Positions 1-64,000 of a stretch of 64,000 nucleotides of DNA are shown one piece after another. This DNA is from Gammaproteobacteria bacterium (lineage in GTDB: Bacteria > Pseudomonadota > Gammaproteobacteria > Eutrophobiales > Eutrophobiaceae): positions 73,666 through 137,665 of the forward strand of contig SCUJ01000010.1 of NCBI GenBank assembly GCA_004297165.1. Direction: 5' to 3'. The notes under the pieces are model-generated. The model saw only the letters and a program-made list of their open reading frames with translations. It did no database searches and was not told the DNA's origin. Every line of letters starts with the position of its first letter. Within the stretch, counting starts at the first letter, position 1. The translations under genes were made by a program, and so were the position numbers.

Positions 1-1202
1 TCGCCGGGATTGATATCGACCTCCTGTGGAACGACCGCATCGCCCAGCGGATAGGGCTGGGTGGCGGCGGTCGCCTGGCGGGGCTCCTGCAGGACCGGTC
101 GCTCCTCGATGCCGATCAAGGGCTCGCCGGTCTTGCGCTCCAGCAGATAGACCCAGCCGGTCTTCCCGGCCTGCGCAATGCCCTTGCGCTTTACGCCGTC
201 GATCTCCGCATCGAAGAGGATGACAGGGTTCGCCGCGTCGTAGTCCCAGAGGTCGTGATGGACCTCCTGAAAATGCCAGCGGTACTTGCCGGTCTTCACC
301 TCCAGCGCCAGTACGGAGTCGGTGTAGAGATTGTCGCCGGGACGTGTGGCCCCGCTCAGGGCCGTGCCCGGATTGCCCGTGGCGAAATAGATCAGGCCCA
401 GTTCCGGATCGATCGCAGGCGTCTGCCAGAGCGGCGCGCCTCCGTACTTCCAGATGTCGTTATCCTGCGCCCAGGTGTCGTGGCCGGGTTCGCCGGGTCC
501 TGGGATTGTATAGAAGGTCCAGAGCAGGCTGCCGTCCTGTGCGGAGTAGGCGCTCACCCGGCCGCGGATGCCCATGTCCCCGCCCGCGAAACCGATGATG
601 ACCATACCGTCGTAATACAGGGGCGCGGCGGTGATGCTGTAGCCCTGCCGCGGGTTTTCGGCCTGGACGGACCAGGCCACCGCGCCGGTCTTTTGATCGA
701 GAGCGACCAGTTTCGCGTTCAACTGGCCGACGAAGACCTTGCCCTCGCCCATGCCCACGCCGCGGTTGACCCAGCCGCAGCACACCACGACATCCTCCGG
801 CGCGAGCTGGGCCTGATAGCTCCAGAGCACCGCGCCGGTGTCGATATCGATGGCGAAGACATCGTCCTGCCCCGTGGCGATGTACAGGACACCTTCGTAT
901 ACCAGCGGCTGGGCCTGTCCGGAATGTTGCGGCCCGAGTCCCGAACCGTTGAGGTCCGCCCGCCAGACGGCCTTGAGCTGGCCGACATTGCCCCTGTTGA
1001 TGCGGGTAAGCGGGGAGTAACGCTGATTGGAGAGGGCGCCCCCATAGGTAATCCAGCCGTTTCGCGGTTGGGCCGCAAGGTCCTTCGCGGAGAAGGCGGG
1101 CGCCGTGGCGATCCCGTCCGCGGCCTGCGCGGCGGCGGGCCATTCAAGCCCTGCGAGCGAGAGCGTCAGGAGCAGAAAAATGGGCAGGCACGTTGTCTTC
1201 AT
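1..1202 (-). CDS. PQQ-dependent dehydrogenase (alcohol/glucose dehydrogenase superfamily), secreted; 3' end runs off the window
   Basis: Hand translation (absent from ORF track): MKTTCLPIFLLLTLSLAG signal peptide, WITYGG..NQRYSPL, VVCCGWVNRG vicinal Cys, repeated Trp-docking beta-propeller motifs, ATGNP, HHDLWDYD. Confidence 0.9.
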   Translation of the reverse strand, partial: MKTTCLPIFLLLTLSLAGLEWPAAAQAADGIATAPAFSAKDLAAQPRNGWITYGGALSNQRYSPLTRINRGNVGQLKAVWRADLNGSGLGPQHSGQAQPLVYEGVLYIATGQDDVFAIDIDTGAVLWSYQAQLAPEDVVVCCGWVNRGVGMGEGKVFVGQLNAKLVALDQKTGAVAWSVQAENPRQGYSITAAPLYYDGMVIIGFAGGDMGIRGRVSAYSAQDGSLLWTFYTIPGPGEPGHDTWAQDNDIWKYGGAPLWQTPAIDPELGLIYFATGNPGTALSGATRPGDNLYTDSVLALEVKTGKYRWHFQEVHHDLWDYDAANPVILFDAEIDGVKRKGIAQAGKTGWVYLLERKTGEPLIGIEERPVLQEPRQATAATQPYPLGDAVVPQEVDINPG

Positions 1203-1285
1203 CCGGAGTCCCCCAGGGCGGAAATTCGTATATTCCCCAATATCGATCGGGGTTTGATGCCGCAGGCACTATAGGTGAACACCGG

Positions 1286-1305
1286 TGGCCGGACAAGTCC
1301 GGCCA
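1286..1305. repeat. Short perfect palindrome, REP-like
   Basis: TGGCCGGAC-AA-GTCCGGCCA, 9-bp stem in a divergent intergenic region. Confidence 0.5.
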
Positions 1306-1384
1306 TGTAGTGAATTGTTAATGACCGATCCTGTCCTAAACTTAGAATACACCCATCTCTAAGGAGCAATCCGGGAGAGTTGTA

Positions 1385-1915
1385 ATGAAGTCCATTCTTA
1401 CTGTTTTTTCACTGATACTGTTGTTGATGGCGGGAGCGAACGCCAACTCCCAGACCACGGGAACGCGACTCCTGCCCTATAAACAAAAGACCCTCGTCAT
1501 CTGGTACGACGAACCTCATGAGATCGCCGCAATCCGTAACCTGCTCCAGCAAGGTCATGGCGAAAAGGCGGTGAAACTGGCGCGGGAATTCGTCTTGACG
1601 GTGTCGGCCCTGGAATCGAGCGGGGAAGGTCAGGCAGTCCTGTACTATGCCCTGAATGCCTTGTGCGCCGCCCTGACCAAGACCGGCGAGTTGACCGAGG
1701 CGATAGGGACTTGCGACAAGGCCATCGATCTCGTCCCCTGGAAATGGCATGCCTACAACAACCGCGGGACCGCCCATTTCATCTCCAGGGATTACGCCAG
1801 CGCCCTGCGGGATTACCGTTCGGCCGGCGAGACCCTGAACGATGGCGAGGATGCCCGCTTCATCATCGAGAGCAACATCAAACTGGCGGAGTCCCGCCTC
1901 GCCGGCAGCCGCTGA
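1385..1915 (+). CDS. Exported tetratricopeptide-repeat protein
   Basis: Signal peptide; TPR pattern ALCAALTKTGELTEAIGTCDKAIDL...AYNNRGTAHF..DY..AL.DY. Confidence 0.8.
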   Translation: MKSILTVFSLILLLMAGANANSQTTGTRLLPYKQKTLVIWYDEPHEIAAIRNLLQQGHGEKAVKLAREFVLTVSALESSGEGQAVLYYALNALCAALTKTGELTEAIGTCDKAIDLVPWKWHAYNNRGTAHFISRDYASALRDYRSAGETLNDGEDARFIIESNIKLAESRLAGSR

Positions 1916-1945
1916 TCCGCAGACCAGCCGCCGCCGGTTGCGGAA

Positions 1946-3307
1946 TTATTTGAGCTTCAACTCGGCGACTACCCGGTTGTAGGCCTTCATGCCCACGATC
2001 AGCAGGATGATGCCGAAGGCATGCGCCGTGCTGCCCACCAGGGCCACGGATTTGCCGACGGCGGCGGTGTCCTGGAAGTGATACTGCGTGACTGAGGCGA
2101 TGATGTAGGACCCGAGCGCGAGCGCGATCAGATTCAGGATGAAGAAATACAGGGCGATGATCTGGCCGCGCATCTCGTTCGGCGTGATGGAATGCAGGGC
2201 GGCGGGCGCGAGCCCCACATGAAAGCTCATGAAGAAAAAAATGTGCGCGATGCAGCCCAGGGTCCAATACGGACTGTGCACGGCGACCAGCAGGACCACG
2301 CCCGGCAAGGTAATCAGTTGGGTCGCGATCATCACCTTGGAATACGCCGCCGTCACGCCCCGTTGCATGACCTTCTGCACCAGATAGCCGCCGCACACGA
2401 GACCGGCCGTCCCGAGGAACAGGATGATGCTGCCGAAGGGCAGACCGACCTGCGCGCGATTCCATTCGAAATTGCGCTCGAACAAGGCCGGGACCCAGGT
2501 CATCAGGCCGTAATTGGTCATCGCAAAACCGGATGGTGCGAGGATGAGCGTCGCGTAGGCAACCCAGTAACGGCGGATGTGACGGAAGGTCTCTGCGAGA
2601 CTGACCGTGCCTTCCACCGTAGCCTTCTCCCGCCGCACCGCCTCCTTTACCGAGAGCATCATGAACACGATGAGGATGCCGGGCAGGGAGACCAGCAGGA
2701 ACGCCAGTTGCCAGGGCTGGATCTCTCCCAGAACGGGGTAGGTCTGCGGACCGGTGGTCATGGCGTATTGCACCACGAGGCCGCCGAAGATGTTGGCGAG
2801 ACCAGCGCCGCACAGGACGCCCGCGGAATACACGCTGGTCGGCAGGCCCCGCTTGGCCGGCGGGAAACTGTCGGAGATGGTCGAGTAGGCGGCGGGACCC
2901 AGCGCCGCCTCGCCGACGCCGACGCCGATCCGGGCGAGAAAGAGCTGCCAATAATTGTTCGCCACGCCGCACATCCCCGTCATGAGGCTCCACGCGCCGA
3001 CGCCGATCGCCATCATGTTGCGGCGGTTGGCGCGATCGGCAAGCCAGCCAAGCGGGATCCCCATGATCGTATAAAACAGCGTAAAAGCGAGGCCGTGCAG
3101 AAGGCTGAATTGCACCTCGGTGATCTGGAAGTCCTGTTTGATCGGGTCGATGAGGAAGGCGATGATCTGCCGGTCGACGAACGACAAGGTATAGGCCAGA
3201 TAGAGGATGATCACCACATACCAGGCGTAACCGGACGCAGGATAGGGAATTTCGGCCGCAACATTGGCGCTGCCACGCGTGGCATTACTCGGTTTATTCA
3301 CGACCAC
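1946..3307 (-). CDS. MFS transporter, spinster-like
   Basis: SFVDRQIIAFL, GWLADRANRR motif A, RIGVGVGEAA, about 12 hydrophobic segments; start may be 3301. Confidence 0.9.
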   Translation of the reverse strand: MVVNKPSNATRGSANVAAEIPYPASGYAWYVVIILYLAYTLSFVDRQIIAFLIDPIKQDFQITEVQFSLLHGLAFTLFYTIMGIPLGWLADRANRRNMMAIGVGAWSLMTGMCGVANNYWQLFLARIGVGVGEAALGPAAYSTISDSFPPAKRGLPTSVYSAGVLCGAGLANIFGGLVVQYAMTTGPQTYPVLGEIQPWQLAFLLVSLPGILIVFMMLSVKEAVRREKATVEGTVSLAETFRHIRRYWVAYATLILAPSGFAMTNYGLMTWVPALFERNFEWNRAQVGLPFGSIILFLGTAGLVCGGYLVQKVMQRGVTAAYSKVMIATQLITLPGVVLLVAVHSPYWTLGCIAHIFFFMSFHVGLAPAALHSITPNEMRGQIIALYFFILNLIALALGSYIIASVTQYHFQDTAAVGKSVALVGSTAHAFGIILLIVGMKAYNRVVAELKLK

Positions 3308-3405
3308 CCTCCCCCTGTTTTGGATGTTTTAATTCTTGTTATAAGCGGCGATTGTAATGGAATTTCCACTGTGTCGTAACCGGGATCGCGCCCCTTGCCG
3401 CGTAT

Positions 3406-4218
3406 TTACCAGGGTTGATCCTTCCCGTCGTTCTGCAGGAACCGGCCGCTGTCCTTGATGGTGAGACCGTCGATGGTCTGCATCATCTTGCCGATGGCCT
3501 CCTCGGGCGGGACCATTCCCGGCATCTTGTTGTCGCCGAAACTCTCCACCTGGACCCCGCCCGGATGGAACATCACCACCGTCACACCCTCGTCGGCGAG
3601 TTCCACCGCGAGCAGCCGCATGGCGCTGTTCAGGGCCGCCTTGGTGATCCGGTACCAGTAGTGGTCGGCGGAGCGCGGCGCGATCGTGACCATGCCGGCG
3701 GCGGAGCTGATGGTCACGATCATCTTGCGCTGGCTCGCGATAAGGTTATCGCGGAATTCCTCGGCGATCATGAGCGGGCCGGCCACGTTGGTATGCATGA
3801 ACTGGTCCATGTGATCGTAATCCAGCGTGCCGAACAATTGGCCCTTGTTACCCTCCCGGTCGCGGATATCGGCAAAGCGAATCAGCGCGGCATTGTTCAG
3901 GATGATATCGATGGGCTGCCCCTTCAGCCTTTCCGCGAGCGCGGCGATCTCGTCTTTCTTAGTAACATCCATGCGCTCAGGTTTGACGGTGTCGGGATAC
4001 TGCTTTTGCAGTTCCGCCAGGGTGTCCGGGGTCTCCGATCGGCGATGGGTGGCGATCACCGTCCAGCCGCGGGCGGCGAACTGTTTGGCGAATTCGAGCC
4101 CGATACCCTGATTGGAATCCGTGACCAGCACAGTCTCCGCGCGGACCGGCAGAGCGCAGAGCAGACCCAGTAAAGCGCCCGCGGCCAGTATCCGGAAAAA
4201 ACGTTGTACGACCTTCAT
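3406..4218 (-). CDS. SDR oxidoreductase, CsgA (C-factor)-like, with N-terminal signal-peptide-like leader
   Basis: TDSNQGIGLEF (variant of TGxxxGxG), NNAA, YRITK catalytic motif, HPGGVQ. Confidence 0.85.
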   Translation of the reverse strand: MKVVQRFFRILAAGALLGLLCALPVRAETVLVTDSNQGIGLEFAKQFAARGWTVIATHRRSETPDTLAELQKQYPDTVKPERMDVTKKDEIAALAERLKGQPIDIILNNAALIRFADIRDREGNKGQLFGTLDYDHMDQFMHTNVAGPLMIAEEFRDNLIASQRKMIVTISSAAGMVTIAPRSADHYWYRITKAALNSAMRLLAVELADEGVTVVMFHPGGVQVESFGDNKMPGMVPPEEAIGKMMQTIDGLTIKDSGRFLQNDGKDQPW

Positions 4219-4250
4219 GACGATTCTCCTCCCAAATATTTATTATCTAA

Positions 4251-4359
4251 GGAAACTCTGAATAAGTACTCACCGTTCGGGCTGAGCTTGTCGAAGCCCT
4301 TGATTTTACGAGTGCGCATTTCGACAGGCTCAATGCGAACGGACTTATTCAGAGTTTCC
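4251..4359. mobile_element. MITE, 109 bp, IS5-like terminal inverted repeats, internal REP-like doublet
   Basis: GGAAACTCTGAATAAGT (4251-4267) and its exact reverse complement ACTTATTCAGAGTTTCC (4343-4359); CTAA directly flanks both ends (4247-4250, 4360-4363). Confidence 0.8.
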
Positions 4360-4366
4360 CTAATGC

Positions 4367-6856
4367 TCACACGCGGCGCAACGCCACCATAGGCGGAGTA
4401 TGCAGCACCCGGCGCGTCCCCGCCAGACCGCCCCCGACGATGACCGCGACACAAACCAGCGGTCCAACCACCCAGACCCAGGGATTGATGAGGATATCGA
4501 TCTGGAAGACGAAGCGCGCAAGGACGAATTCCACGACCGAGGCGGCGATCGCCGCGAGCACGCCGGCGATCAGCCCCAGACAGAAAAATTCCGCCACAAG
4601 GCCGGCGAGTATCTGCCGGCGGTTGGCGCCCAGGGCGGAGAGCAGGGCGGACTCGTGGCTGCGTTCGTCGTGCGTGGTTTGCAAGGCGGCGAGCAGGACG
4701 ATCACGCCGGAAAGCAGGGTGAAGCCGAAGACGAATTCCACGGCCCTGACCACGCGGTCCATGATGCTGCGGACCTGATTGATCAGGGCATCGATATCGA
4801 CGACGGTGACGCTGGGGAAACGCCTGACCAGATCGAACATCAGTTGCCGGTCCTCGGGCGGCAGGTAAAAACTCGTTATCCAGGCGCCGGGGTAATCATC
4901 CAAAGAGCCTGGGCTCGCGATTACGAAAAAATTGGCATTGAAGGAATCCCATTCCACCTGGCGCAGACTGGAGATGCGCCCCTCGATCTCCTGGCCGCCG
5001 ATGCTGAAGCGCAAGGTGTCATCGACCTTCACCCTGAGATCCAGGGCGATCCCCGTTTCGAGCGAGAATTCGACGCCTTCGCCGCCATCTTCGGGCCACC
5101 AACGGCCGGCGGTAATGCGGTTATCCGTCTGCAATCTCGCGGACCAGGTGAGGTTGTATTCCCGGTTGGCCATGCGCCGGCCTTCCATTCCGGCCAGCGC
5201 GGTCTCCGTGAGCGGACTGCCGTTGATGGCGGTGAGCCGGGCCCGGATCATGGGATAGATATCCCCGGTGATCGCGGCCCGCTCGCGCAGGAATTCCCGC
5301 AACTCCGCGACCTGATCCTGCTGGATGTTGATCAGGAAATAATTCGGCGCGCCTGGCGGTATGGTGTTGCGCCAAGTGTCCAGCAGGTCCGTGCGCACCA
5401 GGGTCAGGAGGATCATGACCATGACCCCGAGACCGATGCCCAGGATCTGCGCGACGCTCTGGCCACGACGCCGGGCGATGTTGGAGAGTCCGTAACGCGC
5501 CGCAGTCCCCACACGCGCCCGCAACTTGTTCAGTATCCGGATTACCCCCGAGGTGACCACGACCAGCAGCAGGGCGGTGACCAGTACACCGGCGAGTGTA
5601 TAGAGCGTGACCTGGTAATTATCCACCCGCCAGGGCGAGAGGGCCGCGAGCGCCAGGACGGAAACGGCATAAGTGGCGGCCGCACCCGGCGGGACCGGGG
5701 CCAATTCGCGGCGCAGCACTCGTAGCGGCGCGACCTGGCGCAGACGGATGATCTGCGGCAGCGCGAAACCCAGCACGGTGACCACGCCCGCGGTCATCCC
5801 GGTAAAGACCGGTCGCAAGCTGGGCGATGGAATGGCGTACTGAGTCATTCCGCTCATCATGGAGGTCAGGATCTCCTGGGCGATGTAACCCAGCAGGCAG
5901 CCGCCGAGACTGCCAGCCAGCGCCAACACCAGCAATTGCGTGAGATAGATCCTGAGGATCGTGGTCTGCTCCGCGCCGAGGCAGCGCATGATGGCGCAAT
6001 TGTCATAATGCCGGATCGCATAGCGGCGCGCCGACATGGCAACCGCCAGCCCCGCGAGCGCGATGCTGACCAGGGCGGAGAGTCCCAGGAATTGTTCCGC
6101 CCGCTCCAGCGCCCTGCGCAACTCCGGCCGGGTGTCGCGGATGCTTTGGATCCGCAGACGCTCCTCGCGCCGCTTCGCCTCCAGTTCCTTGCGGAATACC
6201 TCCAACTCATCGGCGCCGCCGCCGACCAGGAGATAATACTGGACCCGGCTGCCCGGCAGGATGAGACCGGTGGCCTCGAGGTCCGCCTGATTCATCAACA
6301 GGCGCGGGGCGATGGAGAACAAATCCCCGCCCCGATCCGGTTCATAGGTCAGAATCTTCGCGACTTTGAAGCTGGATCGGCCAAGTTGTACAACAGCGCC
6401 GACAGCCAGTCCGAGATCCTGCAAGAGCCGCGCATCCACCCACACGCTGCCCGGCGTTGGCATGCCGCCGCTCGTCTCGGCCCCGAACAGGGTATCGCTG
6501 CTGCGCAAGGCCCCGCGGATTGGATAGCCGGCCTCCACCGCCTTGACCTCGGACATCTGCATCTTGTCGCCGACCACCACGACGCTGTTGAAGCTTGCTG
6601 TACGGGTGGTCACGAGGCCGAGATCGTGCGCCCGGGCGATGATCTCCGGCTTGATCGGATCGCGTCCCCGCACGACCAGATCGGCGGCCAGGAGTTCGGT
6701 GGCCTGAAGTTCAGTCGCCAGACGGATCCGGTCGGTAAAAAAATTGACGGAGGTAAGGCTCGCCACCGCGACCAGGACCGCGATCGCGATCAGGCGCAAC
6801 TCGCCGGACCGCCAGTCGCGGATCAGGCCGTTCAGGGCGAAGCGCAGTGAGCGCAT
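4367..6856 (-). CDS. ybbP: ABC transporter permease, YbbP family (two FtsX domains)
   Basis: RDWRSGELRLI, QATELLAADLV, N-terminal and internal FtsX-like TM clusters; TGATG coupling with upstream ATPase. Confidence 0.85.
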   Translation of the reverse strand: MRSLRFALNGLIRDWRSGELRLIAIAVLVAVASLTSVNFFTDRIRLATELQATELLAADLVVRGRDPIKPEIIARAHDLGLVTTRTASFNSVVVVGDKMQMSEVKAVEAGYPIRGALRSSDTLFGAETSGGMPTPGSVWVDARLLQDLGLAVGAVVQLGRSSFKVAKILTYEPDRGGDLFSIAPRLLMNQADLEATGLILPGSRVQYYLLVGGGADELEVFRKELEAKRREERLRIQSIRDTRPELRRALERAEQFLGLSALVSIALAGLAVAMSARRYAIRHYDNCAIMRCLGAEQTTILRIYLTQLLVLALAGSLGGCLLGYIAQEILTSMMSGMTQYAIPSPSLRPVFTGMTAGVVTVLGFALPQIIRLRQVAPLRVLRRELAPVPPGAAATYAVSVLALAALSPWRVDNYQVTLYTLAGVLVTALLLVVVTSGVIRILNKLRARVGTAARYGLSNIARRRGQSVAQILGIGLGVMVMILLTLVRTDLLDTWRNTIPPGAPNYFLINIQQDQVAELREFLRERAAITGDIYPMIRARLTAINGSPLTETALAGMEGRRMANREYNLTWSARLQTDNRITAGRWWPEDGGEGVEFSLETGIALDLRVKVDDTLRFSIGGQEIEGRISSLRQVEWDSFNANFFVIASPGSLDDYPGAWITSFYLPPEDRQLMFDLVRRFPSVTVVDIDALINQVRSIMDRVVRAVEFVFGFTLLSGVIVLLAALQTTHDERSHESALLSALGANRRQILAGLVAEFFCLGLIAGVLAAIAASVVEFVLARFVFQIDILINPWVWVVGPLVCVAVIVGGGLAGTRRVLHTPPMVALRRV

Positions 6857-7542
6857 CAGGCCGCGCCGGTCATCCGGCCCCCCGCGAGGGTGATGCTGCG
6901 GGCGCAATGATCAGCAATCGCCCGATCATGGGTGACAAGAACCAGGGTGGCGCCCCGTTCCCGATTGAGGCGGAACAGGAGGTCGATGACCTGCTGGGCG
7001 GTTTTCTGATCGAGATTCCCGGTCGGCTCATCCGCGAACAACACGCGCGGGTTGCCGGCGAAGGCCCGCGCGATCGCGACGCGTTGCTGCTCGCCGCCCG
7101 ACAACTGGCTGGGATAGTGATGCAGACGGTGCTCCAGACCCACCTCGGTAAGGCGTTCCCGCGCCTCCGCGACAGGGTCAGACCGGCCGGCGAGTTCGAG
7201 CGGTAGCATCACGTTTTCCAGCGCGGTAAGGCCCGGCAGCAACTGGAAGGATTGAAACACGAAACCGACTTGTTGGCTGCGCAGGCGCGCGCGTCCGTCT
7301 TCATCCAGCGCGCAGATATTGACGCCATCGAACAGGATTTGCCCGCTGGTCGGTACATCGAGACCGGCGAGCAGGCCGAGCAATGTGGACTTCCCGGAAC
7401 CGGAAACACCGACAATCGCCAGTGTCTCGCCTTCCAGGATGTTGAAATTGATATCCTGGAGGATCGCCAGTTCGCCTTCGGGGCTGGTAACTTGCTTTCC
7501 CAGATCCGCTGCCTGCAAAATAGGGCCCGAGACCCGCGCCAT
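6856..7542 (-). CDS. ybbA: ABC transporter ATP-binding protein, YbbA/LolD family
   Basis: GVSGSGKST Walker [25 protein letters not shown]. Confidence 0.9.
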
Positions 7543-8164
7543 GATTAAAAGACTCCTTATTATTGTTTCAATTAATTGTCTGCTCTCCGCGACTGCCGTT
7601 GCCGGCAACATCCTGGTGCTTGCAGACAGTCTCAGCGCCAGTTATGGCATCGCGATTGAGGACGGCTGGGTGGCATTACTGCAGGAACGTCTGCGCCTGC
7701 AAGGTTACAATTATCGGGTGATCAACGCCAGCATAAGCGGCGACACCACCGCCGGGGCGGCGGCCAGGCTCGGGCCGTTGCTCGAGCGCGAACGCCCGGA
7801 TATCGCCATCATCGAACTCGGCGGCAATGACGGGCTGCGGGGACTGCCCATAACGGAAATAAGGGATAACCTTGCGCGGATAATCCGGCAATTCAAGCGA
7901 CTCAACAGCAGGGTTCTGCTGCTGCCGATGCAGATACCGCCGAATTATGGCGAGGTCTACACAACCAAACTCACCGGGATCTATGCTGAATTGGCGCAGG
8001 CGGAAGGAGTCAGATTAGGCCGGTTCATCCTCGATAAGATCGTGCTCGAACATCCGGAACTGATGCAGGACGATGGCATTCATCCCAAGGCAGAGGCCCA
8101 ACCCATGATGCTCGACAATATCTGGAACGACTTGCAACCCCTGCTGACCGAGCCGGCGCGATAA
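7541..8164 (+). CDS. tesA: Arylesterase/acyl-CoA thioesterase I (SGNH), TesA family
   Basis: ADSLSASYG (GDSL variant), NASISGDTT, ELGGNDGLRG, QDDGIHP; divergent and overlapping ybbA as in enterobacteria. Confidence 0.85.
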   Translation: MIKRLLIIVSINCLLSATAVAGNILVLADSLSASYGIAIEDGWVALLQERLRLQGYNYRVINASISGDTTAGAAARLGPLLERERPDIAIIELGGNDGLRGLPITEIRDNLARIIRQFKRLNSRVLLLPMQIPPNYGEVYTTKLTGIYAELAQAEGVRLGRFILDKIVLEHPELMQDDGIHPKAEAQPMMLDNIWNDLQPLLTEPAR

Positions 8165-8167
8165 CGA

Positions 8168-8731
8168 ATGAAATACTGTAGCGAATGCGGCGCCGACGTT
8201 GAGTTCCAGGTCCCTCCAGGCGACGAACGCCAGCGTTATGTTTGTAGCCGCTGCGGCTATATTCATTACCAGAATCCCAGACTCGTGGTCGGCAGCCTGC
8301 CGATCTGGGAGGATCGGATCCTGCTCTGCCGGCGCGCCATCGAGCCGCGCTATGGTTTATGGACCCTGCCGGCGGGATTCATGGAACTCGGCGAAACGAC
8401 GCTGGAGGCCGCGACGCGGGAAACCCGCGAGGAGGCCAGGGCCAGGATCCACATCGACGGATTGTATGTCGTCATCAATCTCCCGGAAGTGAATCAGGTA
8501 TACATGATGTTTCGCGCCGAGTTGCTGGATCTCGATTTCAGCCCCGGCACAGAGAGTCTGGAAGTGAAACTCTGCACGGAAGACGAGATCCCCTGGAATG
8601 AACTGGCCTTCGGCACGATCCGGCATACCCTCAATCACTATTTCCTTGACCGGCGGGCGGGTCTCTATCCTCTGCATCTCGGCGATATCGTCAAGGACGG
8701 CGAGCATTACGTTTACCGGAGTTTCTGCTAG
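8168..8731 (+). CDS. NUDIX hydrolase with N-terminal zinc ribbon
   Basis: CxxC...CxxC; GFMELGETTLEAATRETREEA Nudix box. Confidence 0.9.
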   Translation: MKYCSECGADVEFQVPPGDERQRYVCSRCGYIHYQNPRLVVGSLPIWEDRILLCRRAIEPRYGLWTLPAGFMELGETTLEAATRETREEARARIHIDGLYVVINLPEVNQVYMMFRAELLDLDFSPGTESLEVKLCTEDEIPWNELAFGTIRHTLNHYFLDRRAGLYPLHLGDIVKDGEHYVYRSFC

Positions 8732-8822
8732 AACCTGGCGTAAATTGCGCTTGAATAAATAACGCGGATCGTTATTGTATGCGGCTCTTTTTCAGCATCC
8801 GCATCCCCTCCGGAGGAAGTTT

Positions 8823-10025
8823 ATGATCAAACCCCACGGTTCCGACCAGCTCAGGCCATTGTTCGTCCAGGATGACAGTCAGCGCGAGCGCTTGATCAAG
8901 GAGGCCGAAAGTCTACCCTCTCTACTCATCAGTTCCGCCGCGGCCGCCAATGCCGTAATGCTCGGGGCCGGTTACTTCACCCCGCTGGACGGCTACATGA
9001 ACATCGCCGATTCGCTCTCGGTCGCGGAAACCATGCGCACCACCGGCGGATTGTTCTGGCCCATCCCCATCATGAACCTTACCCAGGATTCTGGAGCGAT
9101 CAAAGGAGCAAAGCGCATCGCCCTGCGCGACCCGAATGTTCCCGGGAACCCGGTGATTGCCATCCAGACTGTCACCGCCGTGGAGACCCTGAGCGATGAG
9201 CAACTGGATCGGATCACGGCCAAGGTCTTCGGCTCTTTGTCCCCGGAACATCCCGGGGTCGCCACCTTCAAGGGTCATGGGAAGCAGGTGATTTCCGGGC
9301 CGATCGAGGTGTTGAATTTCAGTTATTTCCCCACTGATTTTCCGGATACCTTCCGCACCGCCCCGCAAATCCGCGAGAACATCCGGAAGAAAGGCTGGAA
9401 GAAGGTGGTGGCCTTCCAGACCCGCAACCCCATGCATCGCGCGCACGAAGAACTTTGCAAGATGGCAATGACGAGCGTCGGGGCCGATGGCGTACTCATC
9501 CACATGCTGCTCGGCAAGTTAAAGCCGGGGGATATCCCGGCGGAGGTCCGCGACGCGGCCATCCGCAAGATGGTGGAATTGTACTTCCCACCGGATACGG
9601 TCAAGGTTACCGGGTATGGTTTCGACATGCTGTATGCGGGGCCGCGCGAGGCCGTGCTACATGCTGTATTCCGGCAGAACGCCGGATGTACGCACTTCAT
9701 CGTCGGCCGCGATCATGCGGGCGTGGGCAGTTTTTACGGACCGTTCGACGCGCAGAAGATATTCCAGACCGAGGTGCCGCCGGGCGCACTCGCCATCGAG
9801 ATCTTCGGCGCCGACAACACCGCCTACTCCAAAAAACTACAGCGGGTCGTCATGATGCGCGATGCGCCGGACCATACGCCGGATGACTTTGTAACGCTCT
9901 CCGGCACGAAGGTTCGGGACATGCTGGCGGCGGGTAAAAGCCTGCCGGTTGAATTCGCCCGGCCCGAGGTTGCCGAGATCCTGATGAAATATTATCAGCA
10001 GGAGGCTGCTTCCAGTCCGACATAA
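8823..10025 (+). CDS. sat: Sulfate adenylyltransferase (Sat-type ATP sulfurylase, no APS-kinase domain)
   Basis: AFQTRNPMHRAHE, YAGPREAVLHA.FRQNAGCTHFIVGRDHAGVG, LSGTKVR; GGAGG RBS before ATG 8823. Confidence 0.95.
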   Translation: MIKPHGSDQLRPLFVQDDSQRERLIKEAESLPSLLISSAAAANAVMLGAGYFTPLDGYMNIADSLSVAETMRTTGGLFWPIPIMNLTQDSGAIKGAKRIALRDPNVPGNPVIAIQTVTAVETLSDEQLDRITAKVFGSLSPEHPGVATFKGHGKQVISGPIEVLNFSYFPTDFPDTFRTAPQIRENIRKKGWKKVVAFQTRNPMHRAHEELCKMAMTSVGADGVLIHMLLGKLKPGDIPAEVRDAAIRKMVELYFPPDTVKVTGYGFDMLYAGPREAVLHAVFRQNAGCTHFIVGRDHAGVGSFYGPFDAQKIFQTEVPPGALAIEIFGADNTAYSKKLQRVVMMRDAPDHTPDDFVTLSGTKVRDMLAAGKSLPVEFARPEVAEILMKYYQQEAASSPT

Positions 10026-10055
10026 CCCCTGTTATACCCTGCATCGCGAATCTTA

Positions 10056-10083
10056 TTGACAACAAAAGAACATTGGCTATATT
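10056..10083 (+). promoter_or_regulatory. sigma70-type promoter for groESL
   Basis: TTGACA (10056-10061), 16 bp, TATATT (10078-10083), abutting CIRCE. Confidence 0.55.
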
Positions 10084-10084
10084 C

Positions 10085-10111
10085 TTGGCACTCACTTATA
10101 TAGAGTGCTAA
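10085..10111 (+). promoter_or_regulatory. CIRCE operator (HrcA site)
   Basis: TTGGCACTC-N9-GAGTGCTAA, one mismatch to TTAGCACTC-N9-GAGTGCTAA, upstream of groES. Confidence 0.9.
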
Positions 10112-10170
10112 TAAATAAGCATTTCTTTAAATCTTTCATATGGTTATTGACACTGGAGGTAGTGGTGAAA

Positions 10171-12140
<1,970 letters not shown>

Positions 12141-12160
12141 CAAAGCCGTATCGGCCAAAG

Positions 12161-12189
12161 AAAAACCCGCCTCTCGGCGGGTTTTTTTT
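12161..12189. terminator. Bidirectional intrinsic terminator between groEL and rho
   Basis: AAAAACCCGCC-TCTC-GGCGGGTTTTTTTT. Confidence 0.9.
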
Positions 12190-12235
12190 GCTTATGGCTT
12201 AAATGGATTAGCCTGCCACTGATTCTTCTTATTTA

Positions 12236-13495
12236 TTATTGCCGTTTCATCGCGTCGAAGAATTCCGCGTTGTTCTTGGTGGGGCGCATGCGCTCCAGCA
12301 TGAATTCCATCGCGGCCTGCGGTTCCATCGGGTGCAACAACTTGCGCAGGATCCACATCTTCTGCAGTTCATCCTTTTCCGTCAGCAACTCCTCGCGCCG
12401 GGTGCCCGAGCGATTGATATTGATGGCGGGGTAGATCCGCTTCTCGGCGATCTCCCGCTCCAGGTGCAATTCCATGTTGCCGGTGCCCTTGAATTCCTCG
12501 TAGATCACATCGTCCATGCGCGAACCTGTATCCACGAGCGCGGTCGCGATGATGGTCAGGCTGCCGCCCTCTTCGATATTGCGCGCTGCGCCGAAGAAAC
12601 GCTTGGGACGCTGCAGGGCATTAGCATCGACACCGCCAGTCAGGACCTTGCCGGACGCAGGCACGACCGTATTATAGGCGCGGGCGAGACGGGTGATGGA
12701 ATCGAGCAGGATGACTGCATCCTTCTTGTGCTCCACCAGCCGCTTCACCCTTTCGATGACCATCTCGGCGACCTGGACATGGCGCGTCGCAGGTTCATCG
12801 AAGGTGCTCGAAATCACTTCTCCCTTGACGGAACGAGCCATCTCGGTCACTTCCTCAGGCCGCTCGTCGATCAGCAGCACCGTGAGATGACATTCGGGAT
12901 AATTGTGCGCAATCGATTGGGCGATGGACTGGAGGATCATCGTCTTGCCCGCCTTCGGCGGCGAGACGATCAGACCGCGCTGACCTTTGCCAATGGGCGC
13001 CACCAGGTCGATGATCCTGGGAGTCAGGTCTTCCGTGCTGCCGTTGCCGGTCTCCAGAGTGAGACGTTCGTGGGCGAATAAGGGCGTAAGGTTTTCGAAG
13101 AGGATCTTGTGCTTCGATTTATCCGGCGGTTCAAAATTGATCTCGTTGACCTTGAGGAGGGCGAAATAACGTTCGCCATCCTTGGGTGGCCTGATCTTGC
13201 CAGTTACCGTGTCCCCGGTGCGCAGATTGAAGCGGCGGATCTGGCTCGGCGAGACGTAGATGTCGTCGGGCCCGGCCAGGTAGGAACTGTCAGCGGAACG
13301 TAGAAAACCAAAACCGTCCTGCAGGATCTCCAGCACGCCGTTACCATAGATATCCTCGCCTTTCTTGGCGTGCGCCTTGAGAATTTCAAAGATGACGTCC
13401 TGCTTTCTATGGCGGGCAAGGCCTTCAAGGCCCAGCGATTCAGATAGAGTGACAAGCTGCGAGGCAGGCTGTTGCTTGAGTTCTGTAAGGTTCAT
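12236..13495 (-). CDS. rho: Transcription termination factor Rho
   Basis: [42 protein letters not shown]; 419 aa. Confidence 0.99.
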
Positions 13496-13653
13496 GGACT
13501 CCGGATTACGGTAGAGATCGGGACGAGATAGAAATACACACGCCTGTGTGCTTGTTAACGATTGGTGTTGCTAGTTTTTGCTTGGGGGAACAGTCAGACA
13601 GGCGTTGTTGCTGAGATAAAAGTTAGCACGACATCCCGAATTCGTCCAGTAGT

Positions 13654-13980
13654 TTATACAACACTGTCGATAAACGCGGACAATTGAGATTTCGAGACAG
13701 CGCCGACCTTCGTACCGGCGACTTCGCCGTTCTTGAAGATCATCAATGTGGGAATGCCCCGGACGGCATATTTCTGCGGGGTCGCCTGATTTTCATCGAT
13801 ATTGATCTTCGCAACCGTCAACTTGCCCTTGTATTCATTGGCAACTTCATCCAGGATTGGTGCTATCATCTTGCAAGGACCGCACCATTCGGCCCAGTAA
13901 TCGACGATTACGGGCATTTCTGAATTCAAAACGGTTTCTTCAAAGGTTGAATCTGTAACATTAATAATACTATCGCTCAT
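13654..13980 (-). CDS. trxA: Thioredoxin
   Basis: [11 protein letters not shown]; start MSDSII. Confidence 0.97.
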
Positions 13981-14084
13981 GGGATTGCCCTGATCTGGGG
14001 ATGGATTCGAGGTCATCATTTTCATCGCAGATCCTTTTTATTGCAAGTCATGCCATGTCCGAACCCGGTAAATAATCCATAAGA

Positions 14085-15365
14085 ATGCATCAGAACACCA
14101 CAACAGACCTGGCTTTCGAGGCGCTACCGCTCCAGGATGTGCTCCAGCGCGCCTTGCAGGATTCCGGTTTCAGTCATTGCACCCCCATACAGAAGGAGAC
14201 TTTGCCCTTGCTGCTGGCGGGCCGGGACATCGCGGGGCAATCGCAGACAGGCACAGGGAAAACCGCCGCTTTCCTGCTGGCCACATTGCATCATTTGCTC
14301 AACGCGCGATCGGATTCGACCTACAACTCCATCGGCCCCGGGGCGATAATCATCTCGCCCACCCGGGAGCTTGCAATCCAGATCTACAATGACGCCGTAA
14401 AACTGAACAGTCATGCCGGGTTGCGCATTGGTTTGGTATACGGCGGCGTTGATTACGACAAACAGCGCAAGATGCTCGAACAGGGCGTCGATATATTGAT
14501 CGGCACCCCCGGCCGCCTAATCGATTATTTCAAACAGAAAGTCTACCGCCTGACTGACATTCGCATCATGGTCCTCGATGAGGCGGATCGCATGTTCGAT
14601 CTGGGTTTCATCAACGACGTAAGATTTCTGCTACGGCGCATGCCTGAGCCGCAAAAGCGCATCAGCATGCTGTTTTCCGCGACCCTGAGTTGGCGGGTTA
14701 CGGAACTCGCGTATGAACACATGAACAATCCCCAACTCATCCGAATCAACCCCGAGCAGATCACCGCCGACAAGGTTCAACAAACCGGATTTCATGTGGC
14801 CAAGGAAGAAAAAATTTCCCTGCTGCTTGGCCTGTTGCATCGCATCGATCCACACCGCACCCTGGTCTTCGTCAACACCAAAAGAACCGCAGACCTGGTC
14901 TGGGGTTATCTGGAGGGCAACGGTTTTCATGCGGCCCTTTTGACCGGGGATGTCCAGCAGAAAAAACGGCAGAATCTGTTTCAGGAGTTTGCGAGCGGCA
15001 ATTTGCCAATCCTTGTCGCGACCGATCTGGCTTCCCGTGGACTCCACATTCCGGATATCAGCCATGTCATCAACTTCGACATGCCGCAAAACGCCGAGGA
15101 TTATGTGCATCGTATCGGCCGCACCGCGCGCGCGGGGGCCAGCGGCGATGCGGTGAGTCTGATCTGCGAGGAATACGTCTATTCGCTTGCCGAGATCGAG
15201 GCCTACATCGGCCATAAAATACCCACACAATTCGCCACTCAAGATATGCTGTTCAATCCAAAACCTCCTGTGCGCCGGGAGCGCAAGGATTTCGTGAAAC
15301 CCAGGAAGGCCAAACAGGGCCCTACGCGGAGTAAACCGGCAAGAAATCGCGCTGCACGACCGTAA
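14085..15365 (+). CDS. rhlB: DEAD-box RNA helicase RhlB
   Basis: QSQTGTGKT, DEAD, FSAT, HRIGRTARAG; divergent from trxA. Confidence 0.92.
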   Translation: MHQNTTTDLAFEALPLQDVLQRALQDSGFSHCTPIQKETLPLLLAGRDIAGQSQTGTGKTAAFLLATLHHLLNARSDSTYNSIGPGAIIISPTRELAIQIYNDAVKLNSHAGLRIGLVYGGVDYDKQRKMLEQGVDILIGTPGRLIDYFKQKVYRLTDIRIMVLDEADRMFDLGFINDVRFLLRRMPEPQKRISMLFSATLSWRVTELAYEHMNNPQLIRINPEQITADKVQQTGFHVAKEEKISLLLGLLHRIDPHRTLVFVNTKRTADLVWGYLEGNGFHAALLTGDVQQKKRQNLFQEFASGNLPILVATDLASRGLHIPDISHVINFDMPQNAEDYVHRIGRTARAGASGDAVSLICEEYVYSLAEIEAYIGHKIPTQFATQDMLFNPKPPVRRERKDFVKPRKAKQGPTRSKPARNRAARP

Positions 15366-15444
15366 CGGTAATCTTTCGCCACTGATTCCGGCATTCGCTA
15401 CAATATGCCGCCAATCACCCCGCTCAGGGTTGCCAGAAATTAAC

Positions 15445-15573
15445 ATGAACAAAAGAATGATCCTCGATTGCATGATTAAAGTTGCATTCATCCTGGCCAT
15501 GTCAGCTAGTATTTCCGCCTGTGGTCAGAAAGGGGCTTTGTATCTCCCCCAAGACAGTTTTACTCATCCGTAA
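15445..15573 (+). CDS. lptM: Small lipoprotein LptM (YifL), missing from ORF track
   Basis: MNKRMILDCMIKVAFILAMSASISACGQKGALYLPQDSFTHP; lipobox plus CGQKGxLYLP signature upstream of lysA. Confidence 0.85.
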   Translation: MNKRMILDCMIKVAFILAMSASISACGQKGALYLPQDSFTHP

Positions 15574-15599
15574 CGACAGCAACATCCCTGTTTTAATAC

Positions 15600-16856
15600 A
15601 TGAGCTTTCATGCCTACCTTCATGACCGGCTGCATGTCGGTCAAATAGCGCTTGAAGATTTGGCAAATCGTTATGGCACGCCGCTTTATGTGTATTCACG
15701 CCCGGCAATTGAACAACAATGGCGGAATTTTCATGACGCCTTCGGCGCGCGCAACCATCTGATCTGCTATGCGGTCAAGGCCAACAGCAACCTCTCTCTG
15801 CTAGCCTGTCTGGCCCGACTTGGCTCGGGTTTCGACATCGTCTCGGGTGGAGAACTGGAACGGGTATTGACGGCCGGAGGCGATCCAAAAAAAATAGTAT
15901 TTTCCGGCGTCGGCAAAACTGAAGCGGAGATTACCAGCGCCCTTAAGGCGGGTATTCGCTGTCTTAATTGCGAGTCATTACCTGAGCTAAGACGCATAGA
16001 CACTGTCGCCAGCGGACTTGGGGTCAAGGCGCCTATCGCATTAAGGATCAATCCCGACGTTGATGCGGAAACTCACCCCTATATTGCGACGGGACTTCAA
16101 CAGAACAAATTCGGTATTGCCTGGGAAGATGCCGTTGACGCTTATGAGCAGGCCCTCAAGCTCCCAAATATCGAGATTACCGGAATCGCATGCCATATCG
16201 GGTCCCAGATAACCACTCTCTCTCCCTATATAGATTCGATAAAACTCCTGAACACCCTGATTCCCAAACTGGCGCAGGAAGGGATCAAACTCAGAGACAT
16301 CGACTTGGGCGGAGGTTTGGGCATCCGTTACAGCAACGAGGAACCACCCGCGCCGACAGAACTCGCCCGTATCGTCAGAAATAATCTGACGGATGACTCG
16401 GCGTGCGTAATCATAGAACCCGGACGTTCTATCGTAGGCAATGCCGGATGGCTCATCACCAAAGTGCAGTACCTCAAACACACCAAACTGAAAAATTTCG
16501 CGATTGTTGACGCGGCGATGAATGACCTGCTGCGACCGGCACTCTACTCAAGCTGGCATGATATCCTCCCGCTCACACAACATGCGGATGTCACGGAACG
16601 TCTTTATGATGTTGTCGGACCGGTCTGCGAGAGTGGCGATTTCCTGGGGCGGGAACGCAGACTGGCACTCAGGGATAATGACTATTTAGCTATCGCCTCC
16701 GCCGGCGCTTATGGGTTCAGCATGAGCTCCAACTACAATTCGAGACCACGCGCGGCAGAGATCCTGATAGACGGCGATCAGGCAAGACTAATTCGCAAAC
16801 GTGAAGTCCTGTCCGAACTACTCTCCGGTGAAATGCCGATAGAGATCGATTCTTAA
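15600..16856 (+). CDS. lysA: Diaminopimelate decarboxylase
   Basis: YAVKANSN, HIGSQI, DLGGG, EPGRS, GPVCESGD, GAYG..MSSNYNSRPR. Confidence 0.97.
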   Translation: MSFHAYLHDRLHVGQIALEDLANRYGTPLYVYSRPAIEQQWRNFHDAFGARNHLICYAVKANSNLSLLACLARLGSGFDIVSGGELERVLTAGGDPKKIVFSGVGKTEAEITSALKAGIRCLNCESLPELRRIDTVASGLGVKAPIALRINPDVDAETHPYIATGLQQNKFGIAWEDAVDAYEQALKLPNIEITGIACHIGSQITTLSPYIDSIKLLNTLIPKLAQEGIKLRDIDLGGGLGIRYSNEEPPAPTELARIVRNNLTDDSACVIIEPGRSIVGNAGWLITKVQYLKHTKLKNFAIVDAAMNDLLRPALYSSWHDILPLTQHADVTERLYDVVGPVCESGDFLGRERRLALRDNDYLAIASAGAYGFSMSSNYNSRPRAAEILIDGDQARLIRKREVLSELLSGEMPIEIDS

Positions 16857-16907
16857 ATAAATTATTCGCATTGAAATATGTATACGAAAAACCTGTGTCG
16901 AAGAATA

Positions 16908-16955
16908 TGCACCATGATATTGCGTATGCATTAAATAGCGCACGATAATGGTGCA
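16908..16955. promoter_or_regulatory. Tandem NtrC enhancer sites of glnA
   Basis: TGCACCATGATATTGCG (16908-16924) and CGCACGATAATGGTGCA (16939-16955) versus TGCACCA-N3-TGGTGCA. Confidence 0.8.
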
Positions 16956-17020
16956 TTACTGTCCGATGAATTAAGTGCTAACTACCCGATTTATAAATAA
17001 AATACACGCATTAAGACCTC

Positions 17021-17036
17021 TGGCATGTAATCTGCA
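17021..17036 (+). promoter_or_regulatory. sigma54 promoter of glnA
   Basis: TGGCATGTAATCTGCA, GG and GC 12 bp apart, downstream of the NtrC sites. Confidence 0.75.
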
Positions 17037-17170
17037 TTTATTCGGCAATATCGCACTGGATTCGAATAGTGCGGGGATCGCATATTAAGGGTCACGATTC
17101 GTACATCTGCTGGGAATCAGACACATCCAAGCAAATTTTTACAATAACTACTCAACGGGAGTTTTAACCA

Positions 17171-18580
17171 ATGTCCAAACAGAAAGTCCTGCAGCTGATT
17201 AAGGAAAACGAGGCGAAGTATGTCGATCTGCGTTTTGCCGATACGCGGGGTAAAGAGCAGCACCTCACCATCCCGTCTTCCACTATTGATGACGATTTTT
17301 TCGAGTCGGGCAAGATGTTCGATGGGTCCTCAATCTCAGGGTGGAAGGGTATCAATGAATCCGACATGGTGCTGATGCCTGATGCAGATACAGCGGTCCT
17401 GGATCCCTTTTATGATGACGCGACGATCAACATACGTTGCGATGTCCTCGAGCCGACCACCATGCAGGGATATGAACGCTGCCCACGTTCGATCGGAAAA
17501 AGAGCGGAGGCCTACCTCAAGTCGACTGGAATCGCCGACACTGCATTTTTCGGCCCGGAGCCGGAATTTTTCATCTTCGACAGGGCGCGCTGGGGCGACA
17601 ACATGCACAGCGCCTTTTACGAGATCGACTCGGAGGAAGGCAGTTGGAACAGCGATCGTTCCTGCGAGGAAGGTAACATCGGACACCGGCCCGGCACCAA
17701 GGGCGGTTATTTCCCGGTGCCACCGGTGGATTCCCTGCAGAACGTGCGCGCCGCGATGTGCGAGACCCTTGAAGCTATGGGCGTGCCTGTGGAAGTACAT
17801 CACCACGAGGTGGCCACAGCCGGCCAGTCCGAGATCGGCACAAAATTCAACACCCTCGTCAGAAAAGCCGATGAGATGCTGATCCTGAAATACTGTGTCC
17901 TGAATGTGGCGCATAACTTTGGTAAGACTGCCACCTTCATGCCGAAACCGCTCGTCGGCGACAACGGCAATGGCATGCATGTGCACCAGTCGTTATCGAA
18001 AAACGGGACCAACCTCTTCACCGGCAATAAATACGGTGGGTTGTCGGAAATGGCCCTGCATTACATCGGCGGAATCTTCAAGCACGCCAAGGCCCTCAAT
18101 GCATTCACCAATTCCAGCACCAACAGCTATAAGCGTTTGGTGCCCGGTTTCGAAGCCCCGGTGCTGCTGGCCTACTCTGCCAGAAACCGCTCGGCGTCAT
18201 GTCGAATACCCTGGGTCTCCAGCCCGAAGGCGCGGCGCGTTGAGGTTCGCTTCCCGGATTCCTGCGGCAACCCCTATTTCACGTTTGCCGCCATGATGAT
18301 GGCGGGTCTGGACGGCATACAGAACAAGATTAATCCGGGCGCGCCCTTGGACAAGGACCTTTACGATTTGGAACCGGAAGAAGAGAAAGACATCCCCACT
18401 GTGTGTTTTTCACTCGAAGAGGCCTTGAATTCCTTGGACGAAGACCGGGCGTTCCTCACTGCCGGCGGGGTCTTTACCGACGACATGATCGACGGTTACA
18501 TCAAGCTGAAGATGGATGAGGTTACGCGCTTGCGCATGACCACTCACCCCGTTGAGTTTGGGATGTACTTCAGCCTCTAG
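17171..18580 (+). CDS. glnA: Glutamine synthetase type I
   Basis: [40 protein letters not shown] adenylylation-site motif. Confidence 0.99.
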
Positions 18581-18607
18581 ACGCCATCAGAACTCCCAAT
18601 AATCATT

Positions 18608-18634
18608 AAGCCCCCCACGAGGGGGCTTTTTTTT
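18608..18634 (+). terminator. Intrinsic terminator after glnA
   Basis: AAGCCCCC-CACGA-GGGGGCTT plus T-run. Confidence 0.85.
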
Positions 18635-18698
18635 GGTTCGTTATTGTCATTTTGAATCAACGGTTGAGAGTATGCCGCCGTTTAACTAAGATCCAGTC

Positions 18699-19235
18699 AT
18701 GCGTAATTTGATATCACTTTTGCTTGCCCTGTGTCTCTCCTGTCTCGTAAGCGCGCAGACGGTCTATCGCAGTGTGGACAAGGACGGCAATATCGTATTC
18801 TCCGATACACCGACGGAAGGCGCGGAAGAGATAATCCTGCAGGAAGTGCCGACCATAAAATCAACTTCGGCGCCCCTAACATCCCAACCCGACCAGACCA
18901 AGGAAGCGGAAGTAATTACCTATGCCAGTCTGAATATCACCTCCCCCGCGAATGATGAAGCCATCCGTGAAAACTCGGGCAACGTCGATATCCTGGTTGA
19001 ACTCAAACCCGATCTGATGGCAGGACATAAACTGACCCTCTATCTCGACGGCAAAGAGTTCGCCGATTCCATTACTCCCTCTTTCAATCTGACCAACCTG
19101 GATCGCGGCACGCATCAACTACGCGTTGCCGTACGGGATGCGGATGGAAAAATCCTGTTGAGCAGCCCTTCCGTAATCTTCCATCTTCAACGGGCCGCGG
19201 TGATACGCCCTCAATCCCCACCAGCAACAAACTAA
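18699..19235 (+). CDS. DUF4124-family exported protein with C-terminal Ig-like region
   Basis: Signal peptide, VYRSVDKDGNIVFSDTP; usual position between glnA and ntrB. Confidence 0.8.
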   Translation: MRNLISLLLALCLSCLVSAQTVYRSVDKDGNIVFSDTPTEGAEEIILQEVPTIKSTSAPLTSQPDQTKEAEVITYASLNITSPANDEAIRENSGNVDILVELKPDLMAGHKLTLYLDGKEFADSITPSFNLTNLDRGTHQLRVAVRDADGKILLSSPSVIFHLQRAAVIRPQSPPATN

Positions 19236-19295
19236 TCATATTCCTTCGCCATCCCGCGATTCGGATGGCGAGTATCCATCAGCTTTTTCGTGCAT

Positions 19296-19311
19296 CGGCA
19301 CGTTAATTGCT
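19296..19311 (+). promoter_or_regulatory. Candidate sigma54 promoter upstream of ntrB
   Basis: CGGCACGTTAATTGCT versus TGGCACG-N4-TTGCW. Confidence 0.7.
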
Positions 19312-19421
19312 GCTATCTAATCCTATACCAGCAGTTACATCGTGATGTTTAGTTAACTCAGTGTTATTCAAAGTATTTAACGGAAATAAGCACTACCGAT
19401 AAGGTCCATTTGATTCGTGAT

Positions 19422-19438
19422 CGCACCATAGTAGTGCG
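19422..19438. promoter_or_regulatory. NtrC site just upstream of ntrB
   Basis: CGCACCATAGTAGTGCG, palindromic ends. Confidence 0.7.
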
Positions 19439-19450
19439 ATAATTAACTAT

Positions 19451-20524
19451 ATGATCGACATCGAAGCACACTCGGATCTCCACTTCGAGAATCTGGTTAC
19501 CGCGATTCTGGTATTCGATCGAGAATTATGTCTGTGTCGAATGAATACCTCCGGCGAAAACCTGCTAATGACCAGTTTCCGCCAGATAGTGGGGCTCCCT
19601 GCCACAGAAATTTTCGCCGTCTCCCCGGGTTTCATCGAGGGCCTGGATCGCTCAGACCAAACCAGAAATCCACTGACACAACGGGGGGTGCAATTAAACC
19701 TGCCAGGAAACAGGACTGTCAGCGTCGACTGTATCTTTACTCCGGTGACCAATACCTCCAAGCACCCGGAGATAATTGTCGAGATCATCGATACGCAAGC
19801 CATCTCACGGCTCCTGAAAGAGGAAAACCTCACGATGTTGCATTCTGCCGTGCGTGAAACCCTCCGCGGGATGGCGCATGAAATCAAGAATCCGCTGGGT
19901 GGTCTGCGCGGGGCGGCCCAGTTGCTGGAGCGGGAACTGGAAAACGACGAATTGAAGGAGTACACGCAAATCATCATCCGGGAGGCGGACCGTTTGAGCA
20001 ATTTGATCGACCGCATGCTCGCACCGAACGGAAAACCGCACACCGAAAAGGTCAACATCCATGCCGTGCTGGAGTATGTGCAGAATCTGCTGGAGGCCGA
20101 ATCGAACACGCCCCTGCGCATCGAGCGCGATTACGACCCCAGTCTTCCGGACCTGCAAGCCGATCAGGAGCAGGTGATACAGGCAATTTTCAATGTGTTC
20201 AGAAATGCAGTCCAGGCCAGCGCCCCGGATGGACAGATATGGATCAACACCCGCATCAAACGCATGTGCACAATCCGCCAGCACTTGCACAAACTTGCGG
20301 TTGTTATAGAGATCATGGACGACGGTCCAGGAGTCCCCAAGGCGATCGAAAATTTTCTTTTTTATCCCATGGTCACAGGACGGGCGGAAGGCACGGGGCT
20401 CGGCCTTTCCATTGCACAATCGTTAATTCAGGCTCATCGAGGATTGATTGAATATGAACGGACTGAAAATCGCACCATCTTCCGAATCCTTTTACCCATC
20501 GAATACCACGATGACCAAGCATAA
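19451..20524 (+). CDS. glnL: Nitrogen regulation sensor kinase NtrB
   Basis: PAS region, GMAHEIKNPLGGLRGAAQLL, DDGPG, GTGLGL. Confidence 0.95.
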   Translation: MIDIEAHSDLHFENLVTAILVFDRELCLCRMNTSGENLLMTSFRQIVGLPATEIFAVSPGFIEGLDRSDQTRNPLTQRGVQLNLPGNRTVSVDCIFTPVTNTSKHPEIIVEIIDTQAISRLLKEENLTMLHSAVRETLRGMAHEIKNPLGGLRGAAQLLERELENDELKEYTQIIIREADRLSNLIDRMLAPNGKPHTEKVNIHAVLEYVQNLLEAESNTPLRIERDYDPSLPDLQADQEQVIQAIFNVFRNAVQASAPDGQIWINTRIKRMCTIRQHLHKLAVVIEIMDDGPGVPKAIENFLFYPMVTGRAEGTGLGLSIAQSLIQAHRGLIEYERTENRTIFRILLPIEYHDDQA

Positions 20525-21917
20525 CCAAGTCTGGATCGCCGACGACGACAAATCCATCCGTTGGGTGTTGTCGAAGGCATTTACCAAGGAGTCGCTTGAA
20601 GTCTCGTGTTTCGAAAATGGCGATGCCTTGCTGGCCGCGTTGGATAAACAACCGCCTCCCGATGTGATTATCTCCGATATCCGCATGCCGGGCACGGACG
20701 GGATCAGGATACTCAACACTCTAAAGCACAAGGTCCCCTCGATACCCGTCATCATCATGACCGCCTACTCCGATCTGGACCGTGCGGTATCCGCCTTCCA
20801 GAGCGGCGCCTTCGAATACCTGCCCAAACCGTTTGATGTGGATGAAGTCCTGCAACTGGTCAAACGCGCAATCCGGCAGAATATTGCGAACCAGGGCGTC
20901 ATACGGAACGCTGATGAGGCCACAGAGACCAGCATCATTGGTTCGGCGCCCGCGATGCAGGAGGTCTTTCGCGCGATCGGCAGACTTTCACGTTCCAACC
21001 TTACCGTGCTCATCACCGGCGAGTCCGGCACTGGCAAGGAACTGGTGGCAAAGGCCCTGCACCAACACAGTCCCCGAGCCGCCGGACCATTTATCGCCCT
21101 CAATACGGCCGCGATCCCGAGGGAATTACTGGAGTCGGAACTTTTTGGCCATGAGAAGGGATCCTTCACCGGCGCGAATGCCCGGCGCATCGGCCACTTT
21201 GAACAGGCCACCGGCGGCACCCTCTTCCTGGACGAGATAGGCGACATGCCGGCGGACTTGCAGACGCGCCTGTTACGCGTGCTCGCGGAGGGCCAATTTT
21301 ACCGGGTGGGCGGTCATGAACCCGTCAGGGTCGATGTGAGGGTGATTACAGCAACGCATCAGCAGCTTGAACAACGCGTGCAACTAGGCGCCTTCAGGGA
21401 GGATCTCCTGCACCGCTTGAACGTCATCCGCGTGCATGTGCCGCCATTGCGCGACAGACGCACCGACATCCCGGCGCTTACCGAATACTTCATCCAGCGG
21501 GCAGCGCGGGAGATCGGAGGCGAGGCGAAGCGAATATTGCCGGAGACCCAGGCCTATCTGAACTCCCTGCCCTGGCCGGGAAATGTCAGACAACTGGAAA
21601 ACTTCTGTCGCTGGATTACCGTCATGGCGTCCGGCAAGGAGATCCATATCGACGACCTGCCTCCCGAATTGAAGGAGGCCGATGCGTCCATCCGGGAAGG
21701 ACAAGACTGGGAAAGCGAATTTCGCCGCTGGATATCGAGTAATCTCATGCAAGGCAAGGTTCATTTATTGAACGAGGCTGTCCCCAGATTTGAACGGATC
21801 CTGATCGAAGAGTCTCTGCGCAAGACTGGCGGCCGGAAGCAGGAAGCGGCACATCTCCTTGGTTGGGGGAGAAATACCCTGACCCGCAAGATTAAATCGC
21901 TGGGGATGGAGGATTGA
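20511..21917 (+). CDS. glnG: Nitrogen regulation response regulator NtrC
   Basis: REC domain, GESGTGKE, GSFTGA (GAFTGA variant), LGWGRNTLTRK HTH. Confidence 0.96.
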   Translation: MTKHNQVWIADDDKSIRWVLSKAFTKESLEVSCFENGDALLAALDKQPPPDVIISDIRMPGTDGIRILNTLKHKVPSIPVIIMTAYSDLDRAVSAFQSGAFEYLPKPFDVDEVLQLVKRAIRQNIANQGVIRNADEATETSIIGSAPAMQEVFRAIGRLSRSNLTVLITGESGTGKELVAKALHQHSPRAAGPFIALNTAAIPRELLESELFGHEKGSFTGANARRIGHFEQATGGTLFLDEIGDMPADLQTRLLRVLAEGQFYRVGGHEPVRVDVRVITATHQQLEQRVQLGAFREDLLHRLNVIRVHVPPLRDRRTDIPALTEYFIQRAAREIGGEAKRILPETQAYLNSLPWPGNVRQLENFCRWITVMASGKEIHIDDLPPELKEADASIREGQDWESEFRRWISSNLMQGKVHLLNEAVPRFERILIEESLRKTGGRKQEAAHLLGWGRNTLTRKIKSLGMED

Positions 21918-21938
21918 TTCGGGGCAACCCAGTGTGCA

Positions 21939-23057
<1,119 letters not shown>

Positions 23058-23111
23058 TTAAATAGGCTATAATCGCCGCCTTTCGCAACGGCAGCCTGAT
23101 GGGAGATAGAA

Positions 23112-23969
23112 ATGGCAGCAACAATCATTGACGGCAAGGCGATCTCCACCGCGACCCGCGAGAAATTGAAACAGCAGGTCACCGATCTGGGAACCAAGGG
23201 GATCCGTCCGGGACTCGCAGTTATCATTGTCGGCGAGGATCCTGCATCACAGGTCTATGTGAGAAACAAGGTGAAGGCCTGTGTGGATACCGGGATCTAT
23301 TCCGAAAAACATGAGATTCCGGCGACCACGACCGAAGAGGATTTGCTCAAACTGATTCACCGGCTGAACGATAAAAAGGACATCCACGGGATCCTGGTCC
23401 AGTTGCCGCTGCCCAAACACATCAACAGCGACCGGGTCCTGGAAACCATCTCCGAGACCAAGGATGTGGACGGCTTTCACCTTTACAACGTGGGCGCGCT
23501 GGTCACGGGCAACACCATATTCGCGCCTTGCACGCCATTCGGCGTCAAGGTCATGATCGAGCATCTCGGCCTGCCGGTCGAGGGCAAGAGCGCTGTGGTG
23601 GTCGGCCGCAGCAACATCGTGGGCAAACCCATGGCCATCATGCTGCTGGAGATGAATGCCACTGTAAGTATCTGCACTTCCAGGACCAAAGACCTGAAGG
23701 CCTATACCAAGATGGCGGATATCCTTGTCGTGGCGGTCGGCCGTCCGAACCTTATCACGGCCGACATGGTGAAACCGGGCGCCGCCGTATTCGATGTGGG
23801 CATGAACCGCCTCGCCGACGGCAAGCTGGCCGGGGATGTCGATTATGACGGCGTGAAGGAAATCGCAGGTTATATTACACCAGTCCCGGGCGGGGTCGGA
23901 CCGATGACCATCACCATGTTGCTCGCCAACACCGTCATCGCCGCCGAACGGGCGCACAAATTAAAGTAG
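23112..23969 (+). CDS. folD: Methylenetetrahydrofolate dehydrogenase/cyclohydrolase
   Basis: [41 protein letters not shown]. Confidence 0.97.
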
Positions 23970-24028
23970 GCCATCCTCACCGGAAGGTCGGCAGTGATTG
24001 TCAGGCATTCAACCCGCGGTATGTATTA

Positions 24029-24171
24029 ACTAGCATTTTAAAAACGTCGCGTGCGACGGCAGAACCAGGCGCGGGCAGGCGAGAAACCGCAGTTTACACG
24101 GCAGTAAATGAGGATTACGGGACCGCGCGCAACGCCGTTATGCCTAGCGCAGCAGTTTTTCAACAACCTGT
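24029..24171. repeat. Degenerate MITE-like dispersed repeat (about 140 bp)
   Basis: Imperfect terminal inverted repeats ACTAGCATTTTAAAAAC / GTTTTTCAACAACCTGT; internal GCAGTTTAC..GTAAATGAG resembles a widespread proteobacterial intergenic repeat (from recall). Confidence 0.5.
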
Positions 24172-25322
24172 CAGGCAATATGCGCCACGTTGCTGCTTAC
24201 ATCAGGTTCATTCAGCACAATAATGCGGCTACGGGCGAGGGAATTGAAGTCCGTTGAAGTCGCGGCGGTGTAGGCCCCCATCATCTCGCCGACGATCAGA
24301 TCGCCCGGGGCCATGATCGGCAAGTCGATATCCTTCTTGACGATGTCAATGCTGTCGCAGGTCGGGCCCGCGAGACAGGATGGATACAGCTTCCCCTGCC
24401 GGAGACTGCGCACGGGATAATCGGCGTGATCGAAGATCTGGCCGCTGTAGACGCCGTAGACGCCGTCATCCATGTAATACCAGTTGCGACCATTCCTTAC
24501 CGCTTTGCCGGTCACCGAGGTGATCGACATGGCCGCGGCGGCCACCAGATACCGGCCGGGTTCCGCGATCACATGGATGCAGTCATCCAGTTTCCGGAGC
24601 GCCGCGTTGATGGGGGCGCAGAAGGCTTCGATGTCGGGGACTGCCTCGCAGTACCTGACCGGGAAGCCGCCGCCGATATCCAGCGTGCTCAATGGATCAT
24701 CGGCCTGCGTCGCATACTCCTCCATAATCGCGCGGCAGCGTTCGATGGCATGCACGTGCATGGCGGAGGTCTTGCTTTGCGAGCCGACATGGAAGGATAG
24801 TCCTTTCACATGCATGCCCAGCTTCCTCGCCAGATGCAGAAGTTCCAGGGCCTCCTCCGGCAGACAACCGAATTTCTGCGAGAGATCGACCACCGCATCG
24901 GGATTGGGGAAGCTGACGCGCAGCAACAGGCCGACCCGATGCCTGAAGGCGTAGAATTTTTTCAATTCCGCGCGGTTATCGACCACGAAAGTGGTGCAGC
25001 CGAAACGCAGGCTTTCGCGAATATCCCGGGCCTTCTTTACCGGATGCGTATGAATCGTCGCGCGGGGATTGATGTAACGGCGTCGTAACAGCTCGATCTC
25101 ACCGCTGCTCGCGATATCGAAACCGGCGCCGCAATGTTCGAGCGTGCGGATGACGGCATCATGGGGCAACGCCTTGACCGCATAATAAAAATCGACCCCC
25201 GGCAGGGCCTGCTTCAACGATTGATACTGCGACTCGATCGTCTTGCAGTCGAGCAGAAACAGGGGTGTGCCGTATTGCCCGGTGAGCGCGCGGATGGCGG
25301 CATCGTCCAGTAAGGCGCTCAT
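24171..25322 (-). CDS. Fold-type III PLP decarboxylase, probably ornithine decarboxylase
   Basis: YYAVKA, FDIASSGE, SFHVGSQ, DIGGG, EPGRY, GPTCDSID, GAYT; last gene of speD-speE operon. Confidence 0.85.
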   Translation of the reverse strand: MSALLDDAAIRALTGQYGTPLFLLDCKTIESQYQSLKQALPGVDFYYAVKALPHDAVIRTLEHCGAGFDIASSGEIELLRRRYINPRATIHTHPVKKARDIRESLRFGCTTFVVDNRAELKKFYAFRHRVGLLLRVSFPNPDAVVDLSQKFGCLPEEALELLHLARKLGMHVKGLSFHVGSQSKTSAMHVHAIERCRAIMEEYATQADDPLSTLDIGGGFPVRYCEAVPDIEAFCAPINAALRKLDDCIHVIAEPGRYLVAAAAMSITSVTGKAVRNGRNWYYMDDGVYGVYSGQIFDHADYPVRSLRQGKLYPSCLAGPTCDSIDIVKKDIDLPIMAPGDLIVGEMMGAYTAATSTDFNSLARSRIIVLNEPDVSSNVAHIA

Positions 25323-26182
25323 TACTCCACGCTCTTGCCGATGGCGTCCAGGAGATATCTGGGCAAGGCAAAGGAGGCCCGGTGAATATCGGGCGTGTAA
25401 TACCGGGTGGTTATGCCTGATGCCCTGAAATTCTCGCGGACCCGTTCCAGGGGGATGTGGCGCAGTTGTGTGTCATCCGACGCCCAGGCAAAACTCATCA
25501 CGCCGCCGACATACGTCGGCACCGCGGCAGTATAGAAATGCCAGTCCGCGAAGAGCTGCGAGAGTTGTTTCGCCGTTCCCTTGACCTCATCCATCTGCAT
25601 AAAGGGCACGCCGTTTTGGGTGACCAATATGCCTCCGGGATTCAGGCAGCGCCGGCAATTCCCGTAGAAGCTGTTGGTAAACAGCACCTCACCCGGTCCT
25701 ATGGGATCGGTGGAATCGGAGATGATAAGGTCGAACTTCTCGCTGGTCCCGGTTATGAAATCGATCCCGTCGGCAATCACGATATTGGCGCGCGGGTCGT
25801 CATAGGCGCCGTCGCTGTGGGCCGGCAGGTATTTCTTGGCCATGTCGATGACCGCCTGATCGATCTCCACCTGGGTGATGCGCTCCACATCACGATGCTT
25901 GCAGACCTCCCTGAGGATGCCGCCATCGCCGCCGCCGATGATCAGGACGCGACGGGCCTTGCCGTGCGCGAGCAAGGGGACATGCGTGAGCATTTCATGA
26001 TAGATAAACTCGTCTTTCTGCGTGGTCTGGACGACGCCATCGAGCGCCATGACCCGCCCGAAGATGGAGTTATGGAAGATCAGCAGGTGCTGATGACCCG
26101 TGCCTGACTCGAAGTAGATCTTGTCGATGTTGTATTGCTGTCCCCAGGCATCGTACAGCGTTTCAGCCCATGTCTTAGTCAT
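25322..26182 (-). CDS. speE: Spermidine synthase (polyamine aminopropyltransferase)
   Basis: LDGVVQTT..DEFIYHEML.H, IIGGGDGG, DSTDPIGP. Confidence 0.95.
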   Translation of the reverse strand: MTKTWAETLYDAWGQQYNIDKIYFESGTGHQHLLIFHNSIFGRVMALDGVVQTTQKDEFIYHEMLTHVPLLAHGKARRVLIIGGGDGGILREVCKHRDVERITQVEIDQAVIDMAKKYLPAHSDGAYDDPRANIVIADGIDFITGTSEKFDLIISDSTDPIGPGEVLFTNSFYGNCRRCLNPGGILVTQNGVPFMQMDEVKGTAKQLSQLFADWHFYTAAVPTYVGGVMSFAWASDDTQLRHIPLERVRENFRASGITTRYYTPDIHRASFALPRYLLDAIGKSVE

Positions 26183-26666
26183 TTATAACCATGCCCCTCA
26201 GATGCTCGGTTACATTCAACTGGGCTGGTTTGAAGGCCTGTTTGAGGATCGGGATTGTCTTCTCAGGTTCCGCGTTTCCGCACATGAACACATCGAAGGC
26301 CGCATAGTCGCGTTCGGGCCAGGTATGCACGCTTATATGGGACTCCGCGAGTACGACGACGCCGGAGATGCCGCCATTAGGCGTGAAATGATGCAGATGG
26401 ATATGCAATAGCGTAGCCCCGGCAACCTCGACGGCCTCCCGGAGTGTGGCTTCCATCAGTCCGAGGTCATCCAGGTTACTGGCGCCCCATAGATCAAGTA
26501 TCAGATGAGTACCGGCAAACTCCAGATTTTCGCGCCTGACGAAATGATCCGGTTTTTCGGGTTCGTTATTGCGGGCCTGATTATGGACAGGCCATGGCTG
26601 AGATGAATTGTGTTCGTGCTGTGCCGGGGCAACGGCAAGGTTTGAATGTATAGAATAAACACCCAT
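26175..26666 (-). CDS. speD: S-adenosylmethionine decarboxylase proenzyme (short type)
   Basis: GTHLILDL, LAE/SHISVHTWPE self-cleavage motif, DVFMCG. Confidence 0.95.
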   Translation of the reverse strand: MGVYSIHSNLAVAPAQHEHNSSQPWPVHNQARNNEPEKPDHFVRRENLEFAGTHLILDLWGASNLDDLGLMEATLREAVEVAGATLLHIHLHHFTPNGGISGVVVLAESHISVHTWPERDYAAFDVFMCGNAEPEKTIPILKQAFKPAQLNVTEHLRGMVIND

Positions 26667-26796
26667 TAAAGTCTCCTCACAGTCAAGTTGTCAGGCAGAG
26701 AAAAGCAATCAATTGTTGCTTGCGCGCCATTCTTGCTGTGAACGACGCCTGGGCTAGGTAAACATAAAACCTCTATTAGTCGCAAAAGGAGTGCAA

Positions 26797-26824
26797 ATTC
26801 TAGTTCCGTTTTCCAGAAATTCAA
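26797..26824 (-). promoter_or_regulatory. Candidate sigma70 promoter of the speD operon
   Basis: Minus strand TTGAAT-16 bp-TAGAAT. Confidence 0.45.
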
Positions 26825-26905
26825 GTAAAAAATCAATAGACACGCCAAGCTCGTGAATCTTTCTGGAAAAATATCCGCGTTGCATAACGTATTCTGTGTC
26901 CCGAA

Positions 26906-27646
26906 TCACTTCCCTTTGACCTGTTTCGACCAATGGTCAGGCGCCGGCAGAGACTTTACCGCGCCTTCTATCCATTCCTCCGCAAGCCTGGTCAATTCGG
27001 CGGCGTTGCGGCCGTGCGACTCAATGATAGGACCGATCACCATTGTGATGGTCCCCGGCCATTTCCTGATGCTGTTTTTCGGCCAGAAATAGCCGGCATT
27101 GTGCGCCACGGGCACAATGGGATAGCCGGACTTTTCCGCCAACATGCCGCCGCCGGGCAGATATTTTCCCTTTTTTCCGGGTTCCACCCGGGTGCCTTCA
27201 GGAAAAACCACGACCCACAAACCCTGGCGCAGCCTTGCGGCGCCCTGGCGCACGATCTCCCGCATCGCCTTCAAGGTGGAGGATCGATCGATCGCGATCG
27301 GTTGCATCCCGGCCAGGGCCCAGCCATAGATCGGGATGAACAGCAGTTCGCGTTTGAGCACCCACACCTGCGGCGGGAATATCAGTTGCAGGGCCAGGGT
27401 TTCCCAGGCCGATTGATGTTTGCACATGATAATGCCCGCGCCCGCGGGGATGTGTTCCCTGCCGCTCACCTTGAAATCGATCCCGCAAACATGCCTCAGG
27501 GTCCAGAGATTAAAGACCGCCCACCGGGAGATTACCCGGAATCGCAACGGCAGTGGAAACGGATAAAGCAGGAGAGTGATCGGCAGAAATACAATCGTAG
27601 CCAGCGACAGGCCCGTATAAAAGATCATCGCGCGGAACAATTGCAT
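26906..27646 (-). CDS. plsC: 1-acyl-sn-glycerol-3-phosphate acyltransferase
   Basis: KHQSAWE, FPEGTR, VPVA. Confidence 0.9.
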   Translation of the reverse strand: MQLFRAMIFYTGLSLATIVFLPITLLLYPFPLPLRFRVISRWAVFNLWTLRHVCGIDFKVSGREHIPAGAGIIMCKHQSAWETLALQLIFPPQVWVLKRELLFIPIYGWALAGMQPIAIDRSSTLKAMREIVRQGAARLRQGLWVVVFPEGTRVEPGKKGKYLPGGGMLAEKSGYPIVPVAHNAGYFWPKNSIRKWPGTITMVIGPIIESHGRNAAELTRLAEEWIEGAVKSLPAPDHWSKQVKGK

Positions 27647-28195
27647 CTAGACCGCGCCCCGTTCCAACAGGACCTCCACCATAGCCGCGAGGTCCGGATA
27701 TTCGGGCACGCCCTGTAGATCGCAGCAACCGGCGGAGGGGTCCGGCGACAGCCCGGTCTTGACCAATACGGTCTGTGTGATCCCGGCCCTGCGGGCGGCC
27801 TCGATATCACTGGCCTTGTCGCCCACTGCAATCACCGTATCGGTTGGTGCTTCAAAGCGCTGCATGGCCTCAAGGAACAATCCTGGCTCCGGTTTCCGGC
27901 ACCGGCAACCATCAACCGGTCCATGCGGGCAGTAGAGTATAGCGTCCACGTGTCCGCCATTAGCACGCAACTCATCGCACAGCTTGGCATGAATCGCATC
28001 GAGGTCCTGCCGGGAAAACTTTCCGCGGGCAAGACCCGATTGGTTTGAAATGACCACCACACGATATCCAGCCTTATTCAACCGTGCTATTGCCCCCAGC
28101 GAACCGGGCAATGCCTGCCATTCCGCCGCGTTCTTGATGTAATCGGCAGAATCCCGATTTATGACGCCGTCACGGTCAAGGATGATCAGTTGCAT
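27647..28195 (-). CDS. gmhB: D-glycero-D-manno-heptose 1,7-bisphosphate phosphatase
   Basis: DRDGVIN, SNQSG, CPH..DGCRCRKP, GDK..D. Confidence 0.9.
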   Translation of the reverse strand: MQLIILDRDGVINRDSADYIKNAAEWQALPGSLGAIARLNKAGYRVVVISNQSGLARGKFSRQDLDAIHAKLCDELRANGGHVDAILYCPHGPVDGCRCRKPEPGLFLEAMQRFEAPTDTVIAVGDKASDIEAARRAGITQTVLVKTGLSPDPSAGCCDLQGVPEYPDLAAMVEVLLERGAV

Positions 28196-28210
28196 CAGAG
28201 GCCGTGCGGA

Positions 28211-30304
28211 TCAACCCTGTAATCGCGAGATATCGGCAACCGACTGGAACAGCTCGCCAAGTCTGATCAGTATTGCCAGCCTGTTTGCGCGCACGGAAGG
28301 ATCGTCGCTCATCACCAGGACCTGATCGAAAAACGCATCCACGCCCTCGCGTATGCCGGCCAGGCGGGACAGTGCGGAGCCATATTCCCTCGCGACAAGC
28401 AGCGGTTCCACCGCCGTCAGCGCCGCTTCCAGTTCGCCGACCAACGCTTTTTCCGCGTTGTCCGTCAGCAACCTCGTGTCGATCGCCGGAGGCAACACCC
28501 CGGTCGATTGTTTCAGGATATTTCGGATCCGTTTGTTGGCGGCCGTGAGACTGGCGGCAGCCGGTAGGGCGCGGAAATCGGCGACCGCCATGATCCGCAA
28601 ATTGAAATCATGGGGGCTCGCCGGCTGGTTCGCCAGCACCGCCTCGAAGGCATCGACGGTTATCCCGCTATCCAGATAGTAACGCCGCAGGCGTTCCATC
28701 ATGAATGCGAACACCTCATCCATGACCTTGCGGTCCCGGATCACGGCGCCGTAACCGGCAGCGGCAGCGTCGAGGCTTGCCCTCAGATCGAGGTCCAGCC
28801 GGCCTTCGATCAGTATGCGCAGACAGCCGAGCGCGGCGCGGCGCAGCCCGAAGGGATCCCGATCGCCACTCGGGGCTTGACCGATCGCGAAGATCCCCGT
28901 CAGGGTATCCAGCTTTTCCGCGATGGCGAGGATCCTGCCCGTTGGCGTTAGCGGCAGCGCGCCGCCGGCCTGCTTCGGCAGATACTGCTCCTTCAACGCG
29001 ATCGCGACCTCCCTGGGTTCGCTGTCATGGAGGGCATAGTGATAACCCATGATCCCCTGCAGCTCCGGAAATTCCCCGACCATATCCGTCAGGAGATCGC
29101 ATTTGCAGAGCTGCGCCGACCGTAGCGCCGGTTCGACATCCCCGCCCAATTCCCTGGCGACGTACCCGGCCAGCGCCGCGATCCGTTCCGTCTTGTCCGC
29201 CAGCGTTCCGAGCGACTGCTGATAAACCACCTGCGCGAGCATCGGCCGCCGGCTGGCGAGGCTTTGCGCCGTATCCCGCCGCCAGAAGAAGTCGGCATCG
29301 GTCAGACGCGGCCGGATGACCCGCTCGTTGCCTTTGCGGATGGCGGCGGGTTCCGGGCTTTCGATATTGGCGATCGTGACGAATGCCGCGAGCAGTCCGG
29401 AATCCTCGGTTGGCGATTCCGCCTGTCGTACGATGGGAAAATATTTCTGGTGCATCTGCATGGTCGCGATCAGCACCTCCGGCGGCAGCTCCAGGAATTT
29501 TTCATCGAAGGTCCCGGTGATGGGCGTTGGCCATTCCACCAAGGCCGTGATCTCGTCCAGAAGATCCGGATTGATGAGCGCGCTCCCTCCGGTTTTCTTT
29601 GCCTCGGCCTCCGCGGATTCCAGGATGATCGACCGCCGCTCGTTGAAGTCCGCGATTACGTGACCGTGTTCGCGCAGACTGGCGGCATACCCCTTCGGTT
29701 CATGGATCTCGATCGGTCCGGGATGATGGAAACGATGTCCGCGGCTGTGTCTCCCGGCTGGTATGCCCAACACCTCGCAGGGGACAATTTCCGCGCCATA
29801 CAGCACCACGGCCCAATGGACGGGGCGGACGAACTCAGCCGTGCCAGTGCCCCAGCGCATGCGCTTGCCGATGGGCAGGCCATTCAGAGCGGATTCAATG
29901 ATGCCCGGCAGGAGTTCCCTCAATGCGCGTCCTGGTTGCTGTGCGCGGTAGATCAGCCAGGCGCCCTTGCCGCTTTCCAGGCGCTCGAGTTGCGCCACCT
30001 CCACGCCACAGGAACGGGCGAAACCCGTGGCCGCGGATGTCGGATTTCCTGCCTTATCGAAGGCAGCGGCAAGCGCCGGGCCCCGCCGCTCGAGGTTCTG
30101 GTCAGGCTGGCGCGAGGCGATATCTCTGACAATCGCCGCAAGGCGCCGCGGGGTCGCCAGCCATTGATGTGTCTTTCTCGTAAATCCCGCCCGATCGATT
30201 CCCGCGACCAGAAGATCGGCAAAGGCCGCCGCAAGGCCCGGCAGGGCTCGTGGCGGTAATTCCTCGGTGCCGATTTCTATCAGGAGGTCGCGTACTTCAG
30301 ACAT
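28211..30304 (-). CDS. glyS: Glycine--tRNA ligase beta subunit
   Basis: LLIEIGTEELPP, TPRRL, MRWG, GNERVIRPRL.DA, EFPELQG, C-terminal DALR domain. Confidence 0.97.
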   Translation of the reverse strand: MSEVRDLLIEIGTEELPPRALPGLAAAFADLLVAGIDRAGFTRKTHQWLATPRRLAAIVRDIASRQPDQNLERRGPALAAAFDKAGNPTSAATGFARSCGVEVAQLERLESGKGAWLIYRAQQPGRALRELLPGIIESALNGLPIGKRMRWGTGTAEFVRPVHWAVVLYGAEIVPCEVLGIPAGRHSRGHRFHHPGPIEIHEPKGYAASLREHGHVIADFNERRSIILESAEAEAKKTGGSALINPDLLDEITALVEWPTPITGTFDEKFLELPPEVLIATMQMHQKYFPIVRQAESPTEDSGLLAAFVTIANIESPEPAAIRKGNERVIRPRLTDADFFWRRDTAQSLASRRPMLAQVVYQQSLGTLADKTERIAALAGYVARELGGDVEPALRSAQLCKCDLLTDMVGEFPELQGIMGYHYALHDSEPREVAIALKEQYLPKQAGGALPLTPTGRILAIAEKLDTLTGIFAIGQAPSGDRDPFGLRRAALGCLRILIEGRLDLDLRASLDAAAAGYGAVIRDRKVMDEVFAFMMERLRRYYLDSGITVDAFEAVLANQPASPHDFNLRIMAVADFRALPAAASLTAANKRIRNILKQSTGVLPPAIDTRLLTDNAEKALVGELEAALTAVEPLLVAREYGSALSRLAGIREGVDAFFDQVLVMSDDPSVRANRLAILIRLGELFQSVADISRLQG

Positions 30305-30327
30305 GGGATCAAACTTTCGGGATGGGC

Positions 30328-31224
30328 TCAAGCGACAGGGGCAGCGGGATTCAACAGGGGGAAACCCAGGCTCTCCCGGCTCTGATAATAGGTTTCCGCC
30401 ACGGCCTTGGCCAGACCGCGCACCCTGAGTATGAAGCGCTGACGTTCCGTCACGGATACGGCATGCCGGGCGTCGAGCAGATTGAAGATATGCGAGGCCT
30501 TCAGGACCTGTTCATAGGCTGGCAGGGGCAGATTACCCTCGATCAGGGCGCTGCTCTGCCGTTCACATTGATCGAACCATTGGAACAACATGCCGACATC
30601 CGCCTTTTCGAAGTTATAGGCCGACATCTCCACCTCGTTCTGGTGATAGATATCGCCATAGCGCACGACGCCGGCGGGGGTCGTGGACCACACCAGGTCG
30701 AATACGCTATCGACATTCTGCAGATACATGGCAATGCGTTCGAGACCGTAGGTGATCTCGCCGGAGACCGGCCTGCAATCCAGCCCGCCGACCTGCTGGA
30801 AGTAAGTGAACTGCGTGACCTCCATGCCGTTCAGCCAGACCTCCCAACCCAGACCCCAGGCGCCGAGCGTGGGCGATTCCCAGTTGTCCTCGACGAAGCG
30901 GATGTCATGCACGAGCGGGTCGATCCCCAGCATCCTCAGGGAATCCAGGTAGATTTCCTGGATCTCGTCCGGCGATGGCTTGAGCAGGACCTGATATTGG
31001 TAGTAATGCTGGAGGCGGTTGGGATTGTCGCCATAGCGGCCGTCCGTCGGCCGGCGGGAAGGCTGGACGTAGGCGGCGTTCCAGGGCTCGGGGCCGATCG
31101 AGCGCAGAAAAGTCGCCGGATGAAAGGTGCCCGCGCCGACCTCCATGTCATAGGGTTGCAGGATCACGCACCCGCGATCCGACCAGAACTTTTGCAGACT
31201 GAAGATCAATTGCTGAAAGGTCAT
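30328..31224 (-). CDS. glyQ: Glycine--tRNA ligase alpha subunit
   Basis: [42 protein letters not shown]. Confidence 0.98.
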
Positions 31225-31343
31225 GCCGTGGCCGGTCTCATGAAGTGCTAAATGTTGTGTCGCCCAAAAAGGCGGGAAGTATATCGCTTCGGGCGGCCGT
31301 TGGGTATGAATTCGGGATGCCGTTTGGCATCCTGGCAGGCCCA

Positions 31344-32489
31344 TCAACCTTCCTGTTTTTCGCCGTCGGCTACCTTGTCCTGACTCAATTTATCCAGGGT
31401 CCGGGTGAGGAGTTCGAGTTGATAATCCGGCAGTTTGAACAGCCAGCCGGCGGTCTTCAACTGCAACTCTGCGACTTCCTTTTTCACGTCGAGAGTCGAA
31501 TTCTCAGGGACGACGGCATCATCCTCCTTGGCATCTATCGCCTTGTCGCCTTTCGCCGCATCCGCGGTCTTGGCAGCCTGTGCTGCTTCCGCCGACGCAG
31601 GGTCGTATTCGAAATTGAAACTGACCCAGGTGGTATCCTTGATCGCGCCGCTCTCGACCCGAACAATGAGACCATCCACGGTCCCAATCGTCGTGACGGT
31701 GTGTGGCGCGGGCAGCGCGGCGGCATCCCCTCGCATTACGTTCTCAATGCGGATGTTTTGCAGAACATCCTTCATGCGATTCAGCACGGTCGGCGCCTTT
31801 GGCTCCTTGTCCGCCGGCAGGTTCGCCAGAATCATGTCGCCATTGTCGGCGGCGTTCAGTTCCACCTTGCCGCCGTCCGGATGTTCGATACGGACCTCGC
31901 CCACACGGGCCGGATCGATATTCAGCAATTCCGCAACGAGCCAGGAGGCTACATCGGCCGGGGCATCGAGCGGTCCGGTTACCAGCAGGGCCTGATTCTT
32001 GCCGGCGAGCCGCACATAGCGTCCCGGGTTGCCACCCGCGGCGCCGCTCAATTGCCGTTTGCCCACGATGAGCGAAACCTGCTGACCGCCTTTGGCATCC
32101 TTAATCTCAACGACCGTCGACTCGGTCTGATCGGCGTTCGGGTCCTGCACGCCGAGCGTGGCATAGCGCTCGGGATTGCTGGTTTTTTCCTCGATTACCT
32201 TGAGGTCCGCCACTTCCAGTAGAAGTTTGCGGATCTTCGCGAGATCGGCCGGATAATTATCCGCCTCGGCAATCAGCCATTGATCGGCGTTCCGGGCGAT
32301 CGTGAGCGTGCGCCCGCCGGATCGCAATGCTATCGTGCCCGCTTCATTTACCGCATACCTGAAAGCGGGGAAGAGCGTCGCCCTCTCCAGCTCGGGCACG
32401 GCCTCCTGGCGCTGACTGCTGAAGATCGCCGCGATCAGGACCAGGACCGCGACGCCCGTCAAAAACAACAATTTCCCCGACCGTTTCAT
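31344..32489 (-). CDS. DUF4340-family membrane-anchored periplasmic protein
   Basis: Single N-terminal TM, YPAD..K...LL, Y..LGV.DP, IVGK..RYVR; follows GldG-like gene. Confidence 0.75.
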
Positions 32490-32502
32490 CGTCGCGCGAC
32501 TC

Positions 32503-34371
32503 TCAGTTGTAATGGCGGCTCCGGTAGACGCCGGCGCCAACAGCGCCGATCGCTATCAGCAGGGGAACGAGTCCGACGTTGATAAAACGCAACGCGATGC
32601 CGAGGCCCTCGATATCCTTCTGCAACTCGTGCTGGACGGCCCTGAGTTCCTTGCGCGTTTCCAGCATCTCGGCGCGGAACTTCTCGATCTCCGCGGCCTG
32701 TTCGGGGCTGAGGATCATGCCGCCGCTATCGCTGCCGCCCTTGCCTTGCAAGTCGACGATCCGCTGTTCCGTTTCCTTCAGGCGTTCTTGCAGTTCCTGT
32801 TCGCGCAACCTGAATCGCTCCTCCGCCTCCCGCCGGATCACCTCGACCCTGGTAAACGGCCTGGAGGAAGCGCCACGGCTGCGCAGGCTGATGAGATCGT
32901 TGCTGCCGGAGAGGTTATCCAGGGCGTTGATGATGAAGTCGCCGTTATCGGCGATTGCCTGGTTGATCTGCATGCCGAGAAAATTCTGCTCGCGCACCCA
33001 GAACATATCGCTCAGGATGTCGGTATCCGCGACCAGGATGACATTGATATCCCCTTCCTTCAGGAAATCCTTATTCCCGGCCTCGGTTTTTTGCTCGCCA
33101 CCACCGGGTGCGCCTTCGGGAAAAGCGGTTTGCGCGCTTCCGCTCAGTCGCACCGCGATGTCCCTTTGTTTGTCTTCCGACTTGAAGTTGTTCAGGATGC
33201 TCTCCGGGTCCTGCCGGAATTGCAGCATGATCCGTTCGAGCAGCATCGTCTGAGAGCTGGTCCTGAGCAACGGGGTCACGGTCAGTTTCGAGTCTTCCTT
33301 CTTGTTAATCGCCCCGGCGGAACCCGTATTCACGACCTCGAGCTCGTTGGTGGCGAAGTCTTCCCGGTTGAGGGCCTCGCCCTGGAGCCCCAGCCACGGC
33401 AGGTAGAGAATGCCGGACTGCCCTCTGGGGCTGCGGGTTTGCACCCGCATGGCGTATTCCGCATCGCCCACCACCTTGTCGCCGGGGATCTCGAGTCCCC
33501 AGGCATTGAGCAAACGATCCAAATGCGAGCTGGGATCGGGCATGGAAGGATTCTGCGGATCGGGCCCGGGGTTATCCGACTCCGCCAGCGGATCCACGAA
33601 GAACATGGCCTTGCCGCCCCGCAATACAAACTGATCGATGTCAAAGAGGGTCGACTCGGGCAGATCCTTCGGATGAATCACCATCAGGACATCGATATCG
33701 TCAGTCACCGTGGTCAACTCCCGGACATCGAAGAATTCCCGCATCGATTCGATGATGGCCCACGTCTGTGGCGGTGCGGGCGGTTGTCCCGGCAGCATCG
33801 GCGCCCCAAATACCGGCAGGCTGCTGATCACCCCGATCGCCGGTTTCCTGGGATTGGCCAGATTGTAAATTAGCTTCGTCAGGTCGTATTCGAGCGACGC
33901 CTCGCGCTGATTCTGAAAGAACGCGATGACCTTTTCGTCATCCACCGAGTTGCGGGCAACGAGGCCGAAATAGGCGTTGTCCCCGGCGGTGTTGACGGCA
34001 ACGCCTTGCAGGCCGCTGGCGACGGCCTGATCTTCCGCCTCCGAAAATGGCTCGGGCTCGATGACGGTCAGCTTGAGCTTGCCGCCGGATTTCGCTGCAT
34101 ATTCCCGCAAGAGATCGCCAACCCGGTTGCCGTAGTTGATCATCGACGGGAAGGAGTCCAGGGTCTTCCTGGAAAAGTAAAAGTCGAGCCTTATGGGTTC
34201 CTCGAGGGATGCCAGGATATTTTCCGTCCCTTGTGAAAGTGTATAGAGCCTCGCGTCTGTCAGATCGAGCCGCACACCGGTGATTCCTGTATTTACCAGG
34301 ATGATTATGGCCACCGCCAGGATAGCAGCCGGAATCAAACCGGCGCCTCGCATCAATATGCCCTGCCTCAT
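32503..34371 (-). CDS. GldG-like ABC transporter auxiliary component
   Basis: RLDLTDARLYTLSQGT, LEYDLTKLI, DQFVLRGGK..FFVDP, N- and C-terminal TM. Confidence 0.85.
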   Translation of the reverse strand: MRQGILMRGAGLIPAAILAVAIIILVNTGITGVRLDLTDARLYTLSQGTENILASLEEPIRLDFYFSRKTLDSFPSMINYGNRVGDLLREYAAKSGGKLKLTVIEPEPFSEAEDQAVASGLQGVAVNTAGDNAYFGLVARNSVDDEKVIAFFQNQREASLEYDLTKLIYNLANPRKPAIGVISSLPVFGAPMLPGQPPAPPQTWAIIESMREFFDVRELTTVTDDIDVLMVIHPKDLPESTLFDIDQFVLRGGKAMFFVDPLAESDNPGPDPQNPSMPDPSSHLDRLLNAWGLEIPGDKVVGDAEYAMRVQTRSPRGQSGILYLPWLGLQGEALNREDFATNELEVVNTGSAGAINKKEDSKLTVTPLLRTSSQTMLLERIMLQFRQDPESILNNFKSEDKQRDIAVRLSGSAQTAFPEGAPGGGEQKTEAGNKDFLKEGDINVILVADTDILSDMFWVREQNFLGMQINQAIADNGDFIINALDNLSGSNDLISLRSRGASSRPFTRVEVIRREAEERFRLREQELQERLKETEQRIVDLQGKGGSDSGGMILSPEQAAEIEKFRAEMLETRKELRAVQHELQKDIEGLGIALRFINVGLVPLLIAIGAVGAGVYRSRHYN

Positions 34372-34386
34372 CTTGGTTAAACGCTC

Positions 34387-35121
34387 CTACCCACCCTTTT
34401 TGATATCGATCACAACCACCGTCGCATACAGCCAGAACAGGATCAACACTACAAAGTAGACGAGATCCCGCAAATCGATGACGCCCTTGCTGATGGAACT
34501 GAAATGGGTCAGGAAACTGAACGAAGCGATGACGTCGATCAGGGCCTGCGGTGCCCAGGCTTGAAACAGGTTCAGCACCATCGGAAAACCGCTCAGCACG
34601 AACAGGAAACAGATCGCGGCGCCGATGACGAAGGCGATCACCTGGCTGCGGGTCAGCGCCGAGACACACGAGCCGATGGCCAGAAAACCGCCGGCCATGA
34701 GCAGGCTGCCGATATAGGCTGACAGGATCACCGCGTTGTCCGGCTCACCCAGATAATTCACCGTAATCCAGATGGGAAAGGTCAGGGCCAGAGCGATGGC
34801 GCTGAAAATCCAGGCGGCCAGGAATTTGCCCACCACTGCATCGGCGACCGTGACGGGCAGGGTCATGAGCAGCTCTATGGTCCCGGTCTTGCGCTCCTCG
34901 GACCAGAGCCGCATGGCAATGGCAGGAAGCAGGAAGAGATACAACCAGGGATGAAAATTGAAGAAGGGTTCGAGGTCCGCCTGATTGCGCTCATAGAAGG
35001 AACCGACGTAGAAGGTGAAGATCCCCGTCATGAACAGAAAGATCACGATGAAGACATAGGCCACGGGCGTGGAGAAATAGCCATGGAGCTCGCGTTTCAT
35101 GATTGCCTTGATGTTGCGCAT
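34387..35121 (-). CDS. ABC-2 permease, GldF-like
   Basis: KRELHGYFSTPVAY, MRLWSEERKTGTIELLMTLP, GVIDLRD. Confidence 0.88.
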   Translation of the reverse strand: MRNIKAIMKRELHGYFSTPVAYVFIVIFLFMTGIFTFYVGSFYERNQADLEPFFNFHPWLYLFLLPAIAMRLWSEERKTGTIELLMTLPVTVADAVVGKFLAAWIFSAIALALTFPIWITVNYLGEPDNAVILSAYIGSLLMAGGFLAIGSCVSALTRSQVIAFVIGAAICFLFVLSGFPMVLNLFQAWAPQALIDVIASFSFLTHFSSISKGVIDLRDLVYFVVLILFWLYATVVVIDIKKGG

Positions 35122-35870
35122 CAGGCATACCCCGCGGTTTGGTTCGTCGTGATCCGGCGGAAGGCGTCGTCGATATCGCGCCGGTCGGATCGAGCCCTCA
35201 ATTCCTCCGGGGTGCCGTCGAAAAGAATCTCGCCGGCGGCGATAATGATGGCCCGCGTGCAAACCGCGTCCACCTCTTCGAGGATGTGCGTGGAGATGAT
35301 GATGGCCTTGTCGCTCGCCATGTTCCGGATGAGTGTGCGCACCTCGTGTTTCTGGTTCGGATCGAGGCCATCTGTCGGCTCGTCCATAATCAGGACATCC
35401 GGATCGTGCAACAGGGCCTGCGCCAGGCCGACGCGGCGCCGATAGCCTTTGGAAAGGGTTTCGATGGTCTGATCACGGACGCTCTCGAGATTGATGGTCC
35501 TGATGATCTCGGCGATGCGGACATCACGGGCCTGTGATTTGAACCCCCTGATCTCGGCGATGAATTGCAGGAACCGCTGAACCGTCATCTCGCCATAGGC
35601 TGGCGCCCCTTCAGGGAGATAACCAATGCTGGCCTTCACGCCCACGGGGTCCTCGACCACGTCGTGGCCGTTGACCGTAACCGTGCCGCCGTCGGGGCTG
35701 AGAAAGCCCGCGATCATTTTCATCGTGGTCGATTTGCCCGCGCCATTCGGCCCCAAAAATCCCAGCACCTCGCCATGATTCACCGTGAAGGAAATCTTGC
35801 GCACGGCGTGAATGGGGCCGTAATGCTTGTCGAGCGAGGCGACGGCAATCGCGGGCTTGATGTCTGACAT
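35121..35870 (-). CDS. ABC ATP-binding protein, GldA-like
   Basis: GPNGAGKST, LSKGYRRRVGLAQA, DEPTDGLDP. Confidence 0.9.
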   Translation of the reverse strand: MSDIKPAIAVASLDKHYGPIHAVRKISFTVNHGEVLGFLGPNGAGKSTTMKMIAGFLSPDGGTVTVNGHDVVEDPVGVKASIGYLPEGAPAYGEMTVQRFLQFIAEIRGFKSQARDVRIAEIIRTINLESVRDQTIETLSKGYRRRVGLAQALLHDPDVLIMDEPTDGLDPNQKHEVRTLIRNMASDKAIIISTHILEEVDAVCTRAIIIAAGEILFDGTPEELRARSDRRDIDDAFRRITTNQTAGYA

Positions 35871-36043
35871 GATTGCTGCGTAATGGATTTATTGTTCGAT
35901 TCCAGCGCCGGCATCCCCCTGATCCCGGCTAAGGCGCGTTATTTTCCATAAATAAACATGGGCGTCAATCTCCCTTCGGCTCGCACAGACCGCGAGGTTG
36001 CCGGAGTTGATCCATTGAATCTCCGACTAACCGGGAGTCGCAT

Positions 36044-36904
36044 TTATTCCTGAGTCTTTTTCAACCGATACAGGGCGGAGATGTCCTTCTCCCCCTGGCC
36101 TTCCGCCATCAATCGCCGATATTGTCTCAGAGTCGCCTCGATGATCGGCAAAGGAAGATTGACATTCCGGGCCATCTCCGTGCAGATCAGCAAATCCTTG
36201 TGATGCAGTTTCACCTTGAAGCCTTTTTCGTAGTCGCCGGCTAGCATCGTCTTTCCGCGATGGTCGAGAAACCAGTTGGCCGCGGCACCCCTGGCGATCA
36301 CCTCAATCACCTTGTCCATATTCAAACCCAAACAGGCGCCGAAGGCCAAGGCGTCCGTGACCGCCTGATTAATTCCGGCAACCATGATCTGATTGACCGC
36401 CTTACAGGCCTGACCGCTGCCGGTCGGCCCGATGTGTTCGATCCGGGCAGCGATCGCTGTCAAAGTCTCATGCGCCCGCGCGAAGACCGCAGCTGACCCG
36501 CCGACCATCATCGCCAGCGACCCCGCAGCCGCGCCTTCCACACCGCCGCTCACCGGCGCATCCAGAAAATCGGCCTTGCTGCGCGCGAGGATCGCCGCGG
36601 TCTTACGGGCGGTTTCACTGCTGACGGTCGAGGTATCGACGACGATCGTGTCCGCGGTTACGGATGGTGCGATTCTCTCGACAACATCAATGACATCCTG
36701 ATCCGCAGAGACGCTGATGAGGATTAGTTCGCAATCCGCGGCCAGTTCCTCCATGGACATGGCCCGCGCCACGCCGGTCTCCGCCGCCAGTCCTTCCGCC
36801 CTGAATGCCGTCCGGTTATAGAGCCGGTGCAGATGTCCGTGGCGATGCAGATTCAAGGCCATTCCGGCGCCCATGGCGCCAAGGCCGATGACGCCGGTCT
36901 TCAC
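36044..36904 (-). CDS. NAD(P)-dependent oxidoreductase, 3-hydroxyisobutyrate/tartronate semialdehyde reductase family
   Basis: GLGAMG, DAPVSGG, catalytic K in GQACKAVNQ; GTG start overlapping upstream TGA. Confidence 0.88.
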   Translation of the reverse strand: MKTGVIGLGAMGAGMALNLHRHGHLHRLYNRTAFRAEGLAAETGVARAMSMEELAADCELILISVSADQDVIDVVERIAPSVTADTIVVDTSTVSSETARKTAAILARSKADFLDAPVSGGVEGAAAGSLAMMVGGSAAVFARAHETLTAIAARIEHIGPTGSGQACKAVNQIMVAGINQAVTDALAFGACLGLNMDKVIEVIARGAAANWFLDHRGKTMLAGDYEKGFKVKLHHKDLLICTEMARNVNLPLPIIEATLRQYRRLMAEGQGEKDISALYRLKKTQE

Positions 36905-38307
36905 GCGGAATAATGCCTGGCGATGACCTCCGCGACACAACAGCTCAGGCGCTTGGCCGTGGGGATGTGCAGGAACTCGTTGGGGCCGTGGGCATTGGCC
37001 TGCGGTCCCAGAACCCCAGTGATCAGAAATTGGGCCTTGGGGAATCTCGCCCCCAGCATGTTCATGAAGGGGATCGTCCCGCCCTCGCCCATATGCACGG
37101 CGGGTTTGCCGAAATAGCGCCTGGATGCCTCGTTCAGGGCATCATCGAGCCAGGGCAACATCGTTGGCGCCTCCCAGCCGCTGGCGCTCCAATCAGCCTT
37201 GAAGGACACCTTTGCGCCATACGGGGGTTCCTCCTCCAGCAACTGCTGCAAGCGCCTGGACGCCGCCTCGGCATTGCTGGTGGGCGGCAGTCGCAAGGAA
37301 ACCTTAACGGATGTGTAGGGACGCAGCACATTGCCCGCGCGATCCACATCCGGGATCCCCCTGATGCCGGTAATCGAAAGCGCCGGACGCCAAGTCCGGT
37401 TCAGGATCAATTCGACGGGATCGGAGACAACGGGCTGCATCCCGTCCATGAAGGGAAAACGGCGCTGCAATTGCGGCCCGAGCACGGCAGCGGCGACAGC
37501 GGCCTGCTGCAATCGCTCTGCGGGGATCTCGACAGTGAACTTGTCGTCCAGGACGATGCCGGTGCGGTGGTTGTCGATCCGGTTCAACAACGTGCGCATG
37601 ATGCGGAAACTGGACGGCACGATCCCGCTGGCGTCCCCGGAATGCACCCCTTCGCGCAGGACATCGATCCGCAATTCGCCCCCGATAAGTCCGCGCAGCG
37701 AGGTGGTGTTCCAGAGTTGTTCGTAATTGCCGCAGCCGGAATCGAGGCAGATCACGAGCGTGGGGTTGCCGCACCGCTCCGCCAATAATTCTATGTAGGC
37801 GGGGAAATCGTAACTGCCGCTTTCCTCGCAGGCCTCGATGAGGATGATGCAACGGCGCCTCGGTATCCCTTGATCGAGCAGGGCCTCGATTGCGATCAGG
37901 GCGGCGAACATGGCATAGCCGTCATCCGCTCCTCCGCGGCCATAAAGCTTGTCACCTTCAATCACCGGTTGCCAGGGACCAAGATCGCTGCGCCACCCGG
38001 TCATTTCCGGTTGTTTGTCCAGATGCCCGTACAGAATAATGGTTTGATCGCCGCTGCCGGGGATGTCGATAAAGAGTAGCGGCGTGCGTCCCGGCAAACG
38101 CAGGATCTCCAGCTTCAGCCCTGGAATATTGCGGGACTGGCACCAGGCGCGAAACAGCTCCATCGCCTGTTCCATGTAATCGTTCGCCTGCCAGTCGGGG
38201 TCGAAATCGGGGGAGAGATTGGGGATCCGGATATATTCCATGAGTGCAGGGATCGCCGATCGGTCCCAGCTATCCCCGCAATAGGCAATGGTCTTTTGCG
38301 TGTCCAT
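36901..38307 (-). CDS. M20 family metallopeptidase (ArgE/DapE/dipeptidase-like)
   Basis: YGHLDKQP, GRGGADDG, EACEESGS, EGGTIP, AHGPNE. Confidence 0.92.
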   Translation of the reverse strand: MDTQKTIAYCGDSWDRSAIPALMEYIRIPNLSPDFDPDWQANDYMEQAMELFRAWCQSRNIPGLKLEILRLPGRTPLLFIDIPGSGDQTIILYGHLDKQPEMTGWRSDLGPWQPVIEGDKLYGRGGADDGYAMFAALIAIEALLDQGIPRRRCIILIEACEESGSYDFPAYIELLAERCGNPTLVICLDSGCGNYEQLWNTTSLRGLIGGELRIDVLREGVHSGDASGIVPSSFRIMRTLLNRIDNHRTGIVLDDKFTVEIPAERLQQAAVAAAVLGPQLQRRFPFMDGMQPVVSDPVELILNRTWRPALSITGIRGIPDVDRAGNVLRPYTSVKVSLRLPPTSNAEAASRRLQQLLEEEPPYGAKVSFKADWSASGWEAPTMLPWLDDALNEASRRYFGKPAVHMGEGGTIPFMNMLGARFPKAQFLITGVLGPQANAHGPNEFLHIPTAKRLSCCVAEVIARHYSA

Positions 38308-38358
38308 ACCACTAGTCTACCCGCAAGCCAGGTAAAACGTCAGCCATGGATCGATGGA

Positions 38359-39522
38359 TCAAGGCGTCAGGTTAAGACCTTGACGGATGATCTTCGCGAC
38401 TATCCTGTGGCCAGCCGGGGTGTAGTGCCCTTCATTGGGGAAAAACCAGTCGCGGCCTTCACCAGCATCATGGAGTTCACGCATGGAACCCGCGACATCG
38501 ATACTCTTTAGATGATTTATTTCAGCCGTATTTAACATGAATAACCGGACGTGGTCCTGGAACAGGGAGGATGGGGACACCGGGCTGGTGACATAGGACA
38601 TCCCCGGTAGGAGCGCCAGCACGAGTTTACCGCCATGGGCCGTGGCGGTTTCGCTCATTGCCTGAAGCAGGGCAACCTGCAACCGCTTCTGCTCGATAAG
38701 CCGGTCTTCAAGTGCCGCTTGCAGTTCTGTTGTCCTTAAACGAGGTGGCGGTAGCACCATTTCCAACAACCGGTTGGTTCGCAGCCAACGTCCGAACGGG
38801 TTCTGAGCTTGCGCAAGCGCATCCCCGTATATTATGGATTCGAGGGTCACTGTGTCGTGAGTGCGTTTAACTTCCGCGCTCGGGACGGGCACATTAGTCA
38901 GGGTTAATTCGTCATCTTCCAAAAGTCGAAATAAAGGTTTCTCCTGTTGCACCTGCAAAGGCACATGCAAGAGGTTATCGACAATATCATTGCCGAGATA
39001 AAACAGAAGCAGGTAGACCTCCGGTTGGAATTTACCCGCCACCTCTTGCTGAAGCAGATATTCCTGATCGGTGCTGAATCCGGGAACGCCGAAATTGAGG
39101 TATTCATTTTCCGGGTCCGACTGCGCCAAGCAGGCTGTAAAGGTATCTCCCTCGTTAACGCCGAGACCAAAGGTAAAGCTGTCCCCGAGCAGGACAATAC
39201 GTTTGCGATTGGATGGTAAGTTCGTCCATGAGTGTCCGCGGAAACCGTACTGATTAATCTCGTAGCTAGCGTTGAATTCATGGTGTCTGTGACTACCCTG
39301 CCACCCCGGAGCGAGCACCCAACCCAGGCGGGGATGATGTCTCAATAACCCGGGGTCGATGACGGAACTTGCACTGATCCATTTTTCATACCTGAATAAT
39401 ATGTAGTCCGCAGCAATCAACGACAGAGTGGTGCTGATGATGAAGATTACAGTGGATAGCAACCAAGATCGCAGATAGTTATCGATTATGAATTTGATTT
39501 TATGAAGAATTTTATTCTTCAT
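38359..39522 (-). CDS. Membrane-anchored SGNH/GDSL-family hydrolase/acetyltransferase-like protein
   Basis: N-terminal TM, INQYGFRG, LGDSFTFG, NFGVPGFS, GND, EGHYTPAGH. Confidence 0.8.
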   Translation of the reverse strand: MKNKILHKIKFIIDNYLRSWLLSTVIFIISTTLSLIAADYILFRYEKWISASSVIDPGLLRHHPRLGWVLAPGWQGSHRHHEFNASYEINQYGFRGHSWTNLPSNRKRIVLLGDSFTFGLGVNEGDTFTACLAQSDPENEYLNFGVPGFSTDQEYLLQQEVAGKFQPEVYLLLFYLGNDIVDNLLHVPLQVQQEKPLFRLLEDDELTLTNVPVPSAEVKRTHDTVTLESIIYGDALAQAQNPFGRWLRTNRLLEMVLPPPRLRTTELQAALEDRLIEQKRLQVALLQAMSETATAHGGKLVLALLPGMSYVTSPVSPSSLFQDHVRLFMLNTAEINHLKSIDVAGSMRELHDAGEGRDWFFPNEGHYTPAGHRIVAKIIRQGLNLTP

Positions 39523-39552
39523 TTAATAAACTCTCCTAAATTACAGACGAGA

Positions 39553-39685
39553 TGTCGCTTTTCTTTACAGAAGCCATCTAGCTTATCTATGTGTTAATAA
39601 CTTATTGATTCATATATAAGTTAGTTGGTAATTCGGCCCAAATCTTTTTCATGGGGCATTGAAAACCTTGTCAAGTTTCTTTACA
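39553..39685. promoter_or_regulatory. Two candidate enhancer boxes (PrsR-type) upstream of the PEP-CTERM gene
   Basis: TGTCGC-N5-TTTACA (39553-39569) and TGTCAA-N5-TTTACA (39669-39685). Confidence 0.5.
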
Positions 39686-39759
39686 TAATCAATCAAATTC
39701 GAAATCCTGAGACCTCGCATAAACGCATATCCCATTGTTTAATCTATAGAATAACTTTT

Positions 39760-39775
39760 TGGCCTGATAGTTGCT
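39760..39775 (+). promoter_or_regulatory. sigma54 promoter of the PEP-CTERM gene
   Basis: TGGCCTGATAGTTGCT, GG and GC 12 bp apart. Confidence 0.65.
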
Positions 39776-39843
39776 TGCTAATAGACCAAGCTGTACCTCG
39801 TGACTCAACATTAATCGTGAGTCTCATACATTTTAGGATTGTA

Positions 39844-40629
39844 ATGCTTATGAATATGAAACTGAGAAAAAGCTTGCTGTCGATTCTTCTAGGATGTGGA
39901 TTAGTTACATCCGCCACGGCTGCACCACTTTCCGGGGTCTGGACTGGGTGGTCGCAGATTGCGTCTGAGGACTTTGTCGGCAGCGGTGGCTTCGTCGATC
40001 CTGGCTGGGGCGGGCAAACTTTTGACGCCGAGTATCTTTATTACAAAGTCACTGGATCGGTTCTGCACCTTGGATTGCAAACAGGTTTCGATGTCGTCAC
40101 GGGAAAAGTTACTTACAGCAGTAAGGACTATTATTCCGGCGACCTTGCCCTCTCCTTCGATGGCAATACCTCCGTTTACGAATATGGCGTTGATTTTGGC
40201 TTATTGACCAAGGACTACAGCAACATCAAGGTCGATATGGGCACTGGTACTGGCATCGATGGCGCAGGCTTCTATTCCGTATCTTTGTGGAACGGTAACT
40301 TGGTGGATAGCTTCGAGCCATTCTCAAGCCCCTTCGCGATGGATGCGGGTGTGTTTAAGAAAATCCTGCTCAGCAACATTTCCGGATCTGGCGTAAACGG
40401 TAGCGATACCAGCTATTACCGCAAGGTATCCTTCGACATGTCTGGACTTGGGCTCGATATGACTAACGGCGTGGATGTACACTGGACCATGTCATGCGGT
40501 AATGACAACATCAATGGTCACTTTGTACCCGAACCGGCAAGCTTGGTTCTACTTAGCTTGGGACTGCTGGGAATCGGTTGTAGATTACGCCGACGGATTA
40601 AACTAACCGGGAGTAAACTAACCGCGTAA
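39844..40629 (+). CDS. PEP-CTERM sorting-domain protein
   Basis: Signal peptide (VTSATAAP); C-terminal VPEPASLVLLSLGLLGIGCRLRRR; start may be 39850 or 39856. Confidence 0.9.
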   Translation: MLMNMKLRKSLLSILLGCGLVTSATAAPLSGVWTGWSQIASEDFVGSGGFVDPGWGGQTFDAEYLYYKVTGSVLHLGLQTGFDVVTGKVTYSSKDYYSGDLALSFDGNTSVYEYGVDFGLLTKDYSNIKVDMGTGTGIDGAGFYSVSLWNGNLVDSFEPFSSPFAMDAGVFKKILLSNISGSGVNGSDTSYYRKVSFDMSGLGLDMTNGVDVHWTMSCGNDNINGHFVPEPASLVLLSLGLLGIGCRLRRRIKLTGSKLTA

Positions 40630-40672
40630 TCCCCAAGGATACAACCGCATGGATGCGACGAAGATAAAACAT

Positions 40673-40714
40673 AAAGGGACCGGTAGCTTCGAGCAACCGG
40701 TCCCTTTGTTTTTT
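40673..40714. terminator. Intrinsic terminator
   Basis: AAAGGGACCGGT / ACCGGTCCCTTT 12-bp stem followed by T-run. Confidence 0.8.
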
Positions 40715-40790
40715 GCATGTTTGCATGATAATTACCTTACTGAAATAAATCCCAATAATACGAATCTTTTACGTCAACAAGGAGGTCAAC

Positions 40791-41450
40791 ATGAAGTACT
40801 TTCACACATTGCTTCTCACGCTCGCCGTTTCATCCACACTGTGGCTCACAACCGCTTATGCCACCCCCATCATCAGCGAAGTCCTCTACGATGGTTCGGG
40901 GGGCGACGCTGACGATGTCTTCACGGAGATCTATGGCGCCCCTGGGATGCTACTGGATGGCTGGACGCTGACCGGGATCAATGGCAGCGATGGCGCGACC
41001 TATCGCGTCATCGATCTGAGCGGCGTCATTATCCCTGCTGACGGTTACCTCGTCATCGCCACGGCCTCCGCCCAAATCGGTCTTGCGAGCCTCGTGGATT
41101 TCATCGCCAACGTCGACTGGCAGAACGGCCCCGATTCAATCCAGTTGCGCGACCCGACGGGTATAGTAATGGACGCCCTTCAATACGGCGACGCCGGCAT
41201 CCACAATCACGGCGAAGGGGCGCCGGCTGCAGCGATCGTTGCCGGGCACAGCCTTGCCAGGATGAACCCGACACCCGATATGGATAATAATCAAATCGAC
41301 TTTATAGATTTATCCGCACCAACACCGGGGACAGGTCCTTATGTCAGCGAAGTGACGGAGCCGTGGAGCATAAGCATGTTGCTCACCGGGATAATCTTGT
41401 TGTTACGCAGACAAAGGAGTCCAATGTACCAGAGGGAAATCCATTGCTGA
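40791..41450 (+). CDS. Exported lamin-tail-domain protein with variant PEP-CTERM-like tail
   Basis: Signal peptide, IISEVLYDGSGGD...FTEIY, QNGPDSIQL, VTEPWSISMLLTGIILLLRRQR. Confidence 0.75.
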   Translation: MKYFHTLLLTLAVSSTLWLTTAYATPIISEVLYDGSGGDADDVFTEIYGAPGMLLDGWTLTGINGSDGATYRVIDLSGVIIPADGYLVIATASAQIGLASLVDFIANVDWQNGPDSIQLRDPTGIVMDALQYGDAGIHNHGEGAPAAAIVAGHSLARMNPTPDMDNNQIDFIDLSAPTPGTGPYVSEVTEPWSISMLLTGIILLLRRQRSPMYQREIHC

Positions 41451-41556
41451 AACCAACATGACATAAACAAGACATTCACTTTTATACGGTTGGAGGTGAT
41501 TGTCGGGAGGACTATGACGCGGTTAAGAGGGATTATTATTGTGTAGTATTTGGTTA

Positions 41557-42279
41557 TCAGGGTATTGGTAGAAACACTGCGGTCGCCATCCGCTGGATGA
41601 TTTTTTTGATCATCCGATTGTTCTTCCCAGCCATAACCATGGCCAAGGAATCCTGCAAGGCGATAAGTTTACCGAATAATCGTTCGTAGCTGCGATTCTC
41701 GACCTCGCCTGGCAGGGAGTTGCTGTAGATGAGCGGACGGCCCTCGATGTCCCGCGCCTCGCTCAATTTCCACACAGCCAATTCGATGTTTCTCGCGCTG
41801 TTGTACAGCGCCTGTGAATCAACGCTGTCATACAGGAAAAATTCGGTTTTGTAACGATAAGACGCCATCACCATCGATGTCAGTCCCAAGATATAACAGA
41901 AGACCCGATCGCCCTTGAATCCCGGCATGAGTGATAACTCTATCGCCTGGGCGCCAGAAACCCCGTTCAATTCCTGGAAATGCCAATTGCTGGTGCGACT
42001 GAAGATCCTATTGACGCTCTCGGCGACCTCAGGATGCGGCGATTTGGCCAATTCGCGGGGATTGCGCTTATACAGCTTTTCCATCAATTCACGCAGATAG
42101 GCGCGCGCCTCACGGACATTGATCTCCATCACCTGGTTCATGTCCGACTTGCCGAGGGAATACAGTCTGAAGCGATCTGCCTGCGGACCGTCTTCTATAG
42201 GGTGAGTTATACCGCATGCAGTAGTGATCAGCATCAATGCCATCATTACTCCACAGCCATGCTTTTCCGTGGCATGCAT
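41557..42279 (-). CDS. Hypothetical lipoprotein
   Basis: Hydrophobic leader ending ITTAC; 240-codon ORF coupled to upstream methyltransferase. Confidence 0.65.
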   Translation of the reverse strand: MHATEKHGCGVMMALMLITTACGITHPIEDGPQADRFRLYSLGKSDMNQVMEINVREARAYLRELMEKLYKRNPRELAKSPHPEVAESVNRIFSRTSNWHFQELNGVSGAQAIELSLMPGFKGDRVFCYILGLTSMVMASYRYKTEFFLYDSVDSQALYNSARNIELAVWKLSEARDIEGRPLIYSNSLPGEVENRSYERLFGKLIALQDSLAMVMAGKNNRMIKKIIQRMATAVFLPIP

Positions 42280-42283
42280 TCTT

Positions 42284-43498
42284 TTACAAATGTCTTCGAT
42301 GATCCGAAAAGGCAAAACCACGCAAGGGTTTATGATAATTTCTCCCCAGCACCATGACCTTGAAACGCTCACCCATCCCGGTTGGCAGAGTCAGGATTTT
42401 CGCCTGCACCAGGGCTCTGGCATGCGATCCTCGCTCGTCTTCCGCCAGCCTGTTGATCAATCCTTCCAGACCGCAGGCCAGCAGAAACATCGCTTGATTC
42501 GTGTAGCCCAACAAGTCAAGGCCGGCATCTGCTCCCGCTTCCGCTACGGCGGTGAAATCCACCGAGGCGGTGATGTCCTGCAACCCAGGATAGAGAAAGG
42601 GATTGGCATGCACCCGGTGCCGGTAATGGCACAATAAGGTTCCCCGATCGCGTTGGGGGTGATAGTACTCACGCCTGGTATATCCATAATCGATCAGCAG
42701 CATGATCCCCTGTTCCAGCGCCGCGGCAAAGCCACTTACCAAGGCGATCAATCCGGGATTGATCTCGGTGATGTACCCATCAGGCCAGGTATCATTAAGC
42801 TGATCCTTGATCTGCATCACTTGGGTAGTTGTCTTCTGGTCCGCGATGGTCTTGGTCCAGGCGAACCCGTCCAGATCTTCACAAACGCGATGCTCATAAA
42901 TCGCCGCTTCGGTAAATTCGATCCGCACTACCGGCTGGGCATCGAGAACCTCGTTGGCCAGCATGACCCCACGAAAACCCCTCGCCGGCAATCCATCGAG
43001 CCAGACGATTCTGTCGAGGAGATGCGGTACGCTGTTCGCCAGGTGCAGCCGCTGGCGCGCCTTCAGTTCCGCGCTGATCTCCAGGATGAAATAGCGCTCC
43101 GGAAGACATCCCAACAATTCCAGCTCGCGCAGCAAATCCGCGGCCATCACGCCGGCGCCGGCGCCGATCTCAAGCAGGGAACCGTCGCCCATAGTTTGGA
43201 GGATCTCCGCGCATTGCGCCGCGAGGGTGCGCGAGAAAAGCGGTGAGATCTCGGGGGCGGTTACGAAATCCCCCGAGCTGCCAAATTTCCGCGTTCCGGC
43301 GTTGTAATAACCCAGCCCAGGCTCGTAGAGCGCCATCCACATGAAGCGATCGAAACCGATCGATCCGCAGGTTTTTTCGATGACGGTTCTGATACTGGAT
43401 ATCAGGGCCTTGCTGTGGGCGAGGGCATCAGGGTCAGGATGCAGCAGAGCATCGATGTCTCGATTCATTCCATCAGCTATCTGCTGGACTGGTGTCAT
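42284..43498 (-). CDS. SAM-dependent methyltransferase, MidA/NDUFAF7 family
   Basis: ALYEPGLGYY, GDFVTAPEISPLF, EIGAGAG, ANEVLDA, IDYG, QDITASVDF, MGERFK; start uncertain. Confidence 0.9.
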   Translation of the reverse strand: MTPVQQIADGMNRDIDALLHPDPDALAHSKALISSIRTVIEKTCGSIGFDRFMWMALYEPGLGYYNAGTRKFGSSGDFVTAPEISPLFSRTLAAQCAEILQTMGDGSLLEIGAGAGVMAADLLRELELLGCLPERYFILEISAELKARQRLHLANSVPHLLDRIVWLDGLPARGFRGVMLANEVLDAQPVVRIEFTEAAIYEHRVCEDLDGFAWTKTIADQKTTTQVMQIKDQLNDTWPDGYITEINPGLIALVSGFAAALEQGIMLLIDYGYTRREYYHPQRDRGTLLCHYRHRVHANPFLYPGLQDITASVDFTAVAEAGADAGLDLLGYTNQAMFLLACGLEGLINRLAEDERGSHARALVQAKILTLPTGMGERFKVMVLGRNYHKPLRGFAFSDHRRHL

Positions 43499-43588
43499 CA
43501 ATAGTGGCGATTGGGGGAGCGATATTCTATAAGCTTGCGGATACAATCATGCAATCGGCCTTACTGGCTGCATCATAGTAATTGGATC

Positions 43589-44320
43589 ATGGCAAATAAA
43601 ACAGTACTTGTGACCGGGGCGGCGCAACGGCTTGGCGCCGCAACCGCTCGCTATCTGCATGGACAGGGCATGGATATCATCATCCACTACCATCACTCGC
43701 AGGCTGCCGCTGAGTCCCTGGCGGCGGACCTTTCGGCATTACGGCGGGATTCGACCTGGACAATAATGGCGGATTTGCGGGACCCGGACGCCCCCCGGCG
43801 GGTGATAACCGGCGCCTTGCTGTGCGCCGGCCGCCTGGATGCCTTGATTAACAACGCCTCGGTTTTTTATCCGACCAGCCTGGAACAGGTCTCTCCGGCG
43901 GAATGGGATGCCACGATGAACATTAACCTGCGCGCAGCATTTTTCCTCATCCGCGAGGCCTTGCCTCACCTTCGCGCAACGCAGGGATCAGTCATCAACA
44001 TAGCAGACATATTCGCGGATAGGCCTAAGCGCAATCACTCCATTTACAGTATTACCAAGGCAGGACTTGTAATGCTGACTAAAGCGCTGGCGGCGGAGCT
44101 GGGACCGGAGATCCGGGTCAATGCAATCGCGCCAGGCGCGCTGCTCTGGCCTGATGCCATGGAGGATCATGCCAAGAAGAGCATCCTCGCGAGGACCGCG
44201 CTGAAACGTGAAGGTGAGGCAATCGATATCGCCAAGGCTATTAGATACCTGATCCTGGATGCCGACTATGTCACCGGCCAAGTCCTGACGGTGGATGGCG
44301 GCCGCAATCTCTTTATTTGA
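43589..44320 (+). CDS. Pteridine reductase (FolM/PTR1-like SDR)
   Basis: TGAAQRLG, NNASVFYPT, YSITK, VTGQVLTVDGGR. Confidence 0.88.
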   Translation: MANKTVLVTGAAQRLGAATARYLHGQGMDIIIHYHHSQAAAESLAADLSALRRDSTWTIMADLRDPDAPRRVITGALLCAGRLDALINNASVFYPTSLEQVSPAEWDATMNINLRAAFFLIREALPHLRATQGSVINIADIFADRPKRNHSIYSITKAGLVMLTKALAAELGPEIRVNAIAPGALLWPDAMEDHAKKSILARTALKREGEAIDIAKAIRYLILDADYVTGQVLTVDGGRNLFI

Positions 44321-44717
44321 ATTCTGGTATCCGGCCGGCGTTAAACCAGGACTTCCGTGCTTCGTCATACCACCAAAGATGTTCGAAGGAAACCTTCTGG
44401 AGGGTACCCTGCGTCGTATTGTAATATTCAATCTCGCCTTTTACGGTTGCCTCGGTCGCAGCCTCGTTGATGATTTTTTCCGCCACCCGGTAACCGGTAA
44501 CACGCAATGTCTTGAGTCTCTCTGCATCTAGATTGATTTCTCCGCCGTCCCGATCCTGATGCATAGCGGCGATATTGTTATAAAGGGCCCACCGCCACGC
44601 AGCGCTGTACTCATCGATAGCCATCTCCAGGGAATTGGCTTTCAGCCTGATATTCGTCCCGTTGCACGCCGCAATTGCCAGGCAAATCACATATACGACC
44701 ACTCTGAATTTATTCAT
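44313..44717 (-). CDS. Hypothetical lipoprotein
   Basis: Lipobox LAIAAC; third gene of folB-folK run. Confidence 0.7.
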   Translation of the reverse strand: MNKFRVVVYVICLAIAACNGTNIRLKANSLEMAIDEYSAAWRWALYNNIAAMHQDRDGGEINLDAERLKTLRVTGYRVAEKIINEAATEATVKGEIEYYNTTQGTLQKVSFEHLWWYDEARKSWFNAGRIPEFK

Positions 44718-44763
44718 CGCGTTTCGCCTATCAATTTAACTTTAATTCCAATCTGAACCTAAT

Positions 44764-45255
44764 TCACAAAGGGTTAAACCCGACCACCCACAGAGTCTGT
44801 TCCGGATCTTGAAAGCTGTCCCACAATTCCGCGATCCTGACTTGTAATACTGGATGTACGACATCGGCGGCGATATCCGTGAGCGGTTTCAGAACAAAGG
44901 CGAAACGGGTAATCTCGTCCCTCGGCACACGCAACCTTCCCTCACGTTGAACGAGTCCGCCATACATCAGCAGGTCCAGATCCAGCGTTCGGGAGCCATA
45001 TCGGGTTCCAACCCTGACCCGGTGACAAAGCGCCTCGATCGCGTGCAATTCCTCAAGCAACTGCTCAGGCGTCAAGGTTGTATCAAAACCCGCCACCAGA
45101 TTGTAAAAATTATCGCCGCTGAATCCCACGGCCTGGCTTTCATAGACAGGCGACAACGTAAGCGCGCCAAAACGTCTCGTCAGCTCACTGATGCCGGTGC
45201 GAATATTCTGCTCGCGGCCCACATTACTCCCAACGCCGATGTATACCTTCTCCAT
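44764..45255 (-). CDS. folK: 2-amino-4-hydroxy-6-hydroxymethyldihydropteridine pyrophosphokinase
   Basis: YIGVGSN, FYNLV, SRTLDLDLL. Confidence 0.93.
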   Translation of the reverse strand: MEKVYIGVGSNVGREQNIRTGISELTRRFGALTLSPVYESQAVGFSGDNFYNLVAGFDTTLTPEQLLEELHAIEALCHRVRVGTRYGSRTLDLDLLMYGGLVQREGRLRVPRDEITRFAFVLKPLTDIAADVVHPVLQVRIAELWDSFQDPEQTLWVVGFNPL

Positions 45256-45256
45256 A

Positions 45257-45616
45257 TCAGGCTGATTGACGTCTCTCGATGATGACTCCCACATCACGGA
45301 CGCCGCGAACCGCGCCCTGTTTGTTCAGTGTCAACCGGCACCAGGGCACCTTGAACTCCCGCAGAATGATCTCAGTTACTTTTTCGGCCAAGGTTTCAAC
45401 CAGATCAAAGCGGCTTGCCTCGACAAACGCGATGATGCGTTTCGCCACCTCCTTGTAATTGAGAGTTTGTGAAATGGAATCCGCTGCGGCGGCCTTGGCA
45501 ATATCGGCGCCCATTTCTATATCGAGAATCACCGTTTGTCTCGTCTTACGCTCCCACGCATAGACGCCAATCACGGTATCGATACGTAAATCTCTCAGAA
45601 AAATGATATCCATCAT
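45257..45616 (-). CDS. folB: Dihydroneopterin aldolase
   Basis: IGVYAWE, LNYK, LVETLAE, VGVIIER. Confidence 0.95.
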   Translation of the reverse strand: MMDIIFLRDLRIDTVIGVYAWERKTRQTVILDIEMGADIAKAAAADSISQTLNYKEVAKRIIAFVEASRFDLVETLAEKVTEIILREFKVPWCRLTLNKQGAVRGVRDVGVIIERRQSA

Positions 45617-45760
45617 GCCTCAATTGTTGTGATAATCGATATCAGTATACACCCGTGATTCCAAAGCATCCGAGCTTTAAGGGTCAGTCCGGTATGCCCC
45701 ATGGATGCGGAAATAATTCCGAGTTGGATAAAACTGAATACATTATCTCTGGAGCCCTGC

Positions 45761-46357
45761 ATGGCGCTGAACCTTTCCTTGATTGTTTTCGCGTATCTAT
45801 CAGGCTCATTGTGTTCCGCGATCATAGTCTGCCGGCTGCTCAGGCTGACTGATCCGCGCACCGACGGCTCCGGCAACCCCGGGGCAACCAATGTGTTGCG
45901 CCTGCATGGCGCCAAGGCGGCTGCCCTGGCTTTGGCGGGCGATGTGCTGAAAGGCGTGATTCCTGTTTTTGCGGCGAAGTATCTGGAAGTCCCGCAATAC
46001 GTGATCGCACTCAGCGGTTTATGCGCCTTCCTCGGCCATATTTTTCCCCTCTATTTCCATTTCCAGGGTGGAAAAGGGGTGGCGACTTTCCTGGGCGTGA
46101 TTGCCGCAACTGACTGGTTGCTCGGCCTTGGCTTCATCATCGCCTGGTTGATTACGGCAGCGGTTTCCCGGTATTCCTCGCTCGCATCCATTACCGCCTC
46201 TATCATGACGCTGCTCTTTACCTGGTTCGTGATGAAGTCGCCGGCCTACTTTCTCTGCTGCCTCTGCATGGTCTTTACTCTCCTCTTTCGGCATCGCGCG
46301 AATCTGTCCAAACTTCTGGATGGCACGGAACGGAAGATCGGAGATAAAAGCACATGA
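45761..46357 (+). CDS. plsY: Glycerol-3-phosphate acyltransferase PlsY
   Basis: GSGNPGATNVLR, GHIFP, GGKGVAT, HRANL..L..GTE. Confidence 0.95.
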   Translation: MALNLSLIVFAYLSGSLCSAIIVCRLLRLTDPRTDGSGNPGATNVLRLHGAKAAALALAGDVLKGVIPVFAAKYLEVPQYVIALSGLCAFLGHIFPLYFHFQGGKGVATFLGVIAATDWLLGLGFIIAWLITAAVSRYSSLASITASIMTLLFTWFVMKSPAYFLCCLCMVFTLLFRHRANLSKLLDGTERKIGDKST

Positions 46358-46378
46358 CCGAAACAGGCGCCATTCATG

Positions 46379-47392
46379 TCAGCGTGCGCCACCGTTCAAA
46401 TCGGTCAGATTCCAGCGGGGATTGGCGGCAAACCGTAGAGGTTCCCATACCCCGGCTTGCAGACGCAACCAGCCGGCATAGGCAATCATCGCCCCATTGT
46501 CGGTGCAAAATTCGGTTCTGGGGAAATGGATTTCGCCGCCCTCATTTCTCACCATGCGCAGCAAACCTTCCCGCAACTGCCGATTTGCGCTGACGCCGCC
46601 GGCAGCGATCAGGCGCCGCAGTCCGGTGGCATGCATGGCGCGACGGCATTTCGTCACCAACGTTTCCACTACCGCGTCAACAAAGGCGCGGGCGATATCC
46701 GCCCGGGTTTGTTCACCCGCGTGCGACTTCGCCACGGTGTTGAGCACTTGAGTTTTGAGTCCGCTGAAACTGAAATCCAGGCCGGGACGCGCGGTCATCG
46801 GTCGGGGGAAATCGAATACGCCTGATCGCCCCTGTTCCGCCAATTCCGATAATAGCGGACCGCCAGGGTAGCCCATGCCCAGGAGCTTTGCCGTTTTATC
46901 GAAGGCCTCTCCTACGGCATCATCGAGCGTGTCACCCAGGATCGTATAAACACCAGGGGCGTTCACTTGAACGAGTTGGGTATGTCCACCGGACACCAGC
47001 AGAGCGAGGAAAGGAAAATCCGGATGCTCGGCTTCAAGCATTGGCGCCAGCAGATGCGCCTCCATGTGATGAACCGCAATTGCCGGAACCCCCCATGCAT
47101 AAGCCAGACTTCGTCCTATCGCTGCCCCCACCAGGAGGGCGCCCACCAACCCTGGGCCTGCTGTGTAAGCGACAGCATCTGCTTTCTGAATGCCGCCGGC
47201 TTCGAGAATTGATCGAATCAACGGAAGCGTGTGATGAATATGATTGCGTGAGGCGAGTTCCGGGACGACTCCGCCAAAACCCTCGTGCAGACTGGCTTGA
47301 CTGTATAGCATATGTGCCAGCACACCCTTATCCGGGTGGTAAATCGCCACTCCCGTCTCATCACAGGACGTTTCCAGACCCAGTATGTGCAT
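46379..47392 (-). CDS. tsaD: tRNA t6A synthesis protein TsaD
   Basis: [46 protein letters not shown]. Confidence 0.98.
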
Positions 47393-47508
47393 GTCTTAAG
47401 ACGTTCTCGCTAGGTTACTCAGAAATAATGAATTATGCCTTGCAATTCATCAAAATAGCACTAGAATTGACTGCTTTTTTACACCTCAACTGGAGAACAG
47501 AATCCGAC

Positions 47509-47724
47509 ATGCCCACCGTCAAAGTCAGAGATAATGAACCGTTTGACCTGGCCCTGCGCCGCTTTAAGCGCGCCTGCGAGAAGGCCGGGACACTGGCCGA
47601 AGTGCATCGCCGTGAAGCCTATGAGAAACCGACCCAGGTACGTAAACGCAAGGCGGCGGCGGCCGTCAAGCGGAACCAGAAACGCGTTTCCAAGGAACAG
47701 AACCGGCATATCCGGCTTTACTGA
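47509..47724 (+). CDS. rpsU: 30S ribosomal protein S21
   Basis: [21 protein letters not shown]...EKPTQVRKR; 71 aa. Confidence 0.97.
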
Positions 47725-47757
47725 CCCCTGTCACACCACTTTCTAACTTCCCGATCC

Positions 47758-48207
47758 ATGTCCCCCTTGAAACAAAGGATTGATGACGACGTCAAGCAAG
47801 CCATGCGCGAGCGCGACAAAGAGCGGCTTTCCACCCTCAGACTTATCACCGCTGCGTTAAAGCAGAAAGAGGTCGACGATCGCATTGAGCTTGATGACAA
47901 TCAGGTCTTGGCCTTGCTGGACAAGATGGCCCGGCAATATCGTGAATCCATTGAGCAGTTCACGAAGGCCGGCCGCACGGACCTGGTGGATAAGGAAACA
48001 AGCGAACTTCAGGTAGTACTGCATTATTTGCCGCAACAACTGTCCCAAGAAGAGATCGCGCAACTTATCATTACTACTATATCTGAGGTTGGGGCAACCG
48101 GTATCCGGGACATGGGTAAGGTCATGGGCGCGATGAAACCCCGGATTCAGGGACGCGCCGATATGAGCGCCGTGAGCGAAATCATAAAGAATCGTCTGAG
48201 TTCCTGA
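47758..48207 (+). CDS. GatB/YqeY domain protein
   Basis: KQAMRERDK.RL..LR, ESIEQF.KAGR.DL, YLP, DMGKVMG. Confidence 0.92.
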   Translation: MSPLKQRIDDDVKQAMRERDKERLSTLRLITAALKQKEVDDRIELDDNQVLALLDKMARQYRESIEQFTKAGRTDLVDKETSELQVVLHYLPQQLSQEEIAQLIITTISEVGATGIRDMGKVMGAMKPRIQGRADMSAVSEIIKNRLSS

Positions 48208-48282
48208 TATACCAACTGGCGGTGGCAGCAAACGGCGTCGGGCGTGTCATGGCAACCCGGCCAGACTATACTTCACTAGACC

Positions 48283-50073
48283 ATGAGCGGCCTGATACCA
48301 CAATCCTTCATCGATGACTTGCTGGCCAGGACCGATATCGTCGATCTGATCCATGGCTTTGTCCCCCTGAAGAAGGCCGGGCAGAATTATCAGGCGCTCT
48401 GTCCCTTCCACGACGAGAAATCCCCATCGTTTTCGGTCAATCAGGACCGGCAGTTTTATCACTGTTTCGGCTGTGGCGCGAGCGGCAACGCCATCAGCTT
48501 CATGATGAATTACAATCGCATGGATTTTGTCACCGTTATTGAGGACCTCGCCGCCCGCGCCGGTATCGCCGTACCACGTACCGGTGTCTCCCCAGAATTA
48601 CTGAAAAACAAGGAAAGCCAGACCGAGCTCTATGAGCTTATGGAACTCGTTATAAATTTTTACCGAATGCAACTTGCGGACCACCAGCGCTCGCAGCCCG
48701 CGATTGAGTATCTCAAAAAACGCGGCATCGACGAAGCGCTTGCGACCAAATTTGAAATTGGTTACGCCCCGGACAGCTGGGATTCGCTCATCCGCAATCT
48801 GGGCCGGTCTGACCCTGCGCGTGATCGTTTATACAAGGCGGGATTAATCATCCGTCGGGATGACGGCAAATATTACGATCGCTTCCGCCAACGCATCATG
48901 TATCCCATCCGCGATCATCGCGGGCGGGCTATCGGCTTCGGAGGGCGGATCATCGATTCCGGCACGCCTAAATATCTCAACTCTCCAGAGACCCCCATCT
49001 TTCACAAGGGTAGGGAACTCTACGGGCTTTATCAGGCCCGGCAATCCAGCCGAAACCCGGAGCGTCTCTACGTCGTCGAAGGTTATATGGATGTGCTTGC
49101 ACTGGCCCAGTTCGGAGTCAACAACTGCGTCGCCACGCTGGGTACGGCGGCAACCCGTGAACATCTGGAACGCATCTTCCGCACGACCAGTGAAATTGTA
49201 TTCTGCTTCGATGGAGATGAGGCCGGGAAAAAGGCCGCATGGCGGGCCCTGGAGATTGCGCTCCCCCTGCTGCGCGATGGCAGGGAGGTATATTTCATGT
49301 TCCTCCCCGAGGGGCAGGACCCGGATGATTTCATCCGCGCCGAAGGCGCAACCGCGTTCACGGACAGTCGGCAATTGCGGGCGTTATCCGCAGTGCTGCT
49401 GGAACATCTCACCCAGGATTTCAATCCGACAATACGCGAGCACAAGGCGCGTCTGGCCCATAAAGCGTCAGAATTCCTGAAAAACATCCCACAGGGGAAC
49501 CTGAAACAAATACTGTCTGAACAGATTGCGACGCTCACGGATCAGGAAGCCTCTCAGTTGGAAGCGCTTACCAAACTCTCAGGGCCATCTTCGATCCCCC
49601 GCCCCCATTCCACGGAGAATGCCCGTGAGGAACGCAAGCTGATTTCTCAAGCGATAAAATTGCTGTTACAACAGCCACAACTTGCCTTGCTGCTTGGCGA
49701 AGCAGAGATCATGGAAGCACGAGGCTCCGCTGGCGGCGAATTTCTGCACACCCTGATAACTCTGATAAGGAAAAACCCCGCTATCACTTGCGCCAGAATC
49801 CTGGAAAACTGGCGAGGAACACGCTATGAGAAACGCCTGACCCAGTTATCCCTGAGCGGCCAGTCCAGATACGCGGCGGACGACGCGCCGCTTACAAGCA
49901 GTGATTTCCTGCAAACGGAATTCCTCGGCCTCATAGACCGACTGTTGGACGAAAAGAGAAAAAATCGATTGGTAGAACTTAATACCATCGAAAGCACAAC
50001 AAAACTAACCAACGACCAGAGGGAATACTTGAAAAACCTGAATCCTAATGCGAGGCGGATTAATCCAAATTGA
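48283..50073 (+). CDS. dnaG: DNA primase
   Basis: CPFHDEKSPSF..CFGC zinc finger, YLNSPETPIFHKG, VEGYMDV, DGD.AG, DPDD. Confidence 0.98.
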   Translation: MSGLIPQSFIDDLLARTDIVDLIHGFVPLKKAGQNYQALCPFHDEKSPSFSVNQDRQFYHCFGCGASGNAISFMMNYNRMDFVTVIEDLAARAGIAVPRTGVSPELLKNKESQTELYELMELVINFYRMQLADHQRSQPAIEYLKKRGIDEALATKFEIGYAPDSWDSLIRNLGRSDPARDRLYKAGLIIRRDDGKYYDRFRQRIMYPIRDHRGRAIGFGGRIIDSGTPKYLNSPETPIFHKGRELYGLYQARQSSRNPERLYVVEGYMDVLALAQFGVNNCVATLGTAATREHLERIFRTTSEIVFCFDGDEAGKKAAWRALEIALPLLRDGREVYFMFLPEGQDPDDFIRAEGATAFTDSRQLRALSAVLLEHLTQDFNPTIREHKARLAHKASEFLKNIPQGNLKQILSEQIATLTDQEASQLEALTKLSGPSSIPRPHSTENAREERKLISQAIKLLLQQPQLALLLGEAEIMEARGSAGGEFLHTLITLIRKNPAITCARILENWRGTRYEKRLTQLSLSGQSRYAADDAPLTSSDFLQTEFLGLIDRLLDEKRKNRLVELNTIESTTKLTNDQREYLKNLNPNARRINPN

Positions 50074-50173
50074 AAGTGATTCCGGGTGGCATGATGAATT
50101 CTTGCATGTTATACTTATCTGTTAGCCAATTCCTTATTATTCCATTTAAATCAATCAATTAGAGAATATCACC

Positions 50174-52060
<1,887 letters not shown>

Positions 52061-52110
52061 TATCGCGGCAAGCCGATCGGATACGGCTGACAGGTTGTAA
52101 GTGAATCCTG

Positions 52111-52138
52111 TTGCTTTCCTGATCGTCACCCTTATAAT
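52111..52138 (+). promoter_or_regulatory. sigma70 promoter of the tRNA gene
   Basis: TTGCTT-16 bp-TATAAT. Confidence 0.6.
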
Positions 52139-52210
52139 CCGTGCTTCGTAAAGGCGGATGCCGGCAGACCGGCCGGGCATTCGCGGCAGCGATCAGATTT
52201 TTTTTATCGC

Positions 52211-52525
52211 GGGCCTGTAGCTCAGTTGGTTAGAGCAGTGGACTCATCAGTAATAATGGTGCGTTCACACCGGAAGGTGTGAAATGAACGGGATGAATTC
52301 AGGGAACCCATAACAACTCGGTTGATGGCAATCCTGAGCCAAGCCGGGGGTACACCCCCGGAAGGTGCAGAGACTACCTGGGAACTTTAGTGTTCTTAAT
52401 AACAGGCTAGAGCGTCCCGCTCCCCAGCAACTCCGTGTGCGGGAGATGAGATAGTCCATTCCCGTCAGAAATGACGGACAGAGTGAATCCATTGGTCGTA
52501 GGTTCAAGTCCTACCGGGCCCACCA
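52211..52525 (+). tRNA. ileX: tRNA-Ile2 (CAU, lysidine type), exons 52211-52247 and 52486-52525, interrupted by a group I intron
   Basis: Joined exons give a 77-nt cloverleaf: acceptor GGGCCTG/CGGGCCC-A-CCA, D arm AGCTCAGTTGGTTAGAGC, anticodon stem GTGGA/TCCAT with loop CT-CAT-AA, T arm GTAGG-TTCAAGT-CCTAC; lacks fMet hallmarks; position after rpoD matches ileX. Confidence 0.9.
52248..52485 (+). ncRNA. Group I intron, IC3-like, 238 nt, no ORF
   Basis: P1 with U.G at the splice site, P2 with GGAA loop, P3 CGGGAUG/CGUCCCG, P4 UUCAGGG/UCCUGAG, GGCAAUCCUGAGCCAAG and GAAGGUGCAGAGACUA core motifs, P7 GACUA/UAGUC, P9 with GAAA loop, terminal G52485. Confidence 0.93.
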
Positions 52526-52674
52526 TTTCATCTCTTGCTGCGCCATGCCAGCGATGCGTGGACACCACCCCAAGGCGACTTTGATCGATATCAATGAACC
52601 GATCACAGCGCGGATGCTAGTTTAGACCAATTGGCGGCAACAGTAAGGTCTGCCCAATCGCCTCATCATGAGAC

Positions 52675-54801
52675 ATGCCCACCCCACGATCCAAACGTGA
52701 TCTGACTCTGAACGGGACTGTAATCAGCGCCTGTCCGCACGATTGTCCCGACGCATGCAGCATCATCACGACGATCGAGAACGGCCGCCTGGCGAAAATC
52801 TCCGGCAATCCCAATCATCCGGTAACACAGGGTTACATCTGCCGGAAATTCGCGGCGGCACCGGCGCGGATCTATGCCAAGGATCGCCTAATCCAGCCCC
52901 TGCGGCGTACAGGTAAAAAAGGCTCAGGCGAGTTTCGACGGATCTCCTGGCCCGAGGCGATCGAGGTCATCGCAGAGCGCTGGAAAAACGATATCCAGGA
53001 ACATGGGCCGTTCAGTATCGTGCCGTTCTATGGCTCGGGAACTGAGGGACTGATCAACGGGCGGATCGCCGGCAAGCGTTTCTTCAACCGTCTGGGGACC
53101 GTGCAACTCAACCGCACCATCTGCACCAAGAGCGGCCGGGAAGGTTATCGCTATACCATGGGCGCCTCAATGGGGGCCGATCCCACCGCGATCGTGGACA
53201 ATAAATTGATCATCGCCTGGGGTTGTAATACGCCCACGACCAGCATCCATCACCAGGGCTATCTGCACCAGGCGCGCCGGAACGGTGCTGTATACGCCGT
53301 CATCAACCCGGCAAGGATCCGGGGCGCAGAGAACGCGGATCATTTTCTGCAACCGCGTCCGGGCAGCGATGCCGCGCTCGCCCTGGGCATGATGCATGTC
53401 ATCATCAAGGAAAACCTCCATGATGCCGATTTCATCCGCGACTATACGCTGGGCTTTGAAGAGTTGCGGGGACGGGCCGAACAATATCCACCGGAGCGGG
53501 TCGCCGCTCTCACGGACATCCCCACTGACGTCATTGAAGAATTTGCAAGACTCTATGCCCGCTTGCGGCCTTCGTTCATCTACGTGGGTCCGGGCTGCCA
53601 GCGGCACAGTAACGGCGGGATGACCCTGCGCACACTGGCATGTCTGCCGGCCCTGGTCGGGGCTTGGCGCTGGCGCGGCAGCGGCCTGTATTTTCCCACC
53701 AGCACTATCTTCCCGGTCGAGACATCCTCACTGGAAGGCAGCGACCTCCGGCCCAATCCCCCGCGTCGCTATAACATGATTGGGCTTGCCGACCTGCTGG
53801 CGAATGAGGATCCGCCCGTCCGCAGTCTTTATGTTTTTAACGGCAACCCGGCAACGGTTTTATACGACCAGAACAAACTGCGAACACTCCTGGCGAGGGA
53901 GGAATTGTTTACCGTTGTGCATGAACAATACCTGACCGATACCGCCCGTTATGCGGATATCGTCCTGCCGGCGACCACGCAATTCGAGCAAGACGATATA
54001 TTATTTTCCTACTACCATCTGAGCGTCCTGCTGAACCGGCAGGCGATTGCGCCGGTGGGCGAATGCAAATCCAATCTGGAAACCTTCAGCTTGCTGACGG
54101 AGGCCATGGGATTCACCGATCCGTGTTTTCGACAAGACAGCGATGAAATCATCAACGATATTCTTTCTCTCGATCATCCCGCTCTCACGGGCATAACGCT
54201 CCCTGAATTGGAGAAATCCGGCTGGGCGAGAGCGAATCTTGGGGCCGCCCATGACTTCGTAAAGCAGGGACGCTTCCCGACTCCGTCCGGTCGAATTGAA
54301 TTTTTTTCCGGCACAATGCAACAGGCCGGCCATGATCCCCTGCCGGACTACATCCCGCCGCAAGAAAGCCGGGAGGCGACGCCGGACCTGTTTGCGCGCT
54401 ATCCCTTGTATTTCCTGACCTCGTCCGCGCGCGCCTCCCTCAATTCGAATTACGCCCAGCATAACGGCATACCTGCCGGCAAGGAGAAACCGCTGCTTTT
54501 CATCCATGCCGAAGATGCGAAAGCCCGGAATATAACCAACGGCGACCTGGTCTGCGTATTCAACGACCGCGGTCATTGTCATATCACGGCGGAGGTCGGC
54601 GACGCGGTGAGACCGGGTGTCGTCGCCTGCCCTGGACTCTGGTGGGACCATCAATATCCCGAAGGGGGCAATCCCAACCACACGACGCCGGATTTCACCG
54701 GGTCGATCGGGGGAGGCTCGGCATTCAATTCAAATCTCGTGAACGTGTGCCCTGTGCGAGAGGACGTTCAGCACGGAAAGAGATATGCCGTCCCGCGCTG
54801 A
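52675..54801 (+). CDS. Molybdopterin (Mo/W-bisPGD) oxidoreductase with N-terminal 4Fe-4S site, YyaE/MopB_3-like, no Tat signal
   Basis: CPHDCPDAC...GYIC, RISWPEA, RTIC, NGNP, TARYADIVLPATT, C-terminal dinucleotide-binding domain (HAEDA..RNI..GD.V.VFN.RG). Confidence 0.9.
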   Translation: MPTPRSKRDLTLNGTVISACPHDCPDACSIITTIENGRLAKISGNPNHPVTQGYICRKFAAAPARIYAKDRLIQPLRRTGKKGSGEFRRISWPEAIEVIAERWKNDIQEHGPFSIVPFYGSGTEGLINGRIAGKRFFNRLGTVQLNRTICTKSGREGYRYTMGASMGADPTAIVDNKLIIAWGCNTPTTSIHHQGYLHQARRNGAVYAVINPARIRGAENADHFLQPRPGSDAALALGMMHVIIKENLHDADFIRDYTLGFEELRGRAEQYPPERVAALTDIPTDVIEEFARLYARLRPSFIYVGPGCQRHSNGGMTLRTLACLPALVGAWRWRGSGLYFPTSTIFPVETSSLEGSDLRPNPPRRYNMIGLADLLANEDPPVRSLYVFNGNPATVLYDQNKLRTLLAREELFTVVHEQYLTDTARYADIVLPATTQFEQDDILFSYYHLSVLLNRQAIAPVGECKSNLETFSLLTEAMGFTDPCFRQDSDEIINDILSLDHPALTGITLPELEKSGWARANLGAAHDFVKQGRFPTPSGRIEFFSGTMQQAGHDPLPDYIPPQESREATPDLFARYPLYFLTSSARASLNSNYAQHNGIPAGKEKPLLFIHAEDAKARNITNGDLVCVFNDRGHCHITAEVGDAVRPGVVACPGLWWDHQYPEGGNPNHTTPDFTGSIGGGSAFNSNLVNVCPVREDVQHGKRYAVPR

Positions 54802-55624
54802 TCAAATAGAGCAGCCGGCCTGTTATCTGCACCGGGGCATCGATTGCGTCGAACTTTTCGACTACCCCGCGAATACCCTGCCCACCTTGCGCAAGACTCT
54901 CGTGCGCATGAGAAACAGCGGTTGCAGGACCTTGAGCTTCCATTCCCCGATGCCCAGACCGGATCACTACACCGATTCAGGTGTAGCCTGCACCTACCTG
55001 CATGAGGATTCAGCGAGACGCGAGATCTCGTTCGCCCTCCTGGAGGACACGTTGACGCATGCCAAGGATTGGGAGGCCGATTACGTCGTCACTCATTTAA
55101 CTTATGGCAAGACGGACACCCGCGACCCTGGGCGCGCCGCAGCGCTCGCCACCGCCGCCTGCGAACGTTTCGCCGCGCTGAGCCGCGCTCATGATCTGCC
55201 GATCGATATAGAATTCGCCGCCTACACGGCGGCCTTCAATACCGCCGCGCAATTTGCGGCGGCGGTCGCGCCCCATCCGGAATTGGGCCTCTGCATCGAT
55301 ACGGGTCATGCCATGTTGGGGGCGCGGCTCAACCGGAGGGATTATTTCGCGGATATCAGGGCGCTCGCCCCCCGCGCCAGATCCATGCATCTCTGGAATA
55401 CCCAGGGGGATGGCCCGGAACATATCCCCCTGCATCCGGCGCAATCCCCGGCCGAGGGCTGGATCGATCTGGAACAGACCCTGCGGATCGTCCTCGCGCA
55501 TAACCCGGAAATTAACCTCGTCTTCGAATATCCGATCGCAAAAGTCGACCGCCAAATCCAGTCGGGTTACGATTGGATAAAGACCATGAAAGCAGACATA
55601 CTTCGCAAGCAAACCAAACCTTGA
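54785..55624 (+). CDS. Metal-dependent TIM-barrel protein, xylose isomerase/AP endonuclease 2 superfamily
   Basis: SFHSP, VVTH, DIEF, CIDTGH, SMHLWN, EHIP, FEY. Confidence 0.8.
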   Translation: MPSRADQIEQPACYLHRGIDCVELFDYPANTLPTLRKTLVRMRNSGCRTLSFHSPMPRPDHYTDSGVACTYLHEDSARREISFALLEDTLTHAKDWEADYVVTHLTYGKTDTRDPGRAAALATAACERFAALSRAHDLPIDIEFAAYTAAFNTAAQFAAAVAPHPELGLCIDTGHAMLGARLNRRDYFADIRALAPRARSMHLWNTQGDGPEHIPLHPAQSPAEGWIDLEQTLRIVLAHNPEINLVFEYPIAKVDRQIQSGYDWIKTMKADILRKQTKP

Positions 55625-55645
55625 ATCACCCAGGATGAATACGCC

Positions 55646-57127
55646 ATGAAAGACTTTAAAGTGCTGTTGATCAACTGCAATACCATGTTGGATACCCTGG
55701 TAACCGCTGGCATCGGCATTCTCTCGGCCTGCTTGAAACAGGAAGGCATCGAGGTCAAGTTGTTCGACACGACCTTTTACCGGACGGCGGAACGCACCGG
55801 CGACGAGGCCCGCGCCTATGCCCTGCAGGTCAAGCCCACCAACTTCGAGGACCTGGGCATCATCCCGGAGAAGGGGGATGTCATCGAAGAATTCTCCAGG
55901 ACCGTGGCAGATTTCAAGCCGGATCTCATCGGCCTGTCCTGCATTGAAGTCACCTGGCCGCTGGGATTGAAACTCCTCAACGCCGTGCGCCATACCGGGA
56001 TACCCACGATTGTCGGCGGGGCCTATGCGACCTTCGGGGCGGACATCGTCATCCGACAACCAGCCGTGGACATGGTCTGCGTCGGCGAGGGCGAACAGGC
56101 GCTCACGGAATTGTGCCGCAAGCTGCGCAAGGGCGATGACATCGCACACATCAAGAATATCTGGGTGAAAAAGGACGGCAAACTGTTCAAGAATCCGATC
56201 CGCCCGGGTATGCCGATGAAGGAACTCCCGTTCCAGGATTGGGAACTCTATGACAAGCGGCGCTTCTGGAAGCCCATGGGCGGCAAGATATCCGTCACCG
56301 GCACCTTCGAGATGAACCGGGGTTGCCCCTACACCTGCACCTTCTGCATCAACTCCGGTTTTCATAATCTCTATGAAGGCGTTGGCGGCTATTATCGGGA
56401 GCAGGAAATCCCGCGGCTTATCGACGAAATGCTCGAAAAGAAGGAAGCCTACGATCTCGCCTTCGTCTATCTGGTCGCCGAGAGCTTCCTGACCACCAAC
56501 CACAGCCGCATAGAGGAATTCGGACGGCTGTATCCGCAGGTCGGTCTCCCGTTCTGGGTGGAGGCGCGGCCCGAGTCCATCAGCAAGGACAAAGTGGCCA
56601 TGTTGCGGGAGATCGGCTGCGAGGGCATCAGCGTCGGCGTCGAGAGCGGCAACGAGGACCTGCGCCGAAACAAACTCGGACGCAATCTGACGAATGAGCG
56701 CATCATTCAGGCCTTCGATCTGCTGGCGGACAGCAACATCCGGGTCAGCGCCAACAACATCATCGGCTTCCCGACCGAAACCCGGGAGATGATCTTCGAC
56801 ACGATCGAGCTGGATCGGCAGATCAACGTCAAAGGGGTGATGGTCAGCTTCTTCAGCCCCTACCGCGGTTGCACCCTGCGGGAGGTCTGTGAACTCGAAG
56901 GTTATCTGAAGGAAGAGGACATCGCGGGCGATTACCGCCTTGGGCCTTCGATGCGGATGCCGCAGATCAGCCCGGATGAACTCCTTGGCCTGCATCGCAC
57001 CTTCCCGCTCTATGTCAAATTCCCCAAGAGCGAATGGAAAACCATCCGATTGGCGGAACAGAACACCACGGCGGGAAACGCCGTTTACAAAGAGCTGGCG
57101 CAGCGATACATGAAAGAATTCATGTGA
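55646..57127 (+). CDS. Cobalamin-binding radical SAM enzyme (class B methyltransferase-like architecture)
   Basis: N-terminal B12-binding Rossmann domain (FKPDLIGLS, VGGAYAT, VGEGE), RGCPYTCTFC cluster motif, GVESG, IIGFPTET, FSPYRG. Confidence 0.92.
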   Translation: MKDFKVLLINCNTMLDTLVTAGIGILSACLKQEGIEVKLFDTTFYRTAERTGDEARAYALQVKPTNFEDLGIIPEKGDVIEEFSRTVADFKPDLIGLSCIEVTWPLGLKLLNAVRHTGIPTIVGGAYATFGADIVIRQPAVDMVCVGEGEQALTELCRKLRKGDDIAHIKNIWVKKDGKLFKNPIRPGMPMKELPFQDWELYDKRRFWKPMGGKISVTGTFEMNRGCPYTCTFCINSGFHNLYEGVGGYYREQEIPRLIDEMLEKKEAYDLAFVYLVAESFLTTNHSRIEEFGRLYPQVGLPFWVEARPESISKDKVAMLREIGCEGISVGVESGNEDLRRNKLGRNLTNERIIQAFDLLADSNIRVSANNIIGFPTETREMIFDTIELDRQINVKGVMVSFFSPYRGCTLREVCELEGYLKEEDIAGDYRLGPSMRMPQISPDELLGLHRTFPLYVKFPKSEWKTIRLAEQNTTAGNAVYKELAQRYMKEFM

Positions 57128-57165
57128 CCAGCCGCCTTAATTGTTCACCGCGCGGGCAATAGCGA

Positions 57166-58068
57166 ATGGCCAGGATCGCCTTCATCGGTATTGGCAGCAT
57201 GGGCAAAGGGATGGCCCGCCGTCTCCTCGATAAGGGGCATGAGGTCCTGATCCATAACCGCAGCAAGACAAAGGCGCAGACCCTGGAGGTGGCAGGCGGC
57301 AGCATCATGGATTCCCCGGCAGCCGCGGCAGCCTCCGCCGAATTCATCTTCTCCATGGTGGCGGATGATGAGGCATCCCGGCAGGTCTGGCTGGGACCTG
57401 AAGGCATCCTGGCCGGCCGGCCAAAGGCCGGGGCCATCGGCGTGGAGTGTTCCACCTTATCCCATGACTGGATCCTGGAATTGAATGGACGGGTCACCGG
57501 CGTTGGCCTGCGCTTCATGGATTGTCCGGTGACAGGAGGCCCCGATGGCGCTGAAAAGGGGACCTTGAAGGTGCTCGCAGGCGCCGATCCCGTGACCCTG
57601 GCGGAAAGTACGCCTGTCCTCCGCGGATTCGCGGAAGAGATCATCCATTTCGGGCCGGTCGGCAGCGGCACATGCTACAAGCTGATCGTCAACCTGATGG
57701 GCGCGGCCCAAGCCGCGTCCCTGGCGGAGGGACTGCTGCTCGCCGAACGCGCGGGACTCGATCTCGAAACAGTGGGTTATGCCCTCGGCAAGGGAACCGT
57801 GTCCAGCCCCCATGTAAAATATCTCATCCCGCGCATGATCCATGCGGATCACGATGACATCTACTATCCGGCCTCGCTCCGCTGCAAGGATGCGGCGTGC
57901 GCACTTGCGCTCGCGGCCAAAAATCAGTTGGATCTGCCGGGTTCGAACAGCGCCGCGGATTTATACCGGCGCGCAGTGGCCGCCGGCCTGGGCGAGAAGA
58001 ATTCGAGCATCATCCTGGAGGTCTTGCGGACCGCGCAGCCCAGCGCGGGCAGGGACAAATCCGGATAA
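57166..58068 (+). CDS. NAD(P)-dependent oxidoreductase, beta-hydroxyacid dehydrogenase family
   Basis: GIGSMG, HNRS, DCPVTGG, GTCYKLIVN, KD in C-terminal domain. Confidence 0.88.
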   Translation: MARIAFIGIGSMGKGMARRLLDKGHEVLIHNRSKTKAQTLEVAGGSIMDSPAAAAASAEFIFSMVADDEASRQVWLGPEGILAGRPKAGAIGVECSTLSHDWILELNGRVTGVGLRFMDCPVTGGPDGAEKGTLKVLAGADPVTLAESTPVLRGFAEEIIHFGPVGSGTCYKLIVNLMGAAQAASLAEGLLLAERAGLDLETVGYALGKGTVSSPHVKYLIPRMIHADHDDIYYPASLRCKDAACALALAAKNQLDLPGSNSAADLYRRAVAAGLGEKNSSIILEVLRTAQPSAGRDKSG

Positions 58069-58190
58069 TCGACCTGGCAGGGGGATACTTACCCGTTGCC
58101 GCGGTTTGCTTGTATACTTCAAACAGCCTTGAGGAAGCCACTCATCGCTTCACAGAGACGTACTCATCACTCTGACCGGGAAACGCTTGC

Positions 58191-58580
58191 ATGACCGACC
58201 TGCGACAAAATCCCAGGATCCCCGAGAAGGCGGAGATCTCCGTACGGATTGAAACCGCGCCCGAGATGAAAAACCTCGAAGGCCGGGTATTCACTTCGAA
58301 CTCTGTCGATATATCCCTCGGCGGACTGCAAATGCTCGTGGAATTTCCGGTCCCGGTGGGTGCGGCGCTCGAATTGAAAGTCACCTTTCACGATTCCGCG
58401 AAGACCTACCGGCACAAGGGCATGGTGATCTGGGACGATGAGTTGGATCCCCGGGGAACCCAGCCGCCAATGCACAAGGTGGGCGTGCAGTTCAATACCC
58501 TGGATAACCCGCAATTTTTTGCCTGGCGGGCCGCAGTTTCCGAATTGCTGGACAAGAATCCGGATATCGGGGCTGCCTGA
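58191..58580 (+). CDS. Single-domain PilZ protein (c-di-GMP receptor)
   Basis: RQNPR (RxxxR), DISLGG (D/NxSxxG), VGVQF. Confidence 0.85.
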   Translation: MTDLRQNPRIPEKAEISVRIETAPEMKNLEGRVFTSNSVDISLGGLQMLVEFPVPVGAALELKVTFHDSAKTYRHKGMVIWDDELDPRGTQPPMHKVGVQFNTLDNPQFFAWRAAVSELLDKNPDIGAA

Positions 58581-58689
58581 TTGACATGACACATATCCCG
58601 CCTCAAATTCGGGCGGACACAGCCATTTTGAGATGGGTTCTGACTGAAAACGGATGACCATCCCTGTCTGTTGTAGAGGAGAAAGCAAA

Positions 58690-60369
58690 TTGCGCATTTT
58701 ACTGACCCTGGTTCTGTTCTTCGTCTTTCAGGCGCAGGCCGCGAATCCCGCGGCGGTTCGCGCCGAACACGGCATGGTCGTCTCGCGCTCGGCGCTTGCC
58801 TCGCAAGCGGGCGTGGCGATAATGAAATCCGGCGGCAACGCCATCGATGCCGCGGTCGCGACCGGCTTTGCGCTTGCCGTCGCCTATCCCTCCGCTGGCA
58901 ATCTGGGCGGCGGTGGCCTCGCCGTCATCCGGCTCGCAGATGGCACAGTCGTTACACTCGATCATCGGGAAACCGCCCCCGGCAAGGCCAGTCGTGACAT
59001 GTTTCTCGATGGGAACGGCGCTGTCATACCGGGGATGTCGCGCCAGAGTCATGCCGCCTCCGGCGTCCCGGGGACCGTTGACGGCCTGCTCGTCCTGCTG
59101 GAGAAATATGGCACGAAGACCCGTCAGGAGGTCATGGCGGAGGCCATCCGGCTGGCGCGGGACGGATTCCCGTTATCGAAGGACATGGCCGACCAGTTTG
59201 CCGAGGTCCTGGGCGCCATGCGTAATTACCCGGCCTCGCTCGCGATATTCACCAGAAACGGCGAGCCCTACCGGGAAGGCGATATCTGGAAGCAACCGGA
59301 CCTCGCACAGACGCTGGAACGGATCGCCGAAGAGGGACGGGACGGCTTTTATAAGGGCAGGGTCGCGGATCTCATCGTCGCGGAGATGGGACGCGGCAAC
59401 GGACTGATATCGCTGGAGGACCTCGCGAATTACCGCTCGGTCTGGCGCGAACCGATCCATGGCGCCTATCGCGGCCACGAGATATGGGGTATGCCGCCGC
59501 CCTCATCGGGCGGGGTATTGATCGTCGAGATGCTGAACATGCTGGAACCCCATGATCTCGCCGGCCTGAGCCGGGACAGTGCCCCCGCCATCCATCTCAT
59601 GATAGAGGCGGAGCGCCGCGCCTACGCGGACCGATCCGAACACCTCGGGGACCCCGACTTCTTCCCCGTGCCGATCGCCAAACTGCTATCCAAGGACTAC
59701 GCGCGGGGACGCTTCGCCGACTTCCGGGTGGACCAGGCCAGCCCCAGCGAGACCATCGCCGCCGGCAAGTGGCCTGCGGAGAGCCTTGAGACCACCCATT
59801 TCTCCGTCGTGGACGCCGCGGGCAATGCCGTCGCCCTCACCACCACCCTGAACAGCGGCTTCGGCAACCGGATCGTGGTAACCGGGGCCGGCTTCCTGCT
59901 GAACAACGAGATGGACGACTTTTCCATCAAGGAAAACACCGCCAATCAATACGGTCTCATCGGCCGCGAGGCGAACTCCATCGAGTCCGGGAAACGGATG
60001 CTGAGTTCCATGTCCCCGACCATCGTCACCAAAGATGACAAACCTTTTCTCATCACCGGTTCGCCGGGCGGCTCGACCATCATCACCACGGTATTGCAGG
60101 TCATCGTCAACGTGATTGACCACGGCATGAACATTGCCGATGCCGTCGCCAGACCCCGGTATCATCACCAGTGGCAACCCGACAGCGTCATGTACGACGC
60201 CGGTGCGATCCCGCCCGAGACCATCAAGTCCCTGGAGGCCATGGGCCACAAGGGCTTTCGCATGTTCCCCTTCGGCGGGCTCGGCGACGCCAATTCCATT
60301 TTGATCGAGGATGGCGAATTGCACGGCATGAAGGACCCGCGCAACGAAGGCCTGGCGGCCGGCTACTAA
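58690..60369 (+). CDS. ggt: Gamma-glutamyltransferase
   Basis: GGNAIDAAVA, GNLGGGG, DHRETAP, PPPSSGG, ETTHFS processing site, MLSSMSPT, GSPGG; start 58690 (TTG) or 58654. Confidence 0.97.
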   Translation: MRILLTLVLFFVFQAQAANPAAVRAEHGMVVSRSALASQAGVAIMKSGGNAIDAAVATGFALAVAYPSAGNLGGGGLAVIRLADGTVVTLDHRETAPGKASRDMFLDGNGAVIPGMSRQSHAASGVPGTVDGLLVLLEKYGTKTRQEVMAEAIRLARDGFPLSKDMADQFAEVLGAMRNYPASLAIFTRNGEPYREGDIWKQPDLAQTLERIAEEGRDGFYKGRVADLIVAEMGRGNGLISLEDLANYRSVWREPIHGAYRGHEIWGMPPPSSGGVLIVEMLNMLEPHDLAGLSRDSAPAIHLMIEAERRAYADRSEHLGDPDFFPVPIAKLLSKDYARGRFADFRVDQASPSETIAAGKWPAESLETTHFSVVDAAGNAVALTTTLNSGFGNRIVVTGAGFLLNNEMDDFSIKENTANQYGLIGREANSIESGKRMLSSMSPTIVTKDDKPFLITGSPGGSTIITTVLQVIVNVIDHGMNIADAVARPRYHHQWQPDSVMYDAGAIPPETIKSLEAMGHKGFRMFPFGGLGDANSILIEDGELHGMKDPRNEGLAAGY

Positions 60370-60446
60370 ACCCCCATATCGCGGAAGACCGGCTATATTT
60401 TCCGGTTGAATGTTCTCCGAAGGTACTCTTATACTCCGGTGTCCCT

Positions 60447-61742
60447 ATGGTGGACACGACGCAAACCGCATTCTGGCCGCGGGCCATCGCCCTGGTGGAC
60501 ATGAATGCCTTCTTCGCCTCGATCGAACAGCACGACGATCCGGCGCTCTACGGGCGGCCCGTGGCCGTGACCAACGGCCTGACCGGCACCTGCATCATCA
60601 CCTGCTCCTACGAGGCACGGGCCTGCGGCATCCATACCGGCATGCGGATCCGGGAGGCCCGGCAGCTCTGTCCTGAGCTGGTGCAGCGCCCGGCCAATCC
60701 GGAGCGCTACGCCCAGGTGTCCACGAACATCATGGCGGCCCTGGGGGAGATCACCCCGGATCTCGAGGTCTTTTCCGTGGACGAGGCCTTTCTGGACGTC
60801 ACCCGCTGCCAGCGGCTCTGGGGCCCGCCACCGCAGATCGCCCGGCTGATCAAACAGCGGGTATTCCGGGTCTCCGGGGTACGCTGTTCGGTGGGCATGA
60901 GCGGGGACAAGACCACCGCCAAATACGCCGCCAAGCTGCAGAAACCCGACGGCCTCACCCTGATCCCGCCGTGGCAGTCCCGCGCGCGGCTGCGGGACGT
61001 CCCGGTGACCGAGCTCTGCGGCATCAACCATGGAATTGGCGGCTTTCTGGCCGCACGCGGCGTCTTCACCTGCGGCGACATGGCCAGGCTGCCCATCAGC
61101 GTGCTGGCGCGGCGTTTCGGCAATCCCGGCCGCCGCATCTGGTACATGTGCCGCGGCGAGGACCCGGACCAGGTGTCAGGCCAGGTCAAACCCCCGCAAA
61201 CCATCGGCCACGGGAAGGTGGTCCCGCCGGACACCCGCGATCGCGATCTGCTCCTCACCTATCTGCTGCACATGGCGGAAAAGGTGGCCGCGCGATTGCG
61301 CCGCCATGCCATGCGGGCCGGGCTGTATTTCATCGGTGTGCGCTGCCGGGACGGCTGGGTCGGAGACCGATTCAGGACGGCCATTCCGGTCAACGACAGC
61401 CGGCCGCTCGGCGGCCTCTGCCAGACAATGCTGCGCCGCTGCTGGCGCGGCGAGGGGGTGTTTCAGGTCCACGTGGTGGCGCTGGACCCCGCCTCTGTCA
61501 CCGGCCAGATTGACCTGTTCGCGGAGGAGCACGCGCAAGCCCGGCGCCGCAACCAGGCGCTGGATCAGATCAATGAGCGCTTCGGCGAATTCACCATCGC
61601 CCCGGCGAAATTATTGCGCCGCTCCGACATGCCGAATGTCATCGCCCCGGCCTGGAAACCCTACGGGCACCGGCAGACCATCCCGTCCACCCGGCCGCGG
61701 CGCCCGCCGGCATCCGGAAAACTCCCTGAACTGGATTGGTAA
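60447..61742 (+). CDS. dinB: Y-family DNA polymerase, DinB/Pol IV-like
   Basis: LVDMNAFFASIEQ, CSYEAR..GI..GM, SVDEAFLD, KTTAK.A..LQKPDG, QIDLF clamp-binding motif. Confidence 0.85.
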   Translation: MVDTTQTAFWPRAIALVDMNAFFASIEQHDDPALYGRPVAVTNGLTGTCIITCSYEARACGIHTGMRIREARQLCPELVQRPANPERYAQVSTNIMAALGEITPDLEVFSVDEAFLDVTRCQRLWGPPPQIARLIKQRVFRVSGVRCSVGMSGDKTTAKYAAKLQKPDGLTLIPPWQSRARLRDVPVTELCGINHGIGGFLAARGVFTCGDMARLPISVLARRFGNPGRRIWYMCRGEDPDQVSGQVKPPQTIGHGKVVPPDTRDRDLLLTYLLHMAEKVAARLRRHAMRAGLYFIGVRCRDGWVGDRFRTAIPVNDSRPLGGLCQTMLRRCWRGEGVFQVHVVALDPASVTGQIDLFAEEHAQARRRNQALDQINERFGEFTIAPAKLLRRSDMPNVIAPAWKPYGHRQTIPSTRPRRPPASGKLPELDW

Positions 61743-61745
61743 AGG

Positions 61746-62390
61746 CTAGGGAGCGAGCCGCTCCATCCGCCAGCCGCCTGCCGCCATGCGCCGGTAACGG
61801 ATCCGATCGTGCAGGCGGCTCTCGCGCCCCTGCCAGAATTCGACGGACTCCGGCACGACGCGGTAACCGATCCATTCCGGCGGACGCGGGACGGGCCTGC
61901 CGCCGTACTGCTGTTCGAGTTCCCGCATCTTCCCTTCCAGGATCTCCCGGTCGGCGATCACGCTGCTCTGCGCCGAGGCCCAGGCGCCGAGGCGGCTGGC
62001 GTAGGGACGCGACTGGAAGTAGTCATCCGCCTCGGCGGCGCTGACCTGGGCAACGGCGCCGGCGATGCGCACCTGGCGATCGAGGATCGCCCAGTAGAAC
62101 ATCAGGGTCGCCCGCGGGTTTTCCGCGAGCTGCCGACCTTTGGGGCTTTGGGCGTTGCTGTAAAAGACAAACCCGTTGTCGTCGAAATCCTTCAACAGGA
62201 CCATGCGCACGTCCGGCATGCCGTCGCTGCCGGAGGTGGCCAGCGACATGGCATTGGGCAGATCGATGCCGGCCTGTCCCGCGGCCTCGTACCAGCGCGC
62301 GAACTGCGCGAAGGGATCGGCGGCGAGATCCGCCTCGTTCATGGAGGCATAAAGGTATTCACGGCGAATTTGGGAGATATCCTTGTTCAT
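61746..62390 (-). CDS. pdxH: Pyridoxamine 5'-phosphate oxidase
   Basis: IRREY, RMVLLK, SPKGRQL, RQVRI, YFQSRP, EFWQGRESRLHDR. Confidence 0.97.
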   Translation of the reverse strand: MNKDISQIRREYLYASMNEADLAADPFAQFARWYEAAGQAGIDLPNAMSLATSGSDGMPDVRMVLLKDFDDNGFVFYSNAQSPKGRQLAENPRATLMFYWAILDRQVRIAGAVAQVSAAEADDYFQSRPYASRLGAWASAQSSVIADREILEGKMRELEQQYGGRPVPRPPEWIGYRVVPESVEFWQGRESRLHDRIRYRRMAAGGWRMERLAP

Positions 62391-62404
62391 ATGATTAATA
62401 CTCG

Positions 62405-62785
62405 TCAGAAGGTAATGAAGGCGCGGTAACGCGCGATGGCGATGATGCAGAAGAAGGTCAGCCAGGCGCCGATTAATGATATCACCCGGCGCGGTCTGGT
62501 TCTCCCATATCTGAGCGCCAGCGCGCCCAGGATGATGTACAGGAGCAGACCGCCCAGTTTCAGCAGCAGCCAGGGTTGGGTGAACACGCCGTTATAAAAC
62601 ATCACGACCAGGGAGATCCCGGTCGTGAGCAGGATGGCGTCAATGATGTGCGGCACGGTGCGCGCCAGCGGATGCCGCAACAAGGCGTTCTCCGTGAGCA
62701 TCCAATAGCCGCGCAGGCTGAACGAGATGAAGGTCAACGCCACACAGGTCAGATGCAGGTACTTCAGATGGAGATACCAGTTCAT
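62405..62785 (-). CDS. SirB2/YchQ-family membrane protein
   Basis: LKYLHL..V, PHIIDAILL.TG, WLLLKL..LLLYIILG. Confidence 0.88.
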   Translation of the reverse strand: MNWYLHLKYLHLTCVALTFISFSLRGYWMLTENALLRHPLARTVPHIIDAILLTTGISLVVMFYNGVFTQPWLLLKLGGLLLYIILGALALRYGRTRPRRVISLIGAWLTFFCIIAIARYRAFITF

Positions 62786-62891
62786 GTTCTTCGTCTGTGC
62801 CCGATGATTGATACGACGCCCCGGCGGCGATCCAGCACTTGTGCGTCGCCTGGGTTATAATCACGCGCAAACCGCATGCAGGAACCCGCCG

Positions 62892-63155
62892 ATGACCGAC
62901 ACGCAACTACGGGAACAATTGGAGAAACTACGCCGGGAGATTGACCGGATGGCCGGTGATGACCCCAAGGTCGGACACCTCGGCCAGTTGGTCGACGATC
63001 TCGAACATAAACTGGCAAAACCATCCGACGCCGAACACCACGACCGACTGCTGCGCGGGCTCAAGGATACCATCAGCGAGTTCGAAACCGAACATCCCCG
63101 CGCGACGGCGATACTGAACGATATCCTGGTCTTCCTGAGCAACATGGGAATTTAA
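62892..63155 (+). CDS. DUF4404-family small helical protein
   Basis: [21 protein letters not shown]...LSNMGI. Confidence 0.8.
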
Positions 63156-64000
63156 ATCTTGATCCGGCGCAGACGCAAGGCGTTGGTAATGACCGAGACC
63201 GAACTTAAACTCATCGCCGCGGCCGCGAGCATCGGCGAGAGCATCAGGCCGAACCACGGATAAAGCACGCCGGCCGCGACCGGCACCCCGACCGAGTTGT
63301 ACACGAAGGCGAAGAACAGATTCTGCCGGATATTGCGCAGGGTGGCGCGGCTGAGCCGGCGGGCCCGGACGATTCCACGCAGATCCCCCTTGATCAAAGT
63401 CACGCCCGCGCTGGCCATCGCCACATCCGTGCCGGTTCCCATCGCGATGCCCACATCCGCCTGGGCGAGCGCTGGGGCGTCATTGATCCCGTCCCCCGCC
63501 ATGGCCACCTTGCGGCCCTGGGTCTGGAGGTCGCGGATTTTGGTGAGTTTCTGTTCCGGCAGGACCCCGGCAATCACCTCATCCAGACCCAGTTGCCCGG
63601 CTATGGCCTTCGCCGTGACCGGATTGTCCCCGGTCAGCATGATGATCCTAAGGCCGTCCGCGCGCAGCTCCCGTAACGCCTCGGGCGTGGAAGACTTCAC
63701 GCTGTCCGCCACTCCAATCACCCCGGCGGCGGCCCCGTCCACGGCCACGAACATGACGGTCTCTCCTGCGCCTTGCAACCGCTCCGCGGCTGACATCAGG
63801 GAATCACACGCAATAGAGTTCTCTTCAAGAAACAGCCGGCTGCCAATCAGAACCTGACGGTCAGCGACCTCTCCCCTCGCACCCTTGCCGCTCACGGATT
63901 GAAAATCCTGCACGCCAGTCAATTGCAAATCCTGTTGCCGCGCACCGGCGACAATGGCCTCCGCCAGCGGATGTTCGCTGCCGCGCTCCAGACTCGCGAC
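63152..64000 (-). CDS. copA: P1B-type heavy-metal (Cu+) ATPase, C-terminal part; 5' end outside window
   Basis: [43 protein letters not shown]. Confidence 0.92.

Follow-up and report, generated by a model that had tools for sequence, protein, structure and literature searches.

Among described systems, the Azoarcus intron is the closest to the present locus in host gene and position; it interrupts tRNA-Ile(CAU) after nucleotide 36 (CAU/...G/AA, slashes marking splice sites), has a U.G splice site with a GUG guide, ends in G and contains no ORF. Introns of this type measure 198–224 nt (about 205 nt in Azoarcus itself), start with A and are found almost only in Burkholderiales-type genomes. A survey covering 80,413 assemblies of bacterial genomes (Williams 2020) catalogues the same insertion site, at the level of site class, as 'Ile2.5Ug', one of four classical classes. 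Some seeds of its alignment (Dba165.Lys.2Ug, Pam37.Asn.4Ug, Mba55.Phe.2Ug and Mga42.Leu.1Ug) interrupt other tRNAs at other anticodon-loop positions and carry a hairpin, P7.1, right after AGACUA. The IC3 introns of cyanobacterial and plastid tRNA-Leu(UAA) and of alphaproteobacterial tRNA-Arg(CCU) differ from the present one in tRNA and site and have no P7.1.

The stretch of DNA analysed here (64 kb; hereafter the window) contains, at 52211-52525 of the plus strand, a tRNA(CAU) gene in which the anticodon is followed by a group I intron of 238 nt. The intron has all the features listed above for Azoarcus in host tRNA, insertion point, splice-site pairing, terminal G and lack of an ORF, and it starts with C. 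We consider it highly likely that the gene is a chromosomal ileX-type tRNA-Ile2(CAU) with an ORF-less intron of this length between position 36 and A37.

Junctions and helices of the split gene

The intron boundaries were fixed at U52247/G52485 because no other choice of U and G leaves an anticodon loop of 7 nt after joining; the 5' exon ends in ...CUCAU, the 3' exon begins with AAUCC and closes with the discriminator A and an encoded CCA, and the insertion point lies between tRNA positions 36 and 37. The junctions GACTCAT/C...G/AATCC were common to 111/111 complete homologues, and the family shows no variation at U-1, at the C that opens the intron or at the terminal G. The joined exons gave a canonical 77-nt cloverleaf with anticodon CAU (ARAGORN). 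Since tRNA, intron and spacer were identical (614/614) at the same locus of the independent assembly GCA_040960765.1, the arrangement is not an assembly artefact. The locus also occurs in the metagenome run SRR8426588.

Positions 52238-52478 matched the Rfam covariance model RF00028 (Intron_gpI) with 66.2 bits (E 1.4e-14; gathering score 50 bits), covering model positions 1-253 of 253, and this was the sole Rfam match across the window; three homologues (L043, L004 and L003) scored 77.6, 72.5 and 56.7 bits. An initial annotation had placed a group I intron within the tRNA-Ile2(CAU) anticodon loop, with particular coordinates and helices, a terminal G and a 5' splice site at a U.G pair; the Rfam score, the cloverleaf of the joined exons and the features collected in Table 1 agree with it throughout.

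Table 1. Features of the split tRNA-Ile2 gene (window coordinates)
Feature	Position	Strand	Description or basis
tRNA-Ile2 5' exon	52211..52247	+	acceptor 5' strand, D arm, anticodon-stem 5' strand, loop CU, CAU 52245-52247
P1	52245..52261	+	CAU/CA 52245-52249 with internal guide UGGUG 52257-52261
Group I intron, 238 nt	52248..52485	+	Rfam RF00028; boundaries U52247/G52485
P2 hairpin, 8 bp, GGAA (GNRA-type) loop	52264..52283	+	compensatory changes in 8/8 pairs; minimum free energy (MFE) fold
P3 5' strand CGGGAUG	52289..52295	+	pairs with 52413-52419; MFE fold
P4-P5-P6 domain	52299..52366	+	drawn pairing and MFE fold
P4	52299-304/52332-337	+	invariant in family
P5/P5a	52308-314/52321-328	+	drawn pairing and MFE fold
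P6	52338-340/52364-366	+	invariant in family
P6a	52344-350/52355-361	+	compensatory changes in 6/7 pairs
P7 5' strand G(A)GACUA, bulged A52371	52370..52376	+	pairs with 52452-52457; pseudoknot with P3
P7.1 hairpin, between P7 and P3'	52377..52406	+	outer stem CCUG/CAGG, inner stem GGAAC/GUUCU
P3 3' strand CGUCCCG	52413..52419	+	pairs with 52289-52295
P8 hairpin, CUCCC/GGGAG and inner GCA/UGC	52420..52445	+	compensatory changes in 7/8 pairs; MFE fold
J8/7 AUGAGA and P7 3' strand UAGUCC	52446..52457	+	near-invariant in family
P9 hairpin, 6 bp, GAAA tetraloop	52462..52477	+	compensatory changes in 5/6 pairs; MFE fold
Terminal guanosine (omega G), before 3' splice site	52485..52485	+	invariant alignment column G275, 112/112
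tRNA-Ile2 3' exon	52486..52525	+	A37 A38, anticodon-stem 3' strand, variable loop, T arm, acceptor 3' strand

MFE folding recovered P1-P6a, P7.1, P8 and P9 unaided (-88 kcal/mol, z = -3.9; 0/200 shuffles folded as well). Over 112 homologues, 94.3% of pairing cells were paired, against 85.6% in shuffles and 36–45% with slid partners, and compensatory changes were found in 41 pairs, a number matched by 0/500 shuffles. Covariation was located in P2, P6a, the inner stem of P7.1, P8 (of variable length across the family) and P9. P3 (99.2% of cells paired; six of its seven pairs fixed and one varying on one side only), P4, P6, P7 and the outer stem of P7.1 are invariant and are thus consistent with pairing, without covariation support. 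Distal P5 was poorly aligned by MAFFT (59.8% paired) and was not relied on.

In P1, the U52247.G52259 wobble at the 5' splice site has a C-G and an A-U pair on either side and is U.G in 112/112 sequences, and the pairs C-G, A-U, U.G and C-G are likewise invariant in 112/112. P7, which we take to hold the guanosine-binding site, matches the Rfam consensus AGAGACUA and has 6/6 pairs invariant in the 112 sequences, its 5' strand and the start of P7.1 having belonged to the homologue search pattern. The P7.1 region is a 34-nt insertion relative to the Rfam model, with two inner-stem pairs switching between GC, AU and CG and a conserved 3' internal loop, UAAUAA. J8/7-P7' (GAGAUAGUCC) is near-invariant in the family, with one exception (GAUAUAGUCC, in L083). 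Pfam gave no meaningful match for the three ORFs (80, 53 and 37 aa) that overlap the intron or exon 2, and the introns of the family, at 226–321 nt, are too short for an endonuclease gene; the earlier statement that no endonuclease ORF is present holds.

The intron very probably splices itself out. From the standard group I pathway we infer catalytic self-splicing, followed by lysidine modification: the precursor RNA would fold into P1-P9 with the P3/P7 pseudoknot, free guanosine bound in P7 would attack the phosphate after U52247, held as the U.G wobble in P1, and G52485 would then occupy the same site while the 3'-OH of U52247 attacks after G52485. Exon joining would yield the 77-nt tRNA, whose C34 would be converted to lysidine by TilS, so that AUA would be read as isoleucine. 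Splicing in the cell might nevertheless need a protein cofactor or chaperone, as is the case in vivo for many group I introns that do not belong to the compact IC3 class, and no P10 could be made out between the 3' exon (AAUCC) and the loop that precedes the guide sequence. Such a need is unlikely in view of the compact, GC-rich fold with the energy and z-score given above and the GNRA loops that close P2 and P9; moreover, neither a conserved neighbouring gene nor an intron ORF presents itself as the source of a dedicated maturase.

Identity, copy number and setting of the tRNA

At 47 loci of other Gammaproteobacteria, an uninterrupted tRNA gene had exactly the sequence of the joined exons (100% identity), exon 1 being identical in 47 intronless tRNA loci of such genomes; the exact 40-mer of the 3' exon was present at 115 loci in public genomes and lay in an uninterrupted gene in 103 of them. 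Among annotated E. coli tRNAs (5,426 genomes), the best match of the joined exons was tRNA-Ile (83.1% over 77/77 nt), and the sequence was closer to annotated tRNA-Ile than to tRNA-Met or tRNA-fMet. C4-G69, C5-G68 and G27.U43, presumably TilS/tRNA-Ile2 identity elements, are present in the tRNA of the window and invariant in the 112 sequences.

The split gene lies about 150 nt downstream of rpoD, in the context tsaD / rpsU-dnaG-rpoD, and in most related Gammaproteobacteria examined an intronless tRNA(CAU) gene is found about 30–150 nt past the rpoD stop. An exact look-up of RpoD, read from the ATG at 50183, returned no record, and the DnaG look-up gave one. The host is a gammaproteobacterium outside Burkholderiales according to its RpoD relatives: the best 80 listed (highest identity at least 71%) were named gammaproteobacterial taxa or unclassified Proteobacteria/Pseudomonadota MAGs, and none bore a beta-lineage label, as expected from the host assignment made at the outset. 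When 51950-52750 was scanned for promoters and terminators, neither a sigma-70-type promoter nor a terminator on the plus strand was detected. By eye, a perfect TATAAT can be seen at 52133-52138, with a weak TTGCTT lying 16 nt before it, below the scan threshold.

tRNA-Ile2 had been described as generally single-copy. This stood for three single-chromosome assemblies carrying the split gene, in which no second gene with the exact 3' exon was found, and it did not stand for several intronless genomes with 2-3 loci matching the 3' exon. Such multi-copy tRNA-Ile2 in some Gammaproteobacteria, together with the fact that only 64 kb of the genome are in view, would fit a decayed, non-splicing relic, that is, a tRNA pseudogene in a cell that reads AUA with a tRNA encoded elsewhere. 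A relic is extremely unlikely, however, given an essentially invariant core, peripheral helices that keep their pairing through compensatory changes across the 112 sequences, exons identical to functional-looking intronless genes, the orthologous position downstream of rpoD and the lack of a twin in the three complete chromosomes. For a functional split gene, we infer that this tRNA-Ile2 would be the sole AUA reader of the genome; a second intact tRNA-Ile2 or a tRNA-Ile(UAU) may lie beyond the 64 kb in view. It is plausible that AUA decoding here depends on splicing.

The gene was not found in a default ARAGORN run on the window, which returned only a doubtful 90-nt 'tRNA-Gly'. In intron mode, ARAGORN called a tRNA-Gln(CUG) with the outer bounds right and the junction wrong; we discarded this call, since its 5' exon would close with a base other than U and joining at CAU reproduces the sequence of real tRNA genes. 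The prediction that tRNA finders would miss or miscall the gene was thus borne out, and the same problem is stated for such genes in the tRNAscan-SE 2.0 paper (PMC8450103).

Relationship to other tRNA introns

Rfam has a single group I model; the intron was compared with other tRNA introns by sequence-profile scores and motifs. The profile scores place the window intron with the P7.1-bearing tRNA introns and apart from the Azoarcus/Burkholderiales family. On a profile of the Burkholderiales family it reached 25.2 bits, over its 5' half only, compared with 168.5 bits for Azoarcus, a within-family median of 179.6 bits, and 69.5 and 69.1 bits for the cyanobacterial Leu.3Ug and the Arg.5Ug introns. 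On a profile of the gammaproteobacterial family, members scored about 205 bits and the Azoarcus seed 28.5 bits; the tRNA-Leu(UAA) and tRNA-Arg(CCU) IC3 introns, at 24–36 bits on this profile and 69 on the other, group with Azoarcus. The P7.1-bearing seeds of the Williams 2020 alignment scored 40.7–54.9 bits over nearly the full profile, above any classical IC3 seed, and are nonetheless distant relatives (about 50 bits, where family members reach about 205).

The motifs divide in the same manner. With the P7.1-bearing seeds, the window intron shares the hairpin after AGACUA, an A-rich 3' internal loop (..AAUAA..), a P3 ending in (G/A)UG and followed by AAUUC, a P3' of the form AGCG(U/C)CC.. and a J8/7-P7' (AUGAGAUAGUCC) identical to that of the window family; Mga42.Leu.1Ug differs in having P7.2 as well. 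P7.1 is absent from the Azoarcus seed and from all 80 Burkholderiales-type introns examined; in Azoarcus, AGACUA runs straight into GAC-P3'. Azoarcus further differs in J8/7 (AAGGCA instead of AUGAGA; J8/7-P7' AAGGCAUAGUCC), in P3 (GGUGUC/GGCACC instead of CGGGAUG/CGUCCCG), in a longer J3/4 and in its CCUAAG/UAUGG receptor motifs, which occur twice in the seed (P5 and P8) and neither of which was found within 52248-52485.

It is very unlikely, on these data, that the window holds an Azoarcus-type IC3 intron, that is, the betaproteobacterial tRNA-Ile intron lineage in a gammaproteobacterium. The two have in common the tRNA, the insertion site and a CAU/GUG-type P1, as well as compact size, GNRA loops on P2 and P9, similar P4-P6 and P7 and a 5' half (P3-P7) that can be aligned, as seen in the score of the Azoarcus seed on the gammaproteobacterial profile; the low reciprocal score, the conserved P7.1, the J8/7 and P3' of P7.1-bearing type, the missing receptors and the different length range and first base (226–321 nt and C in the window family) all speak against common type. 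The site and core had both been attributed to the Azoarcus IC3 ribozyme; the attribution is right for the site, which is the same 36/37 junction, and wrong for the core, with its P7.1, lack of receptors and 25 bits.

Introns of the window family were found at the identical site in at least 120 species-representative genomes with a search by one conserved 20-mer. Carriers include Lysobacter, Rhodanobacter, Dyella, Steroidobacteraceae, Woeseiaceae, Xanthomonadales/Lysobacterales and marine Pseudomonadales. Introns diverged by up to 35% among 112 sequences, and exon and intron distances were correlated (Mantel r = 0.39, reached by 0/500 permutations); the family to which the window intron belongs is large, gammaproteobacterial and inherited for the most part vertically. 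The element cannot be called rare; it is of a known kind and occupies this position in well over 100 further gammaproteobacterial species. Novelty, which had been considered for it, is weakened by these close homologues and by the 'Ile2.5Ug' class (Williams 2020); our literature search turned up no article that names a tRNA-Ile intron from Gammaproteobacteria other than Burkholderiales.

Annotation gaps and possible reuse of the insertion site

Carrier genomes will seem to lack tRNA-Ile2, and the apparent loss can be mistaken for a sign of MAG incompleteness or of unusual AUA decoding. This gap in annotation is a systematic one, given how common the family is in Xanthomonadales, Steroidobacteraceae, Woeseiaceae and marine Pseudomonadales. 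The current understanding of group I introns is unchanged; the gammaproteobacterial ileX intron provides a compact natural variant with an extra P7.1 at the very site of the Azoarcus ribozyme, so that the pair offers a comparison for work on ribozyme structure and folding and a test case for the independent arrival of tRNA introns at one site.

Three lineages were distinguished at the 36/37 junction: the Azoarcus/IC3 type in Burkholderiales, the P7.1 type in other Gammaproteobacteria and an A-starting, P7.1-bearing type (L344). Tentatively, unrelated group I lineages might have settled at tRNA-Ile2 36/37 on three or more independent occasions, which would make it a site of recurrent insertion. 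At one further locus (L243), an Azoarcus-type intron lies inside Steroidobacteraceae-type exons, and from this sequence the intron lineages at the site appear to replace one another. If so, this would point to ongoing endonuclease-free mobility, for example by reverse splicing with the 3-nt CAU/GUG pairing as its guide, or, alternatively, to a selective benefit of gating tRNA-Ile2, a tRNA that, when unspliced or unmodified, would otherwise be taken for tRNA-Met.

The split tRNA-Ile2(CAU) gene and its intron

The interrupted tRNA gene (see the feature table) was matched full-length by the Rfam group I intron covariance model (Intron_gpI) at 52238-52478, with 66.2 bits against a gathering score of 50 (E = 1.4e-14); group I intron was the only Rfam match in the entire 64-kb window. 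The gene was not detected by ARAGORN in a default run on the window; when the exons were joined in silico, the program recognised a 77-nt tRNA with a canonical cloverleaf and the anticodon CAU. ARAGORN in intron mode set the outer limits correctly, placed the junction elsewhere than at U52247/G52485 and called tRNA-Gln(CUG); this call was rejected. Among nearby U and G candidates, only U52247/G52485 restores a 7-nt anticodon loop. The group I intron in tRNA-Ile2(CAU) proposed in the initial annotation is real and correctly identified, and its warning that standard annotation could miss or miscall the gene proved apt on both counts.

Coordinates of features (window positions)
Feature	Position	Strand	Remark
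tRNA 5' exon	52211-52247	+	terminates in anticodon, ...GGACUCAU
Intron	52248-52485	+	238 nt, last base G
tRNA 3' exon	52486-52525	+	begins AAUCC, CCA encoded at end
P1	52245-49 / 52257-61		U52247.G52259 at splice site
P2	52264-71 / 52276-83		loop GGAA
P3	52289-95 / 52413-19		
P4	52299-304 / 52332-37		
P5	52308-14 / 52321-28		
P6	52338-40 / 52364-66		
P6a	52344-50 / 52355-61		
P7	52370, 52372-76 / 52452-57		A52371 bulged
P7.1	inside 52377-52406		hairpin
P8	52420-24 / 52441-45		
P9	52462-67 / 52472-77		loop GAAA
TATAAT	52133-52138	+	perfect; 16 nt past weak TTGCTT, ~70 nt upstream of tRNA 5' end
T-run	52199-52206		immediately upstream of tRNA
Oxidoreductase gene	52675-54801	+	708 aa, downstream neighbour
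ARAGORN 'tRNA-Gly(GCC)'	41551-41640	+	90 nt
ORF	41557-42372	-	end overlapped by 'tRNA-Gly(GCC)'

Helices of the window intron were drawn by hand, with no convincing pairing for P10. The unconstrained minimum-free-energy fold (-88.3 kcal/mol, z = -3.9; 0/200 shuffles equally stable) returned P1, P2, P3, P4, P5, P6a, P7.1, P8 and P9. When the window and 111 homologues were aligned with MAFFT, standard pairs occupied 94.3% of cells versus 85.6% in column shuffles and 36-45% with partners slid, and both-sided changes were present in 41 pairs, a number reached by 0/500 shuffles. Pairs covaried in P2 (8/8), P6a (6/7), P8 (7/8), P9 (5/6) and the inner P7.1 stem (2/5); P3, P4, P6, P7 and the outer P7.1 stem do not vary and are hence neutral as covariation evidence, and part of P7 and P7.1 was already contained in the search pattern. 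Judged from sequence, this ileX-type tRNA-Ile2 intron of an uncultured gammaproteobacterium most probably self-splices.

The best match of the joined exons in 5,426 complete E. coli genomes was an annotated tRNA-Ile (83.1% across all 77 nt). The exact 40-nt exon 2 was found at 115 loci of the species-representative genome collection, 103 of them uninterrupted tRNA genes; exon 1 is also identical in 47 of these 103, so that the predicted spliced RNA corresponds letter for letter to an ordinary gammaproteobacterial tRNA gene. C4-G69, C5-G68 and G27.U43, which we take to be tRNA-Ile2/TilS identity elements, are invariant in 112/112 family sequences. The gene lies ~150 nt downstream of rpoD (neighbourhood tsaD / rpsU-yqeY-dnaG-rpoD), a place at which an intronless tRNA(CAU) is found in many related Gammaproteobacteria.

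In a consensus scan, neither TATAAT/TTGCTT (52111-52138) nor the upstream T-run passed as promoter or terminator. The downstream gene encodes a molybdopterin oxidoreductase of the DMSO-reductase/formate-dehydrogenase superfamily, under the cut-off of every NCBIfam equivalog and named 'anaerobic selenocysteine-containing dehydrogenase' by JGI. The ARAGORN 'tRNA-Gly(GCC)' is most likely a false positive: it overlaps an ORF, and Rfam at E up to 1 found no tRNA or other family in 41300-41900.

Insertion site and core type

The initial annotation had equated site and core with those of the Azoarcus IC3 ribozyme; the insertion point is the same, while P7.1 and a low profile score set the core apart. 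The window family and the Azoarcus ribozyme thus have the insertion site in common and not the core variant. In the Rfam alignment, 34 extra nt stand between the P7 5' strand (AGACUA) and P3'. They form a hairpin kept across the whole window family: its outer stem is CCUG/CAGG, its inner stem covaries, and its 3' internal loop, which reads UAAUAA in the window, is A-rich and conserved. In Williams' seed alignment, AGACUA joins GAC-GGCACC directly in the Azoarcus seed Aol6.Ile2.5Ug, with no hairpin, whereas seeds Lys.2Ug, Asn.4Ug, Phe.2Ug and Leu.1Ug and the tmRNA introns have one at the P7.1 position, as does the window. These four seeds and the window also have in common P3 ending (G/A)UG followed by AAUUC, P3' AGCG(U/C)CC and J8/7-P7' AUGAGAUAGUCC; the CCUAAG...UAUGG motifs in P5 and P8 of the Azoarcus seed are both lacking in the window.

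A further scan, which looked for the Azoarcus-type arrangement beside GACTCAT, gave at least 120 matches; those listed (introns of 198-224 nt, first base A) were almost only from Burkholderiales-type genomes (Polynucleobacter, Limnohabitans, Massilia, Rubrivivax, Rhodocyclaceae, Neisseriaceae), plus a few Bacteroidota. The latter were Cyclobacteriaceae, Saprospiraceae, Ekhidna (two loci), Aquimarina, Fulvivirga and Agaribacillus (loci L207, L213, L232/L270, L235, L249, L261, L264, L286, L289, L293, L315). Profile HMMs, one per family, separated the families cleanly, and by their scores each of the two tRNA-Ile intron types resembles introns from other tRNAs more closely than it resembles its tRNA-Ile counterpart.

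Profile HMM scores (bits)
Intron	Window-family profile	Burkholderiales profile
Window intron	210.2	25.2, 5' half only
Asn.4Ug	54.9	no match
Lys.2Ug	48.9	28.1
Phe.2Ug	48.4	30.0
Leu.1Ug	40.7	5.4
Leu.3Ug	35.9	69.5
Azoarcus Ile2.5Ug	28.5	168.5
Arg.5Ug	24.1	69.1
fMet.2Ug	10.3	48.4

Profile scores are not a phylogeny; they are compatible with repeated, independent colonisation of this single tRNA position, and two loci point the same way. L344 (JBNKDE010000018.1, Gammaproteobacteria MAG) has exons identical to the window's and, at the same insertion point, an intron of a third type (240 nt, first base A, P7.1-bearing) that reaches only 48.6 bits with the window-family profile and 25 bits with the Burkholderiales profile; its P7.1-like hairpin (AGACUA-GGUGGAUUGG...) is unlike the window's, and the intron carries GGAUGAAUUGCUGG, like the Leu.1Ug seed. 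L243 (JBMTZD010000141.1, a 2.5-kb contig binned as Steroidobacteraceae) combines Steroidobacteraceae-type exons (GCACAGCGGTTAGTGC D arm) with an Azoarcus-type intron of 198 nt, which scores 155.9 bits with the Burkholderiales profile; the explanation is either that one intron has replaced another at this site or that a short contig was mis-binned.

Distribution of the window family

The 20-mer GAAGGTGCAGAGACTACCTG, covering P7 and the beginning of P7.1, matched at least 120 stretches of species-representative genomes, and those listed were nearly all from Gammaproteobacteria outside Burkholderiales. Carriers include cultured Lysobacter daejeonensis, Luteimonas aestuarii, Rhodanobacter fulvus, R. 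ginsengisoli, Dyella mobilis, D. acidisoli and Granulosicoccus, and MAGs of Steroidobacteraceae, Woeseiaceae, Azotimanducaceae, Rariloculaceae, K189A, Acidiferrobacterales and Ectothiorhodospiraceae. Judging by accession series, the public assemblies of L. daejeonensis GH1-9 and R. fulvus Jip2 are presumably older. Junctions (GACTCAT|C...G|AATCC) were identical in 111/111 complete cases, and intron length (226-321 nt, median 249) leaves no room for an endonuclease gene. Insertions of 20-60 nt were seen in the P7.1 terminal loop or P1 loop of several members (L084, L096, L098, L137 and L163), and L083 (OZ245781.1, Azotimanducaceae) has an additional small hairpin, GGUGAC-UUUA-GUUACC, between P7.1 and P3' at the position of P7.2 (alignment A2 columns ~327-343).

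The nearest intron among the matches listed (L108) is 84% identical to the window's. Presence among relatives is patchy: L001 and L002, the closest RpoD relatives among the matches listed, have an intronless gene with identical exon 1, and L003, L004, L043 and L052 have the intron. Exon and intron distances were correlated (Mantel Spearman r = 0.39; 0/500 permutations as high). Such a pattern is in keeping with mainly vertical descent with losses.

A survey of 80,413 bacterial and 1,028 archaeal assemblies gives 5,292 tRNA group I introns, with 'Ile2.5Ug' among four classical classes, all IC3 in GISSD (Williams, bioRxiv 10.1101/2020.01.27.920355). The tRNAscan-SE 2.0 paper (PMC8450103) attributes the missing fMet or Ile2 gene of 36 genomes to interruption by a group I intron, and mentions Acidovorax and Burkholderia as carriers of tRNA-Ile2 introns. 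In the literature, the contents of Williams' table aside, no tRNA-Ile intron was found named for Gammaproteobacteria outside Burkholderiales; so far as found, this widespread family seems not to have been described by name.

Host, gene copy number and AUA decoding

The gammaproteobacterial host was upheld: the best 80 RpoD relatives listed (top identity at least 71% among the matches listed) were named gammaproteobacterial taxa (Sedimenticola, Thiocapsa, Competibacteraceae, Steroidobacteraceae, Woeseiaceae, Pseudomonas, enterics) or unclassified Proteobacteria/Pseudomonadota MAGs, and none bore a Burkholderiales or 'beta' label. G+C of the window is 57.4%. The window sequence is reproducible across assemblies: its DnaG has an exact match in GCA_040960765.1 (NCBI) and in the Logan assembly of run SRR8426588, and the GCA_040960765.1 locus is 98.9% identical across 11.8 kb, with 614/614 identities in the rpoD-to-oxidoreductase spacer including tRNA and intron.

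That tRNA-Ile2 is generally single-copy held in part. Two or three loci with the window's exact 3' exon were found in OZ250151.1 (L358, L365 and L393 inside ~24 kb, 2,376,001-2,400,000), CBDFKC010000003.1, CBDEFQ010000004.1 and OY730442.1, from sponge-associated Gammaproteobacteria (Spongiihabitans, Poriferihabitaceae) and Arenicellales, so the gene is not always single-copy; most of these loci are intronless, and at exon-2 match L398 no 5' exon was recognisable upstream. The single-chromosome assemblies OZ242169.1, OZ252091.1 and OZ000552.1 (split gene, exact exon 2) each have one entry among the 115 exon-2 loci, so that none of the three has an intronless twin sharing that 3' exon. ARAGORN and Rfam found no second tRNA(CAU) within the 64-kb window. 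The missing twin in these three assemblies and the position of the split gene at the orthologous locus lend indirect support to the plausible view that AUA decoding in this genome would depend on splicing.

Follow-up and report, generated by a model that had tools for sequence, protein, structure and literature searches.

The early steps of fosfomycin biosynthesis in Streptomyces are carried out by Fom1 (CyTase-PepM), Fom2 (the phosphonopyruvate decarboxylase Ppd), the reductase FomC, the B12-radical SAM C-methyltransferase Fom3 and the CMP-phosphonate hydrolase FomD (PMC8158854). The Pnt cassettes for 2-aminoethylphosphonate (AEP) contain Ppm, in some cases fused to PntC, together with Ppd, the AEP transaminase AEPT and the cytidylyltransferase PntC (Rice et al. 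2019, PMC6697681).

The four-gene module described here resembles both systems. As in the fosfomycin pathway, a class B radical SAM enzyme stands in a PEP-mutase (PepM) context; archaeal relatives of the enzyme adjoin a CyTase-PepM fusion, and the module co-encodes a hydrolase-type enzyme and a putative reductase of phosphonoacetaldehyde (PnAA) to 2-hydroxyethylphosphonate (HEP). It differs in its enzymes: an HIBADH-type protein takes the place of the Fe-alcohol dehydrogenase as reductase, an AP_endonuc_2 TIM barrel that of the DUF402 protein FomD as putative hydrolase, and a Mo/W-bisPGD enzyme is present instead of the HppE epoxidase. The module is found in Proteobacteria, anammox bacteria and Binatia, has predicted FNR control, and in many genomes is detached from PepM. 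The Pnt genes themselves flank or embed the module in Magnetospirillum sp. XM-1, in two further loci (L142 and L019), in Brocadiales and in sister-clade loci, and the two share a context of surface glycan or lipid decoration; however, the described cassettes lack a B12-radical SAM enzyme, a TIM barrel and a molybdoenzyme, and the strings 'radical' and 'molybd' are both absent from the text of PMC6697681.

An undescribed four-gene operon

Within the window, by which we mean the whole 64-kb stretch of DNA analysed, four co-oriented ORFs on the forward strand encode a Mo/W-bis(pyranopterin guanine dinucleotide) oxidoreductase (52675..54801, 708 aa), an AP_endonuc_2 TIM-barrel metalloenzyme (54785..55624, 279 aa), a class B (cobalamin-binding) radical SAM enzyme (rSAM; 55646..57127, 493 aa) and a beta-hydroxyacid dehydrogenase (HIBADH-family) reductase (57166..58068, 300 aa). 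Their positions and spacing, a 17-nt overlap followed by gaps of 21 and 38 nt, are exactly those of the original prediction, and none carries a signal peptide, the Mo protein being without a twin-arginine leader. All Pfam assignments exceed their gathering scores, and none of the four proteins reaches an NCBIfam equivalog cutoff. Counting the window's own copy, 28 loci in Gamma- and Alphaproteobacteria share the order Mo-TIM-rSAM-HIBADH, and the rSAM+TIM pair is also present in anammox Planctomycetota and Binatia, so that the module is conserved across phyla. Because many other genomes keep the four families together as one block, chance does not explain the arrangement. No source names a function for the operon, and our literature searches found no paper describing it. 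Collectively, the four genes are one genuine, cytoplasmic, widely shared and undescribed operon; to this extent the original prediction stands, whereas the substrate class it proposed is not supported, and it missed the oxygen dimension seen in an FNR box and in linkage to ubiTUV.

The rSAM enzyme forms the module's conserved core, with B12-binding (53 against a cutoff of 32) and Radical_SAM (69 against 29.5) domains, a CxxxCxxC motif at residues 227-234 and 68-80% identity across Gammaproteobacteria, Alphaproteobacteria and Brocadiia. It falls under every NCBIfam cutoff (BchE 97/481, HpnJ 93/578, PhpK 78/600). The reductase (NAD_binding_2 and NAD_binding_11) conserves GxGxxG, an N-R-S/T motif (residues 31-33) and, within 'YKL..N', the catalytic Lys across 28 aligned sequences, with some contigs entering the alignment twice, under two locus ids. 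The N-R-S/T motif is typical of NADPH reductases, and the enzyme is probably NADP(H)-dependent; among solved structures, those of semialdehyde, glyoxylate and sulfolactaldehyde reductase-type enzymes are closest to it.

The Mo enzyme comprises Molybdop_Fe4S4, Molybdopterin and Molydop_binding domains, with a [4Fe-4S] motif of the form C-x3-C-x3-C...C at its N terminus and, as predicted metal ligand, Cys150, which aligns with the tungsten-ligand Cys of acetylene hydratase. Both features are shared with the acetylene hydratase and cytoplasmic monomeric DMSO-reductase family (BisC, NasA/NarB, FdhF and YyaE-like enzymes), and the operon's enzyme is likewise single-subunit and cytoplasmic. Acetylene hydratase (2e7z, 193 bits) is its best solved relative, but the catalytic Asp13 of that enzyme is not conserved, and all NCBIfam scores are far under their cutoffs. 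We know of no DMSO-reductase superfamily member that acts in phosphonate metabolism.

Phosphonate genes beside the module

In several genomes the module is operonic with PEP mutase and Ppd, or with AEP transaminase and a cytidylyltransferase. The Rhodospirillales locus L142 is one co-directional run of PepM-nucleotidyltransferase, Ppd, Mo, TIM, rSAM and HIBADH, with MCM/MeaB genes upstream; its PepM and Ppd exceed their NCBIfam equivalog cutoffs (394>320 and 424>312), and the EDKxxxxxNS motif is present. Mo-TIM-rSAM is divergent from PepM-NTP and Ppd in L019. In the cultured Magnetospirillum sp. XM-1, Mo-TIM-rSAM is followed by an AEP transaminase that clears three equivalog cutoffs (e.g. 483>296) and then by NTP_transf_3, with a PEP mutase (392>320) 5 kb upstream and polysaccharide genes downstream. 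Brocadiales carry Ppd(split)-AEPT-NTP-CDP-OH_P_transf-Mo-...-TIM-rSAM-LPG_synthase_TM, with no PepM found within ~8 kb, and Nitrospira, Nitrospina, Omnitrophota and Methylomirabilota commonly have a version of this cassette that lacks the module and includes PepM. The 'Iso_dh' between Mo and TIM in Brocadiales resembles housekeeping icd (607>567), and part of this synteny may therefore be historical. Other branches of the rSAM family lie inside PEP-mutase clusters as well: homologues at 46-53% identity, archaeal examples included, sit within PepM/Ppd/AEPT clusters, and PepM, Ppd, AEPT or a cytidylyltransferase adjoins the homologue in 19-20 of ~21 metagenome loci with usable flanks.

PEP mutase, Ppd, AEPT and cytidylyltransferase were not detected in the 64-kb window by tblastn, and the EDKxxxxxNS motif is absent from its every frame; PEP mutase and Ppd would therefore be encoded in another part of the genome, or the substrate would be imported. 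In favour of a role in phosphonate metabolism, PepM lies on another contig in two MAGs (L015/L119 and L025/L130); against it stand the absence of these genes from the window and the presence of PepM within 10 kb of the module in only 3 of the 28 proteobacterial loci, compared with 10 of 28 for ubiU/ubiV.

Given these neighbours in L142, L019, XM-1, Brocadiales and the loci of the more distant rSAM homologues, we favour, with moderate confidence, an oxygen-sensitive, oxygen-independent module, probably FNR-activated, for the tailoring of a PnAA-derived two-carbon phosphonate. The same reading is suggested by the alternation of HIBADH and AEPT, both of which can take PnAA, in a single slot (the transaminase fills it in XM-1), and by a TIM family that matches phosphodiesterase models only and has Endo IV-like ligands. 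The original prediction had proposed a sugar, sugar acid, cyclitol or nucleoside as substrate; with PEP mutase, Ppd, AEP transaminase and cytidylyltransferases as the recurrent neighbours, carbon-phosphorus compounds rather than sugars are most likely.

By analogy with the Streptomyces steps FomC, Fom1-CyTase, Fom3 and FomD, the NADPH-type HIBADH reductase would turn PnAA into HEP, or the intermediate would be AEP where AEP transaminase occupies the slot, and a cytidylyltransferase encoded elsewhere would make the CMP conjugate. The rSAM enzyme would then alter the C2 chain, and the methylation originally predicted, as C-methylation, is still the likeliest core chemistry. The CbiR/Endo IV-like TIM barrel might cleave or transfer the nucleotide- or phosphoester-linked product, and the Mo/W-bisPGD enzyme might perform an oxygen-independent two-electron step on it (hydroxylation, dehydrogenation or X-O reduction), tentative roles that draw on weak homology to CbiR (30 bits) and to acetylene hydratase (193 bits), respectively. 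The product would probably decorate surface glycans or lipids. Mo orthologues (50-68% identity) are found in the same taxa as rSAM; those of Scalindua and Binatia that lie apart from it, adjoining icd or MCM/MeaB, count against phosphonate tailoring.

It is also conceivable, if unlikely, that the derived rSAM+TIM clade has left phosphonates and modifies a phosphate-ester or other polar lipid or glycolipid head group, such as phosphoethanolamine, of which AEP is an isostere, or a glycerophospho or CDP-alcohol derivative, with phosphonate genes adjacent only through a shared envelope role. LPG_synthase_TM follows TIM-rSAM in 9/9 planctomycete loci with enough downstream flank, the pair lies beside an MMPL transporter and a GT28 glycosyltransferase in Binatia, the Brocadiia JP1 locus includes CDP-OH_P_transf and hpnH/I/J/K-like genes, and most proteobacterial loci have no PepM nearby. 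However, members of this very clade (63-74% identity to the window; L142, L019, XM-1 and Brocadiales) are operonic with PepM/Ppd or AEPT, and LPG_synthase_TM belongs to the AEP cassette in other phyla too.

Predicted oxygen control and ubiquinone genes

The original prediction noted no regulator, which holds for genes, but a perfect FNR/CRP-type box sits upstream of the operon. This candidate box, TTGATcgatATCAA (52581..52594, no strand assigned), predicted from a sequence match, is centred 87.5 nt upstream of the Mo gene ATG; nowhere else in the 64-kb window is TTGATNNNNATCAA matched without a mismatch. Among 40 related loci, 11, all of them proteobacterial, have a box with <=1 mismatch in the 300 nt preceding the module, where chance would give ~0.02 per 310 nt. 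We presume TTGATcgatATCAA to be a site of anaerobic activation, and the presence and enrichment of such boxes argue that an FNR-type regulator probably switches the operon on at low oxygen. The tRNA said to precede the operon directly is real and lies 149 nt upstream, but a 238-nt group I intron (Rfam RF00028, 66 bits) interrupts its gene (exons 52211-52247 and 52486-52525); ARAGORN misses the unspliced gene and recognizes the spliced 77-nt product as a tRNA with anticodon CAU.

In 10 proteobacterial loci of the genome collection the module is flanked by true ubiU and ubiV (50-57% and 33-42% identity to E. coli, respectively), in three different arrangements and with operon-like intergenic gaps in L003, L004, L016 and L026; ubiT and ubiD are also near the module in such loci, and there are further cases beyond these ten. 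We consider it distinctly unlikely that the module works with UbiT/UbiU/UbiV in oxygen-independent quinone metabolism, or as another anaerobic substitute for an O2-requiring biosynthetic step. The two gene sets share FNR boxes (PMC11707229) and oxygen-labile Fe-S enzymes, but their protein families differ, and ubiUV is not near the module in the window or in about half of the loci. Moreover, among prokaryotes only Pseudomonadota have ubiquinone (UQ) pathways (PMC11707229), whereas anammox Planctomycetota and Binatia conserve the module equally well and the rSAM family reaches archaea. The UbiTUV pathway, as outlined in PMC6747719 and PMC10990095, needs no enzymes of the module's type. Shared FNR control of oxygen-labile Fe-S enzymes would account for the adjacency without a common pathway.

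The TIM barrel and its nearest families

On sequence comparison, the TIM barrel (Pfam 53 bits, cutoff 31) is a small dedicated family of only 111 homologues at E<1e-5, nearest the CbiR/endonuclease IV phosphodiesterases of the AP endonuclease 2 superfamily. Its invariant residues (H16, E23, D26, H53, H104, D111, E143, D172, H175, H202, D228 and E248) retain the Endo IV-like His/Asp/Glu metal ligands, and its gene adjoins rSAM in 27/28 proteobacterial and 10/10 planctomycete loci. When 39 members were scanned against NCBIfam, all matched the CbiR model, some matched Endo IV models and none matched a sugar isomerase or epimerase model.

This pattern bears on the route first proposed for the operon, in which a methylated or deoxygenated sugar, sugar acid, cyclitol or nucleoside is made or degraded in the cytoplasm, with the TIM barrel as isomerase, epimerase or dehydratase and HIBADH as its partner dehydrogenase (Hyi/GlxR and OtnI/LtnD pairs). 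HIBADH and AP_endonuc_2 TIM pairs do occur in acid-sugar catabolism (gcl-hyi-glxR, ltnD-otnI), the rSAM core has the diol dehydratase AprD4 as its best PDB sequence match, and Foldseek with the AF2 model of the TIM barrel (pLDDT 94.6) places sugar epimerases marginally first. However, those hits reach a TM of only ~0.6, with Endo IV ranked equally and the closest PDB fold at ~0.65 at most; the examined loci have no recurrent sugar kinase, transporter, aldolase or glycosidase beside the module but do have recurrent phosphonate genes there, and the sugar route is quite improbable.

CbiR is oxygen-sensitive and hydrolyses AdoCbl and MeCbl, and 80% of true cbiR genes lie beside cobamide biosynthesis or salvage genes (PMC7733943). 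CbiR is the sole named family matched by all TIM members, the TIM barrel is invariably paired with a B12 enzyme, and the B12-dependent MCM/MeaB are found on the flanks of Mo in Binatia and upstream in L142, but it is very improbable that the TIM barrel is a cobamide phosphodiesterase supplying rSAM with a suitable corrinoid, or that the module remodels or makes part of a cobamide under anoxia, given scores of 30-33 bits against a CbiR cutoff of 105, no recurrent cobamide genes beside the module in the examined loci, sister-clade rSAM loci that do without a TIM partner, and HIBADH/AEPT and Mo left unexplained. In some relatives, a TIM barrel fused to a MOSC domain stands in the place of the Mo enzyme.

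A conserved four-gene operon

Four + strand genes encode, in order, a Mo/W-bisPGD oxidoreductase with an Fe4S4 domain (here Mo; 52675-54801), an AP_endonuc_2 TIM barrel (TIM; 54785-55624), a B12-binding radical SAM enzyme (rSAM; 55646-57127), and a HIBADH-family dehydrogenase (HIBADH; 57166-58068), each above its Pfam gathering score. Their ORF coordinates reproduce the 17-nt overlap and the 21- and 38-nt gaps of the original prediction. None of the four proteins reached a curated NCBIfam cutoff, and the sources searched gave no functional names for them. Neither surveys of phosphonate clusters (PMC8942020, PMC6697681, PMC9381506) nor the wider literature searched described the four-enzyme combination, in agreement with the earlier statement that no described pathway contains it.

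The operon is preceded by dnaG, rpoD, and a tRNA and followed by genes for a PilZ protein and a gamma-glutamyltransferase, and a near-identical locus is present on JBFOMR010000322.1 (assembly GCA_040960765.1; TIM 99% identical). The tRNA gene (52211-52525) comes directly after rpoD, and a 238-nt group I intron (52248-52485; Rfam RF00028, 66 bits) splits it on the 3' side of the anticodon; because of this interruption ARAGORN did not call the unspliced gene; the spliced exons (52211-52247 and 52486-52525) gave a 77-nt tRNA fold with anticodon CAU. The intron is reminiscent of that in Azoarcus pre-tRNA-Ile. We rejected a 632-aa antisense ORF over the TIM and rSAM genes (55097-56995, - strand) as a GC-driven shadow and composition artefact; long shadow ORFs of a like kind misled a simple gene caller in GC-rich related loci. 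Rfam matches within the operon (ALIL, sR35, Plastid-ycf2) fell far under gathering scores and were discarded. A distant second HIBADH-family paralogue, with 27% identity to the operon enzyme, lies at 36044-36940 (- strand).

The original prediction had made its case depend on co-occurrence in other genomes, and the genes do co-occur. We counted neighbourhoods in 46 distinct loci, 28 of them proteobacterial-type, with planctomycete counts limited to loci with enough flank. Relatives of rSAM were found at 68-80% identity in Gammaproteobacteria, Alphaproteobacteria, and Brocadiia/Planctomycetota, and at 54-59% in Scalindua-like bacteria, Binatia, and others. Among the proteobacterial-type loci, TIM was adjacent in 27/28, Mo was present in 23/28 (absent despite enough flank in three), and HIBADH lay directly downstream in 21/28, with five contigs cut. 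Planctomycete loci had TIM adjacent in 10/10 and LPG_synthase_TM after rSAM in 9/9, while Binatia and another lineage kept the trio of rSAM, HIBADH, and TIM without the bisPGD enzyme. The same taxa also have Mo orthologues at 50-68% identity, including where these are unlinked. On the basis of these linkage counts and of the loci in which HIBADH or Mo varies, the core of the module is rSAM with TIM, usually accompanied by HIBADH and usually by a molybdenum partner. The block has crossed phylum boundaries.

An NADP-isocitrate-dehydrogenase-type gene (icd) consistently comes after the Mo orthologue in Planctomycetota, even where Mo and TIM-rSAM are apart (L221 9001-12391; L006/L048 4662-8992), and the same adjacency recurs in Scalindua. 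This planctomycete Iso_dh scored above the housekeeping NADP-isocitrate dehydrogenase equivalog, so we rejected it as a replacement for HIBADH and did not count it in the module. Methylmalonyl-CoA mutase/MeaB and PEP carboxykinase genes lie near Mo in Binatia (L222) and in the Rhodospirillales locus L142.

Phosphonate and envelope genes beside the module in relatives

Three kinds of neighbour recur around the module: phosphonate genes, ubiT/ubiU/ubiV, and envelope genes. In L142, a single strand carries, with short spacers, PepM (PEP mutase)-nucleotidyltransferase, Ppd (phosphonopyruvate decarboxylase), Mo, TIM, rSAM, and HIBADH; both PepM, with its diagnostic EDKxxxxxNS motif, and Ppd scored above NCBIfam equivalog cutoffs. 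PepM-NTP and Ppd are divergent from Mo in a further relative, L019. The cultured Magnetospirillum sp. XM-1 (L220; LN997848.1 838,611-860,110) has an operon of Mo, TIM, rSAM, AEP transaminase (AEPT; above three equivalog cutoffs), and NTP_transf_3, with a PEP mutase 5 kb upstream and a polysaccharide locus downstream. The EDKxxxxxNS motif was present in the neighbourhoods of L142, L019, XM-1, and L031. PepM, Ppd, and a phosphonate cytidylyltransferase are co-encoded in L142, L019, XM-1, and archaeal and metagenome loci, and not in the window.

Brocadiales loci run split Ppd, AEPT, nucleotidyltransferase, CDP-alcohol phosphatidyltransferase, Mo, icd, TIM, rSAM, LPG_synthase_TM; this cassette, minus the inserted genes and plus PepM, is widespread in Nitrospira, Nitrospina, Omnitrophota, and Methylomirabilota. 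In rSAM sister branches (46-53% identity), whose loci are without TIM and Mo, PepM, Ppd, AEPT, cytidylyltransferases, and sulfatase-like transferases adjoin in 19-20 of about 21 loci with usable flanks, and the archaeal members carry a Fom1-like CyTase-PepM fusion. From these observed associations we infer the catalytic steps of a module that would tailor phosphonates, a reading whose chances we judge to be evenly balanced. The mechanism is weakened because the window lacks PepM (no tblastn match to PEP mutase in 64 kb and no EDKxxxxxNS in six frames), because PepM lies within 10 kb in only 3/28 proteobacterial loci, and because Mo is loosely linked in Scalindua and Binatia.

Envelope neighbours of the module comprise LPG_synthase_TM, MMPL, glycosyltransferases, and hopanoid genes. 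A shift of the substrate to phosphate-ester lipid head groups is the alternative that survives best, and we consider it unlikely.

Several further features of these neighbourhoods were recorded. Brocadiia bacterium JP1 has hpnJ-, hpnH-, hpnK- (YdjC), and hpnI-like (GT21) genes (L050 3204-7858) immediately upstream of its AEP-type cassette, which gives this region of the anammox-related MAG the look of a membrane-lipid super-locus. The roughly 287-aa protein c16 is encoded directly beside Ppd genes, both in Brocadiales and on metagenome contigs that are unrelated (L050 8067-8930; L283 12597-13995; L284 4454-4927; L302 3086-3547); it showed no similarity in Pfam, NCBIfam, or PDB and may be an unrecognised phosphonate-pathway protein. 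Given this lack of database similarity and the co-occurrence of a true PepM in L302, c16 was rejected as a PEP-mutase substitute in Brocadiales. On a metagenome contig where no phosphonate genes were detected, six B12-radical SAM paralogues surround a 49%-identical homologue of the window enzyme (L281 1557-18886).

FNR-like boxes and ubiTUV

A TTGAT-N4-ATCAA box at 52581-52594, a candidate FNR site, is the sole perfect match in the window and lies 87.5 nt before the start codon of Mo. When up to one mismatch was allowed, boxes were found upstream of the module in 11/40 loci, all proteobacterial, against about 0.02 expected. Within the window, one-mismatch FNR-like boxes at 42119, 42224, and 42807 fall within 700 nt (42119-42820) and, apart from the perfect box, form the only cluster of this kind.

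Ten proteobacterial loci have true orthologues of E. coli ubiT/ubiU/ubiV on the flanks of the module, arranged in three ways and sometimes with operon-like spacing, which raises the alternative of a role for the module alongside UbiTUV. FNR activates the ubiTUV genes in Pseudomonadota (PMC11707229), so that shared anaerobic control suffices to explain the adjacency, and we regard a joint role as quite unlikely. The U32 peptidase-family neighbours were rejected as module-specific hydroxylases, since they are orthologues of E. coli UbiU/UbiV and, with UbiT and UbiD alongside, ordinary quinone genes.

Predicted enzymes and a proposed route

Inspection of rSAM revealed a CxxxCxxC motif (C227-x3-C231-x2-C234, residues 227-234; PF04055, 69.2 bits vs cutoff 29.5) and an N-terminal B12-binding domain (PF02310, residues 19-156, 53.4 bits vs 32.1), which assign it by sequence to the class B (cobalamin-binding) radical SAM enzymes. 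Some members of this class are not methylases. Its best NCBIfam scores, for BchE (97/481), HpnJ (93/578), PhpK (78/600), and ladderane (65/360), were far below cutoffs, and HpnR, BzaD, and Sden_1168 were also rejected on scores below theirs; no model for Fom3, the 2-HEP-CMP C-methyltransferase (UniProt Q56184), appeared among the NCBIfam results. Mo has Fe4S4, Molybdopterin, and Molydop_binding Pfam domains above cutoffs, a cluster motif C20-x3-C24-x3-C28...C56, and a Cys150 that aligns with the tungsten-ligand Cys of 2e7z, and is predicted to be a Mo/W-bisPGD (DMSO reductase) superfamily member of the cytoplasmic monomer type. Its nearest match, acetylene hydratase, gave only 193 bits in total, and this identity was rejected because Pro25 stands in the position of its catalytic Asp13, beside the second cluster cysteine.

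The NAD_binding_2 and NAD_binding_11 domains, GxGxxG motif, and catalytic Lys of HIBADH point to the beta-hydroxyacid dehydrogenase (HIBADH) family, with no specific equivalog reached (e.g. sulfolactaldehyde reductase, 141/348). Its orthologues keep the catalytic lysine and an N-R-S/T motif typical of NADP(H) users in the family. Its closest solved structures are reductase-type enzymes for semialdehyde, glyoxylate, and sulfolactaldehyde, together with 5u5g, which we take to be the fosfomycin-pathway reductase Psf3. Either HIBADH or AEP transaminase occupies the slot after rSAM, and enzymes of both types can take phosphonoacetaldehyde (PnAA), the phosphonate analogue of malonate semialdehyde.

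For TIM, the Pfam match (PF01261, 53.4 vs 31.1 bits) and an AF2 model of alternating strands and helices (pLDDT 94.6) are consistent with an AP endonuclease 2/xylose isomerase-like TIM barrel, in a small, dedicated family of 111 proteins. The Glu/Asp/His/Glu metal ligands E143, D172, H202, and E248 are invariant, as part of an extended invariant His/Asp/Glu set, and hhalign equated, at low probability, H104, E143, D172, H175, and H202 with Nfo H109, E145, D179, H182, and H216. A fold search gave no close PDB neighbour, with epimerases and Endo IV equally distant. Sugar isomerase models matched none of the 39 TIM members scanned, which makes the new cytoplasmic sugar, sugar acid, cyclitol, or nucleoside route of the original prediction very unlikely; endonuclease IV models matched some. 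Service of TIM to the cobamide cofactor is the least probable alternative, for although the CbiR phosphodiesterase family was the only one matched by all 39 members, TIM scored 30.1 bits against the NCBIfam cutoff of 105 and no cobamide genes flank the module, and on these grounds it was also rejected as a true CbiR. In several relatives (L204-L206 (P0226), L201, L273-L279) TIM carries a fused MOSC (molybdenum-cofactor-binding) domain, or has a MOSC gene next to it, where the bisPGD enzyme would otherwise be; this suggests that TIM works physically with a molybdenum partner.

For phosphonate tailoring, we modelled a mechanism on the FomC, Fom1 CyTase, Fom3, and FomD steps (PMC8158854), with the likeness of rSAM to Fom3 drawn from context, not sequence. 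HIBADH would reduce PnAA to 2-hydroxyethylphosphonate (HEP), or AEPT would make AEP; a cytidylyltransferase would form the CMP conjugate, rSAM would C-methylate the C2 chain, TIM would cleave or transfer the nucleotide-linked product, and the molybdoenzyme would perform an oxygen-independent redox step. The reductase, CyTase, B12-radical SAM, and hydrolase roles would parallel those of the fosfomycin steps, with the molybdoenzyme in addition. Class B radical SAM enzymes are already known to tailor phosphonates; new here would be the unprecedented molybdoenzyme and phosphodiesterase-like partner and the presumed anaerobic control.

A bolder form of the phosphonate reading, which we hold only tentatively and think doubtful, is that anoxic nitrogen-cycle bacteria, anammox organisms among them, use the module to make C-methylated and further oxidised or reduced phosphonates without oxygen; Mo (or the TIM-fused MOSC) would then be the first known case of a molybdoenzyme acting on a C-P compound. 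Candidate products would be 2-hydroxypropyl- or 2-aminopropylphosphonate head groups and their derivatives, and Mo/MOSC would in effect fill, under anoxia, the role of the iron enzymes HppE, HEPD, MpnS, and PhnY*, which depend on O2 or H2O2. To our knowledge, all known oxidative phosphonate-tailoring enzymes (these four, with PhnZ partnering PhnY*) need O2 or H2O2, yet anoxic sediments, groundwater, and oxygen-minimum zones commonly harbour phosphonate genes. If true, the conserved FNR-linked module would show diversification of C-P compounds without oxygen, extend the DMSO-reductase superfamily by a new type of reaction, and hint that anammox bacteria, magnetotactic bacteria, and uncultured Gammaproteobacteria have phosphonate-bearing lipids or glycans that have gone unrecognised. 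The module also offers leads to the function of three 'hypothetical' families together.

Magnetospirillum sp. XM-1 is in culture, which makes the module question directly testable. The same XM-1 cluster holds a second B12-radical SAM gene (L220 4409-5908, - strand), which matches the Sden_1168 P-methyltransferase family best (127 bits, under the cutoff); two SAM methyltransferases flank it, and an APS-kinase-like gene adjoins the PEP mutase.
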